Both the position numbers and the translations under genes were made by a program. From Octopus vulgaris (Eukaryota), in NCBI GenBank assembly GCA_951406725.2, contig OX597838.1:42904001-42968000 (forward strand): DNA of 64,000 nucleotides, given 5' to 3'. Positions 1 to 64,000 of this stretch are shown in pieces (the stretch's first letter is position 1; each line of letters opens with the position of its first letter). Below the pieces are notes generated by a model. That model did no database searches, had not been told where the DNA came from, and worked only from the letters and a program-made list of their open reading frames with translations.

Positions 1-100
1 AAACTGAGACACTAGAATGTGATGTGCTTTTCTGACTTATTGCACCCTATTCAATTGTTCAGCCTGTGCCTCATTCTAAGCAAATAGGAAATGAGGATAC

Positions 101-508
101 GGATCTTTTCGGTTTGACCGGCAGTTTTTTGAAATAATTTCCACGTAACTAAACACTTTTAAACTTCGTATCCTGGTAGAATGTGTTTATAAAACAACTT
201 TTTCTCTTGGCTTTATTGGGAAAATTCTATAGTTTGTAAGATATTTGCTGTTTTTCTTCAATTTCAACCAATCAATGACGTCTATTGAGTTAAAAAGCAT
301 TCTGTGCCATATGAATATGTCCCTCGTTTAAGAAACAGATTGGGTTTATTTACATTTGTAAAGAAAAAAAAATACCCTTCCCCCCACCCCTAACCACCCC
401 TAACCCTAAAACATTGAAATGCAATAGATCGATTCTAGGGTCATAATTATGGGTGACAATTTCATATGACTCTGCTAGAACAAACTGCCGGACAAACCGA
501 AAAGATCC
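101..508. mobile_element. Non-autonomous DNA transposon (MITE), Merlin-like, copy 1
   Basis: Terminal inverted repeats GGATCTTTTCGGTTTG...CAAACCGAAAAGATCC; degenerate 8-bp flanks gaggatac/aatgatac (6/8); near-identical copy at 53424-53840; internal CCCTAA-like repeats. Confidence 0.85.
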
Positions 509-848
509 AATGATACATGTGTGTGTGTGTGTCAAAACACAATTGTATCTCACAAGTAGCCTTTGTTTTTGCTTTCTGTCTTTGGGGTTTTTCACCCTTC
601 CCGATCTCTGACTCAAACCTACCTGTACACAATATTTGTTCCTGTCTAATCCCTTCCCCCACAACATTTCCTCCTAATATCCCCCTCCCCCTGCCTGTGC
701 CCACTCACTGCATTCCCTCTGACCCTCCATCTCCCACTCTCCTTTCACAATCTTCTGAACTTACCCACCCACCTTCTCCAATCCCTGGTCCACTTCACTA
801 TGTACACCTCCCTCTAACTTAGCTGTATTCCCCATCACATCTTCACCT

Positions 849-883
<35 letters not shown>

Positions 884-2379
884 TCCCACCTGAGGCAGCC
901 ATATTTCTTCTCTACTGCAAGATGCTCTCTTTCTGTTCCTCAATGCCCCATCCCACACTCCACTGCGTTGCCAGTTACTCAATGACCTTACTGCTGCTGC
1001 TGCTGCTGGTGCCACACAAAAAGCAACCCCCCCCTGCCCAGCATGCTCTGTAAAGTGGTTGCTGTGAGGAAGGGCATCCATCTATAGAAACCCCACCAAA
1101 GCTTTCTGCTGTCTTCTGACTTGACACTTTTTATTACATTGCTCAACCCATGACAGCATGGAAAACAGATGTGAAATGATGATGATGATATTACAGGTTA
1201 CTGTTTAAAGATCTGTTCCCTTTGAGATACACTGTTCAAAGGAGTTACACTCACTACACAAGTGCAAGTCCACACATATAAATATATATGTGTGTGTGTG
1301 TAAGTGCATGTATATATGTATGTAGCTATATACATCAACTACAACTTGTATAATGTATATCCATTTATAAGTGTGAAATACATGTCCTTGCATGTGTGTG
1401 TAGTGGGACTGAAGCCAAGACCATGTGGGTTCCAGTTCAGTCCCACTGCATGGCACCTTGTTTAAGTGTCTTCTATTACTGTGCCATGCCTGACCAAAGC
1501 CTTGTGGGTGAATTTGATTGAGGGAAACTGAAAGATGCTCTTTGCGTGTGTATGTTTGTATGTGTTTCTTCTTGTCCACAAACTACTCGGCTCTGGATTG
1601 AGAGGCAGCTGTGATTTTAGGCAAAGGGACAAGAAGAACAAATTTATAATTGTGAGAGACTAGTGGTGAAGAGCGTATGGAAGGGAGAGACAAGGGAAAG
1701 GGAAATGGTTAGTGCCAGTGGTTCATAAGAAGGGAGGGATTCAGAATTAACCCTTTTGATACCAACCATTTTCTATGTAAACTTACTTTTCAAACACTAG
1801 CTTAACAGCAACAAATTTATTTTAATAAATTCTTCAGTATTTTCAAAATTAATTAATTAAAGCAAAGGCAGTGTATTTCAAAAGAAATATGGTAAGAAAA
1901 GGGTTAAAGGTGACGAGATTAGTTGTGTTTGGGTGTGTAGGGCCATCGCACATAATAAGGATGAATGTGGGCCGAAGGTGTGAGGAGGAACTTAGTATGA
2001 AAGGGATGTAAAATAAATGTGTGTGGCAAGAATCTAGAGAGTCACTGAGGGGGAGAAATATGTGGGTGGTAGGCTGGCAAGGGAGAAATGATCAGGTGTA
2101 GAGGCAGTTGTGGGGAGAGGACAGTGGGAGAATGATAGAATGATGATTGAAGTGAGTGATAAGATGGATGATGTACGAGTACAGTCACTCATACATAGGC
2201 CTAGTGAAGGGGAGCCATCTATAATTAGCAAGGTTTATAAGTGGTCGGCAGATAAGAGATGGGGAACAATAAGCTGATGGAAGTGAAGAGATGGGGGTGG
2301 AAATGGAATGGTGCTCAACAAACAGTTAAGTGAGAAGTGAGTGATGCAAAGGATGGCAACATACAAACACACACCACAC

Positions 2380-3400
2380 ATCACATGGCCTCTATCACTA
2401 TTATAATTTCAATGCATGTCTCACGATGGATGGTCGAGTCTCCTGCTGCACCTGTATCACCAATCAATACAGTCTTTTGCCATCTTTGTGAGATGCAGCA
2501 CCTTTAGGTCAGTGTTCACTACTTATTCCTAAGTCTTCTGTGGGTTACACTAACTCAAAGTGCATCACTTACTCTCCATGTACACCACATCCTCATATCA
2601 GTGCCGTCTCCTCTCTTGCAAACTACATCTGATTCCCCTTATTCCCAATTTCTCTCTCAATTCAGACATACCATGATATCCAGGCACACTGGCATTACAC
2701 ATCTTGTCTGAGCAGCTTTCATAAGTTTTCTGCATCCAAATCCCCCATCTCATTACCATGCTGCATTGCAATTCGAACACAAGCACCATACAATTTGCCC
2801 TTCATTCTGAAGGAGAAGGCCCTTGTTGCTGACAGAGGTGATTTTCTCTCTCAACTTTTCCCAGCCTTTCTCATTGTAGCTGCTATACTTTCAGAACAAC
2901 CACTTCCATGGCTAATTATGTCACCAATGTACCAGAAGCTCTCAAACTATTATCAGTCAACTAGCTGGACACTTAAGAGAATCTATTTCTAGTGTACCCT
3001 TAGTACTTACTCTCCCTGTGCATCTGCCACATACAAAGCCTGCTGTCTCTGTTAGCCTATCTGTGATTTTGTTACATCTCCTGTGTGACCATCACATATT
3101 GTGGCAACTACAGATGGAGTTCTCTTCTGCATTCAAGTAAGGCCAGTTCCCTGATATGACCAGCTTCCTCCTATCTCTTTTTACTGCTTACTTACACATT
3201 AGTCTTGGTTAGGTTTACTTTGAAGCCTCTTCATTCTGGGTTTTGTTTTTATGTCTGTAATCTCTTCTCTAGTTTTTCATAGATTCAGTTATCATAGAGC
3301 CAGATCATCAGCATCATAAGAGTTCTCTCTGTGTCTTTGATAAATAGAAGCTGGCTAAGAACTGAACCACAAAGGACTCTTACCTTCATTGTGTCTTCGA
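2380..3400 (-). mobile_element. Decayed RTE-clade LINE fragment (RT C-terminal region)
   Basis: Minus-strand translation contains LREKLGIRGIRCSLQERR, typical of the RTE ORF C-terminus; related fragments near 21390-21700, 33470-33900 and 55500-55780. Boundaries approximate. Confidence 0.6.
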
Positions 3401-4060
3401 ATTTGTTCCTCACTCACTTTACTAGTTGCACCTTTTCTACATTGCTTGTAGTCCTCACAGGCGTCCTTCTAAACCTAGTTTCCTCAGTGACCACCAGATT
3501 ACTAAGCATAGCATTCAATCAATACACACACATCATAAATATATATAATTTGTACACGGCTATGTGGTTAAGAAGATTGTTTTATACTATAGCTACAGGT
3601 TGACCAAAACCTTATGAGTGAAATTAGTGTAGACACTGAAGAAGCCTGTTGTGTGTGAGTAAATTTGTATTTCCCTTTGTCTTTACATGGGTTCAATGAC
3701 TGTAAACAACAGCATCTCTATTAATACAGGTGGTGTTGTTTGCCTGGGGTCGAATGTAAAGGCAGCACTAGGAGTCTTGATATGTTGTGTAATCTTTGCA
3801 AACAAAAACTTAATTTAAATGGTTGTTTGTTTCCAGTTTTCCTAGTAAACATGTCAGAGCTGTTCACTACTTGACAGACGACAGGATTGTTACCTTGTTT
3901 GGAAACAGGTGAGGGTTGGCAGCAGGAAGGGCACCCACTCTCAGAAACTTTGTCCCAGCATACTGCCATCTCTCATTAAAGCATCGAAAAGTAGGCATTA
4001 AATTGATGATGATGATATATATGTGTGCATATAATATATATATATATATATATATATCGT

Positions 4061-4232
4061 TAGCCACTACACGCATTTTTTTTCTCTCCTTGTGTTTTCT
4101 GTGTCCCTTTCTTTAGAAGAGCATAGGCTCGAAACGTAAAAGACTTTTTCTATTCCTGAGCGTTATACTAATACATCTGTTTGTTTTGTACACCACCTGT
4201 CTTCGTCTTTTGTTTTTTTCGTAAACTTTCCC
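4061..4232 (+). repeat. Penelope-like terminal repeat fragment with hammerhead-like motif, copy 1
   Basis: About 170 bp shared with 14280-14454; contains CTTTAGA-A-GAGC-ATAG-GCTC-GAAAC-GTA; flanked by (TA)n. Confidence 0.55.
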
Positions 4233-5149
4233 TATATATATATATCATCATCATATATTTATTATGTATACATCAACATCATTTTAATGTCCACTTTTCT
4301 ATGCTCACATGGGTTGAATACAATGCACAGACAGATTTTCTTCAGTTGAATGCCATTCCTGTTGCCAGGTAAAGGTATGAGTGGAGTGCCACAGTGTCTC
4401 ACAGACATGTATTTGAAGTTCTTAATCTCAATTTCCAAGATTTCAGAGGTAACACATCATGGATTAGTTCACAGTTTTGTTCTCTGGTGATTTCAGACAA
4501 ACTCTGCCAATCATTCTAGAAAGTATACAGAGGCTGATGAGTTGAAAGCATGCTTCAAAGAAACTGATTTGGAGATAAGAGGAGAAACTTCATCTTTGTG
4601 CCTTCATGAGACTTGCATTTAACAGAATTATTATATCTCAGCAACCTAGTTTGCAAAAGTTGTACTTCAATGGTCTGCTTCCAGTCAACCCTAAATGAGG
4701 AGATATCAAAATACAAAACCATTGTGGAACAACCATCAACACATTTCTAGTAAAATTACAGAAACCAAAGGTGGTCTGAATGTGCCTTCTCAGCTCTCTG
4801 AAATGACATTGTGCACGATCAATGCTATGATTCCGTTCCCAGCATCATTGATGTTTCTCAATTCTCTTCAAACCGTTACTGTCTTACCTCACAGCTGAAT
4901 GTAGAAATGTTTGCTATTTGAATGCTCAAAAAATCTGTAATGGTATGGGACTCACTCTCAAAAGTCTTAGGCCCCCCCAAAGGAGGAGATGTTCTCATTC
5001 CATCAGATCTACCATTTCAGTTCAAGTGCTTTCAATTTACAAAACTACTCTTATTGTTTTACGCTTCTTATTTTTCTCTGAACATAAACAAGTCTCAGTG
5101 ACAGTTACTCAGGGTTGTTGGAATTAGATTGACAAACTCGTGATTCTTT

Positions 5150-5480
5150 CAAAGCCCACACAGTTCCAGGTTCAATCCCACTGCGTGGTATCTTGTACAA
5201 ATGTCTTCTACTATAGCCTCAGATTGACCAAAGCCTTGTGAGTAGATTTGGTGGACAGAAACTGAAAGAAGCTCATTGTCTACACGTGTCTGTGTCTGTG
5301 TTTGTTCCCCTCCACAGTTTGACAATTGGTGTTGTCCTCGTAACGTAGTGGTTCACCTAAAGAGACTGACAGAATAATAAGTACCAGGCTTTAAAAACGG
5401 AAGTTCTGGGGTCAATTTATTTAACTAAAACTTCTTCAAGACATGGCCACAGTGTAATGACTGAAACAAGAAAACTAAAA
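5150..5480 (+). mobile_element. tRNA-derived SINE (family with GGTTCAATCCCACTGCGTGG)
   Basis: Box-B-like GGTTCAATCC; body shared with copies near 1400-1580, 41200-41320 and 55985-56145 (minus). Boundaries approximate. Confidence 0.65.
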
Positions 5481-7359
5481 AAGGATCAAGGTACCTGGTC
5501 AGGCAGCCAGCTTTACATGAGAACCACCAAACAGCAGAACAAGAAATGGTTTAATCAGAGGCCTTTTGTTAATAAAAAGACATTTCCGATTGAAAGAGTT
5601 TGGTGAAATTGTTGTAAGAGAATGGAATATCCGCCATTTCAGCCATGGTCCTTCTTCACATCTTTCAACTTCATATATTACATCATCTGCTGTAAACTCT
5701 GTGCCACTTTTTTTATATCGGAGGAAGAACGGGCCATTGCCTTGCTGAGTGCTTTTGGGAGAATATTCAAACTACGCTGCTGTGTGTGCCTGGCTGACCT
5801 GTTGCCACCTGAGGAGGAACAAGTGTGTCCTGATAGAAGCAGGGTGATGGGAAGAGTGATGGCTTGTAATAAAGGAGAATGATTGTTAAGTGAATGATGA
5901 CTGTGACGGTGGGGTGGAGGTGGAGAATGGGGGTGGGTTACAGTTAACTGTGTGTTATCTTGATTTGACTTGGACAAGAGAGTGAAGCTCAGGGGGATGA
6001 AAGGGTCAGATAAGTCATGTGACATCTAGTTGCACTGGAAATGTGGCACAGTAAGGAGAAAAGATGGTGATAAGAGGGGTGAGTGATGATGAAACGAGTG
6101 ATAGGGGTGTTAGAGAGATGAGTGGGTATCAAAGAAGGAGACAATGTGGATAATAGTTTAAAATTTTTAGCACAAGTCCAGTAATTTCGAGGAAGGGGGT
6201 TAGTTGAATACACTGATCCCCAGTACTCAACTGGTACTCGTTTTATGGACTCTGAAAGGATGAAAGGCAAAGTCTACCTCAGAACATAAAGTCGGGAGTA
6301 CAAGTTACTAAGTATTTTTCCTGGCACGGTAACAAATTTTGCTTTAGAGTCAGTATTCATAATGATATTTAATTTATATACTGAGCGAATGGACTAAACT
6401 TCTTAGGGGGATGCTTCAGCATGGCCACAGTCCAGTCACTGAAACCAGTAAAAGAATAAAAGTATATCACATATATGTATGTATCTTATATCTCCCAGCT
6501 TCCATTGCTTAGCAACTGCAACATCCATTCATCCCTACCGGCTGGTCTTCTCTCACACTGCATCTTACAAGTAATCTCATCCTTGTCTACTCCAAACAAA
6601 ATTCTCATTTTTTTTACAGATTTCTGTGTTTTAGATTTTGGAAATTACAATTGAGGCTATATAAAAAAAAAGATAAGAGAATGTAGAAATTCAATTCTGT
6701 TTCCAAGTATTTTTCTCTTCTTTATTTAATTTTAACCCTAACAAATGGACTTCAAACAGAATATTTTCTTGCAGGATTATTTTGCATTTTTTTTTTTACA
6801 CATATTTACTGAAGGGAAAACTTTTGGGTAAAATTTGTCAGAAGTGGAAAAGTTTCTGCTTGGTCGAGTGCTCTGAAATGGAGATGGTGAAGGCACACGG
6901 AAACTTCACAAAGAATAGCAAAATAGACAGATGGGGCTCATACTGTACAATCCTGTCTACCATCATCATCACCATCATTTTAATGTCCACTTCTCCAGGC
7001 TTGCATGGATATTTATCGAGGTAGATTTTCTATTGCCAGATGTCCTTCCTGCTGCCAATCTTCACCTGCTTCCAAGTAATGTAATATTCTTCCCTATGGC
7101 TGGACATGTTTTCATGGAAGATTGGAAACAAATGACATTGCTTGTATGATGGTGACACTCACTCACAACCATCATGTGATGACAGCACAAGGAGACCCAC
7201 ATTCATGCACATGCTCTCGCATACATGACACGCTTCTTTCAATTTTTGCCAATCAAATCCACTCAGAAGGCTTTGGTCAGCCATGGACAGTTGTGGAGGA
7301 TACTTGCCCAAGATGCACACAACTGGACTGAACCTGAAGCTGGGTTCAGTTCAACTGGG

Positions 7360-7860
7360 ATGAGAAAAGGTAATGGATATAGTGTACCTGCATTTATATG
7401 TAGGTTTGATATTGGGGCAAGCGTTATTGTACTAATAAAAATGTCACTTCATACCCATGTGGGTTCTCAACAAAAACATTAGAAAATATTTCATTGACTT
7501 TTTAATGTAGCGTTGTTTAAACTAAGACATTTCTGGGGCTCCATGAAAGGACATTGAGAAAGTTCTTTGCCAAAAGGAAGGTGGCGTCCAGGCCAGAAAG
7601 TAAAAAGTTCTTTTCCTACAAAATGAAGCTGTTAAGTAGTAAATAGTAGGGTTGCATGTAGATGTTATCAAGCATCAAGTGTGAGAGTGATGTTGTTTTT
7701 ATTAAATTTGGATCCACCAAATATATCCAGATGAATTCCTATTTAACATGATCGAGGCATGACTATTAACTGCTCCAGTGTAACAATAGAATAATCAACA
7801 GCCAATACACAAGACACAGATACGTTTCGGTCGACTTATGACCATCTTCATTGCTATTCT
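7360..7860 (-). mobile_element. Decayed Penelope-like retroelement fragment
   Basis: Minus strand reads NNACPNIKPT...LPFL (compare PLE RT HPNIKFT...LPFLD) with frameshifts, preceded by ATGAAGA-T-GGTC-ataagtc-GACC-GAAACGT, a hammerhead-like motif typical of PLE termini. Confidence 0.5.
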
Positions 7861-8038
7861 ATATTTGTGAGATGAGGAATTTATGTATACTGTTTATATT
7901 AGTTAGACTGGTCTCCCGCTCCATCCTGAAGGAAGCTGGAGTGTACGGCAGCTGATATGTAGTCAAAGCAACAGGGATGAGGACACCCAGTTCAACGAAT
8001 ATAAACAGTATACATAACCTCTTTGTTGCATTTGATTT

Positions 8039-8185
8039 TGTCCTGGTTGCGTTTATAATGTAAAGTTTAGTGAAGACCTCTTACATGATGCAGATGGATA
8101 CCTCTGGCGATGCATTGACAGAGTTTGTCACTAGAAATTTCTCTTTGCTAACATATTTTTTGGCCAAGGAAAACTCTCATTTCAA
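8039..8185 (+). pseudogene. Relic of Merlin/IS1595(ISXO2)-like transposase N-terminal zinc ribbon
   Basis: Translation from 8039: CPGCVYNVKFSEDLLHDADGYLWRCIDRVCH*KFLFANIFFGQGKLSFQ, matching the CPxC...DGxxWRCxxxxC...FFxxxKL pattern; in-frame stop at 8132-8134. Confidence 0.6.
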
Positions 8186-9341
8186 AATCAATATGTTCCT
8201 GCATTATTGTAGAAAGTGTTAAAATAACAGACAACAAAAAGTATTTTCCATCAAAAATACTTTCACTTTTTGATTGGGGAAAATCCTACTTCTGACATCC
8301 TATATCAATTTCACGGGACACCTGAAAGGAAGAAATGTCACCATCATCATCGTTTAACGTATGCTTTCCAAGCTGACATGAGTTGGATGGGAAACTATGT
8401 GCCAGAGGGCTATGATGAGCTGCGATCTCTCCGTTAGCAGAGTTCCTGTGACTTGATGCACTTCCTAATACAGAGTGTAGGAAGGGGCTCTCTTCATGGC
8501 TCTGGCACCTGTGAATCACCGAGTAATTTGTAACTCAAGATCCCTTGGCAGAGATGGGCTTTCTACCAGGTGTTGAGAAGTTGAAATATGAAAGTGGGAC
8601 AGGACAGGTGTCTTAATGTAGAGGAGATATATGGCTTCCCTTGTTAGAAACAGAGGAAAGGAGAAAGGGTGAGGACATTAAGTTATGAAAAGTACAAAAA
8701 GAAAAACCTAAAAAGACAAAGATTATTCATTTGAAAGTTTTCAGAAGAAAAGCAGTGAGTTGGCAGAGGTGTTAAGAGTGTTGGTATAGGATGGCCTGTG
8801 CCATTTCTTCTGATTCACTGCATTCTGAGTTCATATCCTGTAGAGGAGAACTTTTTTTTTTTCTTGCCGATCAATAAAAAGGTACCAATCCAGGGTATTG
8901 GATTGATAGAAATGTTGGTGGGTGGGGATCAGGAAAGCTGTCTTGTAGTATGTGTTGTAGCTGTTTGTATTCTTACAACAATATCTGTGGTGACACTAAT
9001 GCTTAGCTGTGTTGGTCCACATTGGCAGTGTTTGCCTTGGATTGAAATTTGTAACATGGAGACGATGGGAGGCCATATTTATACAGCCTTATTCAGAATA
9101 AAACCAGGGTTTATATGTGTGTGTGTGTGTATATATTCTGTAAATAACAATAATAGTATTTTATAAGCTTAAAGCTTATAGCAATCACCACACAGTGACT
9201 AAGAAAAATAGTCTAACAATGGGGTATATAAGCCCTTGACAGAAAAAAAAGTAGGTTTTTCCCTTACGCATGGGTCACATATATATTATGTATACTGGAC
9301 TTCACTCATCCATTAGGAAACATTCAACACCTACATATTTA

Positions 9342-9372
<31 letters not shown>

Positions 9373-11728
9373 TTGTATGTATATGTGCATCCATGTACAT
9401 ATATATGCATGTATATGTGTATGTGTGTTTGAAAAAGGATGGTCATAACCGGAATACTTTCATCATATTTTGTTCAATGACGATTGATTTGGAGCTATAA
9501 AAAAAACTTCTGTAAGTTTTCCCAGCCAAACTGGAACCCTCCATCATTTATTCTTTCAGTTGCATATATTTCGCCATTTCTCCCTTCCTCCCATGCAAAA
9601 ATATGCATGAAATAATCTGTATATATGAAAGCTCACGTCCTTCGAGAAAAGGCTACAATTAAGATAGCGTGTTAGCACATAAATACTTGAAAGGTAGATG
9701 CACTTATAGATATTGCCCAAGCATAGCCCTATCATTAAGGAGTTCGCTTCGTAACTTTGTAGTTTAGGGTTTCTATCCTACTGCGCGGCACTTTGGGCAG
9801 GTGACCTGTACTCTCCCGTTGATGAGTTACTTGTTGGTGGATTTTGGTTATCGACAGCCGAGTAGAAGCCCATCGTATATAAATACCTGTGTTTATGTTT
9901 TTTGTGTTGAGTTTTGGAGGCGGCGGGATTCCTGCATGGACGCATCTCATGAATAAGAGTTCTGTAAAGGAATCCGTTTCCTGATCGGTGCCACCCCTCC
10001 TACATAACATCCACTTCATGTTTCTCCATACAAGTCTTTCTTTCAATGAACAGCGATCTTCGTTAACCATTTGCTCCCTTCCCGAAACCCTGTTTTAATC
10101 CGTCATTCGTCGGGATGGTGAGCGTAAGGATCTTCCCTGTTCTTCGCATTCTTTTACACATTAACAGTGAAGCAGGGGTCGGGTGGAGAGAGTGATGTTT
10201 GCAGCTTCTACGGAGAAATTAGGTGTAAATAATATTCGGAAGTTGTTTTTGACTTTTGCATCTCCGTAAATAAGAGAAAAGAAGGAGAGAGAAAAAGCCT
10301 ATGGCCACCTGCTTGAAATAGCAAGCAATCTCCTTATCTCCGTTAAATCAACGCACTGCCGCTTTAAAAATGGAAGGACACTTTAGATATATTACTTTTA
10401 TGTCTGAGAAAAAAAATGTCAGGCTGGTTAGAGATGGAATGTTTTTCAGTATTGGTTCTGTCAGGGTCATCAACAAACAACCCCCACTACCATCGCCGCC
10501 ATCATCATCATCATCATCATCACTCTTGGCCTTCACACACCCACACAACTACCGCAACCCTAACCGCTTCTCTCGCCGCCAAGTGTTCCCTGATCATTTA
10601 ATCAATGACATGAGGGAAAATTTTGCTAGTTGCACTCCTCTTTTTCTACTTCTCCTCTTCCTCCTCCTCCTCTCTCTCCCCTCCAAGAATCAAGTCTTTT
10701 GTTCGTGTTCGTTACTTATATAAATATAATTAGATTCTTGCAGTAAACTCTGCCGTTATCAGCATCGTCATGTGTGTGTGTGGTAGTCACCAGTTGTTTT
10801 GTGTCAACATCTCACCTCCACATCCACCACCATCAACCACCGTCTCTGTCACCAACTAACCAGCCAGTTACTATTGCCGTTGCTACATAGGCCCCTAAAC
10901 CATTCTTCTTCTCTTTCATCTCTGACTAATCACTAATGAATGTCTCACTCACTCCACCCCCCTCTACTAAACTCTCTCCACACCCTGTTCGATTAATTGC
11001 TATGGTGTGGGTAACGGCCAAAGTATGATGGTGCTAATATTTTAATAGGTTATGATTTATATATATATATATGTGTGTGTGTGCGATTTTAATTACATTT
11101 GCAACAAATTCTTTGCTTCGACGTCTTGCCGAATACTGGGTCTTTAGAATCGCTTCTTCACATTCCTGACGAATAATATCTTAGTTCTTCGTCCAGGCAT
11201 TCTTTTAACTTGTACTGTAAAGGCCTCGTAAAAGATGTTTCGAAGCGATGGAAGGAAGGGGGGGGGGCAGCGGTATGGGTTCTTATTAAATTAGATTTAT
11301 TTAAAGTATCCAAAGGCTCTGCTGCGAACGAGAATTGTGAAACCTTTCCAACCAGCGAGGAAAGAAGAAGAAGAAAAATAGCTGGACTATTCCTTTCCCC
11401 CCCTCCTCCACCATCTCACACACTTAGTTTTGGGGTCGGTGTCAACCACCACGCCGAACCCCCACACCCTCCCACTCTCGTCTTTTCATCTTTCTTGCAT
11501 GCTTCTGCTTCGCCACCACCACCACCGCTATTACTACTAACACCGCACCCCCTCCCCCCTCACTCTCACTATCTTGGTCGATATTTTAACACAACTTCGA
11601 CTTTAGATGATTTACTCAACTCACTTATTATTAGATGTTGTAATTCTCTCCAAGAAAGACTTGTAAATATATAATAGCTTTCTTTTCTTCGACCACCCCT
11701 TCCTCTTCAGTTTCTATATGAACGTATA

Positions 11729-11785
<57 letters not shown>

Positions 11786-12390
11786 CTAGATAGATAGACG
11801 TAGATGTAATCAGTGACTAGAGTGCATACGTGTGGTGCGTGCATCTATAGAAAGGACAGCCACTTTTCTGCTACTTGTTTGCAGTGTAGTCCCGCCGCCA
11901 GCCAACACAGGAGGAGTGCGACGGACATGTTTTAAGAAGTGTGTTGCTTGTTATTGTTTAACTCCACGTTAGCTCTGATCAAAGGCGTTCCACTTGTGAC
12001 CATCTCGTGTGTCTTACTCAGCCACCATGTCCTGGACTGCTTTATTTAGTGTGTTTTTCCTGGGTTTCTTATTTATATTTTTTTATATTTATTTATTTTG
12101 AAGAATGCATAGCAATTTTGAAGGAAATTTAGCTGCTGTTTCTAGTTGGAACAACGATCGTGTTACAGACTCCCTCGTTGGGTCATTGTTGTGTTTGTTC
12201 TCTGATCTTGTTCGACCCCCCTCCCCACATACACACACGATATTATTGTTGTTGTTGTTGTTGTTTCCTCTCCTCGGCTCTCATCAAAATCGGATTTCTG
12301 TTTCAGAATATTTTTTTTCCCAAGTAGGCCATCGAAGGAATTTTTACAAACTGTGGAATAATCATTTCCCCATACCTCCCCTTCTTCTAC

Positions 12391-12428
<38 letters not shown>

Positions 12429-14279
12429 GTCCCCCTTTCCAGCCTCCCACCATTCCTTCTTTAATTCTAATTGTTTGTATTTAAATAACCCTACTTTCTC
12501 TTATGTTTCTTACTTTCTTTCCGAACTCCCCATCTTCATCCATCCATCCATCTACCCTCCCACTCTTTCAATATTTTCTCTCTCACTTCATAATTGTTTG
12601 CTTTTAAACACCCCCATCATTTTTTTAAAATATTCATTTCTTTTCTTCTCATCATTTCTCCTTCCTCTCTCTCTCTCTCTCTCTCCCATCCACTTTCAAT
12701 GTTTTCCCCACCCTTTTCTCTCTCTCTCTCCCATTGTGGCTATGCAGATATTTGCCGTCGTGCATCTTGTTTAAATTGATACTTGCTGCCAATGCGACGT
12801 GAGTCGATGTTGATGCTGGTGGCGGTGGCGGTAGCTGGTAGCATCATCATCATCATCATCAATAGTAGTAATATGACTGTGTGCAACTTTCTCAATGTTG
12901 CTTGTTGTATTTTCATGTTTCACCTCAGAAGCGTCATCTCACTACCCCCTTCTTCTTCTTCTTCTTCTTCCTCCCTTGTGTTCCACCCCCCACTCTTCTT
13001 CTTTTTTTTCTTCTTCTTCTTCTTCTATCCGTGCTGCTCCAAAACTTCAAGTGAAGACCTACTCAACCCTCCTCCTTCTCTCTAAAATAATATTTATTCA
13101 TGGTTTAGTAGTTCAGAGAATCTCAGTTGCTAGCTGCCTGTCCCTTACTAACTCTCTTCTCCATTCATTTTATAATAAACACTTGGAAATTCTTCCGGCA
13201 ATCCTGAAGCCAGGTAGATCTCGTTTTCAGAAGTACAAACCATCAAATAACCATATATATATAATTTATATGTGTGTGTGTTTGGGTTTTTAAAATTTTT
13301 TTATTATTTGTTTTTTGGTTCCGACAGTCACTTATGAAAGCCCATGTTTGCAAACATTCGCTTGTCTTTAAAACGTTTGCTTGTCCCTCTTTTATTTATT
13401 CTTTTACACGAATATGGTGGGTTTTTTTAAAAGAAACCACCATCAATAAAAACCATTCTTCGCCAAAGCCACCGCTCTGCTGCAACTATAGAAATTTCAA
13501 TAGTCTATAATTAATCTATTTGCTCCTTTTTTCTACTTCTTCCTCGCGACCAAGATTTTGGCTTTTCCAATACAGAGGTAAACAAGAGTCGAGATATGAT
13601 TTGATATTATATTCTGTTTATTTATGTTAATGGGGGAGCGAGATGATTTTGTACTTAAACTATATAAAATAAATCAAAGCTACTCCATCCACCACACACA
13701 CACCCACTTCGCCAAATGGAACTATGCTAGGTATAGATGGAGATTTGTAGCTTTACGAACAATTTGTGATGTTACTGTTAGCATAAGTCACCAGCTGGTT
13801 GGCATTACATCGCATCATCTCTCGCTTTCTCTCTCTGTCTCTCCACACACACACACACGTGTGTATGTGTGCGCTTGCTCGCTCGTATATATATGTGTGT
13901 GTGTGTACAAAGAGAGATATACTCAAACTGTTATTAAATACATGTAACTCCTCCAACGAAATGTGTTGAGTGCTACTTTCTTTCGTGTGTGTGTGTCAGA
14001 GTCGTACTTGGCTCACAAATGACTTCATCTGAGATGGTGTGAAGTAATTACATCGTGAAAGACCTGCTTTGGCCATTGAACACACACACAAGACTTGTAT
14101 CCTTTATCTCGTTAGTTCTCAAAATTTTCGTTGCACCACCGTGGCCTTTGTCATTGTTTCCCAATTCCTGCAGTGGTCCATCCACGATGAATTACTGTGT
14201 GTGTGTTTTAAATAGACTGATATGATCCTTTCAAAGCAATTTCGTACTAAAACGAATCAGAAATTGCTTTGGGCCTCTC

Positions 14280-14453
14280 CAGCCACTACACACATATTTT
14301 TTTCTCCTTGCTTCTCTCTGTGTCCCTTTCTGTAGAAGAGCGTAGACTCGAAACGTAAAAGACTTTTTCTATTCCTGAGCGTTATACTAATACATCTGTT
14401 TGTTTTGTACACCACCTGTCTTCGTGTTTTGTTTTTTGTTTTCGTAAACTCTC

Positions 14454-14454
<1 letters not shown>
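14280..14454 (+). repeat. Penelope-like terminal repeat fragment with hammerhead-like motif, copy 2
   Basis: Homologous to 4061-4232; CTGTAGA-A-GAGC-GTAG-ACTC-GAAAC-GTA-AAAGAC starting at 14330; followed by (TA)n. Confidence 0.55.
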
Positions 14455-14504
<50 letters not shown>

Positions 14505-14699
14505 CATATACAGACACATATATACAAATATAAGCTCACATATGCAGATACACACACATTTCATTTCCAAGGTTCCAAGGAAGCTATAAGGTGGTGCACA
14601 AGCACATGGCTGTGAGTGCATTGCATCTTATGGCAGAAACAGCTGGAAGCAAATGAAGTTGGTTACTTAATTCCCGTTCCTTAGTCATTCTTTTGATTT

Positions 14700-14738
<39 letters not shown>

Positions 14739-15308
14739 CATTAGGGTATGGTTGAAAGGAGAGCAACTTTTCCATTCAACTATACCTGGTGATTGTTGAA
14801 ATTGTCCGTTTTTGACATGAAGGTAATTGGTGACAATATAAACTGGCTGTCACGAGACTATAATAATAATCCTTTCTACTAAAGGCAAAAGTGGCCTGAA
14901 ATGTTAGGGTGGGTGGGAAAATAGTTGATTACATTGATCCTAGTACTCAACTGGTACTTATTTCATTGATCCCAAAAGGATGAAAGGCAAAGTTGACTTC
15001 AGCAGGTCCATTTTTCCATGCCTGCATAGGTCAGGTGAAATTTGTGGAAGCAGATTTTCTGCAGTTGGATGCTCTTCCTGCTACCAACCATCATTAAAAA
15101 TATTAGTTTCCAAGTCAACTAATATTTTCCCCTTGTCTGGGCATGTTTTCACAGAAGACTGGAAACAAAGGACACTTGCTTACAATTTTCATGTGATGTC
15201 ACGGCAAGGACACACACACACACACATTACAGGCTTTTATTGTTTGTGTATGAATCCAATCACAGTCTTTAGTCAACTCAGGACTATTGTAGAAAATGCT
15301 CAAAGGTT

Positions 15309-15343
<35 letters not shown>

Positions 15344-15737
15344 CCCTAAACATATGCTATATGGGGAACTTGTTGGTAGAAAGCGATCCTGGCAGAAACC
15401 AAGGTTGCGATTTAAGGACTGTGTCGAGTCATCATTAAAGGCCTGTGATATGCAGGAAGCTGACTGGTAAAGGAAGCAGGTTAAGGATGGCGTTGACACC
15501 TTTGAGTGAGAGCACTTATTCTGCATGAAGAATTTAAGCGTGCTGCTCGAAAGCGCACTGCTGGTGTAGTGAATGGGGACAGCTGGGTTTACAATGTTTG
15601 CAGTCGTGTATGCTTGTTGGGAGCAGGGGTCATTAGCCACCGACGGAGCTGCAAATGCAAAATATAAGTTAGTCCTAGAGCGAACAATGTTCCCAAAGGT
15701 CAGCAATGGTCTTCCTTGATCACAAGTGGACGGCCAT

Positions 15738-15773
<36 letters not shown>

Positions 15774-16647
15774 ATCATCATCATCTTCTAACATCCATCT
15801 TCCATGCTGATTGGATAACTTGACATGATCCAACAGATCTGAGGGCTGCCTTGTGCTCCAGTGTCTACTTTGGTATGGTTTCTATGGCTAAATGCCCTTC
15901 CTGATGACAACCACTTAGACAAGTATACTGGGTACTTTCCCACATGACACCAGCACTAGTGACCTCACCATGCGGCTTGCAAGATAACACTCCATTTTGA
16001 TTGCGTGTAAGCAGAAGAATGGGATGTGGGTGGGTAGAAGCTGCAAAACTTTTGGGGCCATAGGTGAGGGGGTCAGTGTAATGAATGAAGAACAAGTGTT
16101 GATGTATGATATACATTGGGGGAGGGGAGTAGGGGATGACTGCAGAAATTAGGTATGGTTCAAGGGTGGATTAGAGGTGGGGGTGGTCAGTGATACATAT
16201 GGGTTGGAGGATTGGGGTGTAGGAGATGACTGGCAGTACCAAAAGGGATGAAGAGCAACAGAGTTGTAATAATGGTGCAGTAAATAGGGGAAGGCTAAAA
16301 GGAGGAGGGGTGTGTTAGGGGAACGGGACATGGAGTGCATGGTATAGGTGAGTGATGTGTGGTGGTGGTGGAGAGGGAGAGATAATTTGGTTGCACAGGA
16401 AAGGTGATCAGAAGACGAGTATTAAGACTGAAGGATGAATATGAAGGGAAATGGTTCCAAGTCGTGTGAAAGGTAAGTGGTAACATGGAGAAGCTGTTGA
16501 AACATGCAATTCTGTTCACCTTTAATTATGGCAGCAGAATATTGCAGTTAATCAGATAACAGAGGAATCAGTGGCAGACATAAGGCTTGGTGGAGATGGC
16601 TTGACAAGGAAATTGCAGAAGAGGTCCAGTTGTGCATCCATACATAC

Positions 16648-16680
<33 letters not shown>

Positions 16681-16681
<1 letters not shown>

Positions 16682-16883
16682 TGTAATCCCTCACCATATC
16701 GCAGTTTATTGTTAAAGCTTACGTCGATTCCTTGGTGATGCTGTTTTGCATTTATAATAAAATAAATATAAACAAATTATAAAAATAATTAAAAAAATAT
16801 ACAGTACTGTTTTTACTTTGCGAATTTTCACCTGTCGTAGGGTGTTTTGGAATGTAACACCCACAATAGTTGAGAGATTACTG
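16681..16883. mobile_element. Tc1/mariner (Tigger-like) MITE
   Basis: Imperfect inverted ends CTGTAATCCCTCACCAT... / ...AGTTGAGAGATTACTG, about 200 bp, left end abutting a (TA)n run. Confidence 0.5.
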
Positions 16884-19800
16884 CACATACATATATGTGT
16901 GTATACAGACATTGTGCTTCCTGAATTTGAGTTTCTCCAAGAGGGTGAAACTTCTTGAGTATCACATGTTGCCAATTATCCCAGCCCTTTCTCATCTGTG
17001 AGGTTCAAGGTCCTCAGATTAGCCTTCACGATATATGCATACAATTCAATGGGAAATGGATAGTAGATGATGGTGTGTGTGTGTATATATATATACACAC
17101 ACGTGCACATATATATATATATATATATACATACATGTATGTGTGTGTATTTGGCTGTATAGTTATTATGATATACATAATTTATTTTGGTTCATCTAGT
17201 TCTCTATTAATGTACCACATGTCCAGTTTGTTCTGTCAGTTGAATTTCCCAGATGTTATGGGAAGTCTCCAGTGTTACATCCAACAATATAATATATTTG
17301 TGGTATTCCTTCTGACATTAAGCCAGTATGAGGTTTATGTATAGTAAATGACATTAGCTGAAGATGCAACCCTGTGGAATTAAACCTAAATCATTAACAA
17401 GTTTACTCAACAATGACAAACACTCTTGTTTGGTCCTAAAGCGGGCACCTTGGCCATGCTTCTGTATCATCGTAGCCGACGAATCCAAGCATTTTGAGTG
17501 ATATCAAGATGATGGGGAGTGGGTGCAACTCTATTGGTTGTGTTATATCTATTAAGTGGAAACTCACTCTGGGGCATGCAAACAACAGGAGAAATCTTTA
17601 GAGGAAGAGCGACCATGAAGCAAGTGTTTTGGCCTGGTGACTCTTGGGACTCTAAGGGTGTTGGGCCCAACCAGGTCATGACTCTTAGGTGTCTTCCTAC
17701 AGTTTCTGGAATGCCTTGTCACATGAACTTTGTTTCACAGATTCTTCCTAAGTGTTGAATGCTCATCCACTTACTAATTAAGTTGATATTCATTACCTGC
17801 AGCATTGGGGATCCACTGACTTGTATGTTGGCGTATGCGTTAATATTCATACTGTCCACTTGAGAAACTCTGTGGAGACACATGGATTGACTAAATTACT
17901 ACAAGCTGAGCAAGCAGAAGCAGCAGCAGACACCACACAAAGCAAACGATATGTAAAGATCTATGGCCTGACCACACAGCTGGGCCAGGCCAAAAGGATT
18001 AACTCAAGTTGATCCACATCAGGTGCACTTACAACACTATCAACCCCTCAAAGGGACACGTTTTCCTCTGCACACAATAATATAGGTGATGGATACTTGT
18101 TGATGAGGAACAAAGCTACATGTGTGTCTGCGTTAATAGGCAACACCTGAGCAATGATATGATCTAAGATAATCTATAATTAGAGGGAAATATGGCTTGC
18201 AACAGCATCTCACTATCTTATATACGGCCATACATGAAAATCAAAAACAGAGTTGCCTTCACTACAGTTTTGGGGGCAGGAATACTGGTCACTCAGAGTG
18301 GTGTAGTCATTTATTCATTTATGTATCATCCATCGTTTCAACATCGACTTTTCCCTGTATGATCAGGTAAGAGTATGTTGGGGGTCAGTTTTCTGTAGCC
18401 AGATGCCCTTCCTGTTGTCAACTCCATTTGTTCCAAAACAGGATGTAATCTCTCAAACACAGTTTATGCAGTGGCTTACAAGCAAATGATAGCATCAGTT
18501 GGGTCATTGGTTACATTCTGTGAAAACATAATCATGATGACGGAAATTCAGGCTCACACACACAAACATCATCATCATCGTTTTAATGTCCCTTGCTTGC
18601 ATGGATTGGACAGAGTTTATTGAGGCAGATTTCCCACAACTGGTTGGCCTCTGTAACATCATTTAATGTCCATGTTCCATGATGGCGGCAGTCTGACAGG
18701 ATCTAACAAGTGAAATGACATGCTTTGGCCCTGGCTTCTATGTCCAGATGTCCTTACTAATGCTGACCATTTTTCAGAGTTTACGGGATGCTTTTTCCGT
18801 GGTATCAACACTAGTCAGCAAGTAATTTGCAAAACAAGACCCCACCCCTCAACTGAGTGGTGTATTGAGTATTGTGTTCTCTCTTGGCGAAAGCACTTCC
18901 TGATAGCCTGGATCACGTCCCAACAACTGGCCCTTCTTTTGAGGACTAAAAGGATCCTTCTTACCCCTGTAGCTATTGTTACTCTGCAAAGGTCACTCGA
19001 GGCCCTTACTGGAGTATTGCTCTGATACCTAGAGTGGTGCAGCTGTTGCTCACATGGACATTGACACTGTATCCAGAAAAGAGCCACTTGACTGGTTGGC
19101 AAAAAATCACTGACAGACATCTTATCTGGTTCACCGCTGTGCTCTCTCCTCTCCCTACCTTGTCTACCTCTACTGTAATGGCCACTATATCCTCAGACAT
19201 GGCTGAGTTCATGTCCACATGTCCACTCAAGCATTCCCATTCTATTTGTTTCTCTCCTCCTCAAGCCCTGCACTAATTACTTCACCCAATTCTTTTCTAC
19301 CAAGAATGTCAGCCGCCTCCCTCCCCCTGATTCCTTTCCTTGCATCAATCTCTTAGAGAGCCTGTAAATGCCATGGGTACTGCTCCTTTCCCCAGACCCA
19401 GTGGGAATTGTTCAAGGAGCACTTATCTCTGTTGGTAACAGTGAGTTTCTTTCTCTCTCTCAGTGAAAGACAGATTGTACAATGTTTGTGTACAATGTGA
19501 TGCTACATGGAAGTAAAATGTGAGCCTTGATTGTGGAGGATTTACAAATGTTGCAAAGAAATGAAGTCATGTGCCTCACTAGATGAGTGACATTAGCAAA
19601 CATGAATGACAAACCACGAATGAGATGAAAGGAAATTGAATGTAAAAGGTGTCAGATGTAGTATGCAGTAGAGAAGATTACTGATGTGTTAAGAAATTGG
19701 AAGGAACTTGTGGAAGATGTCGTCCGAGGAAGATATTAAACAAAGTGGTAAAGACTGATCCCAAGAGGGTGAACCTGACAATAAAAATAGCAAAGGACCA

Positions 19801-20598
19801 TAACTTTGGGTGAAGCACTCTGTTTCAGGCACCCCTCAAACCCATGGGAAAACAGGTTTTCTAATATTTAAAATTATTTCAGGCTTTCTCATTAACACAG
19901 TGTTGTGCATAAGATACAATTGTGTAGTTACTGATGAGCCGCCTAAAGCATAAAATCATCTCATTGTCATTTAACGTCCGTTTTCCTTGTTGGCATGGGT
20001 TTGATGGTTTGACTGGTAAGCTTGGGAGGTTTCTACAGTCGGATGCCTTTCCTAATGCCAACCACTCCGAGTGCAGTGGGTGCTTTTTATTTGCAACTGG
20101 CATGGGTGCCAGTTATGAAACACCAGCATCAGCCATGACTAGGATCTCACTTGGCTTGACAGGTCTTCGGAAGCGCAGTATATTGCCAAAGGTCTTGGTC
20201 ACTTGTCACTGCCTCCACGAGGCCCAAAGTTCGAGGCGTACTTTGTGTGTGTCACCAGCACGGGTGCTAGGTATGCTACCCTGGCATTGGTCTACACTAC
20301 AATTTCACTTGGCTTGATGACTTTTCTCAAGCACAGCATATCACCCAACATTCAAGGGTGCTTTTTACATGCCAGTCACTGCAGTAATAGCTTAATCCAT
20401 GACTGCTTTGTATAATAGCAGAATATTAAATGCGTTGGATTAGGAAAGGAAATTGGAAACCTCTTATCTAAGGAGTGGTTATAAGCTGTGAAACAGAAAA
20501 TTGAAAGCATAGAAAGAATGTTTTTTACAATCTTATTTCTTTATCACGGCAAAAGCTTTCTAAAATATAAATACGTGTGTTTGTGCTTATAGGTTTAT

Positions 20599-20635
<37 letters not shown>

Positions 20636-20676
20636 GAGAGAGACGTACTTGTCTAAATGTGTGTGTTTGTGTATGC

Positions 20677-21018
20677 ATCTCACCTCAAATATGACAAGCC
20701 ATCAAGCCCCTGCTAGCATGGAAAACAGATATAAAATAACAATAGGGATTCATCATCATTGTTTAACGTCCGCTTTCCATGGGGTCTGGGAAGCCAGGAG
20801 GCTGCACCAGGCCCAGTCTGATCTCCAGCTGTAGAAACACTGCCAGATCAGACTGGGCCTGGTGCAACCTCCTGGCTTCCCAGACCCCAGTCGAACCGTC
20901 CAACCCATGCTAGCGAGGAAAGCGGACGTTAAACGATGATGATGAATCCCTATTGTTATTTTACATCTGCTTTCCATGCTAGCATGGGTTTGATGACTTG
21001 TCATATTTGAGGTGAGAT
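20677..21018. repeat. About 340-bp inverted duplication (palindrome) built from RTE-tail/SINE sequence
   Basis: 20677-20824 is the reverse complement of 20845-21018 with few mismatches, one ~27-nt indel and a 20-nt spacer. Confidence 0.9.
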
Positions 21019-21389
21019 CTTATTTGTATTGGCAGCCTTCCTCTTTGGTCTTATTCTCATGTCATGTTGTGAGTCATCAAGCCGTGTTGTGCCTCTTGAG
21101 ACCCTTGCTACCAGTTTTAAAATCTGGTTTGCTATGCCTGCAATGGTGGATGCATCACCAGTTGACGTAGTCCTTTATCATTTCCTCTCTGAAATGCCAC
21201 AACTGTAGCTTCAGATCTGCTCCAAGTCTTCCTTGGTCTCCCTCTTCTGCTGGTTCCCTGGTTCTGTTCATTTTCAGCACAATGAACTTCATTATGCAAT
21301 TGTCTCCTTCAGTCCTCTTCACATACACATATCAATGCATCACTAAATCTGATTCCTTTTCTGTTCAGTTTTTGTCTTACACAAATATT

Positions 21390-21885
21390 TCTACTCGGGC
21401 TTGCATCCACTGAGAGGAATGAAGCTAGCATTCTCCGTTGGATGTGCAATGTCAGTGTGCATGAGTGACAGAGCACTGGTGCATTGAGAGAAAAGGTTGG
21501 GCATAAGAGGAATTAGATGATGCTGTGTGCAAGAGAGGAGACTGCACTGGTTTGGCCATGCAGTGCATATAGAATGTAGGTGGATGGAACTTGTGGAAGA
21601 AGGAGACCCAGGAAGATATGGGTTGAAGGAGATGACAAAGGACCAATATATGTGACGCCTTGCTGTATTCAAAACTTGTCCACCACAGCAGAATTGGTAC
21701 TGGGGTTGGTGCCACATAAAAAGCACCCAGTACACTTTGTGGAATGGTTGGCGATAGGAAGGGCATCCAGCTATAGAAATCATGCTAGACCAGACAATGG
21801 AGCCTGATGTGACCCCCTGGTCTTAGCAGCTCCTGTCAAACCGTCCAACCCTTGCCAGCTTGGAAAACGGACGTTAAATGATGAC
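21390..21885 (+). mobile_element. RTE LINE 3' fragment with tail
   Basis: Same RTE C-terminal region as 2380-3400 in the opposite orientation, followed by the common ...AGGAAGGGCATCCAGCTATAGAAA...GGACGTTAAATGATGA end. Confidence 0.6.
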
Positions 21886-21961
21886 ATATACACACACACA
21901 CATATATATATGCATACATTTACACACACACATATTTACTCATATATGCATACATACATAC

Positions 21962-22007
<46 letters not shown>

Positions 22008-22488
22008 ATCGTTTGCTGTCTCTGAAGTATTTAGGCTGTTCTTAAAGAATGGATGTCTTCGTGAAGACCCAAGCACAGTTCCAGTGATCCTATAACGTAA
22101 AACGCTCCGTAAAACCGACATGAAAACTTGAAAAAAGATATTAAATATGGCTCGTTTTAGTTTCTGTTGGTTTTTCTTGTAGTGACTAATTCGTTTGTGC
22201 GTGTGCGTACGCTTCGATTTCTGATGAGTGGAGGTCTAGAGGATAACATTTTTATAGTTATTGAATAAAGACTGTATGTTTGTTTATGGAGTTTCTAATA
22301 ATTGGTAGAAAATATAAATTTATGGAATACGTATTTCCTTGTCTTCTCACTGGATTTTATAGAGGACAATCAAGGAATGAACGGGAATGGGAAGATTTTT
22401 AGAAGCTTCTAAAAGTAAATATAGTTTTACATACACACTTCACATTATTATAGGCATCTGTTCCCCCCTCTCTTTCTCTCTCTCTCTC

Positions 22489-22521
<33 letters not shown>

Positions 22522-23387
22522 TTTAACGTCCATCTTCCAAGCCGGTATATATATTATTCTATAAATATATATGTGTACGTTACATAAGTGTATATATTAT
22601 TATATATTATTATTAATAATAATAATAATCAGCAGAAATTAGAGTGACTCAAGGGTCGAGAGTTTCGTCTATTGACACGTACATACATACAAAAGGCCAT
22701 GTATATGTGCATGTATGTATAATATATCAGTTTACGATGATAGTTATTATAGTGGTGGATGTTAAGACACGATGACTTATTTTGACTCACTTTTCCGATA
22801 ACATTTCGTAACAACAACAGTAGTAGTAGTAGTAGTAGATGGTGATGATGATGATGATGGTGATGGTGGCGGAGAGAGTGGATGCGATTAATGTTTGATA
22901 TTAAAGGAAGGTGAATTCGATGATTTCGTCCTCCCAATTCGTTGCTGAATTTTGCGTAAAGTTGGAGAAACTTGTTCGGCGACGCATGCATCGTTCAACC
23001 TCGTCGATCGTCGATTCTGTTATCAATGGAACACTTGGGAAACATTTTATTCAATGGCAGGATAGAAAGTTTACACATGATATCAAACTTTTTTTTTTTC
23101 TCCATCATGGCAGCAGCAGTTGTTGTTGTAGTAGTAGTAGTAGTAGTAGGAGTAGTAATAGAGATCGTAGCAGTAGCAGTACTTGTAATAGTTGTTGTGC
23201 TAGTAGTAGTAGTAGTAGTAGTAGTAATAATAGTGCAGCTTAATGCAATCGAAATATGTCAGTTACTGTTGCAACGTCTTGCAAGGGCCAAATGACTGAT
23301 ATCAAAGCAATTAATTTGATTCATTTAAAGTCTCGTCTCTGTAAACCTTTATCCGCTTTCCAACATTTAAATATGGACCTGTGTGTG

Positions 23388-23426
<39 letters not shown>

Positions 23427-23865
23427 GGGGGCGGGGGTTAATGACGTTTAATTGTATGATAACAGTGAAATAGAATAACTACTTTTCTATTGAATTTGTT
23501 TTTATTGGTGCATGCGTCCTCTTTGAGCTTTTACCTGGAAAACCGATTAAAAATGAAAATAAGTTTTTAAAAAATAAGAACAAAATCAGTTTTATTTATA
23601 TACACGCTTTATATATTGTATATATAAGAACCGGAATGGTTGAAAAAAGATTTTTTTTCGTAACTAAATTGCAGCTCTTTGCGTTGTATATGTGAATGTG
23701 TGTGTGTGTGTGTGTGTATTAATATTTAGAAGAAGTAGCAGCGTGACTCAAGGTCCGAGAGTTTCGTGCGCACCTTGAGTCACTCTTCTGTTAGATATTA
23801 ATAAAAATATACATATACTCATATTTCAAGTTCTCTTTTTTTTCATATTTTCATCAACATACCTT

Positions 23866-23925
<60 letters not shown>

Positions 23926-24043
23926 CCTTCCACGCTGCAGTTATATATACACACACACACTTACGTAGTTTACTAAACAGCGATAGTATATACTTTTTAA
24001 TGCACTCTAAATAATAAGCAGATGCAGCAGTTAGAGTTCCATG

Positions 24044-24077
<34 letters not shown>

Positions 24078-27000
24078 TACATATGTATGTATATAATGTG
24101 TTATTAACAACCCCCACGCATAGAGAAAGAGAAAATAAGTGCGTATTTTATAAACAAGTGTCATATTTAAAGGTACAAGCCTACATCCGAACGCTTCGAT
24201 TATGCATTTTTTCAGCTAAATTAGTAATTGCTGGCGTTGGGGACTAATTGATTGTACGTATTATAACTATTTCCAATCGAATTAAATGTTCTGTGAGCAA
24301 AAATTCATAGATTTTTATAATTTTTAGTGGGGAAAACTTAGAAGAACTACCGTCACCAGGTAGGTAGGCTGTTGAAGAAGTCGCAGCGAGGGTAGTTACT
24401 TCATTATTTATATAGGCTGCTAAAATTAAATTCGATACTTAATTAAACTATACACGCTTTATTTATTGTATATACTCTGATTAGTCGAGTGTGTATATAT
24501 TTGGTCGTTGTACGACATGTGACGGCTAAATTGACTTTGCTACTTCAAATCTGGATTGAGAGAAAATGGGAAGTTGTGATGTTCAAGTTTTTCCCAAATT
24601 AAACGGTTCCAACTTGATAATAGAAACTATACAGTATACTCAGCCCTACTGCTAATCGTACGATCGTTACTTATATACATGTGTGTGTGTGTTTAGTGTT
24701 ATAATAGAAATAATCTCGTCATTGGAATTAGAATTGTGGAATTTTTGTCCCTTAGATATCAAAATTTTTGTTTAAGTTTAAACTAAAATGTTCACCATTT
24801 TGCGTCAAAAGAAAAAAATGAATCGGTGTTTTGATAGAATTATATCTAAAAGTTGTGAGCTGAAAGAAAACCAAAGACATGTTTAAAATCTATGTACGAG
24901 ATATTTCTGTTTTGTCAAACTCACTGCTGTCGATTTTAAAAAAATCTGTTTTTAGACCCAAAACTTAAACCAGCACAGTGACCTAAAAACACTGCGAATA
25001 ATTTAGTGATATTATTTTGTCTAACAAAATTGATAAAGTGGACAACATAAAAGCCGAAAAGAAATTAATATTTAAAACAGTTTAATAGCTGTTAATTTAT
25101 TTAATCATTTGGATGTGTTCTGAAGTATTTTAGGTCTACTAAACTGTCTTATAAAACCGCCGTTCATAATTATCTTTCATGCATTAACAAGTGATTAAAA
25201 AAGTGTAAAATAATGAGTAGGTTTCATTACTTTGTCAAGGAGTTGAGTAATCTGTTTTTGTTTTTATTTTTTTTCTAGAAACCATTTTACTGTAATTAGT
25301 TAAAAGAAGGTTGTTTGTTTTTTTTTTTTTTTTTGTTTCATTACTTTTAAAATGGCTGAGCGATGTAGACTACCTACTGACTGGTTGGACCCGAGTTCAT
25401 GCCCCCTGCGGATATTTTGTATTTGAAAAGAAAATTCTTCCTTATTTTAGCCAACTTGACAATGGGCAAGAAAGAAGAGTTATTTGGTTTTCGAGGCAAC
25501 AATAGACGAGCGATTGTTTATAGAGAGACTTTAGTTTCCCATCTGCTCGATGCTACTACGGTCATGTTGTTATTTATTCCAAGATAAACACCTCCCTGTG
25601 GAATAGTATGGGTTTAGGGTTACTGTTGTTTTGTTACCATAGTTTGTTTAGAAAGTTTGGAATAATTTAAAGAAAGTTGGAAACAATTAAAATGAATGTT
25701 TTAGATAGAGGTGTTTGAGGATTGAACCCAGTATTCTGCTTACGAATGGCTATTTTGATTATATCTACTTACAATATTAAACTTGCTTCTCTTAGTTCTT
25801 CATTGGTGTTTCTTTAAAGTTATGATTTAGGAGACAAACAGAAGCTTCTTTCAGCACAAACATTGCAGTTTTGGTAATGTGTAAGAACAAGAAAAGAAAA
25901 AACCACTGGAGATGGGTCATGGTTGGAATGGGAATCAAAAAAGTTGGAACTTCTTCGGTTCTGGTAGCATAAGATTGCTTCTACATAGTGTCATTAATTT
26001 TGGAAGAATTTCTCTTGACTAATTCTGTAATAAATAAGGCAAATGACTGAGATAGAAAGTACAATTCAGGCTGAATTGCTCCAAAATGTTTTGTTAGGAA
26101 TATTTTTGGAGGACATTGATTTCTTGGATCAGCTCAAGACCACATATTTCAGAGAACAGCATTATTATTGTGTTTGTTCCTGCTACTTAATTTATTGGTC
26201 ATAAAGTGATGAAAGACAAAAATTGATCATTCAACTGTAGTAGGATGAAAGAGAGAATCTGTTAAACATTTAGTCCTGTTGCATTCTGTTTTGGCCATTC
26301 TACTGATGTGCTGTCCCCTCTCTGCCTTTCCCATTCCTACAAATTTGCCCCTATTCACCACTCACAGCTAGTTGCTCTCTTGTCACTTCTGCTAACTTAT
26401 CTCTCTTCCTCTCATCAACCAAATTGTTGCCAACATTCTTAGGTATTCTTGCCCTAACCTCTGTAAGCTAGTTTCTCCCCGGAACATCAATCCCTTGGAA
26501 TTCCTTCCTAGCATTTTTTCTTTTTTTTTTCTGCACTCATTAGTTGTTCCAAGATGAAGTTAACATTGTCAATCTCCCCTACAAGGGCCAATTGGAAGAT
26601 CTCCTTTCTCAAGAATTTAAAATAAAATTTAAACAATGAGATGTATTTGATAACCAGGGTTCAGCAGCAATTAAAATTAGTATTGAGCTTTTTAGTTGCA
26701 GTTTCTATTTGAAGTCAACAATTTCTAATATCTAAATGAAGGTAAAAAAATACACATAAACTGACAGGTGATGATGATGATGATGGCAACAACAGGTGGA
26801 AACCAGCAAATTTGAAGGGTGAAGCTTAGTCAATACAATTAGCTTCAGTACTTGACTGGTGCATTTAGTGACCTCGGTGGGATGAAAGGCAGTGTTGGCC
26901 TCAACAACATTTGAACTTGGAATATAAAGAACCAAAAACTAAATACCAGAAATCATTTAGCCCGGTGCTCTAATGATTCTGCAATAATAATGTCTAACAA

Positions 27001-27490
27001 GGATTTAAAGCCAGAAATTTGGTGATGGTGGTGGCCAGTAAATGAGATGAAAGCAAAGTAAACTTTGGTATGGTTTGAAATCAGGAAATAGAAGAATAAA
27101 TGCAAGGACAGTACTATTGCCACCATTCCACTAGCTTTGTAATAATACTACTACAAACCGATTGACTATATAAGGAGTGAATAAAGAAGAACTGGGCAGC
27201 ATGAGAGGCTGTCTGACTGTGAATGTAGTGTGGCTGGCAGGAGTGTTGTATGGCTGTAAACAGTAAATGGAGGGACTAACAGAAAAATAACTCTATCACA
27301 ATTCCACTCTCTACACATTGAAATTGGATTTTTTCCAGATGCTGTGAGTAATCCAAGAAATGTCCTCGGTTTCCTCTCACTTCTTTGACATGTCTTTTAT
27401 TTCCTTACACTTTTTATTTATCAGTTTTGTCTGTTTGTCCATTCCAGGAACGCTTTATAGTTACACTTCATTTGCAAATTTCTTTTACAG

Positions 27491-27583
27491 AAAGTTATTG
27501 TCCAGATACTTCGTAAGGAGCTTGTAAACAAACAACAAACTTCTAACCAAGCATCAAGCCTTAATACAAATGCCTCCCAGCAG
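27491..27583 (+). CDS. PHF21A: PHF21A/BHC80 orthologue, first coding exon seen in window (phase 0-0)
   Basis: ttttacag|AAA...CAG|gtaagt; KVIVQILRKELVNKQQTSNQASSLNTNASQQ aligns with human KRVVEQLRKNLIVKQEQ. Confidence 0.9.
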
Positions 27584-28529
27584 GTAAGTTCCATCACTGC
27601 TTATATACGAAACCTTTGTTTTTGTTTACCAACATCACACTAATTCAGCTTGTGATAGCACCTGAAGAAGACGTAATAGTGTATGTGTGTGAGTGTCTGT
27701 ATGTGTTTGTGTGTATGTGTTCGTATCATCACTGTTTTACTGTCCACTATTCCATGCTTGCCTTGATCACACAGAATTCATTGTGGCAGTTTTTCTACAG
27801 CTGGATTCCTTTCCTGTCACAAACCCTTATCTGTTTCCAAGTAAGCTTGTATTTCCCCATGGCCAGACATATGTTCTTCACAGAAGACTGGGAACTAACA
27901 ACATTGTTTGTATGATGGTCATGCTTATTTAGACCCATCACGTGATGTCAAAACAAGAACAGACACACACACACATGTCTACAGCCGTCCTCTTGCCTCC
28001 AGGGAAGCAGACCGCCTTTTCTCTAATGACATGTCAGTTGTAGAGAATCCTTCATTCTTGAGATTATTTTCTCTTCTCATTTGGAGATGGTTGCAATTAG
28101 CACCTGGCAGTAGATGTCATCAGTACAGCTGTTGCCCTACATTGACGCCAGCTGACATCACTACTAGAAAACTGGTACCATTTGTTTCCAATCTTCCATG
28201 AAAACCTGTCAACACCCTGGGAGGAAATATAATCTTACATGCAAACAGGTAATGATTGGTGTTAGAAGTGGCATCTAGCCATATAAAATTTACTTCAACA
28301 TATACTGTCTGACCCATGCAAAAGCAGATGTTAAGAAACCAAACGGAGCATCATTTAAAACTAAAACAAGACTCAAACTCTGTAAAATATCTAATTTGAC
28401 CATTTTGCTGTTTCTGCCAACTTGTGACTCTTTTTAAGCATAAAATGATATTATTAATCTTGGGGCTTTTTTTTTTAGTCTTTTTTGTTTTTCACTGGTT
28501 ATTTTTACTCTACTTTCTTCTCTTTCTAG

Positions 28530-29204
28530 CAACAACATCAAGCTCAAACCCAGCAACAAGTCCATCTACAAAAACAGCAGCCACAGACACACTCGCCTCA
28601 ACAAGTGCATGCTGTACCACAACAAATGCATGTCTCCCAACCGCAATCAAATTCAGTGCAACGGCAGCAGTCACAGTCACCTATGCAGCAGCCCCCACAC
28701 ACGGTGCAACGGCAGTCGCCCTCCCCTCAGAGGCAGACACACACCACTGTGCAACAACAATCACAGTCACCACAGAGACAGCTCCAGTCGCACCCGGTGC
28801 AACTGCCATCCCAGTCGCCACAGCAACTGCCATGCCAGTCTCCCCAGCAGCCACAGTCCCCACATCAACACATACACATTGTACAGCAATCACAACCCCC
28901 CTCTCAGCAACAATTGCAACCAATGCAACAAGTATCACAGCATTCACATTCCCATCCTCAGCCAGCCACATCGCCCCAACAGGCACCAACAGCAGTTGTA
29001 GCGACCACCCAGCCTGCTGCTGCTGCTGCTCCCCTTCAATCAGCTGACTTTATTAAGAAAAATGACAATGTGAAATGTCCCAGTATATTGAACACCCCCC
29101 ACAGTAGAGTTAGCAGTCCGACTGTGAATAACTCAGTCTCCTCTCGGAGTACATCCCCTCCTATTCGAGTACCACAGTACACCATCAGCAAAACTCTTTT
29201 ACAG
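28530..29204 (+). CDS. PHF21A: PHF21A exon: Q/S/P/H-rich low-complexity region (225 codons, phase 0-0)
   Basis: tctttctag|CAA...CAG|gtaact; open frame ending SPPIRVPQYTISKTLLQ (human PQPIKVPQF). Confidence 0.9.
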
Positions 29205-29464
29205 GTAACTTGTCTCTTTTTTTTTTGTTTTATTTGTTTTGTTTTTCTTCTCTTTCAACATAAAATAGATTTCCAATACATTTTTGTATCATTCAATACA
29301 TTATCATTATTATTTTTGTTTTATTCAGCTGAGACCTACTCAGCCTTTTTATTCCTCAGGGGCCTATAAAATAAACTGCCAGTCAAGTACTGGGGTCAAT
29401 GCAATAGATGCTTTCATGAAAAATTCTGGCCTCGTTAGCTAAATGAGAAATCATTATTGAGAAT

Positions 29465-29880
29465 AATGAGCAGTAGAATTATTGGCGCATTGGAAAGAAA
29501 TGATTTGCGGCATTTGTTGTGGCTCTTTATGTTCTGAGTTCAAATCCCACTCATTTTAAGGCAGAGGTTGATAAAATTAAGAACCTGTCAAGTACTGGAG
29601 TTGATGCTATCATCTGACCTCTCCCCTAAAAATTGCTGGCCTTGTGTCTAAATCAAACACCATTATTATTTGTTAAGGCAGCAAGCTAGCAGGATTGTTA
29701 CCAGACAAAATACTTAACAGCATTTTTTGTCAGCTTTACATTCTGAGTTCAAATTCCACCATGGATGATTTTGCTCTCATCTTTTCGGGGTCAGTAAAAT
29801 AAGTATCAGTTGAACCCAGGGGTTAGTGTAATTAACTTTGTCTCTCCCCCCTTCCCCTCATAATGGAAAGCATTATTATC
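29465..29880 (+). mobile_element. Two tandem tRNA-derived SINE copies
   Basis: Each has TTCTGAGTTCAAAT (box-B-like) and the same body as 31387-31608. Confidence 0.65.
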
Positions 29881-31386
29881 TTTGTTTCTCCAAACTCACA
29901 ATGGTTGTCTTCCACCAAAATTTTGTTATTTGAAATTCCAAACACCAGTATAAAAACAATGTTTATTTTTGATAAATTCTTCATTATTTTCAAAATGAAT
30001 TGCCACAAAAGCATAATTCTGTTTCAACAGAATTATGGTAACAAAACAGTTGAAGAGACTCTGTCCTAACCTATATCAACCCTTTTCTAAAATGCAAACA
30101 TCTGTAGGGCTGAAGCATTATTATTGGTTTTAGTAAGCAGTAATAATCAATATTGACCTGACCATGATGTTGTGGAAGTAGATTTTCTCAACAGCAGGAT
30201 TGAACTCTGCAGCACAACTTAACAATTCCACAACACTGTTACTGCATACAGAGTGGTGAATTGTACCTGAAACGAAAGATGCTTAGAGATAAGCAGGGTT
30301 TGATCTTTGAGAGTTGATTAGCCATAGCTAATCAGTTAGGGTGATGACAGAGCATGAGCCACCAGTTCTTTCTCTTTGTCTGTTACCGAACAACAGAATT
30401 GAACTCAGGCTCCAGACACTACAACCTCTATTAAAAAGTAATATAAAACACAGAAACAGCATAATGCCACACTAGATGTTTTAGTGTTTGAGTTTTGTTC
30501 CAGTATTTAGTTAAAATGGTGCTTCGTTGAAAGTGTCCAGCAGTGAGGAAGGGGTCCTTGCTTCAAATACAGGTTGGTAGTAATAAGGACGGGCTACTTG
30601 AATAGCTTTAGATGATGAAGCTTGATTCGAGAGAGTAAACACTTGTTGTATTGAAGACACAGACTCATATTGGATGTTGATTGTGTGGTGAGGATGAGGT
30701 CTAGCAATTAACGGAATAGTATTTTGATTTGGTTATGAATTCTGGTGAGATAGTTCACCATTCCACACTTGGAAAGTCACTTGTATTTACTTTACAGTGA
30801 AACGTAGAATGTAGAATGCAACTTTAACAAATAACAACAATATTGTACATGAAAACAGGGTGGGTGGGGGATAGAGAGGGTCAGACAGAACAGCAGCTTG
30901 TTCTGCAAGAGTCAAGTTTGCCTTTCGTCTCTGATGACTGATTATAATGATTCCAGTCCATTGACTGGAGTCATTATAATCAACTGTTTATGGCACTGTG
31001 TCTGTTTCCAAAGTCAATATTACATTGAGACAAATTTAACTCTTATAATATCAAACCATCTGAGACAACTCTTGTTTCTGTAACACAAACTTCCTGTTTT
31101 AAAATGATATTAACTAAAGCCTGCCATCAAGATTTCAGGTCAATTTTATGTTCCAGATACCAGTTGACGAAAGTAGTTTACTAAATTATTATTTTTAAAA
31201 CTAATCAAATCAAAAGTAGTGTATTTCTATAGAAATACTATGAGTACAATAATCTCCAACTCTGTAAAGACAAAGTTTCATAGCTACTACATCTTGTATT
31301 GTCCAAACTACATCTCGGACATTTAGTTCTTAGCAATTGTGTATAATATTGCTAGACTTGATTTTTCTCTTCAAAATAAGGAAATT

Positions 31387-31608
31387 AAGCAGCGAGTTGG
31401 CAGAAACGTTAGCACACTGGGCAAAATGCTTAGCAATATTTCGTCTGTCTTTACATTCTGAGTTCAAATTCCACCGAGGTTGACTTTGCCTTACATCCTT
31501 TAGGGGTCGATAAATTCAGTACCAGTTACATATTGGGGTTGATCTAATCGACTGGTGTGCCCCACCTCCAAAAATTTCAGGCCTTGTGCCTAGAGTGGAA
31601 AAAAAAAA
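31387..31608 (+). mobile_element. Near full-length tRNA-derived SINE
   Basis: GAGTTGGCAGAA (box-A-like) ... GAGTTCAAATTCC (box B) ... CATCCTTTAGGGGTCGATAAA ... GGCCTTGTGCC then A tail; further copies near 6140-6340 (-), 26790-26990 (-), 50380-50540 (+), 60700-60930 (+). Confidence 0.75.
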
Positions 31609-34299
31609 GGAAATAATTCAGCATTCAAAGGTCAACACTGCTGACCTTTGAAACTCAGGTTCAACGTACATTCGAGTACTGCTCACCCATAAACAAATAT
31701 CTCTGACGAAGCTACATCGTTTGATAAATAAAAATATTTACTTAATAGTGTCACACTACAACCACCACTCCACAAATACACTGTTTCCTCCCCGTCTCTC
31801 TTCTACTTCTAATGACTTCTCTTTTAAACTAACAGACTGCATCCTACCTCTACCCAAGTCCATGGACACTTGTTATCCTTACTTTGTCTCAACTCTATTC
31901 AAAACCAGTCCTTTCTACCTAGAATCACAGAGTTTTCAAACTTACACACTAACTCCATTTCTTCCTCAAGCATCAACCAGAAGGCACTTCGTTGGTTGTG
32001 ACACTGAATGTTCCAGTTGATCTGGTCAGTGGAACAGCCAGCTGCTCGTGAAATTAACATGCAGTGGCTGAGTACTCCACAGACACCTGTGTACCCTTAA
32101 TGTAGTTCCCAGGGAGATTCAGCATGACACAGAATGTGACATAGCTGGCCCCTTTGAAATACAAGTACAACTCATTTTTGCCAGCTGAGTGGACTGGAGC
32201 AACGTGAAATAAAGTGCCTTGCTCAAGGACACATCACATTGCCAGGAATCAAACTTTCGACCCAACAGTTGTGAGTTGACCACATAACCTTTCTACCTTC
32301 ACAGCATCAATTAACTTGCAAGATGAATGTCAACCACATCAATCTCACTTGTGTGGGAGAGCTTGTTATGGTCATGAGATCTGCCCCTCCTCTTTCCCTT
32401 ACATAATATATCTACACACACACATACATATTGGCATTAGGAAGGGCATCCAGCTATAGAAGCCATTATTAAATCAGACATTAAAGCCTGGTGCAATCTT
32501 CTGACTTGCCACTTCCTGTCCATTCTATGCCAGAATGCAAAACAGATGTTAAATGATGGTGATGCTGGTGGTCTGGTGGTGATGATGATGATGATCATCA
32601 TTTATCATCTGTGCTCCATACAGACATGGATTGGTCAGTTAGTGAGCCAGAGGACTCACCAAGTTCCAATGTCTGCTTTGGCATGGTTTCTACAGCTGGA
32701 TGCCCTTCCTAATGCCAACCATTTCACAGGATGTACTGGGTAGTTTTTACATGGTACCAACAGTAAAGAGGTAACCAAATAACCCCTAAGACAAAATCCC
32801 TCAACTGTGGAGGAAGTAGTGCTGAGGGAGGTGGCTTTTTGCTGGATAGGGTGACAGGAACAGGTTATCTTGCTGTAGGGGAGACATATGGTTACCCCAA
32901 GAGGAAGAGGATGGTGAAGATGTATCTGGGCTTAACTTCAAGTTTAGGAAGGGGAATGAAGAGAAATGGTATGGGTGGGTAAGTTTGTGGGAGTGTAAAG
33001 GGCAAGGGGCAGATGGATAAGGGGAGGTGGTGGTGAACATGGATGGAGACAAGGTCAATCTTTAATATCTGTTGGAGGGGAAGATGGAGGAAGTAGGTGG
33101 GGTCTGGGCGGTAAAAGGTGGCAGTAAGATGGTGCGAAGTGGGAGGGGCAGGTGTGCAAGAGAGAGGCACAGTAGTTGGGGGTGAAGTCAGAGGTACATA
33201 AGGGTGAAAATGGTGGGAGATGGACAGAAGCAATAAGGGGAGGGCTGCTGCTGTACAGAGGAAAGGGAGCTGAAGGAAGCATACAGCAGAATACAAAGGT
33301 AAGGGATTTTACCAAGAGTGCATAAACAGGTGGGTGTCGAGACGATGAGTAGTGGGGTGGATGATAGCTAAAAGAGTTGTGGGTTCGTCAGGGATGGATT
33401 AGGTGTATAGACAATGGATTGTTGGGATGGGAGGGAAGGCAGGTTCATCCAGATCAGCTTGGGTGCAGGGGTACAGACGTAGGCAACACGTTTTTGCTTA
33501 GGTGGACATGTCTTCTCAAGCACAGCAAACCGCCTATCATCCCTATCCTTTGTCACCTCCTTTGTGAAACTTAACATCTGCAGATCATGCTTTACCACTA
33601 CATCCATGTTTTCCTGGGTCTCCTTCCTTGCGTTCCTTCCACATTTAGTGATCACTACTTGTTTATGTGGCTGTCCTCATCTATACACATCGTCCCATGG
33701 CCATACCTGTGCTGGCTTCTCTCTTGCACACTGTGATGCCTCTTTAGCCTAATTTTTATCTCAACTCATTCACATTTTGTCATACAAGTACACTGGCATT
33801 GCACATTCAGCAGAGCATGCTAGCTTCATTTCTTTCAAGCTTTCACGTGTCCCCTGCATTCACAGACCGTCTTTGTACACAAGCATCATACACTCTGCCT
33901 TTCACTCCCTCTATGTTTGTTACAAATGTTTATTATGTAGTCATGCCGTTTGATATGAAGTGAGAAACTTGCTTAATCAATGTGAAGTTGTTATGACTTG
34001 GAATCAAATCCTAGTTGCTTATTCAGTCTGCAACCCACAAGACACCTTCCACTGCTTATTTTCATGTTCATATCTTCGTTAAACATGAAGCTTTTGCAGA
34101 CAGTTAACTGGAAAGCTCTGACTTTTGTGATTTTCTCAATAGTTTAAACAATGTAAATAAAGTAACTCGAATCCAGTGCTGTAGGCTTCACTGTCTGAGA
34201 AATTCCAAGAATCCACAGTTGACAGTTATTTTATTTCAACTCTTTTATCTCTCATTACACTAATGCTACGTATATTAATGATTTCTTACACTAAGCTCA

Positions 34300-36330
34300 T
34301 GGCCAAGTTTTGAGTAACAGCTATCATATAATGAGTTATTGGCTTTGTACTTAATGAAAGAAATTGGTGGGTTTTGCACTTATGTTGAGTCTACTTCTGC
34401 CACTCACCTCTCGCTTGGATTCACTTCTCTGTAGTCATTTGCTTTACTGACCTCAATGCTTACAACCTTTCCTGGTCTTCTCTCTCATCCTGTATTAATG
34501 CGACCAGTGCAGATGCTGAAACTTTTGCTGTTTCCATCTCCTTAAATGAATTAATTTTACCTCTAAACACAGCCACTCTGAAATATCTTTGATCTCTTCT
34601 CACTTCCAAACTTAACCTCTACTAAATCCTCAGAGTCTTTGCTTCTATCGGATCTTCTAACTACTGCCTTAGCTCAGCTATCCAACCATACAGCCATATA
34701 CTATGCAATGCTCTCACCTGTTGGACCCTTTGTTGCTTCAAGTCAGCTGATTGGTTGGCACTTCACTGATTTTATTTACCTGTCTTCCCTGGTAGCACAT
34801 GTACTTCATCCCTGACCTTTCAGAAATAGCAAAGTAGGCATCTGTCTACAGCCTACACACTCGGGCAAAACTCTTGCCCATCACTCCTTAAAAAATGGTT
34901 CATGTTATACTACAGCAGTTCCAGTAAAAATCATCCACTTCAACAAACTGGACACCTTTTGCCGAGCATCGCAACTCCTTGCAAGACCATTATCCAAAAC
35001 AGAAACGATGCCTTCACTCATTGTACAGCTCACAAAGTCTTCTACTTCCCAAACTGTAGCTGATCCTTTTGATCCCTTACAAAATCTTTCTTCCACCCAC
35101 CATTCACCTACGATGTTTCTATAAGCTTTACCCCTTCAGAGAAAGCCTTCACATTTCTTGTCCACTTTACCTTCAACTCCACATTGCCTACACTAAGTAA
35201 ATCTCCTTGAAGCTTTACCAAGCTTGCTTCTCTCTACAGTTATGCCAAATACAAAAACTCTTTTGGCCATTTTAGACCATGAAGTCCACCAGCTTGGACT
35301 ATGAACCTTCCATTATTCTCAAACAATGTGCCATAGAGCTAGTCCCTAACCCACACAAGTGTCTACCCTAAACTTTGAAAATATAACAGTGTGTCCCATT
35401 TTCAAAAACACTCCTTTCTGATATTGCTGAGGTGTTGTACTTCTTGGAAACTCCTGTCCCCCTGACTAACAACATCTCAAAGGTGATGGAGAGAATCATT
35501 AACAGCTACATTCTTTAATGTCTGTCTCCTTTTTTTTTTTGCCCTTTTAATCACTATTATTATGGCCTTTATAAAGCCACAGCTACCAAAGAACTATTTG
35601 TCAGTCACTCACCAGTAGGTCCTTGTCCTCAAAAATTTTGGTCCAAATATTATTGTTGCACTTGACACCAGCAACATTCAACAGTATCTGGTATGTGAAT
35701 CTCTAGGCCCAAAACTGCCAACCCCTGGGCTCCCTTCGCCTCACGGATTGGAAGGTTCCTGTTTGGTGACACCATTGCAATGAGCACTGATAGACCTCAC
35801 TGACCCATACTCCATCATCTCTAGTATGTTACACTCTTCTTCCTCTCACCTCCACCAATGCCCATTTCAACTTAGATGATGCCACCCTTCAGTCCTCCCT
35901 ACCCTTCCGTCTCCCAACATCATCCGCATTCAACCTAGACACCTCTCATGAAACCTGCACTGACTTCACGAACAGAGAGGAGGGTTGTTCCCATCTCATC
36001 TCCATCAATAGCACCAAAGGTATAGCCATGAGCAACATGCCACTGGAACCTTCAAATGCTGGGCCTCAGTCACATGCAGGGTCTCCCCCTGCATGTTCTC
36101 AACATAGTAAACATTGGATCAAAGACTGACCTTTCTCTCTAGGTCCAGAAAATATTTCAGCTCCCAGCAACTATTAACCCTTTACAAAGCTAAATGAGAC
36201 CTTCGATGGAATATTGCACATTTGTGACAGTACTGCTGGTATCCTCGACTGTATCTCCCAAAAGCCACCCTAAATACAGGCATCAAGTCAGACTCCGACC
36301 TATGACCCACTGACATGTCTAATGTTCCTC
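34300..36330 (+). mobile_element. Decayed CR1/L2/Jockey-group LINE ORF2 fragment
   Basis: Degenerate RT motifs in order: VALD..(A)F...W near 35655, DDATL near 35875 (YADD region), PSMEYC near 36200; many stops and frameshifts. Boundaries approximate. Confidence 0.6.
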
Positions 36331-37746
36331 ACAAGAAGAACATTAGCCATGTCAAGACAGCTTGCTATGGTCATAAGCACAAACCCTTTCTCCAGCCATA
36401 ACCAATAAGATAAATGTGCGTGTGTGTCTGTGTTGAACAAAACTATGACAAGATGGTCATGGTTGGAATACCTTTGATCATACATCTGCTCCATCAGAAC
36501 TTTTTAGGGACAACTATAATATATCTTTTATTGAAATTCCCAAAAGCACATGAAAGGCAAAAATGCAGCATTGTTGGGGGTATAAACTGAGAATGTAGAG
36601 GATCATTTAGTCCAGTAATTTATAATTTTTCCAACTCGTTGCCTTATAATCAGGTCCAGTCTAATTATCATAGAACTGGGGTATAGTTGACTGAATGAAT
36701 TTCAGTATATTACTCAGACCTGGCTGGGTGGTTAAGAAGTTTGTTTCACTACCTCATTGTTTTGAGTACAGTCCTATCTTGAGTCTTCTACTATAGCCCT
36801 GGGTGGTGAGGAGGGGATGGCAACGGGTAGTGTCAGAGCTATGCCATCGGGAACTTCGGTTCCTGGTAGGGCCACACAAGGCGGATTGGTTTGACACCGA
36901 GTGGTATTAGGGCCACAACCCAGCAGACAGGGCTCTGGTGAAAATTTTCGGAGTGTCTGTTCCAGCAACCGGTAGCTCCTCAGTCGTTCTGTCCCTGCGT
37001 CTGCAGACAATCTGCGGCAAACAGGATGTCTCTACATGTGGGATTGTTGGGGACCGCTTGTGAAATCCACTTATTCCCACGAAACTTCTTCCACTGCCAT
37101 GGTTCGAGATGCCTCGAGGGTGGCAGAAGAAGCCAACTCAACCCAAGCAGGGTGAATGTCACCACAAGTACAAGTAAATAAGTACCTAGGCAGACCAAGC
37201 CTTTGTGGGTGGATCTGGTAGGCAGAAACTGAAAGAAGCCTGACATGTTTGTGTGAGTTCATGCTTCCCTCATCTTCATATGCCTTTGCTTGCTCGTTGT
37301 AAACAAAGACTTCATTGGCTGCCATTTGCTTTCCAGTTCCTCCATGGAAACATGTCTGGGCTGTTTGTTGTTCAATACATTTGGAAGTTATTCCCTGGGT
37401 GGGTAACCTGGGTGAGTTGAGGATAGAAATGCATCTGGCTGTAGAAAACTCTATCCATTCACACTCGTTTGACCCATTGCAAATATGGGGAAATATATGC
37501 TAAAACAATGAGGATGACAATAACTTCAGGCTGAGGGTCAGATATGGAACCATGTAAGCATTTACTCAACCATTATCCTATTTCTGCCCATTCATTATAT
37601 GTACTTATTAAAAAATAACTTGTGGTTTACAAAATTCTTTATCTCTGTGTTAGAATATTTTTTGTTTTCTCTTTTGTATTATTTGAAACTGTGAAATGTA
37701 TTGTGTCTTAAGTTTACCAATGTTTGTTTTTTTTGTTTTTTTACAG

Positions 37747-37896
37747 AATAAAAACCAAATGGCACCCCCCAATGTACTTCCACCAAAGCGAACTTGTACA
37801 GAAACTGAATTAGGAGATATCAAGAAAACTGTTGATAAAAAACCACCTATAACTTGTGACGAAAAAAATGTGAAAAGTAGCCAAAACATGTTGCGA
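37747..37896 (+). CDS. PHF21A: PHF21A exon (50 codons, phase 0-0)
   Basis: Long T tract ttacag|AAT...CGA|gtaagt; NKNQMAPPNVLPPKRTCTETELGDIKKTVDKKPPITCDEKNVKSSQNMLR; frame-compatible with neighbours, little direct homology. Confidence 0.82.
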
Positions 37897-40543
37897 GTAA
37901 GTTGACCTTGTTTTTATTTGCTGCACTTGAATGAGAATTATTTGTTAACCGATAGAGACAGTCTTGCTAGCAATTCCTCACAGCTGAATAGAACTGAAAC
38001 AATGTAGAATGAATTAAGTTCCCTGTCCAGTAATAGATGGGTTAGTGAACTGATTTGGCTGCAAATTAGAAAGCTGGTCAGGGAGAAGGTTTTTGAAAAA
38101 TTCTGAGGAAAGGAAAATTCCAGCTGAGAGATTTGATGTAAAGAGAGGCAGAATGCAATAAAAAAAATCTTTCTCTATGGGAAAAGTTTTGGGGTTTAAG
38201 AGATTACAGGCTTGAAAACAAGGAAATGAGAAAGTGCATTGAGCTACATGTGTCGTTGGTCAGTGCTAATTATACAACAGTCTGGTCACTAAATATTCCG
38301 TCAACAGAGAGAGGTGATTTGTACATCAATGACAATCTAGAGACCTGCTACACACCAAAGAATGGCTCCCTGTCACTGGTTCTCTTTATACTTTATATAA
38401 ATTGCTAACGGTACTTTTCACCATTGATATGATTTTAAATCAACAAATGCAGAATTCCTAAATGATAGTTCTCAAAATAGTCTTGGAATATGTCTTGTAT
38501 ATAAAAAGAGAAGGTAGTTTACCATATTGAATAACATTGAAACAGAATTGGTAAGAAGTGAAAACAATTCCAAAACACTGGGTCCAAATGTTGAAAAACG
38601 TATATTTGAGGGAAATGCTGATGGTAACCACATTCATATTAACCTGATTTCTGTGGTTGAGGCATTGACTCATGCAAAAGATCCTGCTCTGGGCAACACA
38701 AGCTGATGGGAGAACTTGTATGCCATCACTCACTTGACCTGCTAGAAACAGCAGCCAAATGAGATTAAATTGAGTAGTGTAGTTTTTGTGTAGCAAAAAC
38801 TTAAGATGGTCATGGTTGACTTGAGCTAAGACCATGGTCAGTGCTACAAAGATTCTTTGTCCAATGAAGTATCATCTGTTACCACCTGTCTCCCTTTACA
38901 GCTGGAGGCCTCCTCCTTAAAACCTACAAAGACTTGAGAGAGTTTCAGAAAAATAGACATAAAACATAAAGGTTGAAGGGACTTAATAAGGGGCCACTCT
39001 TAATGCAGCCATCTTCAGCAGAGCAACAATACTTTGAGGACAGAAAGGATTCTCATTCACCAAGAACTAAGTTCAAAATGTTGAGAATCTAATAAATCTT
39101 CATTTTTTGATTTTACTTCTTAAGGAAATGGTTCTTGATGGTGTAAACCAATGGCTCTCTCTCTCTCTCTCCTCACATTTCATCTAGCAATCTGCTACAA
39201 CCTCAAGCACATTGATGCTCTCCATGTAGTTTCTCTTTCTGTCTCAGCTGTTTCTCTTTCTTTCCTCTTCTCATAAGTGTTTGTTTGTTTAGTTTTTAAC
39301 TCTTTTTTTTTTTTATGCTAGTACGGGTTACACGGATGTATTTCTCAGACATTGATTTACAACCAGATGCCCTTCCTGTCACTAGTCCTTACCTATTTTT
39401 AAATAAGAAAGCACTTATTGTCTCTTATTTCACATCTCTTCAAAGGACAAAACCAGCAGATAATGTTTTGGCAACAGATATAATATTATCACTGCTTGTA
39501 ACTCACAATTTCAGAGAAGCACAAACGTAAACACTCACACACACACACACACGCGCGTTTGCATACGTGAAGTGTTATTTTCTTGTTTTAATTATTTTAA
39601 AAAGTTTTTTGTCTACTTGTATAGGTGAATTGCAATGTTCTTGTAATAAGCAGTTTTCCGTTTACAAATCCATCTTCTTTTCTGATCTTAACTTCTCCCT
39701 CGCATCCTTTCACATTTGTGAACACACATTCACAGTCTCTCACTATTTACATCTATTATAGATTGCTCTTCCTCCTCCAACTAACTGGTTTTTCTCTTCC
39801 TTGTTTGTCCCAATGTTTGTGTGTGTCTGTTTATATCAGTGTATATGTTTACAAACATAGCTTTATTATGTGGATAAACAAATTAGATATAACAGTCTGA
39901 GTTTGATATATAAAATCTATATATATGTAAACAGGCAAACAGAATGAAAGCAAAGACTGAAGGTTTCCAGACGATGAATATTTAAGTATAAACATAAGAG
40001 ATGTTTATATATCGGTAGATCAAACTTACACAGAGTACAAACAACAGAGAAATTTAAACTGTCCCTTAATCCATTGCAGACTTTCAGAGCAACTCTTTGC
40101 AATTTGTTTTTGAATTAATGCTTAACCCCTTACTGTCGCTTCCCATCCAACTTAACATCTTTGTTAGGGTTCTTCACATCTCACTAAAACACCTACACCT
40201 GTTATCCTCTTTTCTCCCTTATGCTTCCCTTTATTCCTGTCCAGCATTCTTGACTTCAAAGAAAGTCATCCATTAAAACATCAATACACGTCTCCCCACA
40301 GCCTCCATACAAACTCATCTCTGTCCCTAAACTGTACTAAATGACTTTTCACCAAAACACAACCCTGCTTAGGTATTTATGTCATGAATAGGTAAGGTAT
40401 TTTCTGCAATGCACTTAATTCCACTTGCCTAAGTTTACCTAGATGCTGTAGTTAGCCTTAATAGAGAAGATGTATGAACAAAGAGACGTTCTAGCCATAA
40501 TTGTCCCTACTTTTTTGTTAGATGTAGAGGTGAAATTTGAGGG

Positions 40544-40937
<394 letters not shown>

Positions 40938-42053
40938 CTGTGCTTTAGAAGACTCGTCAGGCCAAGTGAAATCTGAAGTTGTGGCCATTGCCGGTGTCAT
41001 GTAAGCAGCACCCATTACACTCCTGGAGTGGTTGGCATTAGGAAGGGCATCCAGCCATAGAAACCATGCCAAATCAGAGTGGAACCTGGTGCAGCTCTCT
41101 GACTTGTCAAACCATCTAACCCATGCCAGCATGGAAAGCGGATGTTTGAGGATGAGGATATGAGTAGGCATGGCTGTATAATTCAGAATTTCCTTTTTCA
41201 ACCACGTGGTTTCAGATTCAGTCCCACCTTGTATAAATGTTTTCTACTCTAGCCTATGGCTGACTAGTGTCCTGTGAGTGGAATTAAGTAAACGGAAATT
41301 GTATGGGAGCCTGTCGTGAGTGTGTGTATGAATGTTGGCATTCCATGGTTTCACTTGTCACTGCCAGAGTGGAATGGTAATGTGATGTTTACATTCCTTG
41401 TTGGCATTACACCCAATTGCTCAGCGCTTTTAAAGACCAATGCCATAAAATCTCTGTTACTTGGAAAGCCAGTTAGTATATATATATATATATATATATA
41501 TATACGTACACATGTATGCATACATGTAGGTATGTGTGTGTGTGTGAACCATGGTTATTTAGTTAAACAGCTCACTTCCCAACCACATTTTCAGGTTCAA
41601 TCCTGGTGTACGACACCTTGTTCAGGTGTCAGGACCAACAGGATGAAAATACATTACATGGAAAACAAATAAAGGTTTGCCATTGGGAAGAGTTTCCAGT
41701 CATATAAAATCTTTCTTGACAAACTTCATCCGATCCATGCCAGTACTGAAAAATGGATGTAAAAACGACAGTGGTGACGCCATGCATGTGTTTGTGTCTC
41801 CTCTTTCTCACACACACACACACACACATACGTATGTGACTCCTGTAGTGTTGTAGTAATGATCAGAAGCATAGGGAAGATAGCCCTGGTGTTTAAATTC
41901 ATTCCAAATAGATAAGAATCGGTGAATCAGTGACAGTTCAGTGAACTTTATTCCTGCCTCAGTTATTTTTCAATTTCAGTTGATTATGAAAATTCCTTTA
42001 TTTTGTCACGGTGCCATTCTTGTGCTCATTTTTCGTTTTGCTTCTATTTCCAG

Positions 42054-42105
42054 AAACTGCAGTATATGGCTTCTCTAGATTTAGTTACACCCGAAACATT
42101 AAAAG
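42054..42105 (+). CDS. PHF21A: PHF21A exon (phase 0-1)
   Basis: tttccag|AAA...AAA G|gttggt; KLQYMASLDLVTPETLK versus human KLAFMVSLGLVTHDHLE. Confidence 0.92.
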
Positions 42106-42674
42106 GTTGGTTTTCATTTCCATGCCTTAGTAAGTTTTCTCAAGTATTTTAAACCACAATTTATCACCTCTGCATATGTTTATTTATTTCAAATGCCCCT
42201 CCCCCCATTAGTTATTATATGTAATATAAAACTGGGAAAACAAAAAAAAACTGATAAATTACATGCATATTAATAATAATAATAATAAATCTTTCAACGT
42301 AATTGAACTAATGATTTTAAAAATAACCTTTCTGTTAATATTTTTTATGGTAAAAAAAAAAGAAAATTTTTTAAAAATGAATGAAAGAAAATTTTGAAAT
42401 TTGCAAATCTTTTGAATTTAAAGTAAAAGCAAATTATTATTACTTTTAGATCATTTCTGAAATTTCTGAACTTTTGGCTGTAAAAATATAAACAATGGCT
42501 ATTTTTACAAAGTTCACGCTTTTATTGAAGTTAATAAGACAAATAAATTGAACCACTTTTATGATTTTGCATCAAGTTTGTTAGGAATGATTTGTTCTTG
42601 ATTTTTCTCTCAATCCAATTAAACTTTGAATGTGAATTGCTTCAATCTAAAACAACCCAACAACTTTTTTCTAG

Positions 42675-42791
42675 GCAAAATGGAAGAAAAATACAATAAT
42701 GAAATCTGTAGGAAACGTGCAATGGAGAGACTAATGATAGACGGGACCCTTAGAGACCCTTGGCACAAAGGAATGATGGGAGGTGGACGAG
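42675..42791 (+). CDS. PHF21A: Candidate alternative cassette exon of PHF21A (117 nt, phase 1-1)
   Basis: cttttttctag|GC...CGA G|gttagt; stop-free in frame: GKMEEKYNNEICRKRAMERLMIDGTLRDPWHKGMMGGGR; composition differs sharply from the AT-rich flanks; no counterpart in human as recalled. Confidence 0.6.
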
Positions 42792-43313
42792 GTTAGTGGA
42801 AGAAATAGTACTATTGTCGAGCTTGTGAATAATTAGTGTAGTGGTTGAAGTGTGCCAGGCTTACTAATTTGTCAGTTAATTAGTTCTCTCAAACATGAAA
42901 CAGCTTGATGCAAAATAGCAAGAAACATTTCTTGAAAACTTTCTGATAGTTTCAAATTAAATCTTTCACGTTGCCCTTCCAATAAATATAGTTGTTGTCA
43001 TTTCAATTTGGTTTGGTTTTTGTGTGTGGTTTTTGTTTTGTGATTTTGTTTTGCCGTTATGTAATCAAAAAAAGCCTTTGTGAAGATAAATTTTAGGACA
43101 AATACACATTTTCTGTTTATTTCTCAAAATTAATTCCACACCACTTAACTGTTTAACTTGTTTGAGTCACTTAAGTTCTCATTTCATAAAAAAGCCTTTA
43201 GAGCACAGCTCAATATTAAGTATTAATAGTTGTTTGGTCATTTTATTTCCATTGTAGTTTTGTTGTTGTCTGTGAAGAACTCAGTCTGATTTTGTATTTC
43301 AATCTTTCCCCAG

Positions 43314-43390
43314 AGTTGCAGAGTAAAAGGTCTGAGCGGAAAAGACGAAGTACAGCCAACCCACAATTTAGTTACAGCTTAGAAAGTGAT
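43314..43390 (+). CDS. PHF21A: PHF21A exon (phase 1-0)
   Basis: ctttccccag|AG...GAT|gtaagt; ELQSKRSERKRRSTANPQFSYSLESD versus human [20 protein letters not shown]. Confidence 0.95.
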
Positions 43391-44617
43391 GTAAGTTAAC
43401 ATTTTATTTCTGTCTCTCTGACTTTATTAAACAGAGATCCCAACACAGCCCCACCCCAACTCTATTGCCTTTCTACTGTATCCCTCCCTTGTCTTTCCTC
43501 CCTCAGTTATATAGGCCATTCTAGGTCCTTAGCCCAGTACAACCTGTAAAGTGTTGGCATTAAGAAGGACACTGAGTCATAGAAATCATGCGAAAGTAGA
43601 CAGTGGAGTGTGATGCAGTCCTTTGACTCTGCAGATCCTGTCAAATTGCCCGACCCATACCAGCCCAGAAGCTGGACATTAAATGATGATGATGATGATG
43701 ATGATGATGATAGTTTGTAAAGAATAAGCAGTGCACAGTATTGAATATGAAGTATTGACAAACAAGACACTGTGCTGGGCTGTTGTTATGGATGAGTGTT
43801 GGTTTATAGAGGACAAGACTGAATTACAGATAATGTGTTAAGGGTAATTGGACACTGGTGTGGATTAAAAGGTGATTGCTCCTTTATAAGCAACACCTGT
43901 AAGGTGGGGATGAGGAGACTGGCTGAGTTGATAGAGTTTTGGATGATTGCCAGGTAGTATCTCTCTCACTCTATGCTCTGAGTTCAAATAACACCGAGTT
44001 TGACTTACCTTTTGTCTGTTCTGCACTGGAGTCAATTCTCTCTTTTTTTTTCACCTAGAAGAAACCAGCTGTGTTCAAACCTGGGGGTTGATGGTCTCTA
44101 TCAGATCTGAAAATGCTGAAGCTATACTGAGTGTCTTAATGGCACGCCAATGACTCCACCAGGTGCAAATTGTTGTAAGCAATATTTAAGGGATTGTAGA
44201 TGGTTATTGAATGAAACAACCAAGTTAAAACCATATTTAGCATAGAATAAAATTAACCCTCCCTCTGTTGATTAAAGTTTTGCTAGTGATGTAACATGCT
44301 AATCATATGCAAATCAGTTCTTACAACCTCTTTCTATTGGCCAATAAAAATAAAATGTACGACATCATATGAAATATGGAGAATTTCACTAAGCACCCAT
44401 CTCTCAAAAATGAGTAAACTCAGTTCAAATGCACAGAGCTAAGTGTTGTTGGTTTCTTTGGAGTAAGGCTTAATGATTCCTCTGTATCTCCTGCATATTG
44501 ACATGGAATTGACCAGGAATTCCCACCCTTTTGTCTCTGTTATTTTATGCTGTCTTTACAACATTTGATCCTTAGATACATTTTGATTTGTTTCTTGTCC
44601 CTTTTCTTCTCTTGTAG

Positions 44618-44678
44618 AGAAAACGAATGAACTATTTGGTCGGATCAAACATTACAACTGGAACAAAACGACCTCGAG
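44618..44678 (+). CDS. PHF21A: PHF21A exon, first half of AT-hook (phase 0-1)
   Basis: cttgtag|AGA...CGA G|gtacgg; RKRMNYLVGSNITTGTKRPR(G) versus human RKKSAVTYLN...GTRKR(G). Confidence 0.92.
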
Positions 44679-45185
44679 GTACGGTGATTATTGTTGGTGT
44701 TGTGTTTGTGAAGGTGCATGGTGTAGTTGTGAGGGTGTTGCTCATCAGGATCATAAAATCATGGTTTCAATCCCTGGATCGGGCAATCTCTGTTGCGTTC
44801 TTAAGCAAAATACTTTAGCTGTGGATGTGTTCCAGCAATGGGTGGGATGTTGGTCCAGCAATGAACTGAGGGGGTAGTCTTGTAATCTCAGCCCCTTATG
44901 CACCGTGAAAACTGGGTATGAGTGTTGGGGCTCACATTTTGAGTTCAAATCCACTAGAGTCAAGGGTCTATTTTTGCCTTTTCTCACTCAAGGGTACCAG
45001 TAATTATACTGAGACATTTCTACCAATCTGTGATATCAAAAATAATTAACTTTGTACTTAAAATGTTTTGTGGGGGGATAATTCAAAGTTCTGCAAGTAA
45101 AGACTAAAAAAGAGTGGAAATTTATTTTCTGGTGGAATAAATCCCTGACTTGGGTTTTAGTTTTTCTTTTTCCTTCTTTAAATAG

Positions 45186-45218
45186 CAAAATATTTAGTTC
45201 AAACTGAAGAAGTCAAAT
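45186..45218 (+). CDS. PHF21A: Candidate 33-nt microexon interrupting the AT-hook (phase 1-1)
   Basis: ccctgac branch-like site, tttttctttttccttcttt tract, aaatag|CAAAATATTTAGTTCAAACTGAAGAAGTCAAAT|gtaaga; in frame (A)KYLVQTEEVK(C). Prediction from splice signals only. Confidence 0.35.
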
Positions 45219-45694
45219 GTAAGATTGGAGGATTGAAAGTGTTGTGGTGGTTCAAGGGAAGAATTAGGAGAGAACGTTTGATGTGGAAGATGGAACTGGT
45301 TGGAAAAAAAGAAATGAAGTGAAATATATGAACTCGGCAGTAATTTATTTTGTGTTTATTGACTCCAAATTATATATTTTCAGTCAATTGCTTACTTGGT
45401 TTTAAACTTCTTGCATTCTACATGAGTATGTACAGTATCTGTGCTTATACGTTGATTGTGTACTCTCTGTATACCAGCGTTTCTCAACTAGGGGTCCCGC
45501 GAGAAAGAGTGAGATAAGCTAATGCTAATTTCATGATCGTAATATTGCTATAGATGCACAACATTTTATTGGTTATTGTAATATAGACATCATCCTATCT
45601 AACCCATCATTTTATCAAAAACAACAATTATTATGATTATATGTATGTATATATATATATATATATGTGCGTGTGTATGTGTATATATATGTAT

Positions 45695-45884
45695 ATATTC
45701 TGTTGTGTCTGGGGAGAGTGATTCTCTTTTAGTGCCTTATAATTTAACACACTCACCAGTAAAATTTCCACTTATTTCTTTTTTTTTAAAAAAAAAGAAA
45801 GAAGGAAATGGAAATTTTATTGGTGAGTGTGTTATATAATAAGGCACAAAAACAAAATTACTCTCCCCAGACACAACAGAATAT
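45695..45884. mobile_element. Palindromic (foldback) MITE, about 190 bp
   Basis: ATATTCTGTTGTGTCTGGGGAGAGT...ACTCTCCCCAGACACAACAGAATAT perfect 25-bp ends, with complementarity continuing to the T-run/A-run centre. Confidence 0.85.
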
Positions 45885-46043
45885 GCTTCAACACACGAAC
45901 TCACATAAAGAATCTTGCAAATCTAATCCAAAAATGAAATGTGTGTGTGTGTATATATATATATAGTAATATAATAAATAAATAAAATATATGCATATAT
46001 ACATACATATATGTACGTACTTACATCTACATGTATATATACA

Positions 46044-46087
<44 letters not shown>

Positions 46088-46267
46088 TACAGGACACCAC
46101 AAATAAACGTAAAACACAACGAGACGAGAACATAAAATCAAATGAGGAAACGGACTTTTTTTAAACAATGAAAAAACAGTGTACAGGACAAACAATACAA
46201 GGAAATATGCATATATTTTATTTATTTATTATATTACTATATGACCGAACGCACGCGTTATTTCTCT

Positions 46268-46287
46268 ATTTCTCTTCTCCAAGTTTT

Positions 46288-46319
<32 letters not shown>

Positions 46320-46346
46320 CATACATATATATACATATATATATAC

Positions 46347-46387
<41 letters not shown>

Positions 46388-46459
46388 CATATATATATAT
46401 GTATATATATATTATATATACATATATGTATATATTATATATATATACATATATATATG

Positions 46460-46491
<32 letters not shown>

Positions 46492-46565
46492 CACATATAT
46501 ATATATACATATATATATAAAAAAAAAAAAAAACAACATACATATATATATATATATATATATAC

Positions 46566-46608
<43 letters not shown>

Positions 46609-46650
46609 CATACATATATATATACATATATCTATATGTATTATATGATA
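46268..46650. repeat. (TA)n/(TACA)n microsatellite
   Basis: Directly visible. Confidence 0.95.
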
Positions 46651-48005
46651 TTTACCATGTGAACTACCATGAAAAAATATGAAAGACATGGTGTATAATT
46701 TTTTGGTGCCGGGGTTCCTTGAGACATGTAATCTATTTTAAGGGTTACACGCAGGTAAAAAGATTGAGAAACACTGCCCTATACCAAATATTGTTTTATG
46801 TGGACTGTCCAACCCCTACAAGCATGGAAAAGCATTAAAACAACAATGGTGATGTCCCCTCATATTGGCCGTGGCTTTAGCTTTATATAATTTGCATGTT
46901 TTATATGAACTCAAATTGTATTGTTTTATGTGTTAACCTTTTAGCATTTAAACTGGCCACATCCAGTAAAAATATTCTACCTGTTTTATATTCAGACTGG
47001 CCATATCTGGCCTCTCACACTTACCCTAAAATGTCATTGTAAAAATAAACCATCACATCATTGAAATCTCAAAGCTACAAGATAATACCTGATTAATTCA
47101 AAACAATGTGAATAAATAAGGATTATTTTTTAGAGAATTATATGAATGCTAATGGGTTAACACAGGTGTGAGTAGTATCCTGCAAGTGTTATTAGGGAGA
47201 CTAGCATCCGGTCCAGTGAATAGGGATTTATCCCAGGTTTGCTTAACACCATTAGAAAGTGGTGTTGAACAGGTATGGCCACACAGATTCAGTCATGGTT
47301 TATGACTAAAGTGGTGGGACAACTCAGAATCACTCAACAGATACAGGATGATGGAATGACACATTAGAAGGAACTAAAAAGCATACCAGAAATACGGTGT
47401 ACCTGTGCTCGCTCAGCTGGAGACATTTTAATTACGGGTTTGTAAGTTGGAACCCTAAAATGCTGCAGGTGTCTTCAGATAAGTTATGTAATGAATCTTT
47501 GTTGGTAGAAGGAAAATCTGACAAAATTGATTTGCTAACACATGCAAACATGGAAAAGCAAACGTTAAAATAATGACAATGCTTGTTGTTGTTGTTGTTG
47601 TGTAGGCTCTTGTAAAGGACCTGCATGGCTACTCACATCTTGTAGAAGAAGGGGAAAGGAAAATGGGCAGGAGAAGTTGCAAGAGATAGCAATGAGGTGC
47701 CTAGGTGGTCCCCCCACATGGCACAAGGTGAGTTGATGAATCAGTTTACAAGGGAAGGAGAGAAGCAGGCCTAAGTCAGGATGGTAAGGGATCAGTCACT
47801 ATAACATTAAGGGAGAACACAACTGTGCAATAAGCAATGACCTGTACTCAGGCCAAATAGTTGTCTTTAAGAGTTTTGTTGCCATGGTAATGTTATGCAG
47901 GTTTAAACTCGAGTTTCCATAGGTCAATACACCTGAGAGACGTTTTATAATTTTGTTTTGTTGTGGTTAAAGACAGTAAAGGTTCGTTGTCTTAAATATT
48001 TACAG

Positions 48006-48115
48006 GTCGCCCACCAAAACATGGCACATCTCCAACCAACAGTCGTCCAGGTACTCCAGATAGTTCTGACAGTAATGCCAGTATCAAGAATGGTATTGTA
48101 AATGGCTCGTCTGAT
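48006..48115 (+). CDS. PHF21A: PHF21A exon, second half of AT-hook (phase 1-0)
   Basis: tttacag|GT CGC CCA CCA AAA...GAT|gtaagt; GRPPKHGTSPTNSRPGTPDSSDSNASIKNGIVNGSSD (human GRPPK...TSPQSSHPDSP). Confidence 0.93.
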
Positions 48116-50707
48116 GTAAGTATTGCAACAGTTTCTCAATCACAGTTTTCACTTATTTGAAATCATATCTCTACGCAGTGTTATGGATGAAGTACGTCAC
48201 TCTATTTGATTTAGAATTATTTTCCATTTGAGTGATATCACAATGGACTTGGGACAGTTGTTTTTTGAGATAGCTTTTGTCATCTCAGTTTTAACAAAAC
48301 CAAAACATGGAGTTTGCAGTTGATTGCTTCATCATCATCATCATTTAATGTCCATGTTCCATGCTAGCATGGGTAGGAGAGTTTCACAAGAGGCAACCAG
48401 GCCGAAGCCTGCACCAGACTTCTGTGGCTGTTTTGGCAGGATTTTTACAGCTGGATACCCTTCCTAACACCAACCGTTCAGTAGGGTGGAGTTAGTGCTT
48501 TTTGTGTGGAACAAGCACAGGTGAAGTGAGTAGGGCTTTTTATGTGGCACAAGCACAGGTGAGGTCAGTTTTGGCAAGGTTTTCACAGCTGGATGCCCTT
48601 CTGAACACCAAACCACTTTACAGTGTGGACTGGGTGCTTTTAAGTTGCACCTGCACTGAGAGGGTCACCAAGTACTTGCAAGACGAAAACTTTTAAGAGG
48701 GGCGGAGGTGATGATGAAAAGGTTATAGTGAGACCGATACAGGTGTCTTGCTGGAGAGAGAAAGGGATGAAGACAGAAAGAGGTGTGCCACCACAAAGAA
48801 AATATTTGGTTGCTCAACCTGAAGGAAGTGCAGGAGAAGGAGAGAGTGGAAGACCACAGGATGGAGATGGTGGCAACATGCCAGGCATGCTCACAAGGAA
48901 CGGGGGTCAGAGTATAACTGAGATGGTTGCTAAAAGTGATTTGCTTGTGTCTGTATTTATTATGGGTTATGCTACTTCACTTTATTAAGAGGTATCATAC
49001 TCTGATTTATGCCTTAACTCTTTAGCATTTACACCGGCTATATCTGGTTCAAAATATCCTACTCAGATCCAACCTCCCAAACCTACCTTACAATATGTCC
49101 CAGATCAGGGGTCTGCCTCCCTCGTATGAGAGGCATTGATTCTTGTAAAGTCATGACAAAGTTTAATAATAGTTTGATAGTAAAATAGAATGTTACACTT
49201 AGTAAAGGCAAGTTGATTTGATGCTGAACAAAATTCTGGTCACTGAGACACTCAGTTCACAAGTGACTGAGTCTACTTGGCCATAACCTTTTGACATTTA
49301 AACTGACCATTTCCAGCCCAAGTATTCTCTTTGATCAGGTCCAACCTCTCACACCCATCGTACAATGTCTCCTAAAAATAAACAATCACATCTTCAAAAG
49401 CTCAGAGCTAAAAGATAATGCAGGATTAATTCAAAACAATGGGAATGGAAAAGCATTGCATGAAAGAGAGTAGTCTGAATACTAAAGGATTAAAACTTGT
49501 GAAAGAGAGAGAGGGAGATTTAGCTGCCACATGGAGCAGGTCATTCAGGCACATGGAAGCTCCTTTGCTTGTTTGTGAACATGGAAGTCATGTGATATAA
49601 TGTTGTTGTGAATTATTTGGTTTTTAAAACCTGATTTCTTTTGTATCCCACACCGCTTCCACCTTTTTTTGTTGTTATTTGTGAGGTTACTCTTATCAAA
49701 GTTATGAACTCTATGTTTCATCATTTGCCTAAACTGGCAAATCAAGTCAGTGAACCAGTAACTTAATAATATGCAACCAATCTTGATACAAACTGAAAAA
49801 AAAAAAAGACAGACAGAAACATCAAGAAAATTTGCTTTTCTACCACTGAAAATATTTACTGGAAAGACAATTATTGGTTCTAACACAAATTTAGAAAGTA
49901 TACAATAGAAATGTAAATTATTAAGTTGCTAGTTTTCTCATTAAGGCAGAAACTCATAAAGATTATATATAATACAGACATTTGTACTTATTTTGATAAA
50001 AACCAAATGAAAGTGGTAGTAAAAATCACCACACAGCACATGAAATAATCAACTCCATATTTTAGAATATTTAATGTGACCAATTTTGGTGGTTGAAAAG
50101 TAAAATTATAAACATCACATTTGACCTAACTGTGCTGCAAAACCTCCCTATCTTTTGTTTAGGGTGTGTGTGTGTGCTTATGTGTGCAACTTCAGAATCT
50201 GTTTGCTGCACAACTAAAAAACTTGATGCAATGTTTTTTGCATTGTTTAATATTCTGAATTGCTGAACTAATTTTGCCTTTTGTTGCTCTGACTCAATAA
50301 AACAACTATAGGAGAGTTAATTAAATTAAGTATGGCCTGTTCTAAAAATTGGTATTTTAATCAAAGCTATTTAATTAGCATAAAGTTGGCAGAAACGGTG
50401 CAGCACTGAACTATATTCCTTACAGTATTTGGTTCCATCCAGTTACCTCCCTCTGCATTCTGTGTTCACATTCTGCCATGGTCGGCATGGCTTTGTATCC
50501 CTTTAGGGTACTAAAATAAGTACCAGTTGTTTGCTGGGATGAAAGTAACACTCTACACATAGTTACAGGAAATTAATACTGTATATAAAAAAAACCCAAA
50601 AAACTTTCAAATTAAATTGATATTTCAGAATAAATCCAACACATTTTAATGCTTGAAACTATGACATTGTTCTCTAATTGAAATCTCATTTTATGTTTTA
50701 ACAACAG

Positions 50708-50854
50708 GATATCCATGATGGTCTTTGCTTTGTATGCCAAAAAGCTGGCCGATTATTGATCTGTGATGGCTGTGGTATGGCATATCACCCTACTTGTTTA
50801 GAACCTCCTGTTGCTACTTTTCCTAATGGTCCTTGGAGGTGTTACAAATGTCAG
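50708..50854 (+). CDS. PHF21A: PHF21A exon encoding the PHD finger (C4-H-C3)
   Basis: caacag|GAT...CAG|gtataa; DIHDGLCFVCQKAGRLLICDGCGMAYHPTCLEPPVATFPNGPWRCYKCQ, all eight zinc ligands present, colinear with human DIHEDFCSVC...WICPRCQ. Confidence 0.96.
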
Positions 50855-51347
50855 GTATAACTTGGTTTCTGTTCTTTGTTTATATATTTATATATATACA
50901 CACACATGCATATATACATATATATATATACATCAAATATTGATAATAATTTCTCTGGTTTTGTGTTCAAAGATCAAAAAAGTGCTGGATTAGTAAAAGC
51001 ACACAAATTCGTGGATGAATCTCCATCAACTTTGACAATGAGGATTCAGTTGTTTGATCGACTGAATTTTTTGCTCATTATTTTTATCTTGATTTAAAAT
51101 TATCCTCAAGTAATCATATATTTGCAGAAAATTATCTTTGGATATTATCTTCATTTAAATTTCTTATTTGTCACTTTTTAGCTTTAAACAGTTTAATTAA
51201 CATTAAGCACAGAGTTTATGTCTGCCCTTGATTGGTTCGGAGGTAGTTTTCTAGTTACTCCCTGCATAGAGTATGCTGCAGTTTCACTTTCGATGTAGGT
51301 GTACCATCAAATCCCTTCATATTATGTAAAAATATGTCTAATTACAG

Positions 51348-51417
51348 AATGAAAAGAACTCAACAGGTGGGTCAGTGACGCTGGATATAGTACACAATTA
51401 TATCATCAATAAAACTG
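51348..51417 (+). CDS. PHF21A: PHF21A exon (phase 0-1)
   Basis: attacag|AAT...ACT G|gtgagt; NEKNSTGGSVTLDIVHNYIINKT versus human GTLAIVHSYIAYKA. Confidence 0.92.
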
Positions 51418-52589
51418 GTGAGTATTGATTTCTGTCTTCTGGTATCTATTGGGGGGGGGTAAGAGTTTTATGGATGAACTTATTGCATACAGGGCTCAGG
51501 TGGATTGTAACATATCAGAAAAGGTTAAAAGTGGGGATAGAATGCCAACAGATTAGTCAAGTAAAGGACTACAATGAAAGCTAGAAATACAAGTACAGTA
51601 CACAAAATGAAACACAGAAAGATGGAAGAATGAATGAAAAGAATCAGAGGCTGCTAAATGTATTAAAGACCAAGACTATGTTGTCTGGTGAACTGCTGCT
51701 TGTTGCATCAGCAGTGTCGGACTGCTCATGAAAGGGCCTGTGAATAATATCCCATTAACAACACTATTTTCTACAGCTGGATCCCCCTCCCTGTCACCAA
51801 CCTTCACCTGTTTCCATCCGAGGTAATATCCCACCCACCCACCGTCCTGCCCAGACATGTTTTCACAGAACATTGCAAATGAACAACACTGCTTGTATGA
51901 CGGTGGCACACTCCCAACTATCATATAATGCCAAGACAAGGAACCACAAGCACACACACACACACACACACACACACCGGCTTCTTTCATTTCCCATCTA
52001 CCGAATCCACTCCTATGACTTTGGTCATTTGAGGGGCTGCTATAGTAGGAGACTCTTACCTAAGGTGCCCCCACAGTGGGACTGAACCTGATACCTTGTG
52101 GTTGGCGAGCAAACTTCTTAACTACACACAGCCATCAATAAAGAGAATCAGTGGCCACACAAAACTAGACCATTCACACATGGCAGATAAGATGGCACCG
52201 TGTTCCTGTTACCTAATCAAATCCTTGTCATATCAAGCAGGGATCCCTAACTGCCTAGCCACGGATCATTATTATTTCTGTTTTATATGTAATAAATTAT
52301 ATATTATGCACTTTTATTGTGTTTTGTTATGCAATGATCCCTTGGTCTGTGGATAAACTGTCTGTCGTGAAACCAGTCCATGGTACAAAAAAGGTTGTGG
52401 GGCTGTTGATACAGAGTATCAAAAAAGCTCATCTAGGTGTAGTGTAGAGTCCGCTTGAAAGGGCTTGTCACTTCCAACAATTTACCTTGATACATGCCCC
52501 ATAACATGTTGGGTTGTAGGTTAGTTGAGCTAGCAAGATAGCCTCCCTGTGGTCACCTAACCTCCTGGGAATAGCAGCTATGTCTGATA

Positions 52590-52977
52590 CTAGCAGTATC
52601 ACCCAGCGTTGCTCGGGTTTGTTTCAAACCTTTAGAATTGGAATTTTTGAAACGTAAAAATTTTGCATTATGTAGCTTGTTATTCTCTTTAAGTGAACAT
52701 TTTTCTGGTTGAAATACACCGCAAAATGGCGACACAGCAGTCAAAAAATCGTAAAAAAATAGGGATTTTCATAGAAAAAAAGCATCTCTTTGATGTAAAT
52801 AATTTTTGGTGTTAACATGGTCCGATTTGAATTTTTTCTTGTACGGAATGAAGAGCAAGCCTTCTATCATACTCTCAATTTTGGTCAACTTGTGCTGCAG
52901 GGTCTGAGGAGATAGTGTTAGTTGAAGGCTGCCAAACCTGCCATATATAGACAACTTCAGCTTTATATAGAGAGAGA
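52590..52977 (-). mobile_element. Non-autonomous Helitron (388 bp)
   Basis: Minus strand: A|TCTCTCTCTATATAAAG ... CCCGAGCAACGCTGGG hairpin ... CTAG|T; 5' TC, subterminal hairpin, 3' CTAG, A/T target, no TSD. Confidence 0.85.
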
Positions 52978-53216
52978 TTATAGTGGTACCAAGCTGTAAA
53001 AAGAATGACACATTGGAAAGAGAAAAAGTAGGCTTCATATAGAACTACTTCAGCAATGGATTGAACCCTGTGAAGGTCTCAACTCCCCTGTATTTTTACC
53101 TTTGAAATTTGAAATATCTTTTCATGGTACATTTTTTGCACAGATTAATTTCAGAGAGAGTTTTTTTTTTGTTTTTGTTTTTGTTTTGATATTTTTCATT
53201 TTTATATTTTTAACAG

Positions 53217-53320
53217 CCAAAGATGAAGAAAGAAAAAAACTACAAAGAAGAAATACAGAATTAAATAATGAACGAATACAGTTAGAAACAAATACGAAAC
53301 AACTTTCCCAATCATTATAT
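53217..53320 (+). CDS. PHF21A: PHF21A exon, C-terminal coiled coil (phase 1-0)
   Basis: taacag|CC AAA...TAT|gtatgt; AKDEERKKLQRRNTELNNERIQLETNTKQLSQSLY versus human [35 protein letters not shown]. Confidence 0.94.
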
Positions 53321-53423
53321 GTATGTATTTTATGTATAACTTATCAGTATTTTTCTAACTGTCAGTCTGTTCTTTCATCCATTAATTCTGCTCCTTGATC
53401 CAAGTGTTTTTAGAGTACATTTC

Positions 53424-53840
53424 GGATCTTTTTGGTTTGAACGGCAGTTTTTTAAAATAATTTCCACGTAACTAAACACTTTTAAACTTCGTATACTGGT
53501 AGAATGTGTTTATAAAACATCTTTTTCTTTTGGCTTTATTGAGAAAATTCAATAGTTTGTAAGATATTTGTTGTTTTTTTTCTTCAATTTCTGCAATTTC
53601 AACCGATCAATGACGTCTATTGAGGTGAAAACATTCTGTGCCATATGAATATGTCCCTCGTTTAAGAAACAGATTGGGTTTATTTACATTTCTGAAGAAA
53701 AAAAGATACCCTTGCCCCCACCCCTAACCCTAACCCTAAAACATATTGAATTGCAATAGATCGATACTAGGGTCATAATTATGGGTGACAATTCCATATG
53801 ACACCGCTAGAAAAAACTGCTGTTCAAACCGAAAAGATCC
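53424..53840. mobile_element. Non-autonomous DNA transposon (MITE), Merlin-like, copy 2
   Basis: TIRs GGATCTTTTTGGTTTGAAC / GTTCAAACCGAAAAGATCC; perfect 8-bp TSD TACATTTC (53416-53423, 53841-53848); internal CCCTAACCCTAACCCTAA. Confidence 0.9.
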
Positions 53841-54649
53841 TACATTTCTTCTAGATTAAAACCGACAGCAACTCTTTATTATCTCCCCTGATCGAATTAA
53901 CCTCAACACAAATGAGCTGATAGGATTAACCCTGGAATGGTATTTATTTCATCGCCTCTTTCAGGGTTTGAACTCTGAATGTAGAGGAACTACACTTCTT
54001 TCCCTCTACAGCCTTTAATTAATAATCAGATCAGGACATTGCACAGAAGTTAGAAATCCCGCTGCAACAACAGGAAAATACCAGTTAGGACTGGATTCGA
54101 AGATGTTTGCCAGTAACACAAGATATTTTATGGATATCTCACTGCCTTTTTCCAAGGGACAGCTCTGCAAAATAGGGAATCCCTGGTTATGTTACAGCGC
54201 TGCCTTTAATTTTGATTGCATGCTGGCTGTGTTCATTGAATTCAGGTCAGACAACAAAAGTCATCGTCATTTAACGTCCATTTTCCCATGCCTGCATGGG
54301 TTAGATGGAATCTGTTGAGGCAGATTTTCTAGAGATGAATGCCCTTCTTGTCCCTGGCCCTTGTCTATTTCCAAGCAAGATATCATTTCCAGTGATGATA
54401 CTTACAGTCATCATGACAGGCTTCTTTCAGTTTCCTTCTGCTGACAAGGCTTTGCTTGGCCCAGGGCTGTAGTAGAAGACACTTGTCCAAAGTGTTGCAT
54501 TGTGGGATTGAATTTGAGAGTTCGTTGTTAGGAATTAAGCTTAAGCCTCATAAAAGGGGTTTTTTTTTTTAACAGACAGGGGTTCGGTTTTAAGGAGTTA
54601 AGGAGAGAAGTATCTCTCTAGATGGAAGCATTAGCCTGGCTCTGCAAAG

Positions 54650-54940
54650 GTTCCAGTTGATTCCACCAATGGAACAGACTGCTTATGGAATTAATGTGCA
54701 AGTGGTTGAGTACTCCACAAACACACACACACTCTTGATGTAGTTCTAAGAGAGATTCAGCAGGACACAGAATGTGGAAAAGCTGGCCCCCTTCTGAATT
54801 ACAGGTACGACTCATTTTTGCCAGCTGAGTGGAATGGAGCAGTGTGGAATGAAGTGTCTTGCTCAAGAGTACAACACACTGCTGGGTATTGAACTCACAA
54901 CCTTATGATTGTGAACTGAATATCCTAAACACTAAACCCC
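54650..54940 (-). mobile_element. SINE (family also near 32010-32280)
   Basis: Shared body ...GAGTACTCCACA...AGCTGGCCCC...CTCATTTTTGCCAGCTGAGTGGA...CTTGCTCAAG in both copies. Boundaries approximate. Confidence 0.65.
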
Positions 54941-55915
54941 ACACCTGCACAGAGACATTGAGCTATCATAGGTAACACTCCCAAATGGTCTGGCATCATC
55001 ATCATCATCGTTGTCATTTAACATCTGATTTCCATGCTGGCATGGGTTGGACGGTTTGACTGAGGTCTGGAGAACCAGTGGCCGCACCAGGCTTCAATCT
55101 GATCTGGCAAGGTTTCTACAGGTGGATGCCCTTCCTAATGCCAACCAAAAGTGTAGTGGGTGCTTTTTACGTGCTACTGGCACGGGAACCAGTCAGGCAG
55201 ACCTGGCATTGATCAAGTTCAGGTGATGCTTTTTATGTGCCACCGCAACAGGAGCCAATTGGTGGGTACTGGCATCGACCACATTCAGATGATGAATTTT
55301 ACGTGCCACCGGAACAGGAGCTATTCAGGGGGCACTTGGTTTTACTTGACTTAACGGGTCTTCTTAAGTATATCATATCACCCAATGCATCAAGGGTACT
55401 TTTAAATGGGCCAGACATGCAACACTGGCTGTGACCTCACTTTAGTTTCTGGGTCTTCTCAATCACAGCATATGTCCAAAGGTCTCCGTCTCCTGTCATT
55501 GCCTCTGTGAGGCCCAATGTTTGATGGTCATGCTTCACCACCTCATCCCAGGGTGTGGCACTTCCTCACATAGGTGTCCTCATCCATACGTAGCACATGA
55601 CCACACCAGTGCAGTCGTCTCTCTTGCTCAAGATGCTTCTTATGTCCAACTTTTCTCTCAGGGCACTCACACTCTGTTGTGTATGCACACTGACATTACA
55701 CATCCAGCAGATCACACTAGCTTCATTTCTTTCAAGCCTACAAATGTCCTCACCAGTCATGGCCTATGTTTCACTGCCGTTCCATGTTAAATTCATGGAG
55801 ATGTCAACACACCAGCATCAGTTGTCAAGTGATGTTGAGGTACAAACACAGACACACAAATGTACACACAAACACACATATATACATATAAACGATGATG
55901 ATGATGATATATATA

Positions 55916-55972
<57 letters not shown>

Positions 55973-56294
55973 TCACATATATACGACGGGCTTCTTTCAA
56001 TTTCCATCTACCAAATCAACTCACAAGGGTTTGGCTAGCCCGAGGCTATAGTAGAAGACACATTGCCCAAGGTGCCACGCAGTGGGACTGAACCCAGAAC
56101 CATGTGGTTCGTAGGCAAGCTACTTACCACACAGCCACTCCTATGCCTTCTTACTTTCTCTTTTTAACTGGCATTTATTTCCGTTATGTAATAGAGTTTA
56201 TTTCTTTTATTGTATGTATTTTATTACTTGCCTGGTGTATTACCTGATGTCTAATTGCCTTTCCTTTCTCTCTTCTTTTTCCTTACCTTTCTAG

Positions 56295-56393
56295 CAATGT
56301 ATTCAACAGAAACAAGAATTAATGAACACAAACAAAAAAGTACAGCAGTCTGCAGACAATATAAATAACTTCCTGCAAATATTCCAGTCTTGA
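56295..56393 (+). CDS. PHF21A: PHF21A last coding exon with stop
   Basis: cctttctag|CAA TGT...TCT TGA; QCIQQKQELMNTNKKVQQSADNINNFLQIFQS* versus human [31 protein letters not shown]. Confidence 0.9.
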   Translation, partial: QCIQQKQELMNTNKKVQQSADNINNFLQIFQS

Positions 56394-57864
56394 CTGCTAC
56401 TCCCTTGTAAATAATGAACTTCCAAAGACATTGTACATACTTTCAACTCACAAAGTAGTTCTCTTTGAGAAAGAGGACTTCACTCAACAGCCTACAATCT
56501 TAGCAGCTCAACAGTCCATTCTTCTCTTGTCTTTTTGACGACAACAGATTTCCGCTGTTGTTTGGAACGGTCTTTAATCATCTAACGATGATTATCATGT
56601 TGCATGATCAACGACCCTATTTGCGTGCTGCTGTGTTGTTCAGGGGAACAGTAACGTTGAAAGTAACCATTTTTTGTTTTGTTTTTGTTGTTTTTTTGTT
56701 TTTTTTTTTATTTTATTATATATATTTTTTTTAAAAAAGAAAATGAGATAGAAAGTGGGGATAATAATAATAATAATAATTCATTATTTCAGGCAGGTCT
56801 TCAGGGGCTAGAGAAGTATCCAGTAGGCTTTTATTATTATTATTATTTTTTTTAAAGGCATTCATCAACAAAATGATTTAAATACAGCTTCAATTTTTTT
56901 TTTTTTAATTAATTAAAGAGAAAATGTTGGAAAAGAAAAAGGAAGTTTCACAAAGAGTCACCTGACCGTTTTTAAAGTTTCTCTCAGCGCAAGTGAAAAA
57001 AAGATTATAACCAGTAAAATACAATTGACAGCTGTATTTGTTAAAACACACACACACACACACACACACAATTTGTTTACAGAATTTGGGGGTTGGGTAG
57101 CTGTTACTGTCCTTTATCAATCTACCCTGGAAAATTTGGCTGATTTAAACATTATTTCATTATTTTATTCTACCACTTTTCCTTGTCTGCTTCTGATTGT
57201 CTCTGAAAACAGACACGTATTTCACACATTAAGCCAAAACTACTTCCTCCCCTTCATTCTCCCTCCCTCCCTCCCTCTCTCTTTCTCTGAGAGTCACCAA
57301 AAAATAAGTTTTTCAATGTTTTTACTTCATTATCTCCTTTTAAATTCTCTTGTAAAGCTTACTTATGCATGGGTGTGAATGTGGTCTTTTTTATCAATTT
57401 TTTTCATTTTTAAGCTCTTAACCCTATTTGCATCCATTCAGTCATTTCTTGTTCCTTATTTCATTGGTTACTTTTTACTCTTTAAACACATCACTGCTAG
57501 TAACTATCATTACTAAAAATAATACTAGTAGTTGTAGTAGTAGTAGTAATAATAATAATAATAATAACCAGCTGGCAACTTAGTTAAACTTAATACTTTT
57601 TTTTTTTATTGTTGCAGTCAGTCGGCTTCAGTTTTCTTTCTCTTCATCTTCGCAATACAACTTGGTCAGCTTCTCACCAAAACAATTCCATACTTCATCC
57701 TCCACCCCCACCTCCCATCCTAGCACCTTTTTTTTTATCATTGAATTTTTTACTCAGCAGACAAAAGGATGATTTTGGCATCTCCAATGTGATAGATAAG
57801 AAGCAAAGAGCCAAATTAATTCTACATCTAGAACCAAGTAGTAGAAGTAGTAATAGTAATAATA

Positions 57865-57896
<32 letters not shown>

Positions 57897-58285
57897 GTAT
57901 TTGATTTTTCTCCCTTTACATATTAATTATCTTAAAAACTTTATAAGTTCAGTTCCTGATGAAGAAAAGAAGAAAAAAGAAACCAAAACGAATTGTTGAA
58001 ATATTGAATCGGGTTCTTTTGTGAAGACCCAGAATTTTTTTTTCTTTTTTTAATATATAATGGAACACCTTCAGTTGCCTAAACTCAAGAACAGTCTGTT
58101 GCCATGATATAAATTCCTTATTTGTAAATCCATTTGCTAAAAGCAATAACTGATGGTCAACTGTTTTTGCTATTTAAAGAAGAAAAAGCAACAACAACAA
58201 AAAAAACGAGCAAAGTGTTTCATGTCTGTGATAATGTAATCTTTTGGGAATGAACTAGACCCCCCCCACATCCATTTCTGCCTTT

Positions 58286-58353
<68 letters not shown>

Positions 58354-61300
58354 GAGACAGTAGAACTTTTCTGTTAGAATTTTCCAATGAAATATTCTCT
58401 CCTTCTGCATTGACTACATTTTCCCAAAATGATAAAAAAAAAAAGATTATGGTTATTTTATTCTTTTAATTTTGTATAAATTTTAACTCGTTAAACTTAT
58501 TACTAGAAAAGTTGATTTCAACATACACATTCCTATTCGTCTCTTCCATTAATAGTTGTAAAAATATTGAGTCGAGTGGTGAGTTCTCAGAAATGGTAAG
58601 ACTACTGGACAGAATACCAGAATACCATTTAGTATTTAGCCTTATCGGTTTTGTCTCTTCTTTGTTCTCAACCCAACACTCAACACGGCTGACTTTGCCT
58701 TGTATCTCATTCTCGTGATTAATGGCTTAGCATTGTCCCTTCTCGACAAAATATGACCTTCTGCCCCTCAGAAGGGAAAATATTTCTTCATCTTTGCCTC
58801 TCTCTCCTACATACATACATAGAAATATTTCGGCTAGTAATGGCACATCTTGAATGTTTGTCCAAATATGTCACAAATTGTAGCTTTTATCAATATATGG
58901 TCAATTGTCTTAGAGAAATGCATTTTGTTTGCATAACCGAATTGATGTGTGTATTTCTGTAAGCGATAGTAATACAAATAAATGATACACATTTTGAAAA
59001 ATGTTTAATAATAATAATGATAATGACCTTATTGTACCCAGTGCTCAGGTGTACTGCTGCTTATCAGAAAAAGGTAACCAAAACAGTCTATAAAATATGC
59101 CCTGGAAATGACCAATGAATAGGTTTTTAAAAAGGGGGATGAGAAGCATCAGATGTGTCGTTGACAAACTTCAGGAAGCATGGAAGATGTAGTGTCCCAA
59201 CAGCTAACAACAGGTAGTTTTTTTTTTTCCATGCTTTTGTATATCCACACATGTATACGAGTATGTTAATATTATAGTACTAAGAGTACCCTCCCTTATT
59301 CCTCAGTTGCAACAGTGTCATTGGCGACAAAACTGAATTCTGAAATGCAAACTATATTTATATCAGTGATATGCGTGAGTAGTTATTGAAATGTAAGAAA
59401 ACAAAGTGTGTAAAGCAAAGATAGAAAAAGGAAAGGGTGTGTTTGTGTATGTGTATATAGGTATGTACATTTATATATATAGGTACAGATAAAAATGAAG
59501 ATAGGACGATACCAATACAAAATAGACAATTAGATAGATTAATAAATATATGCACAGATGGTCAGACTTAATACATAATATATTACATATTAAAATGCGC
59601 TAGGGGAAGTAACTCAAATGAAATGAACTTAGACAATTAAAATAAAGTATGTACTTGCTGTAATTTTTAATTCCCCGAGTTTTCTGTTTACGGAGAGAAC
59701 AGGAATTTAAACCTGGTGGCAATTGGTAGAAACTCATAAAGAGGAGAGGAGACATGTAATGTAAATACTAGTCGATGTGTATAGGAATGTGTGTGTGTGT
59801 GTGTATTTGCAGACATTATCCTCATCATCATTTTATGTCCATTTTCCATTGTTGATGTGGATTGTGTCGTTTTGGTCTAGTCATTTCATATTCGAACTTA
59901 CTGCTTTGCCTGATGTGACAAAGGCCCATATCTCAGTTTCGGAATGGTTTCTATGGCTGGATGCCCTTCCTAACAGCATCCACATCACAGAACATCTATA
60001 CGTGTATGTATGAAAGAAAGCTCATTAGGGGACTCACTTTGATATAATCATCTTACTTTGTTGGGTTTTTTTTCCCTACTTATCATCTTAAAACGTTACA
60101 CGTGTGTGTGTATGTATATATATATATATACATACATGTTATAACTTTGTTTTATTAGCTTAGATATTCTTATTCCAGACATCCATCACCATTCTCTGGT
60201 GATTTTTCTTCTTTTTTTCTCTCCCTAATATCCTCGCTGGCTTTAGTTTATTATTTGCTGTTTTTGTTGGTTTCCAACACTATCGATGTTACTGTTTGTG
60301 CAAATCTGCTATATTACTAGGATAAATTATCCCATTCCTGGGTTTTTGTTGTGTTTTTAATATATATTTTCCTTCTATTTGATGGTTTGTCGCCCTCTGT
60401 ATACAAGAATTAAGAATTTCAACTTTTCAATTCATCTTCCTGTAAAACTATTTTTAATTAGATTCTTAAATACATTTCAAAACAAATTACTTTAGAGACA
60501 AACTTGTCTTTGTGGAGTTGGATTATCTCTAGATATATTTGCAGATTTTCATCTTTGAAATTGAATTAAAAGTATTTGGTAAAAAGTTTCACCTTGTAAA
60601 TAAGCATTAGATAATTGTTTAAGTACTGTAGAAATTAGCAATTACTGTACATTTGGACTCTAATGTTTCTGGATTTTTATTATTATTATTATTACTTTTA
60701 AGGCAATGAGCTGGCAGAATTGTTAGAGTGTCAGGAAAAATACTTTGCAGTATTTGTTTTGGCTCTTTACGTTTTGAGTTCAAATTCCTGTCAAGGTCAT
60801 GCTTGCCTTTCATCCTTTTGGGGTTGGTAAAATAAAGAACCATTTCAACAGTAGGGTAGATGTAAATTGACTTACTTCCTTCCCTGAAATTCCTGGCCTT
60901 GTGCCAAAATTTGAAATCATTATTATTATTTTTATTTTTAATGGGGGAAGACTTTTTTTTTTTCATGAAAGTCAACATTTAGTCCATTTTGATAATTTCC
61001 ATCCACTTTTAAATACCCACCCCCAACCACATCCACATACAAAACATCAAAATATTGTTCATATTTCAAATTTTTTATGTACAATCTTTTTTTTTTTGTC
61101 TTTTTACATTTCTTTAATTATATTTAAAAAAATTATATATATATATTTAGATATATATATATATATAAACATCTAAAAAAAAAAGAATTTTTTAACCAGA
61201 ATTCTATAAAAGTCAAATCAAAATCTGAATATTAACGAGAAGAAAATTTATAGATTATTAACTTAATAATCAGTGTTAGGTATTTTTGGATACAAGTGTC

Positions 61301-62500
61301 AAGTCACTGAAATGGAGAAATATTATAAATTTGTGTCTTTTAGATCTTTATATATTTTTCAGTCCATTGTTTCTTTCTTTCTCTCCCTCTCCCCCCCCCC
61401 CCCTCTCTGTTTAATTTAAAACTTTTTTCCTTCCAAACTATTGAACGTATTTTTATGACGTGGTGCTATATCAAATTGGGTAGCATGAAAATACTGGTTG
61501 TAATAAAATAAAATAAAATAAAAATGAACAGAAATTGTACAACAGTGATGTGTGATTATGAAACAAGGCTTGCCCTAATTGTAGCAGATTTTATTTCCTT
61601 TTTTTTTTATAGAAAACTAAGGAAAAAAAATGACCTTGAAAACTTTTCTTTTTTGCAAATATGTTTCCTATAAAATTCTTCCTGCTTTTCCAAATGAAAT
61701 ATCACTTGCGTGATCACAATATTTAATCTCCACATGTTCCAAATCTTCCTTAAAATTAATTCCTTCCCATTTTCTTTTCATATTTTTAATATTATATTTT
61801 TAACCATTTATTACATACATAACACACTCACACATGTATATGTAAGTGTTTGCATATATACAAGTATATATATATATGTAGGCATTCATACACATACAGC
61901 TGTACCCCTATACAAAGAGATCTCTTCAAACCCTGCCTAGAATTCTCATAGATGTCACTTTTTAGAGGATGTCACTTATTATTCTCCTCACTTCAATTTC
62001 TCCTTCATAAATTGTTTTCCCATCTTTTTTTCTTTTCTCAAACCATAAAACGATAAAATATCAAAATGGATTTATACAAAGAAACAAACTGTAAGACAAT
62101 TCTTTGAATAGCCATCTTGTTTTCATTTGTGCTGTTTCCATTTTCTTTTTCTTTCTTTCTTTCCTTTTTTTTTTAGCCAGTGATGGTCAATTTGGTCCAT
62201 AATGTGTGTGTGTGTGTGTCTGTGGGTATGTCTGTGTGTCAGTCTGCTTGATGCTGTACAGCTACCAAATTGTTCTTAATGCCCCCACTCCACCCCACCC
62301 CCACTTGCTGTCCTTAGAAGTAGCTGCAGTCCCAGCAACAGACAAGGATGATTTTAATCAAATAAAAAGAATAAATAAACTCTTTAATTAACAATGAAGA
62401 CAATTTTCTGAGCACACCCAGTGCCTTCCTCCTTTTTTTCCATTTTCTGGGTTGTCTTTAAGAAGAAAAAAAAATAATAATAAAAAATGTAAAATAAATG
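56394..62500 (+). other. Probable long 3' UTR of PHF21A with several poly(A) signals
   Basis: U/A-rich and much poorer in transposons than the introns; AATAAA at 57891, 58977, 61502 (clustered) and 62361. The true end cannot be determined from sequence. Confidence 0.45.
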
Positions 62501-64000
62501 TCAGCTCAGTACAAAAAAAGACCCCTTAAAGGTTGTGGATAGCATTCTTATGCTAAAGATTTGGCAACTGGCCATGAATTAATTTTACTGCTAGACAAAT
62601 ACTCTCTCTCTTTCTCCTCTGTCTTTCTCTCTCTTTCCTCCTCCCACCATCACCACCATTTATATTAGTCTGTATTTTTAGAGAGGTTCACCTTATATCA
62701 TAAAGGCAGTTTGATGATCATTGTAAGTGCTTTTTCTTCTTTTTTTTTCTCTCTCTCTCTCTTGTAACTAATAACTTTACGTACATATAGCTACATACAA
62801 ATAATACACATACATATATATATATGCATGCACATATGCACTCGTGTGTGCATTTGCGTGTGCGTACACACACAATATTTGCTCCTTGCAGCAAGGAAAT
62901 TCCATGTATTTCACTTTGAAGTTTTTATGAAATATTTTTTAAGAAAAAAAAAAAAAAATCAAAAAGGAAAGGAAAAGAGATTTAAAGACCAAAATAAAAA
63001 TTGGTTGATATATTTAAAAAAAGAAGAAAAGAAAAGAAAATGTAGACAAGGAAAATAATGACATCAAATCGTTCCCTTCTCTTGCTCTGTTGCTCCTCCT
63101 CTTGTGTCTTATAATCCTGTTTTAGTGAAACTAAAGGGAATTCTTTAGCTATGCAGGCACGGCCAGGCAAGGAGTTTGAAAGAATGACAACCTGAAGACT
63201 TGGGGGGGGTCACAAGAACTTCTTCACCACATGTTTACTATCAAGGCAGCTCGTTAAGTCTATATTGGCAGGTAAGCTTGCTAACACATCACCAACTGTG
63301 TATGCTACTGGTCAGTGGTCAAGTCCTCCTTACATTGGGACTATTATTGGTGAACCACTAAAAAACACTTTGGTTTTCATGCAGAATGTGTAATGCAAGT
63401 CGAGTTGAGTGGAGTTCATCGGTCTTTTAGTGAGAAAGAGGAGTTGGACTCGGTGCCACATGCTAGCACTTGTCGTTTTTTGTAGTAACGATGCTGATTA
63501 CAGCAGCTGACCGATTTTCTCCAATTGATTGGACATTCAGAGTTAAATGTCTCCACAACATTGGCACATTTGAGACCCCTGACCCTTTGGCTAATAGCAG
63601 TGAAACACATGGTGTGTGTGAATACACTCGGGGTTAACCAATGCCTTCTGAGAAAGAAATTTTATTATGATTAAAACAGTGGAAACATGTCATCTATGCA
63701 TGTGTTTTGTGTGTGTATGTGTGTATATATATATATTTTATATATATCGGTGTGTGAGTGTGTTGCCTTAAGATATATACTCATTGGTGATAAATCCATG
63801 AATCAAGCAAAAATATCCTGTGGATTTTTTTTTTTTCCAGCCAAGTTACACAGACACCCACACCCCACTTCAACTCCCCTGTCGTACTGGGCCATTGGAA
63901 AGGCAGTGAGCCTGTGTGGTTGGCCTGTTTTGGAAGCCTACAACCACCAACCCTAAGTTATTTACTCTTCACACTTTTTTAAGATGTCCCTAAGTGTTAT

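Follow-up and report, generated by a model that had tools for sequence, protein, structure and literature searches.

The 33-nt segment at 45186-45218, inside the intron that splits the AT-hook of the Octopus vulgaris PHF21A/BHC80 gene, is most probably a skipped pseudo-exon, an unused look-alike (probability of about 0.78). A preliminary description of this DNA had proposed the segment as a microexon that breaks the AT-hook in parallel with the vertebrate neuronal PHF21A-n switch. This interpretation is unproven and on balance unlikely, and a neural or cell-type-limited microexon of any kind retains a modest minority chance. All positions are those of the window, the whole stretch of 64,000 nt that was analysed.

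Results

The AT-hook of octopus PHF21A is split by an ancient phase-1 intron

Protein searches with the PHD exon (50708-50854) returned 7 close proteins, 5 of them named PHF21A-like; the named matches come from Octopus bimaculoides, O. vulgaris, O. sinensis and Argonauta. Residues 54-599 of the named O. vulgaris PHF21A-like protein (P0003) matched eleven exons of the + strand with zero mismatches, running from 27488 to the stop at 56393. The encoded protein follows the order of PHF21A/BHC80, with an N-terminal coiled region, a TANP motif, an AT-hook, a PHD finger and a C-terminal coiled coil. Its PHD finger matched 2PUY (2.4e-15), and PHF21A orthologues were found in molluscs, annelids, echinoderms and chordates. 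As judged from these alignments, the gene is the octopus PHF21A/BHC80 orthologue; the exon-by-exon match to P0003 bears out the identity proposed in the preliminary description. The AT-hook KRPRGRPPK, with its RGRP core before the PHD finger, is present in every one of the 12 cephalopod-type proteins, which comprise 4 RefSeq isoforms from O. bimaculoides and 2 from O. sinensis, 2 O. vulgaris models, 1 from Argonauta and 3 transcript-derived relatives; the Pfam AT_hook score of this hook is 13.4 bits, under the cut-off of 17.4. The relevant part of the gene is organised as follows.

44618..44678, + strand: coding exon of 61 nt whose last base opens the AT-hook Gly codon (…KRPR-G), an exact P0003 match; counterpart of human exon 13, further based on a 43390>44618 joint in RNA-like contigs and a 61-nt counterpart in locus L024
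44679..48005, + strand: phase-1 intron of 3327 nt that splits the Gly of KRPRG/RPPK, defined by the sequence, the P0003 exons and contigs
48006..48115, + strand: exon of 110 nt encoding the second AT-hook half (G/RPPK…) and the linker, supported by the P0003 match and contigs; counterpart of human canonical exon 14
50708..50854, + strand: PHD-finger exon with Gly at the human D489 position, identified by protein search and alignment

The split of the AT-hook by intron 44679-48005, as originally described, was borne out, and the human exon 13/14 junction is identical: human exon 13 ends one base into the codon for the AT-hook residue Gly429, which is Ala in the neuronal PHF21A form (PMC12234916). 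Human exon 14 comes in a canonical or a neuronal version (PMC12234916), and the two are mutually exclusive (PMC11605454). In the neuronal form DNA binding is abolished and H3 binding is 13-fold weaker (PMC11864812). Published work therefore supports the earlier account of the vertebrate neuronal switch (PMC11864812, PMC11605454). Metagenome contigs yielded 3 loci of other invertebrates, none of them cephalopod; in locus L024, from a metagenome record of another invertebrate, a 411-nt intron separates a 61-nt exon that ends in RRR-G from an exon that begins with G/RPPK. Since the octopus, human and L024 introns coincide, their position is common to three lineages, and we conclude that the AT-hook intron, later used by vertebrates for the switch, is ancient. 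Within the same intron, organism D carries a 21-nt deletion at 44701-44721, near the 5' end, and long TA repeats are found at 45638-46651.

The cephalopod PHD finger carries Gly at the D489 column

Residue D489 of human PHF21A binds unmethylated H3K4 (PMC3229088, PMC4225485), and a D489A mutant showed no H3K4 binding (PMC3229088). This column holds Gly in 12 of 12 cephalopod-type proteins (window 50708-50725), and Asp or Glu in 82 of the 117 proteins scored. Gly was also seen at this column in 12 spider-type proteins. The alignment suggests that histone reading by the cephalopod PHD finger is possibly lost or changed, perhaps twice independently. The PHD finger had been described as intact, which holds for the fold and perhaps not for the histone-reading function, as Gly replaces D489.

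The candidate segment has the appearance of an exon

The motifs from which the microexon was proposed (CCCTGAC, a 19-nt tract, TAG, a 33-nt segment with GAAGAAG and GTAAGA) were all found in the AT-hook intron at the positions first reported.

45143..45149, + strand: branch-point-like CCCTGAC with its A at 45148, the sole YTRAY in 45080-45186, read from sequence only
45159..45160, + strand: competing AG, 11 nt after the branch-like A, seen in the sequence
45161..45185, + strand: 19-nt pyrimidine run (45161-45179) followed by the acceptor AAATAG, with TAG ending at 45185, seen in the sequence
45186..45218, + strand: candidate in-frame segment of 33 nt containing GAAGAAG, with a 21-nt form starting at 45198, seen in the sequence and, in contigs, only unspliced
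45219..45224, + strand: donor-like GTAAGA with 7/9 consensus matches, equal to several true donors of the gene, seen in the sequence

In-phase inclusion of the 33-nt segment gives AKYLVQTEEVKC, and translation agreed with the earlier statement that this inclusion keeps the frame and is stop-free. Additional AGs at 45196-97, 45208-09 and 45211-12, overlooked in the preliminary description, give in-frame forms of 21, 9 and 6 nt, and all four AGs beyond the pyrimidine run preserve the frame. Use of the AG at 45159-60 gives a frameshifted exon of 58 nt with a stop after 15 residues. The nearest TGC to the candidate acceptor is at 45092 and the AG-free zone before this acceptor is about 23 nt; the two caveats already raised, the AG at 45159-45160 and no nearby UGC, were confirmed in the sequence. 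A second, weaker in-frame look-alike of 18-21 nt lies in the same intron at 45802/45805-45822, with a GTGAGT donor. What the letters confirm at 45186-45218 is an exon-like pattern, not an exon.

The signals of the candidate are rarer than the genomic background

As background, both strands of 20 further 10-kb stretches from elsewhere in the octopus genome (400,000 nt) were scanned for segments of up to 51 nt, bounded by YAG and GTRAG, that were in frame and free of stops; the strictest tier also required GTAAG and CTRAY. There were 0 such segments at a pyrimidine run of at least 15 (GTAAG, CTRAY), 2 at a run of at least 12, 9 at a run of at least 9 and 42 at a run of at least 6. With a donor score of at least 7/9, the positive tiles of 3327 nt numbered 0/120, 1/120, 1/120 and 16/120 at the same four run lengths. 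A candidate of this strength is therefore rarer than chance, at about 1-2% per intron, with thresholds chosen after the candidate had been seen. Only 1 of the 11 introns of the gene examined holds a candidate at a run of at least 9, and it is intron 44679-48005, the one used in vertebrates. Of the 12 true acceptors of the gene, 9 have a pyrimidine run below 9 (in this count three exon starts were misplaced by 1-3 nt); look-alikes as strong as most of these acceptors are common, at 13-35% per intron. No candidate was found in the homologous 411-nt intron of L024. In our judgement, the sequence evidence weighs about five- to tenfold towards a real exon, on a low prior. Other in-frame exon-like matches in the window lie at 233-235, 53556-53558 and 19396-19440; those at 233-235 and 53556-53558 have flanks in common and seem to be copies of a single repeat.

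Conservation was examined in two further organisms. Over 44794-45363, a contig of organism E (X20) differs at 3 of 570 nt, with no difference listed inside the candidate. A DNA contig of organism D (X19) has the branch motif and tract unchanged and ends at 45184, which is a gap in coverage and no sign of sequence change. A divergence of about 0.5% is too low for power on conservation. Searching the octopus genome with 45100-45300 and 45030-45480 gave a single match each (common words skipped), and two minus-strand frames contained no Pfam family; a transposon origin of this region is neither shown nor excluded.

Contigs read across the junction skip the candidate

The transcript data were assembled contigs under coded run names without tissue labels, from 24 runs, 21 of which were guessed to be RNA and 3 of which were of unknown type; we examined 6 of the 21 RNA-like runs and 2 of the 3 others. 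GT..AG joints between upstream exons and exon-to-exon loose ends identified X1, X2, X3, X12 and X13 as spliced RNA. Four of the six RNA-like runs, drawn from 4 studies and 3 organism labels, contained the direct 44678>48006 join in an unbranched contig (X1, depth 10.2; X2, 6.6; X12, 113.2; X13, 10.8). In all four, the contigs past 44680 continued with letters equal to 48008 onward. X17 had no coverage of exon 44618-44678, and X17 and X3 were uninformative on the 44678 junction. Joints to 45186, 45198 or 45161 were found in none of the six RNA-like runs (for X3, among the matches listed). The proposal that the segment is spliced in was thus not supported by these tissue-unlabelled contigs (0/6 RNA-like runs include it and 4/6 skip it directly), and a check of the predicted 44678 to 45186 junction returned only 44678>48006 joins. 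The refuting outcome named in the preliminary description was reached only in part, as the evidence consists of contigs of unlabelled tissue and of relatives too close for a conservation test with power.

The candidate itself was present only in unspliced form, in X1 (45124-45280, depth 3.5) and X17 (45187-45337, depth 2), and other unspliced patches of the same intron were found in X2 and X3. The start of the X17 contig at 45187 was considered and rejected as a sign of splicing: among 10 contig ends, one lies within 1 nt of a boundary with a probability of about 7%, and in a partly spliced read the shared letters would begin at 45184, not 45187. The X1 contig extends 62 nt on either side of the candidate, a symmetry that was taken as chance.

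Both forms of a 117-nt cassette at 42675-42791 were kept in X1 (6.8 versus 9.4) and X12 (55 versus 50.6), indicating that these runs are able to keep two isoforms. The contigs were made by a graph-simplifying assembler (PMC12424806). Short minor bubbles are expected to vanish in assembly, and contigs can hide a minor isoform. Because graph simplification drops minor bubbles, the contigs exclude only dominant inclusion, and only in the sampled runs.

The insert is absent from predicted and transcript-derived proteins

None of the 12 cephalopod-type proteins contained the insert. Words of the insert occurred in 0 of the 226 proteins fetched, no spacer replacing GRP before RPPK/R was found among 134 PHF21-like proteins with the TANP motif, and a search for shorter protein fragments gave 1 match among 30 candidates, without the insert. 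The RefSeq sets of O. bimaculoides and O. sinensis list two other alternative events, a 39-residue cassette and a 24-nt alternative donor upstream, so events of small size are within their reach. The protein searches were able to find isoforms of the neuronal type, since they recovered fish proteins that carry the known junction (RKR-ANE/AND; P0101, P0185 and P0198). We found no report in the literature on PHF21A splicing in octopus or on PHF21A microexon evolution in invertebrates.

Other splicing events in PHF21A

The 117-nt (39-residue) cassette at 42675-42791 is a real alternative event just upstream of the AT-hook: both forms were found in X1 and X12 and the cassette was included in X3. 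It is annotated in RefSeq for two Octopus species and absent from the two O. vulgaris models. The +24-nt alternative donor is annotated at window 42106-42129. At the tandem acceptor 28530-28532, the exon of O. sinensis P0011 starts 3 nt later than that of P0003, giving one Gln fewer.

Double skipping of 44618-44678 and 48006-48115 (171 nt) keeps the frame. The transcript-derived protein P0024, 99% identical to Lamellibrachia PHF21A (P0023), lacks exactly the AT-hook exon region, and P0095, P0105 and P0127, two of which are genome models, also lack this region. Invertebrates may produce a hook-less isoform by double skipping; no such AT-hook skip was found in the octopus contigs examined. Four vertebrate paralogue-like proteins, P0102, P0104, P0106 and P0111, which we take to be PHF21B, have no AT-hook and carry at the same junction a short ANED/DSED-xCWK segment that resembles the neuronal PHF21A exon. 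The neuronal-type exon may predate the gene duplication.

A helper of neural microexons is probably encoded in the octopus genome

In flies and mammals, eMIC-dependent exons are marked by a UGC close to the 3' splice site, by UC-rich tracts and by an extended AG-free zone (10.1101/2021.02.24.432780), and the non-vertebrate eMIC domain derives from Srrm234 (PMC8797185). An SRRM_C match above the Pfam cut-off was found in the octopus genome on the same contig (L026; G000:C25:37317492-37317626) and probably represents the eMIC-bearing exon of octopus Srrm234. Given this match, the helper machinery for neural microexons is probably present in octopus. At the candidate, the microexon traits found were the 19-nt pyrimidine run, CTGAC and a stop-free, frame-keeping length of 33 nt; of the eMIC marks, there is no UGC near the acceptor, and the AG at 45159-60 breaks the AG-free zone. 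Neural exons arise repeatedly at equivalent positions within the same gene families (10.64898/2026.09.05.749416). The main text of that study does not name PHF21A; its supplements cover O. bimaculoides and may bear on the question.

Discussion

Intronic pseudo-exons, or cryptic exons, have good-looking splice signals and are not used in mature transcripts. We propose that the candidate belongs with them. The spliceosome would pass over the 33-nt stretch and join donor 44678 to acceptor 48006, keeping the whole RGRP AT-hook. The signals may have arisen by drift in an AT-rich stretch of intron for which no second copy was found. With a purine gap before the AG, a competing AG and no UGC, the 33-nt exon would be too weakly defined in the absence of a helper, and its inclusion would amount to splicing noise in no more than a small share of transcripts.

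It is quite unlikely that the segment, in its 33- or 21-nt form, is a minor or cell-type-limited microexon, included in some neurons or stages through eMIC Srrm234 to give a split AT-hook with weak DNA binding. Such an exon would fit signals that are rarer than background and lie in the intron regulated in vertebrates, four AGs that are all in frame and an SRRM_C match in the genome; neural exons recur in the same genes, and the contigs would conceal a minor form. Set against this are the lack of a UGC, the short AG-free zone, the lack of any such joint in the 6 runs and the absence of the insert from all 6 RefSeq isoforms of two closely related species, for which the 24-nt donor event is annotated.

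The strong form of the original idea, in which the insert-bearing form is dominant in octopus neurons as a switch-like neural exon, is very unlikely. The junction is the same as in human E13/E14, and the four informative runs, which have no tissue labels, are possibly all non-neural. However, four studies contained the skip form only, one of them at a depth of 113, and a dominant 33-nt brain isoform, which would very probably be expected in RefSeq or in Logan-derived proteins, was in none of them. Hardly plausible is a poison exon, in which the AG at 45159-60 and the donor at 45219 would define a 58-nt insert with a stop before the PHD finger and message decay would lower PHF21A: this AG is the first after the branch-like site, the 58-nt form stops after 15 residues and unstable transcripts would escape protein models, but the AG lies just 11 nt after the branch A with no preceding pyrimidine tract, and no such joint was found in 6 runs.

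It is unlikely, though worth stating for its consequences, that a neural microexon arose independently in octopus, within the ancient intron that vertebrates use, and splits the AT-hook by insertion in some neurons. On inclusion, the RGRP core would be split by 11 residues and DNA binding would likely fall, as suggested by a GRP-to-ANE experiment in PHF21A that affected DNA binding (PMC11864812). As the cephalopod PHD finger lacks the Asp that binds H3K4me0, such a PHF21A would have only a weak grip on chromatin, and the LSD1-CoREST complex would be loosened in the large brain of an invertebrate. In that case, two nervous systems that grew large independently would have disabled the same DNA-binding hook of the same chromatin reader, both at this intron but with different exon arrangements, which would make a clear example of convergence in neuronal chromatin tuning. 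The solid results are more modest: the AT-hook intron is ancient, and the cephalopod PHD finger has lost a key histone-reading residue.

As a probable skipped pseudo-exon, the octopus segment differs from pseudo-exons in general in two respects: its signals are in the top 1-2% of intron-sized tiles, and it is located at a junction known to be regulated. It resembles the microexons controlled by eMIC/Srrm234 (SRRM3/4) in being short and frame-keeping, in having a tract set back from the AG and a branch-like motif, and in the helper-domain (SRRM_C) match in its genome. Unlike them, it has no UGC, no alternating UC tract, an AG-free zone of only about 23 nt and no observed inclusion; relative to the eMIC microexon size of 3-27 nt, its 33-nt form is above the range and its 21-nt form within it. 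A real exon here would resemble the Type I convergent neural exons of fly spg and vertebrate DOCK3/4 (10.64898/2026.09.05.749416), in that a distinct exon would have arisen where the vertebrate protein has its neural exon. The spg and DOCK3/4 cases described there rest on inclusion measured in tissues, whereas the octopus candidate is known from a sequence pattern.

The closest comparison is with the vertebrate PHF21A-n switch, which involves the same family and the same phase-1 junction. In-phase inclusion in octopus would likewise turn the AT-hook Gly into Ala and break GRP. The vertebrate exon E14-n is proven and neuron-specific, and it replaces exon 14, removing the second hook half and the linker. 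The octopus segment, in contrast, would enter as an extra cassette, with RPPK and the linker retained; it was not observed in any transcript, and it has no sequence likeness to E14-n past a few letters. Each of the four possible forms (33, 21, 9 and 6 nt) is a multiple of three, so none could be spliced to the phase-0 PHD exon with the frame kept; a replacement exon would need 3n+2 nt, and at the thresholds applied neither 44679-48005 nor 48116-50707 contained a stop-free candidate of that length. Of the parallel first drawn, the junction and the gene family stand, but it would be partial, as the octopus segment would be an insertion and the vertebrate exon is a mutually exclusive replacement. 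Collectively, octopus and vertebrates share the same phase-1 site in the AT-hook Gly, which in octopus holds a candidate never observed spliced in contigs and in vertebrates serves a proven neuronal switch.
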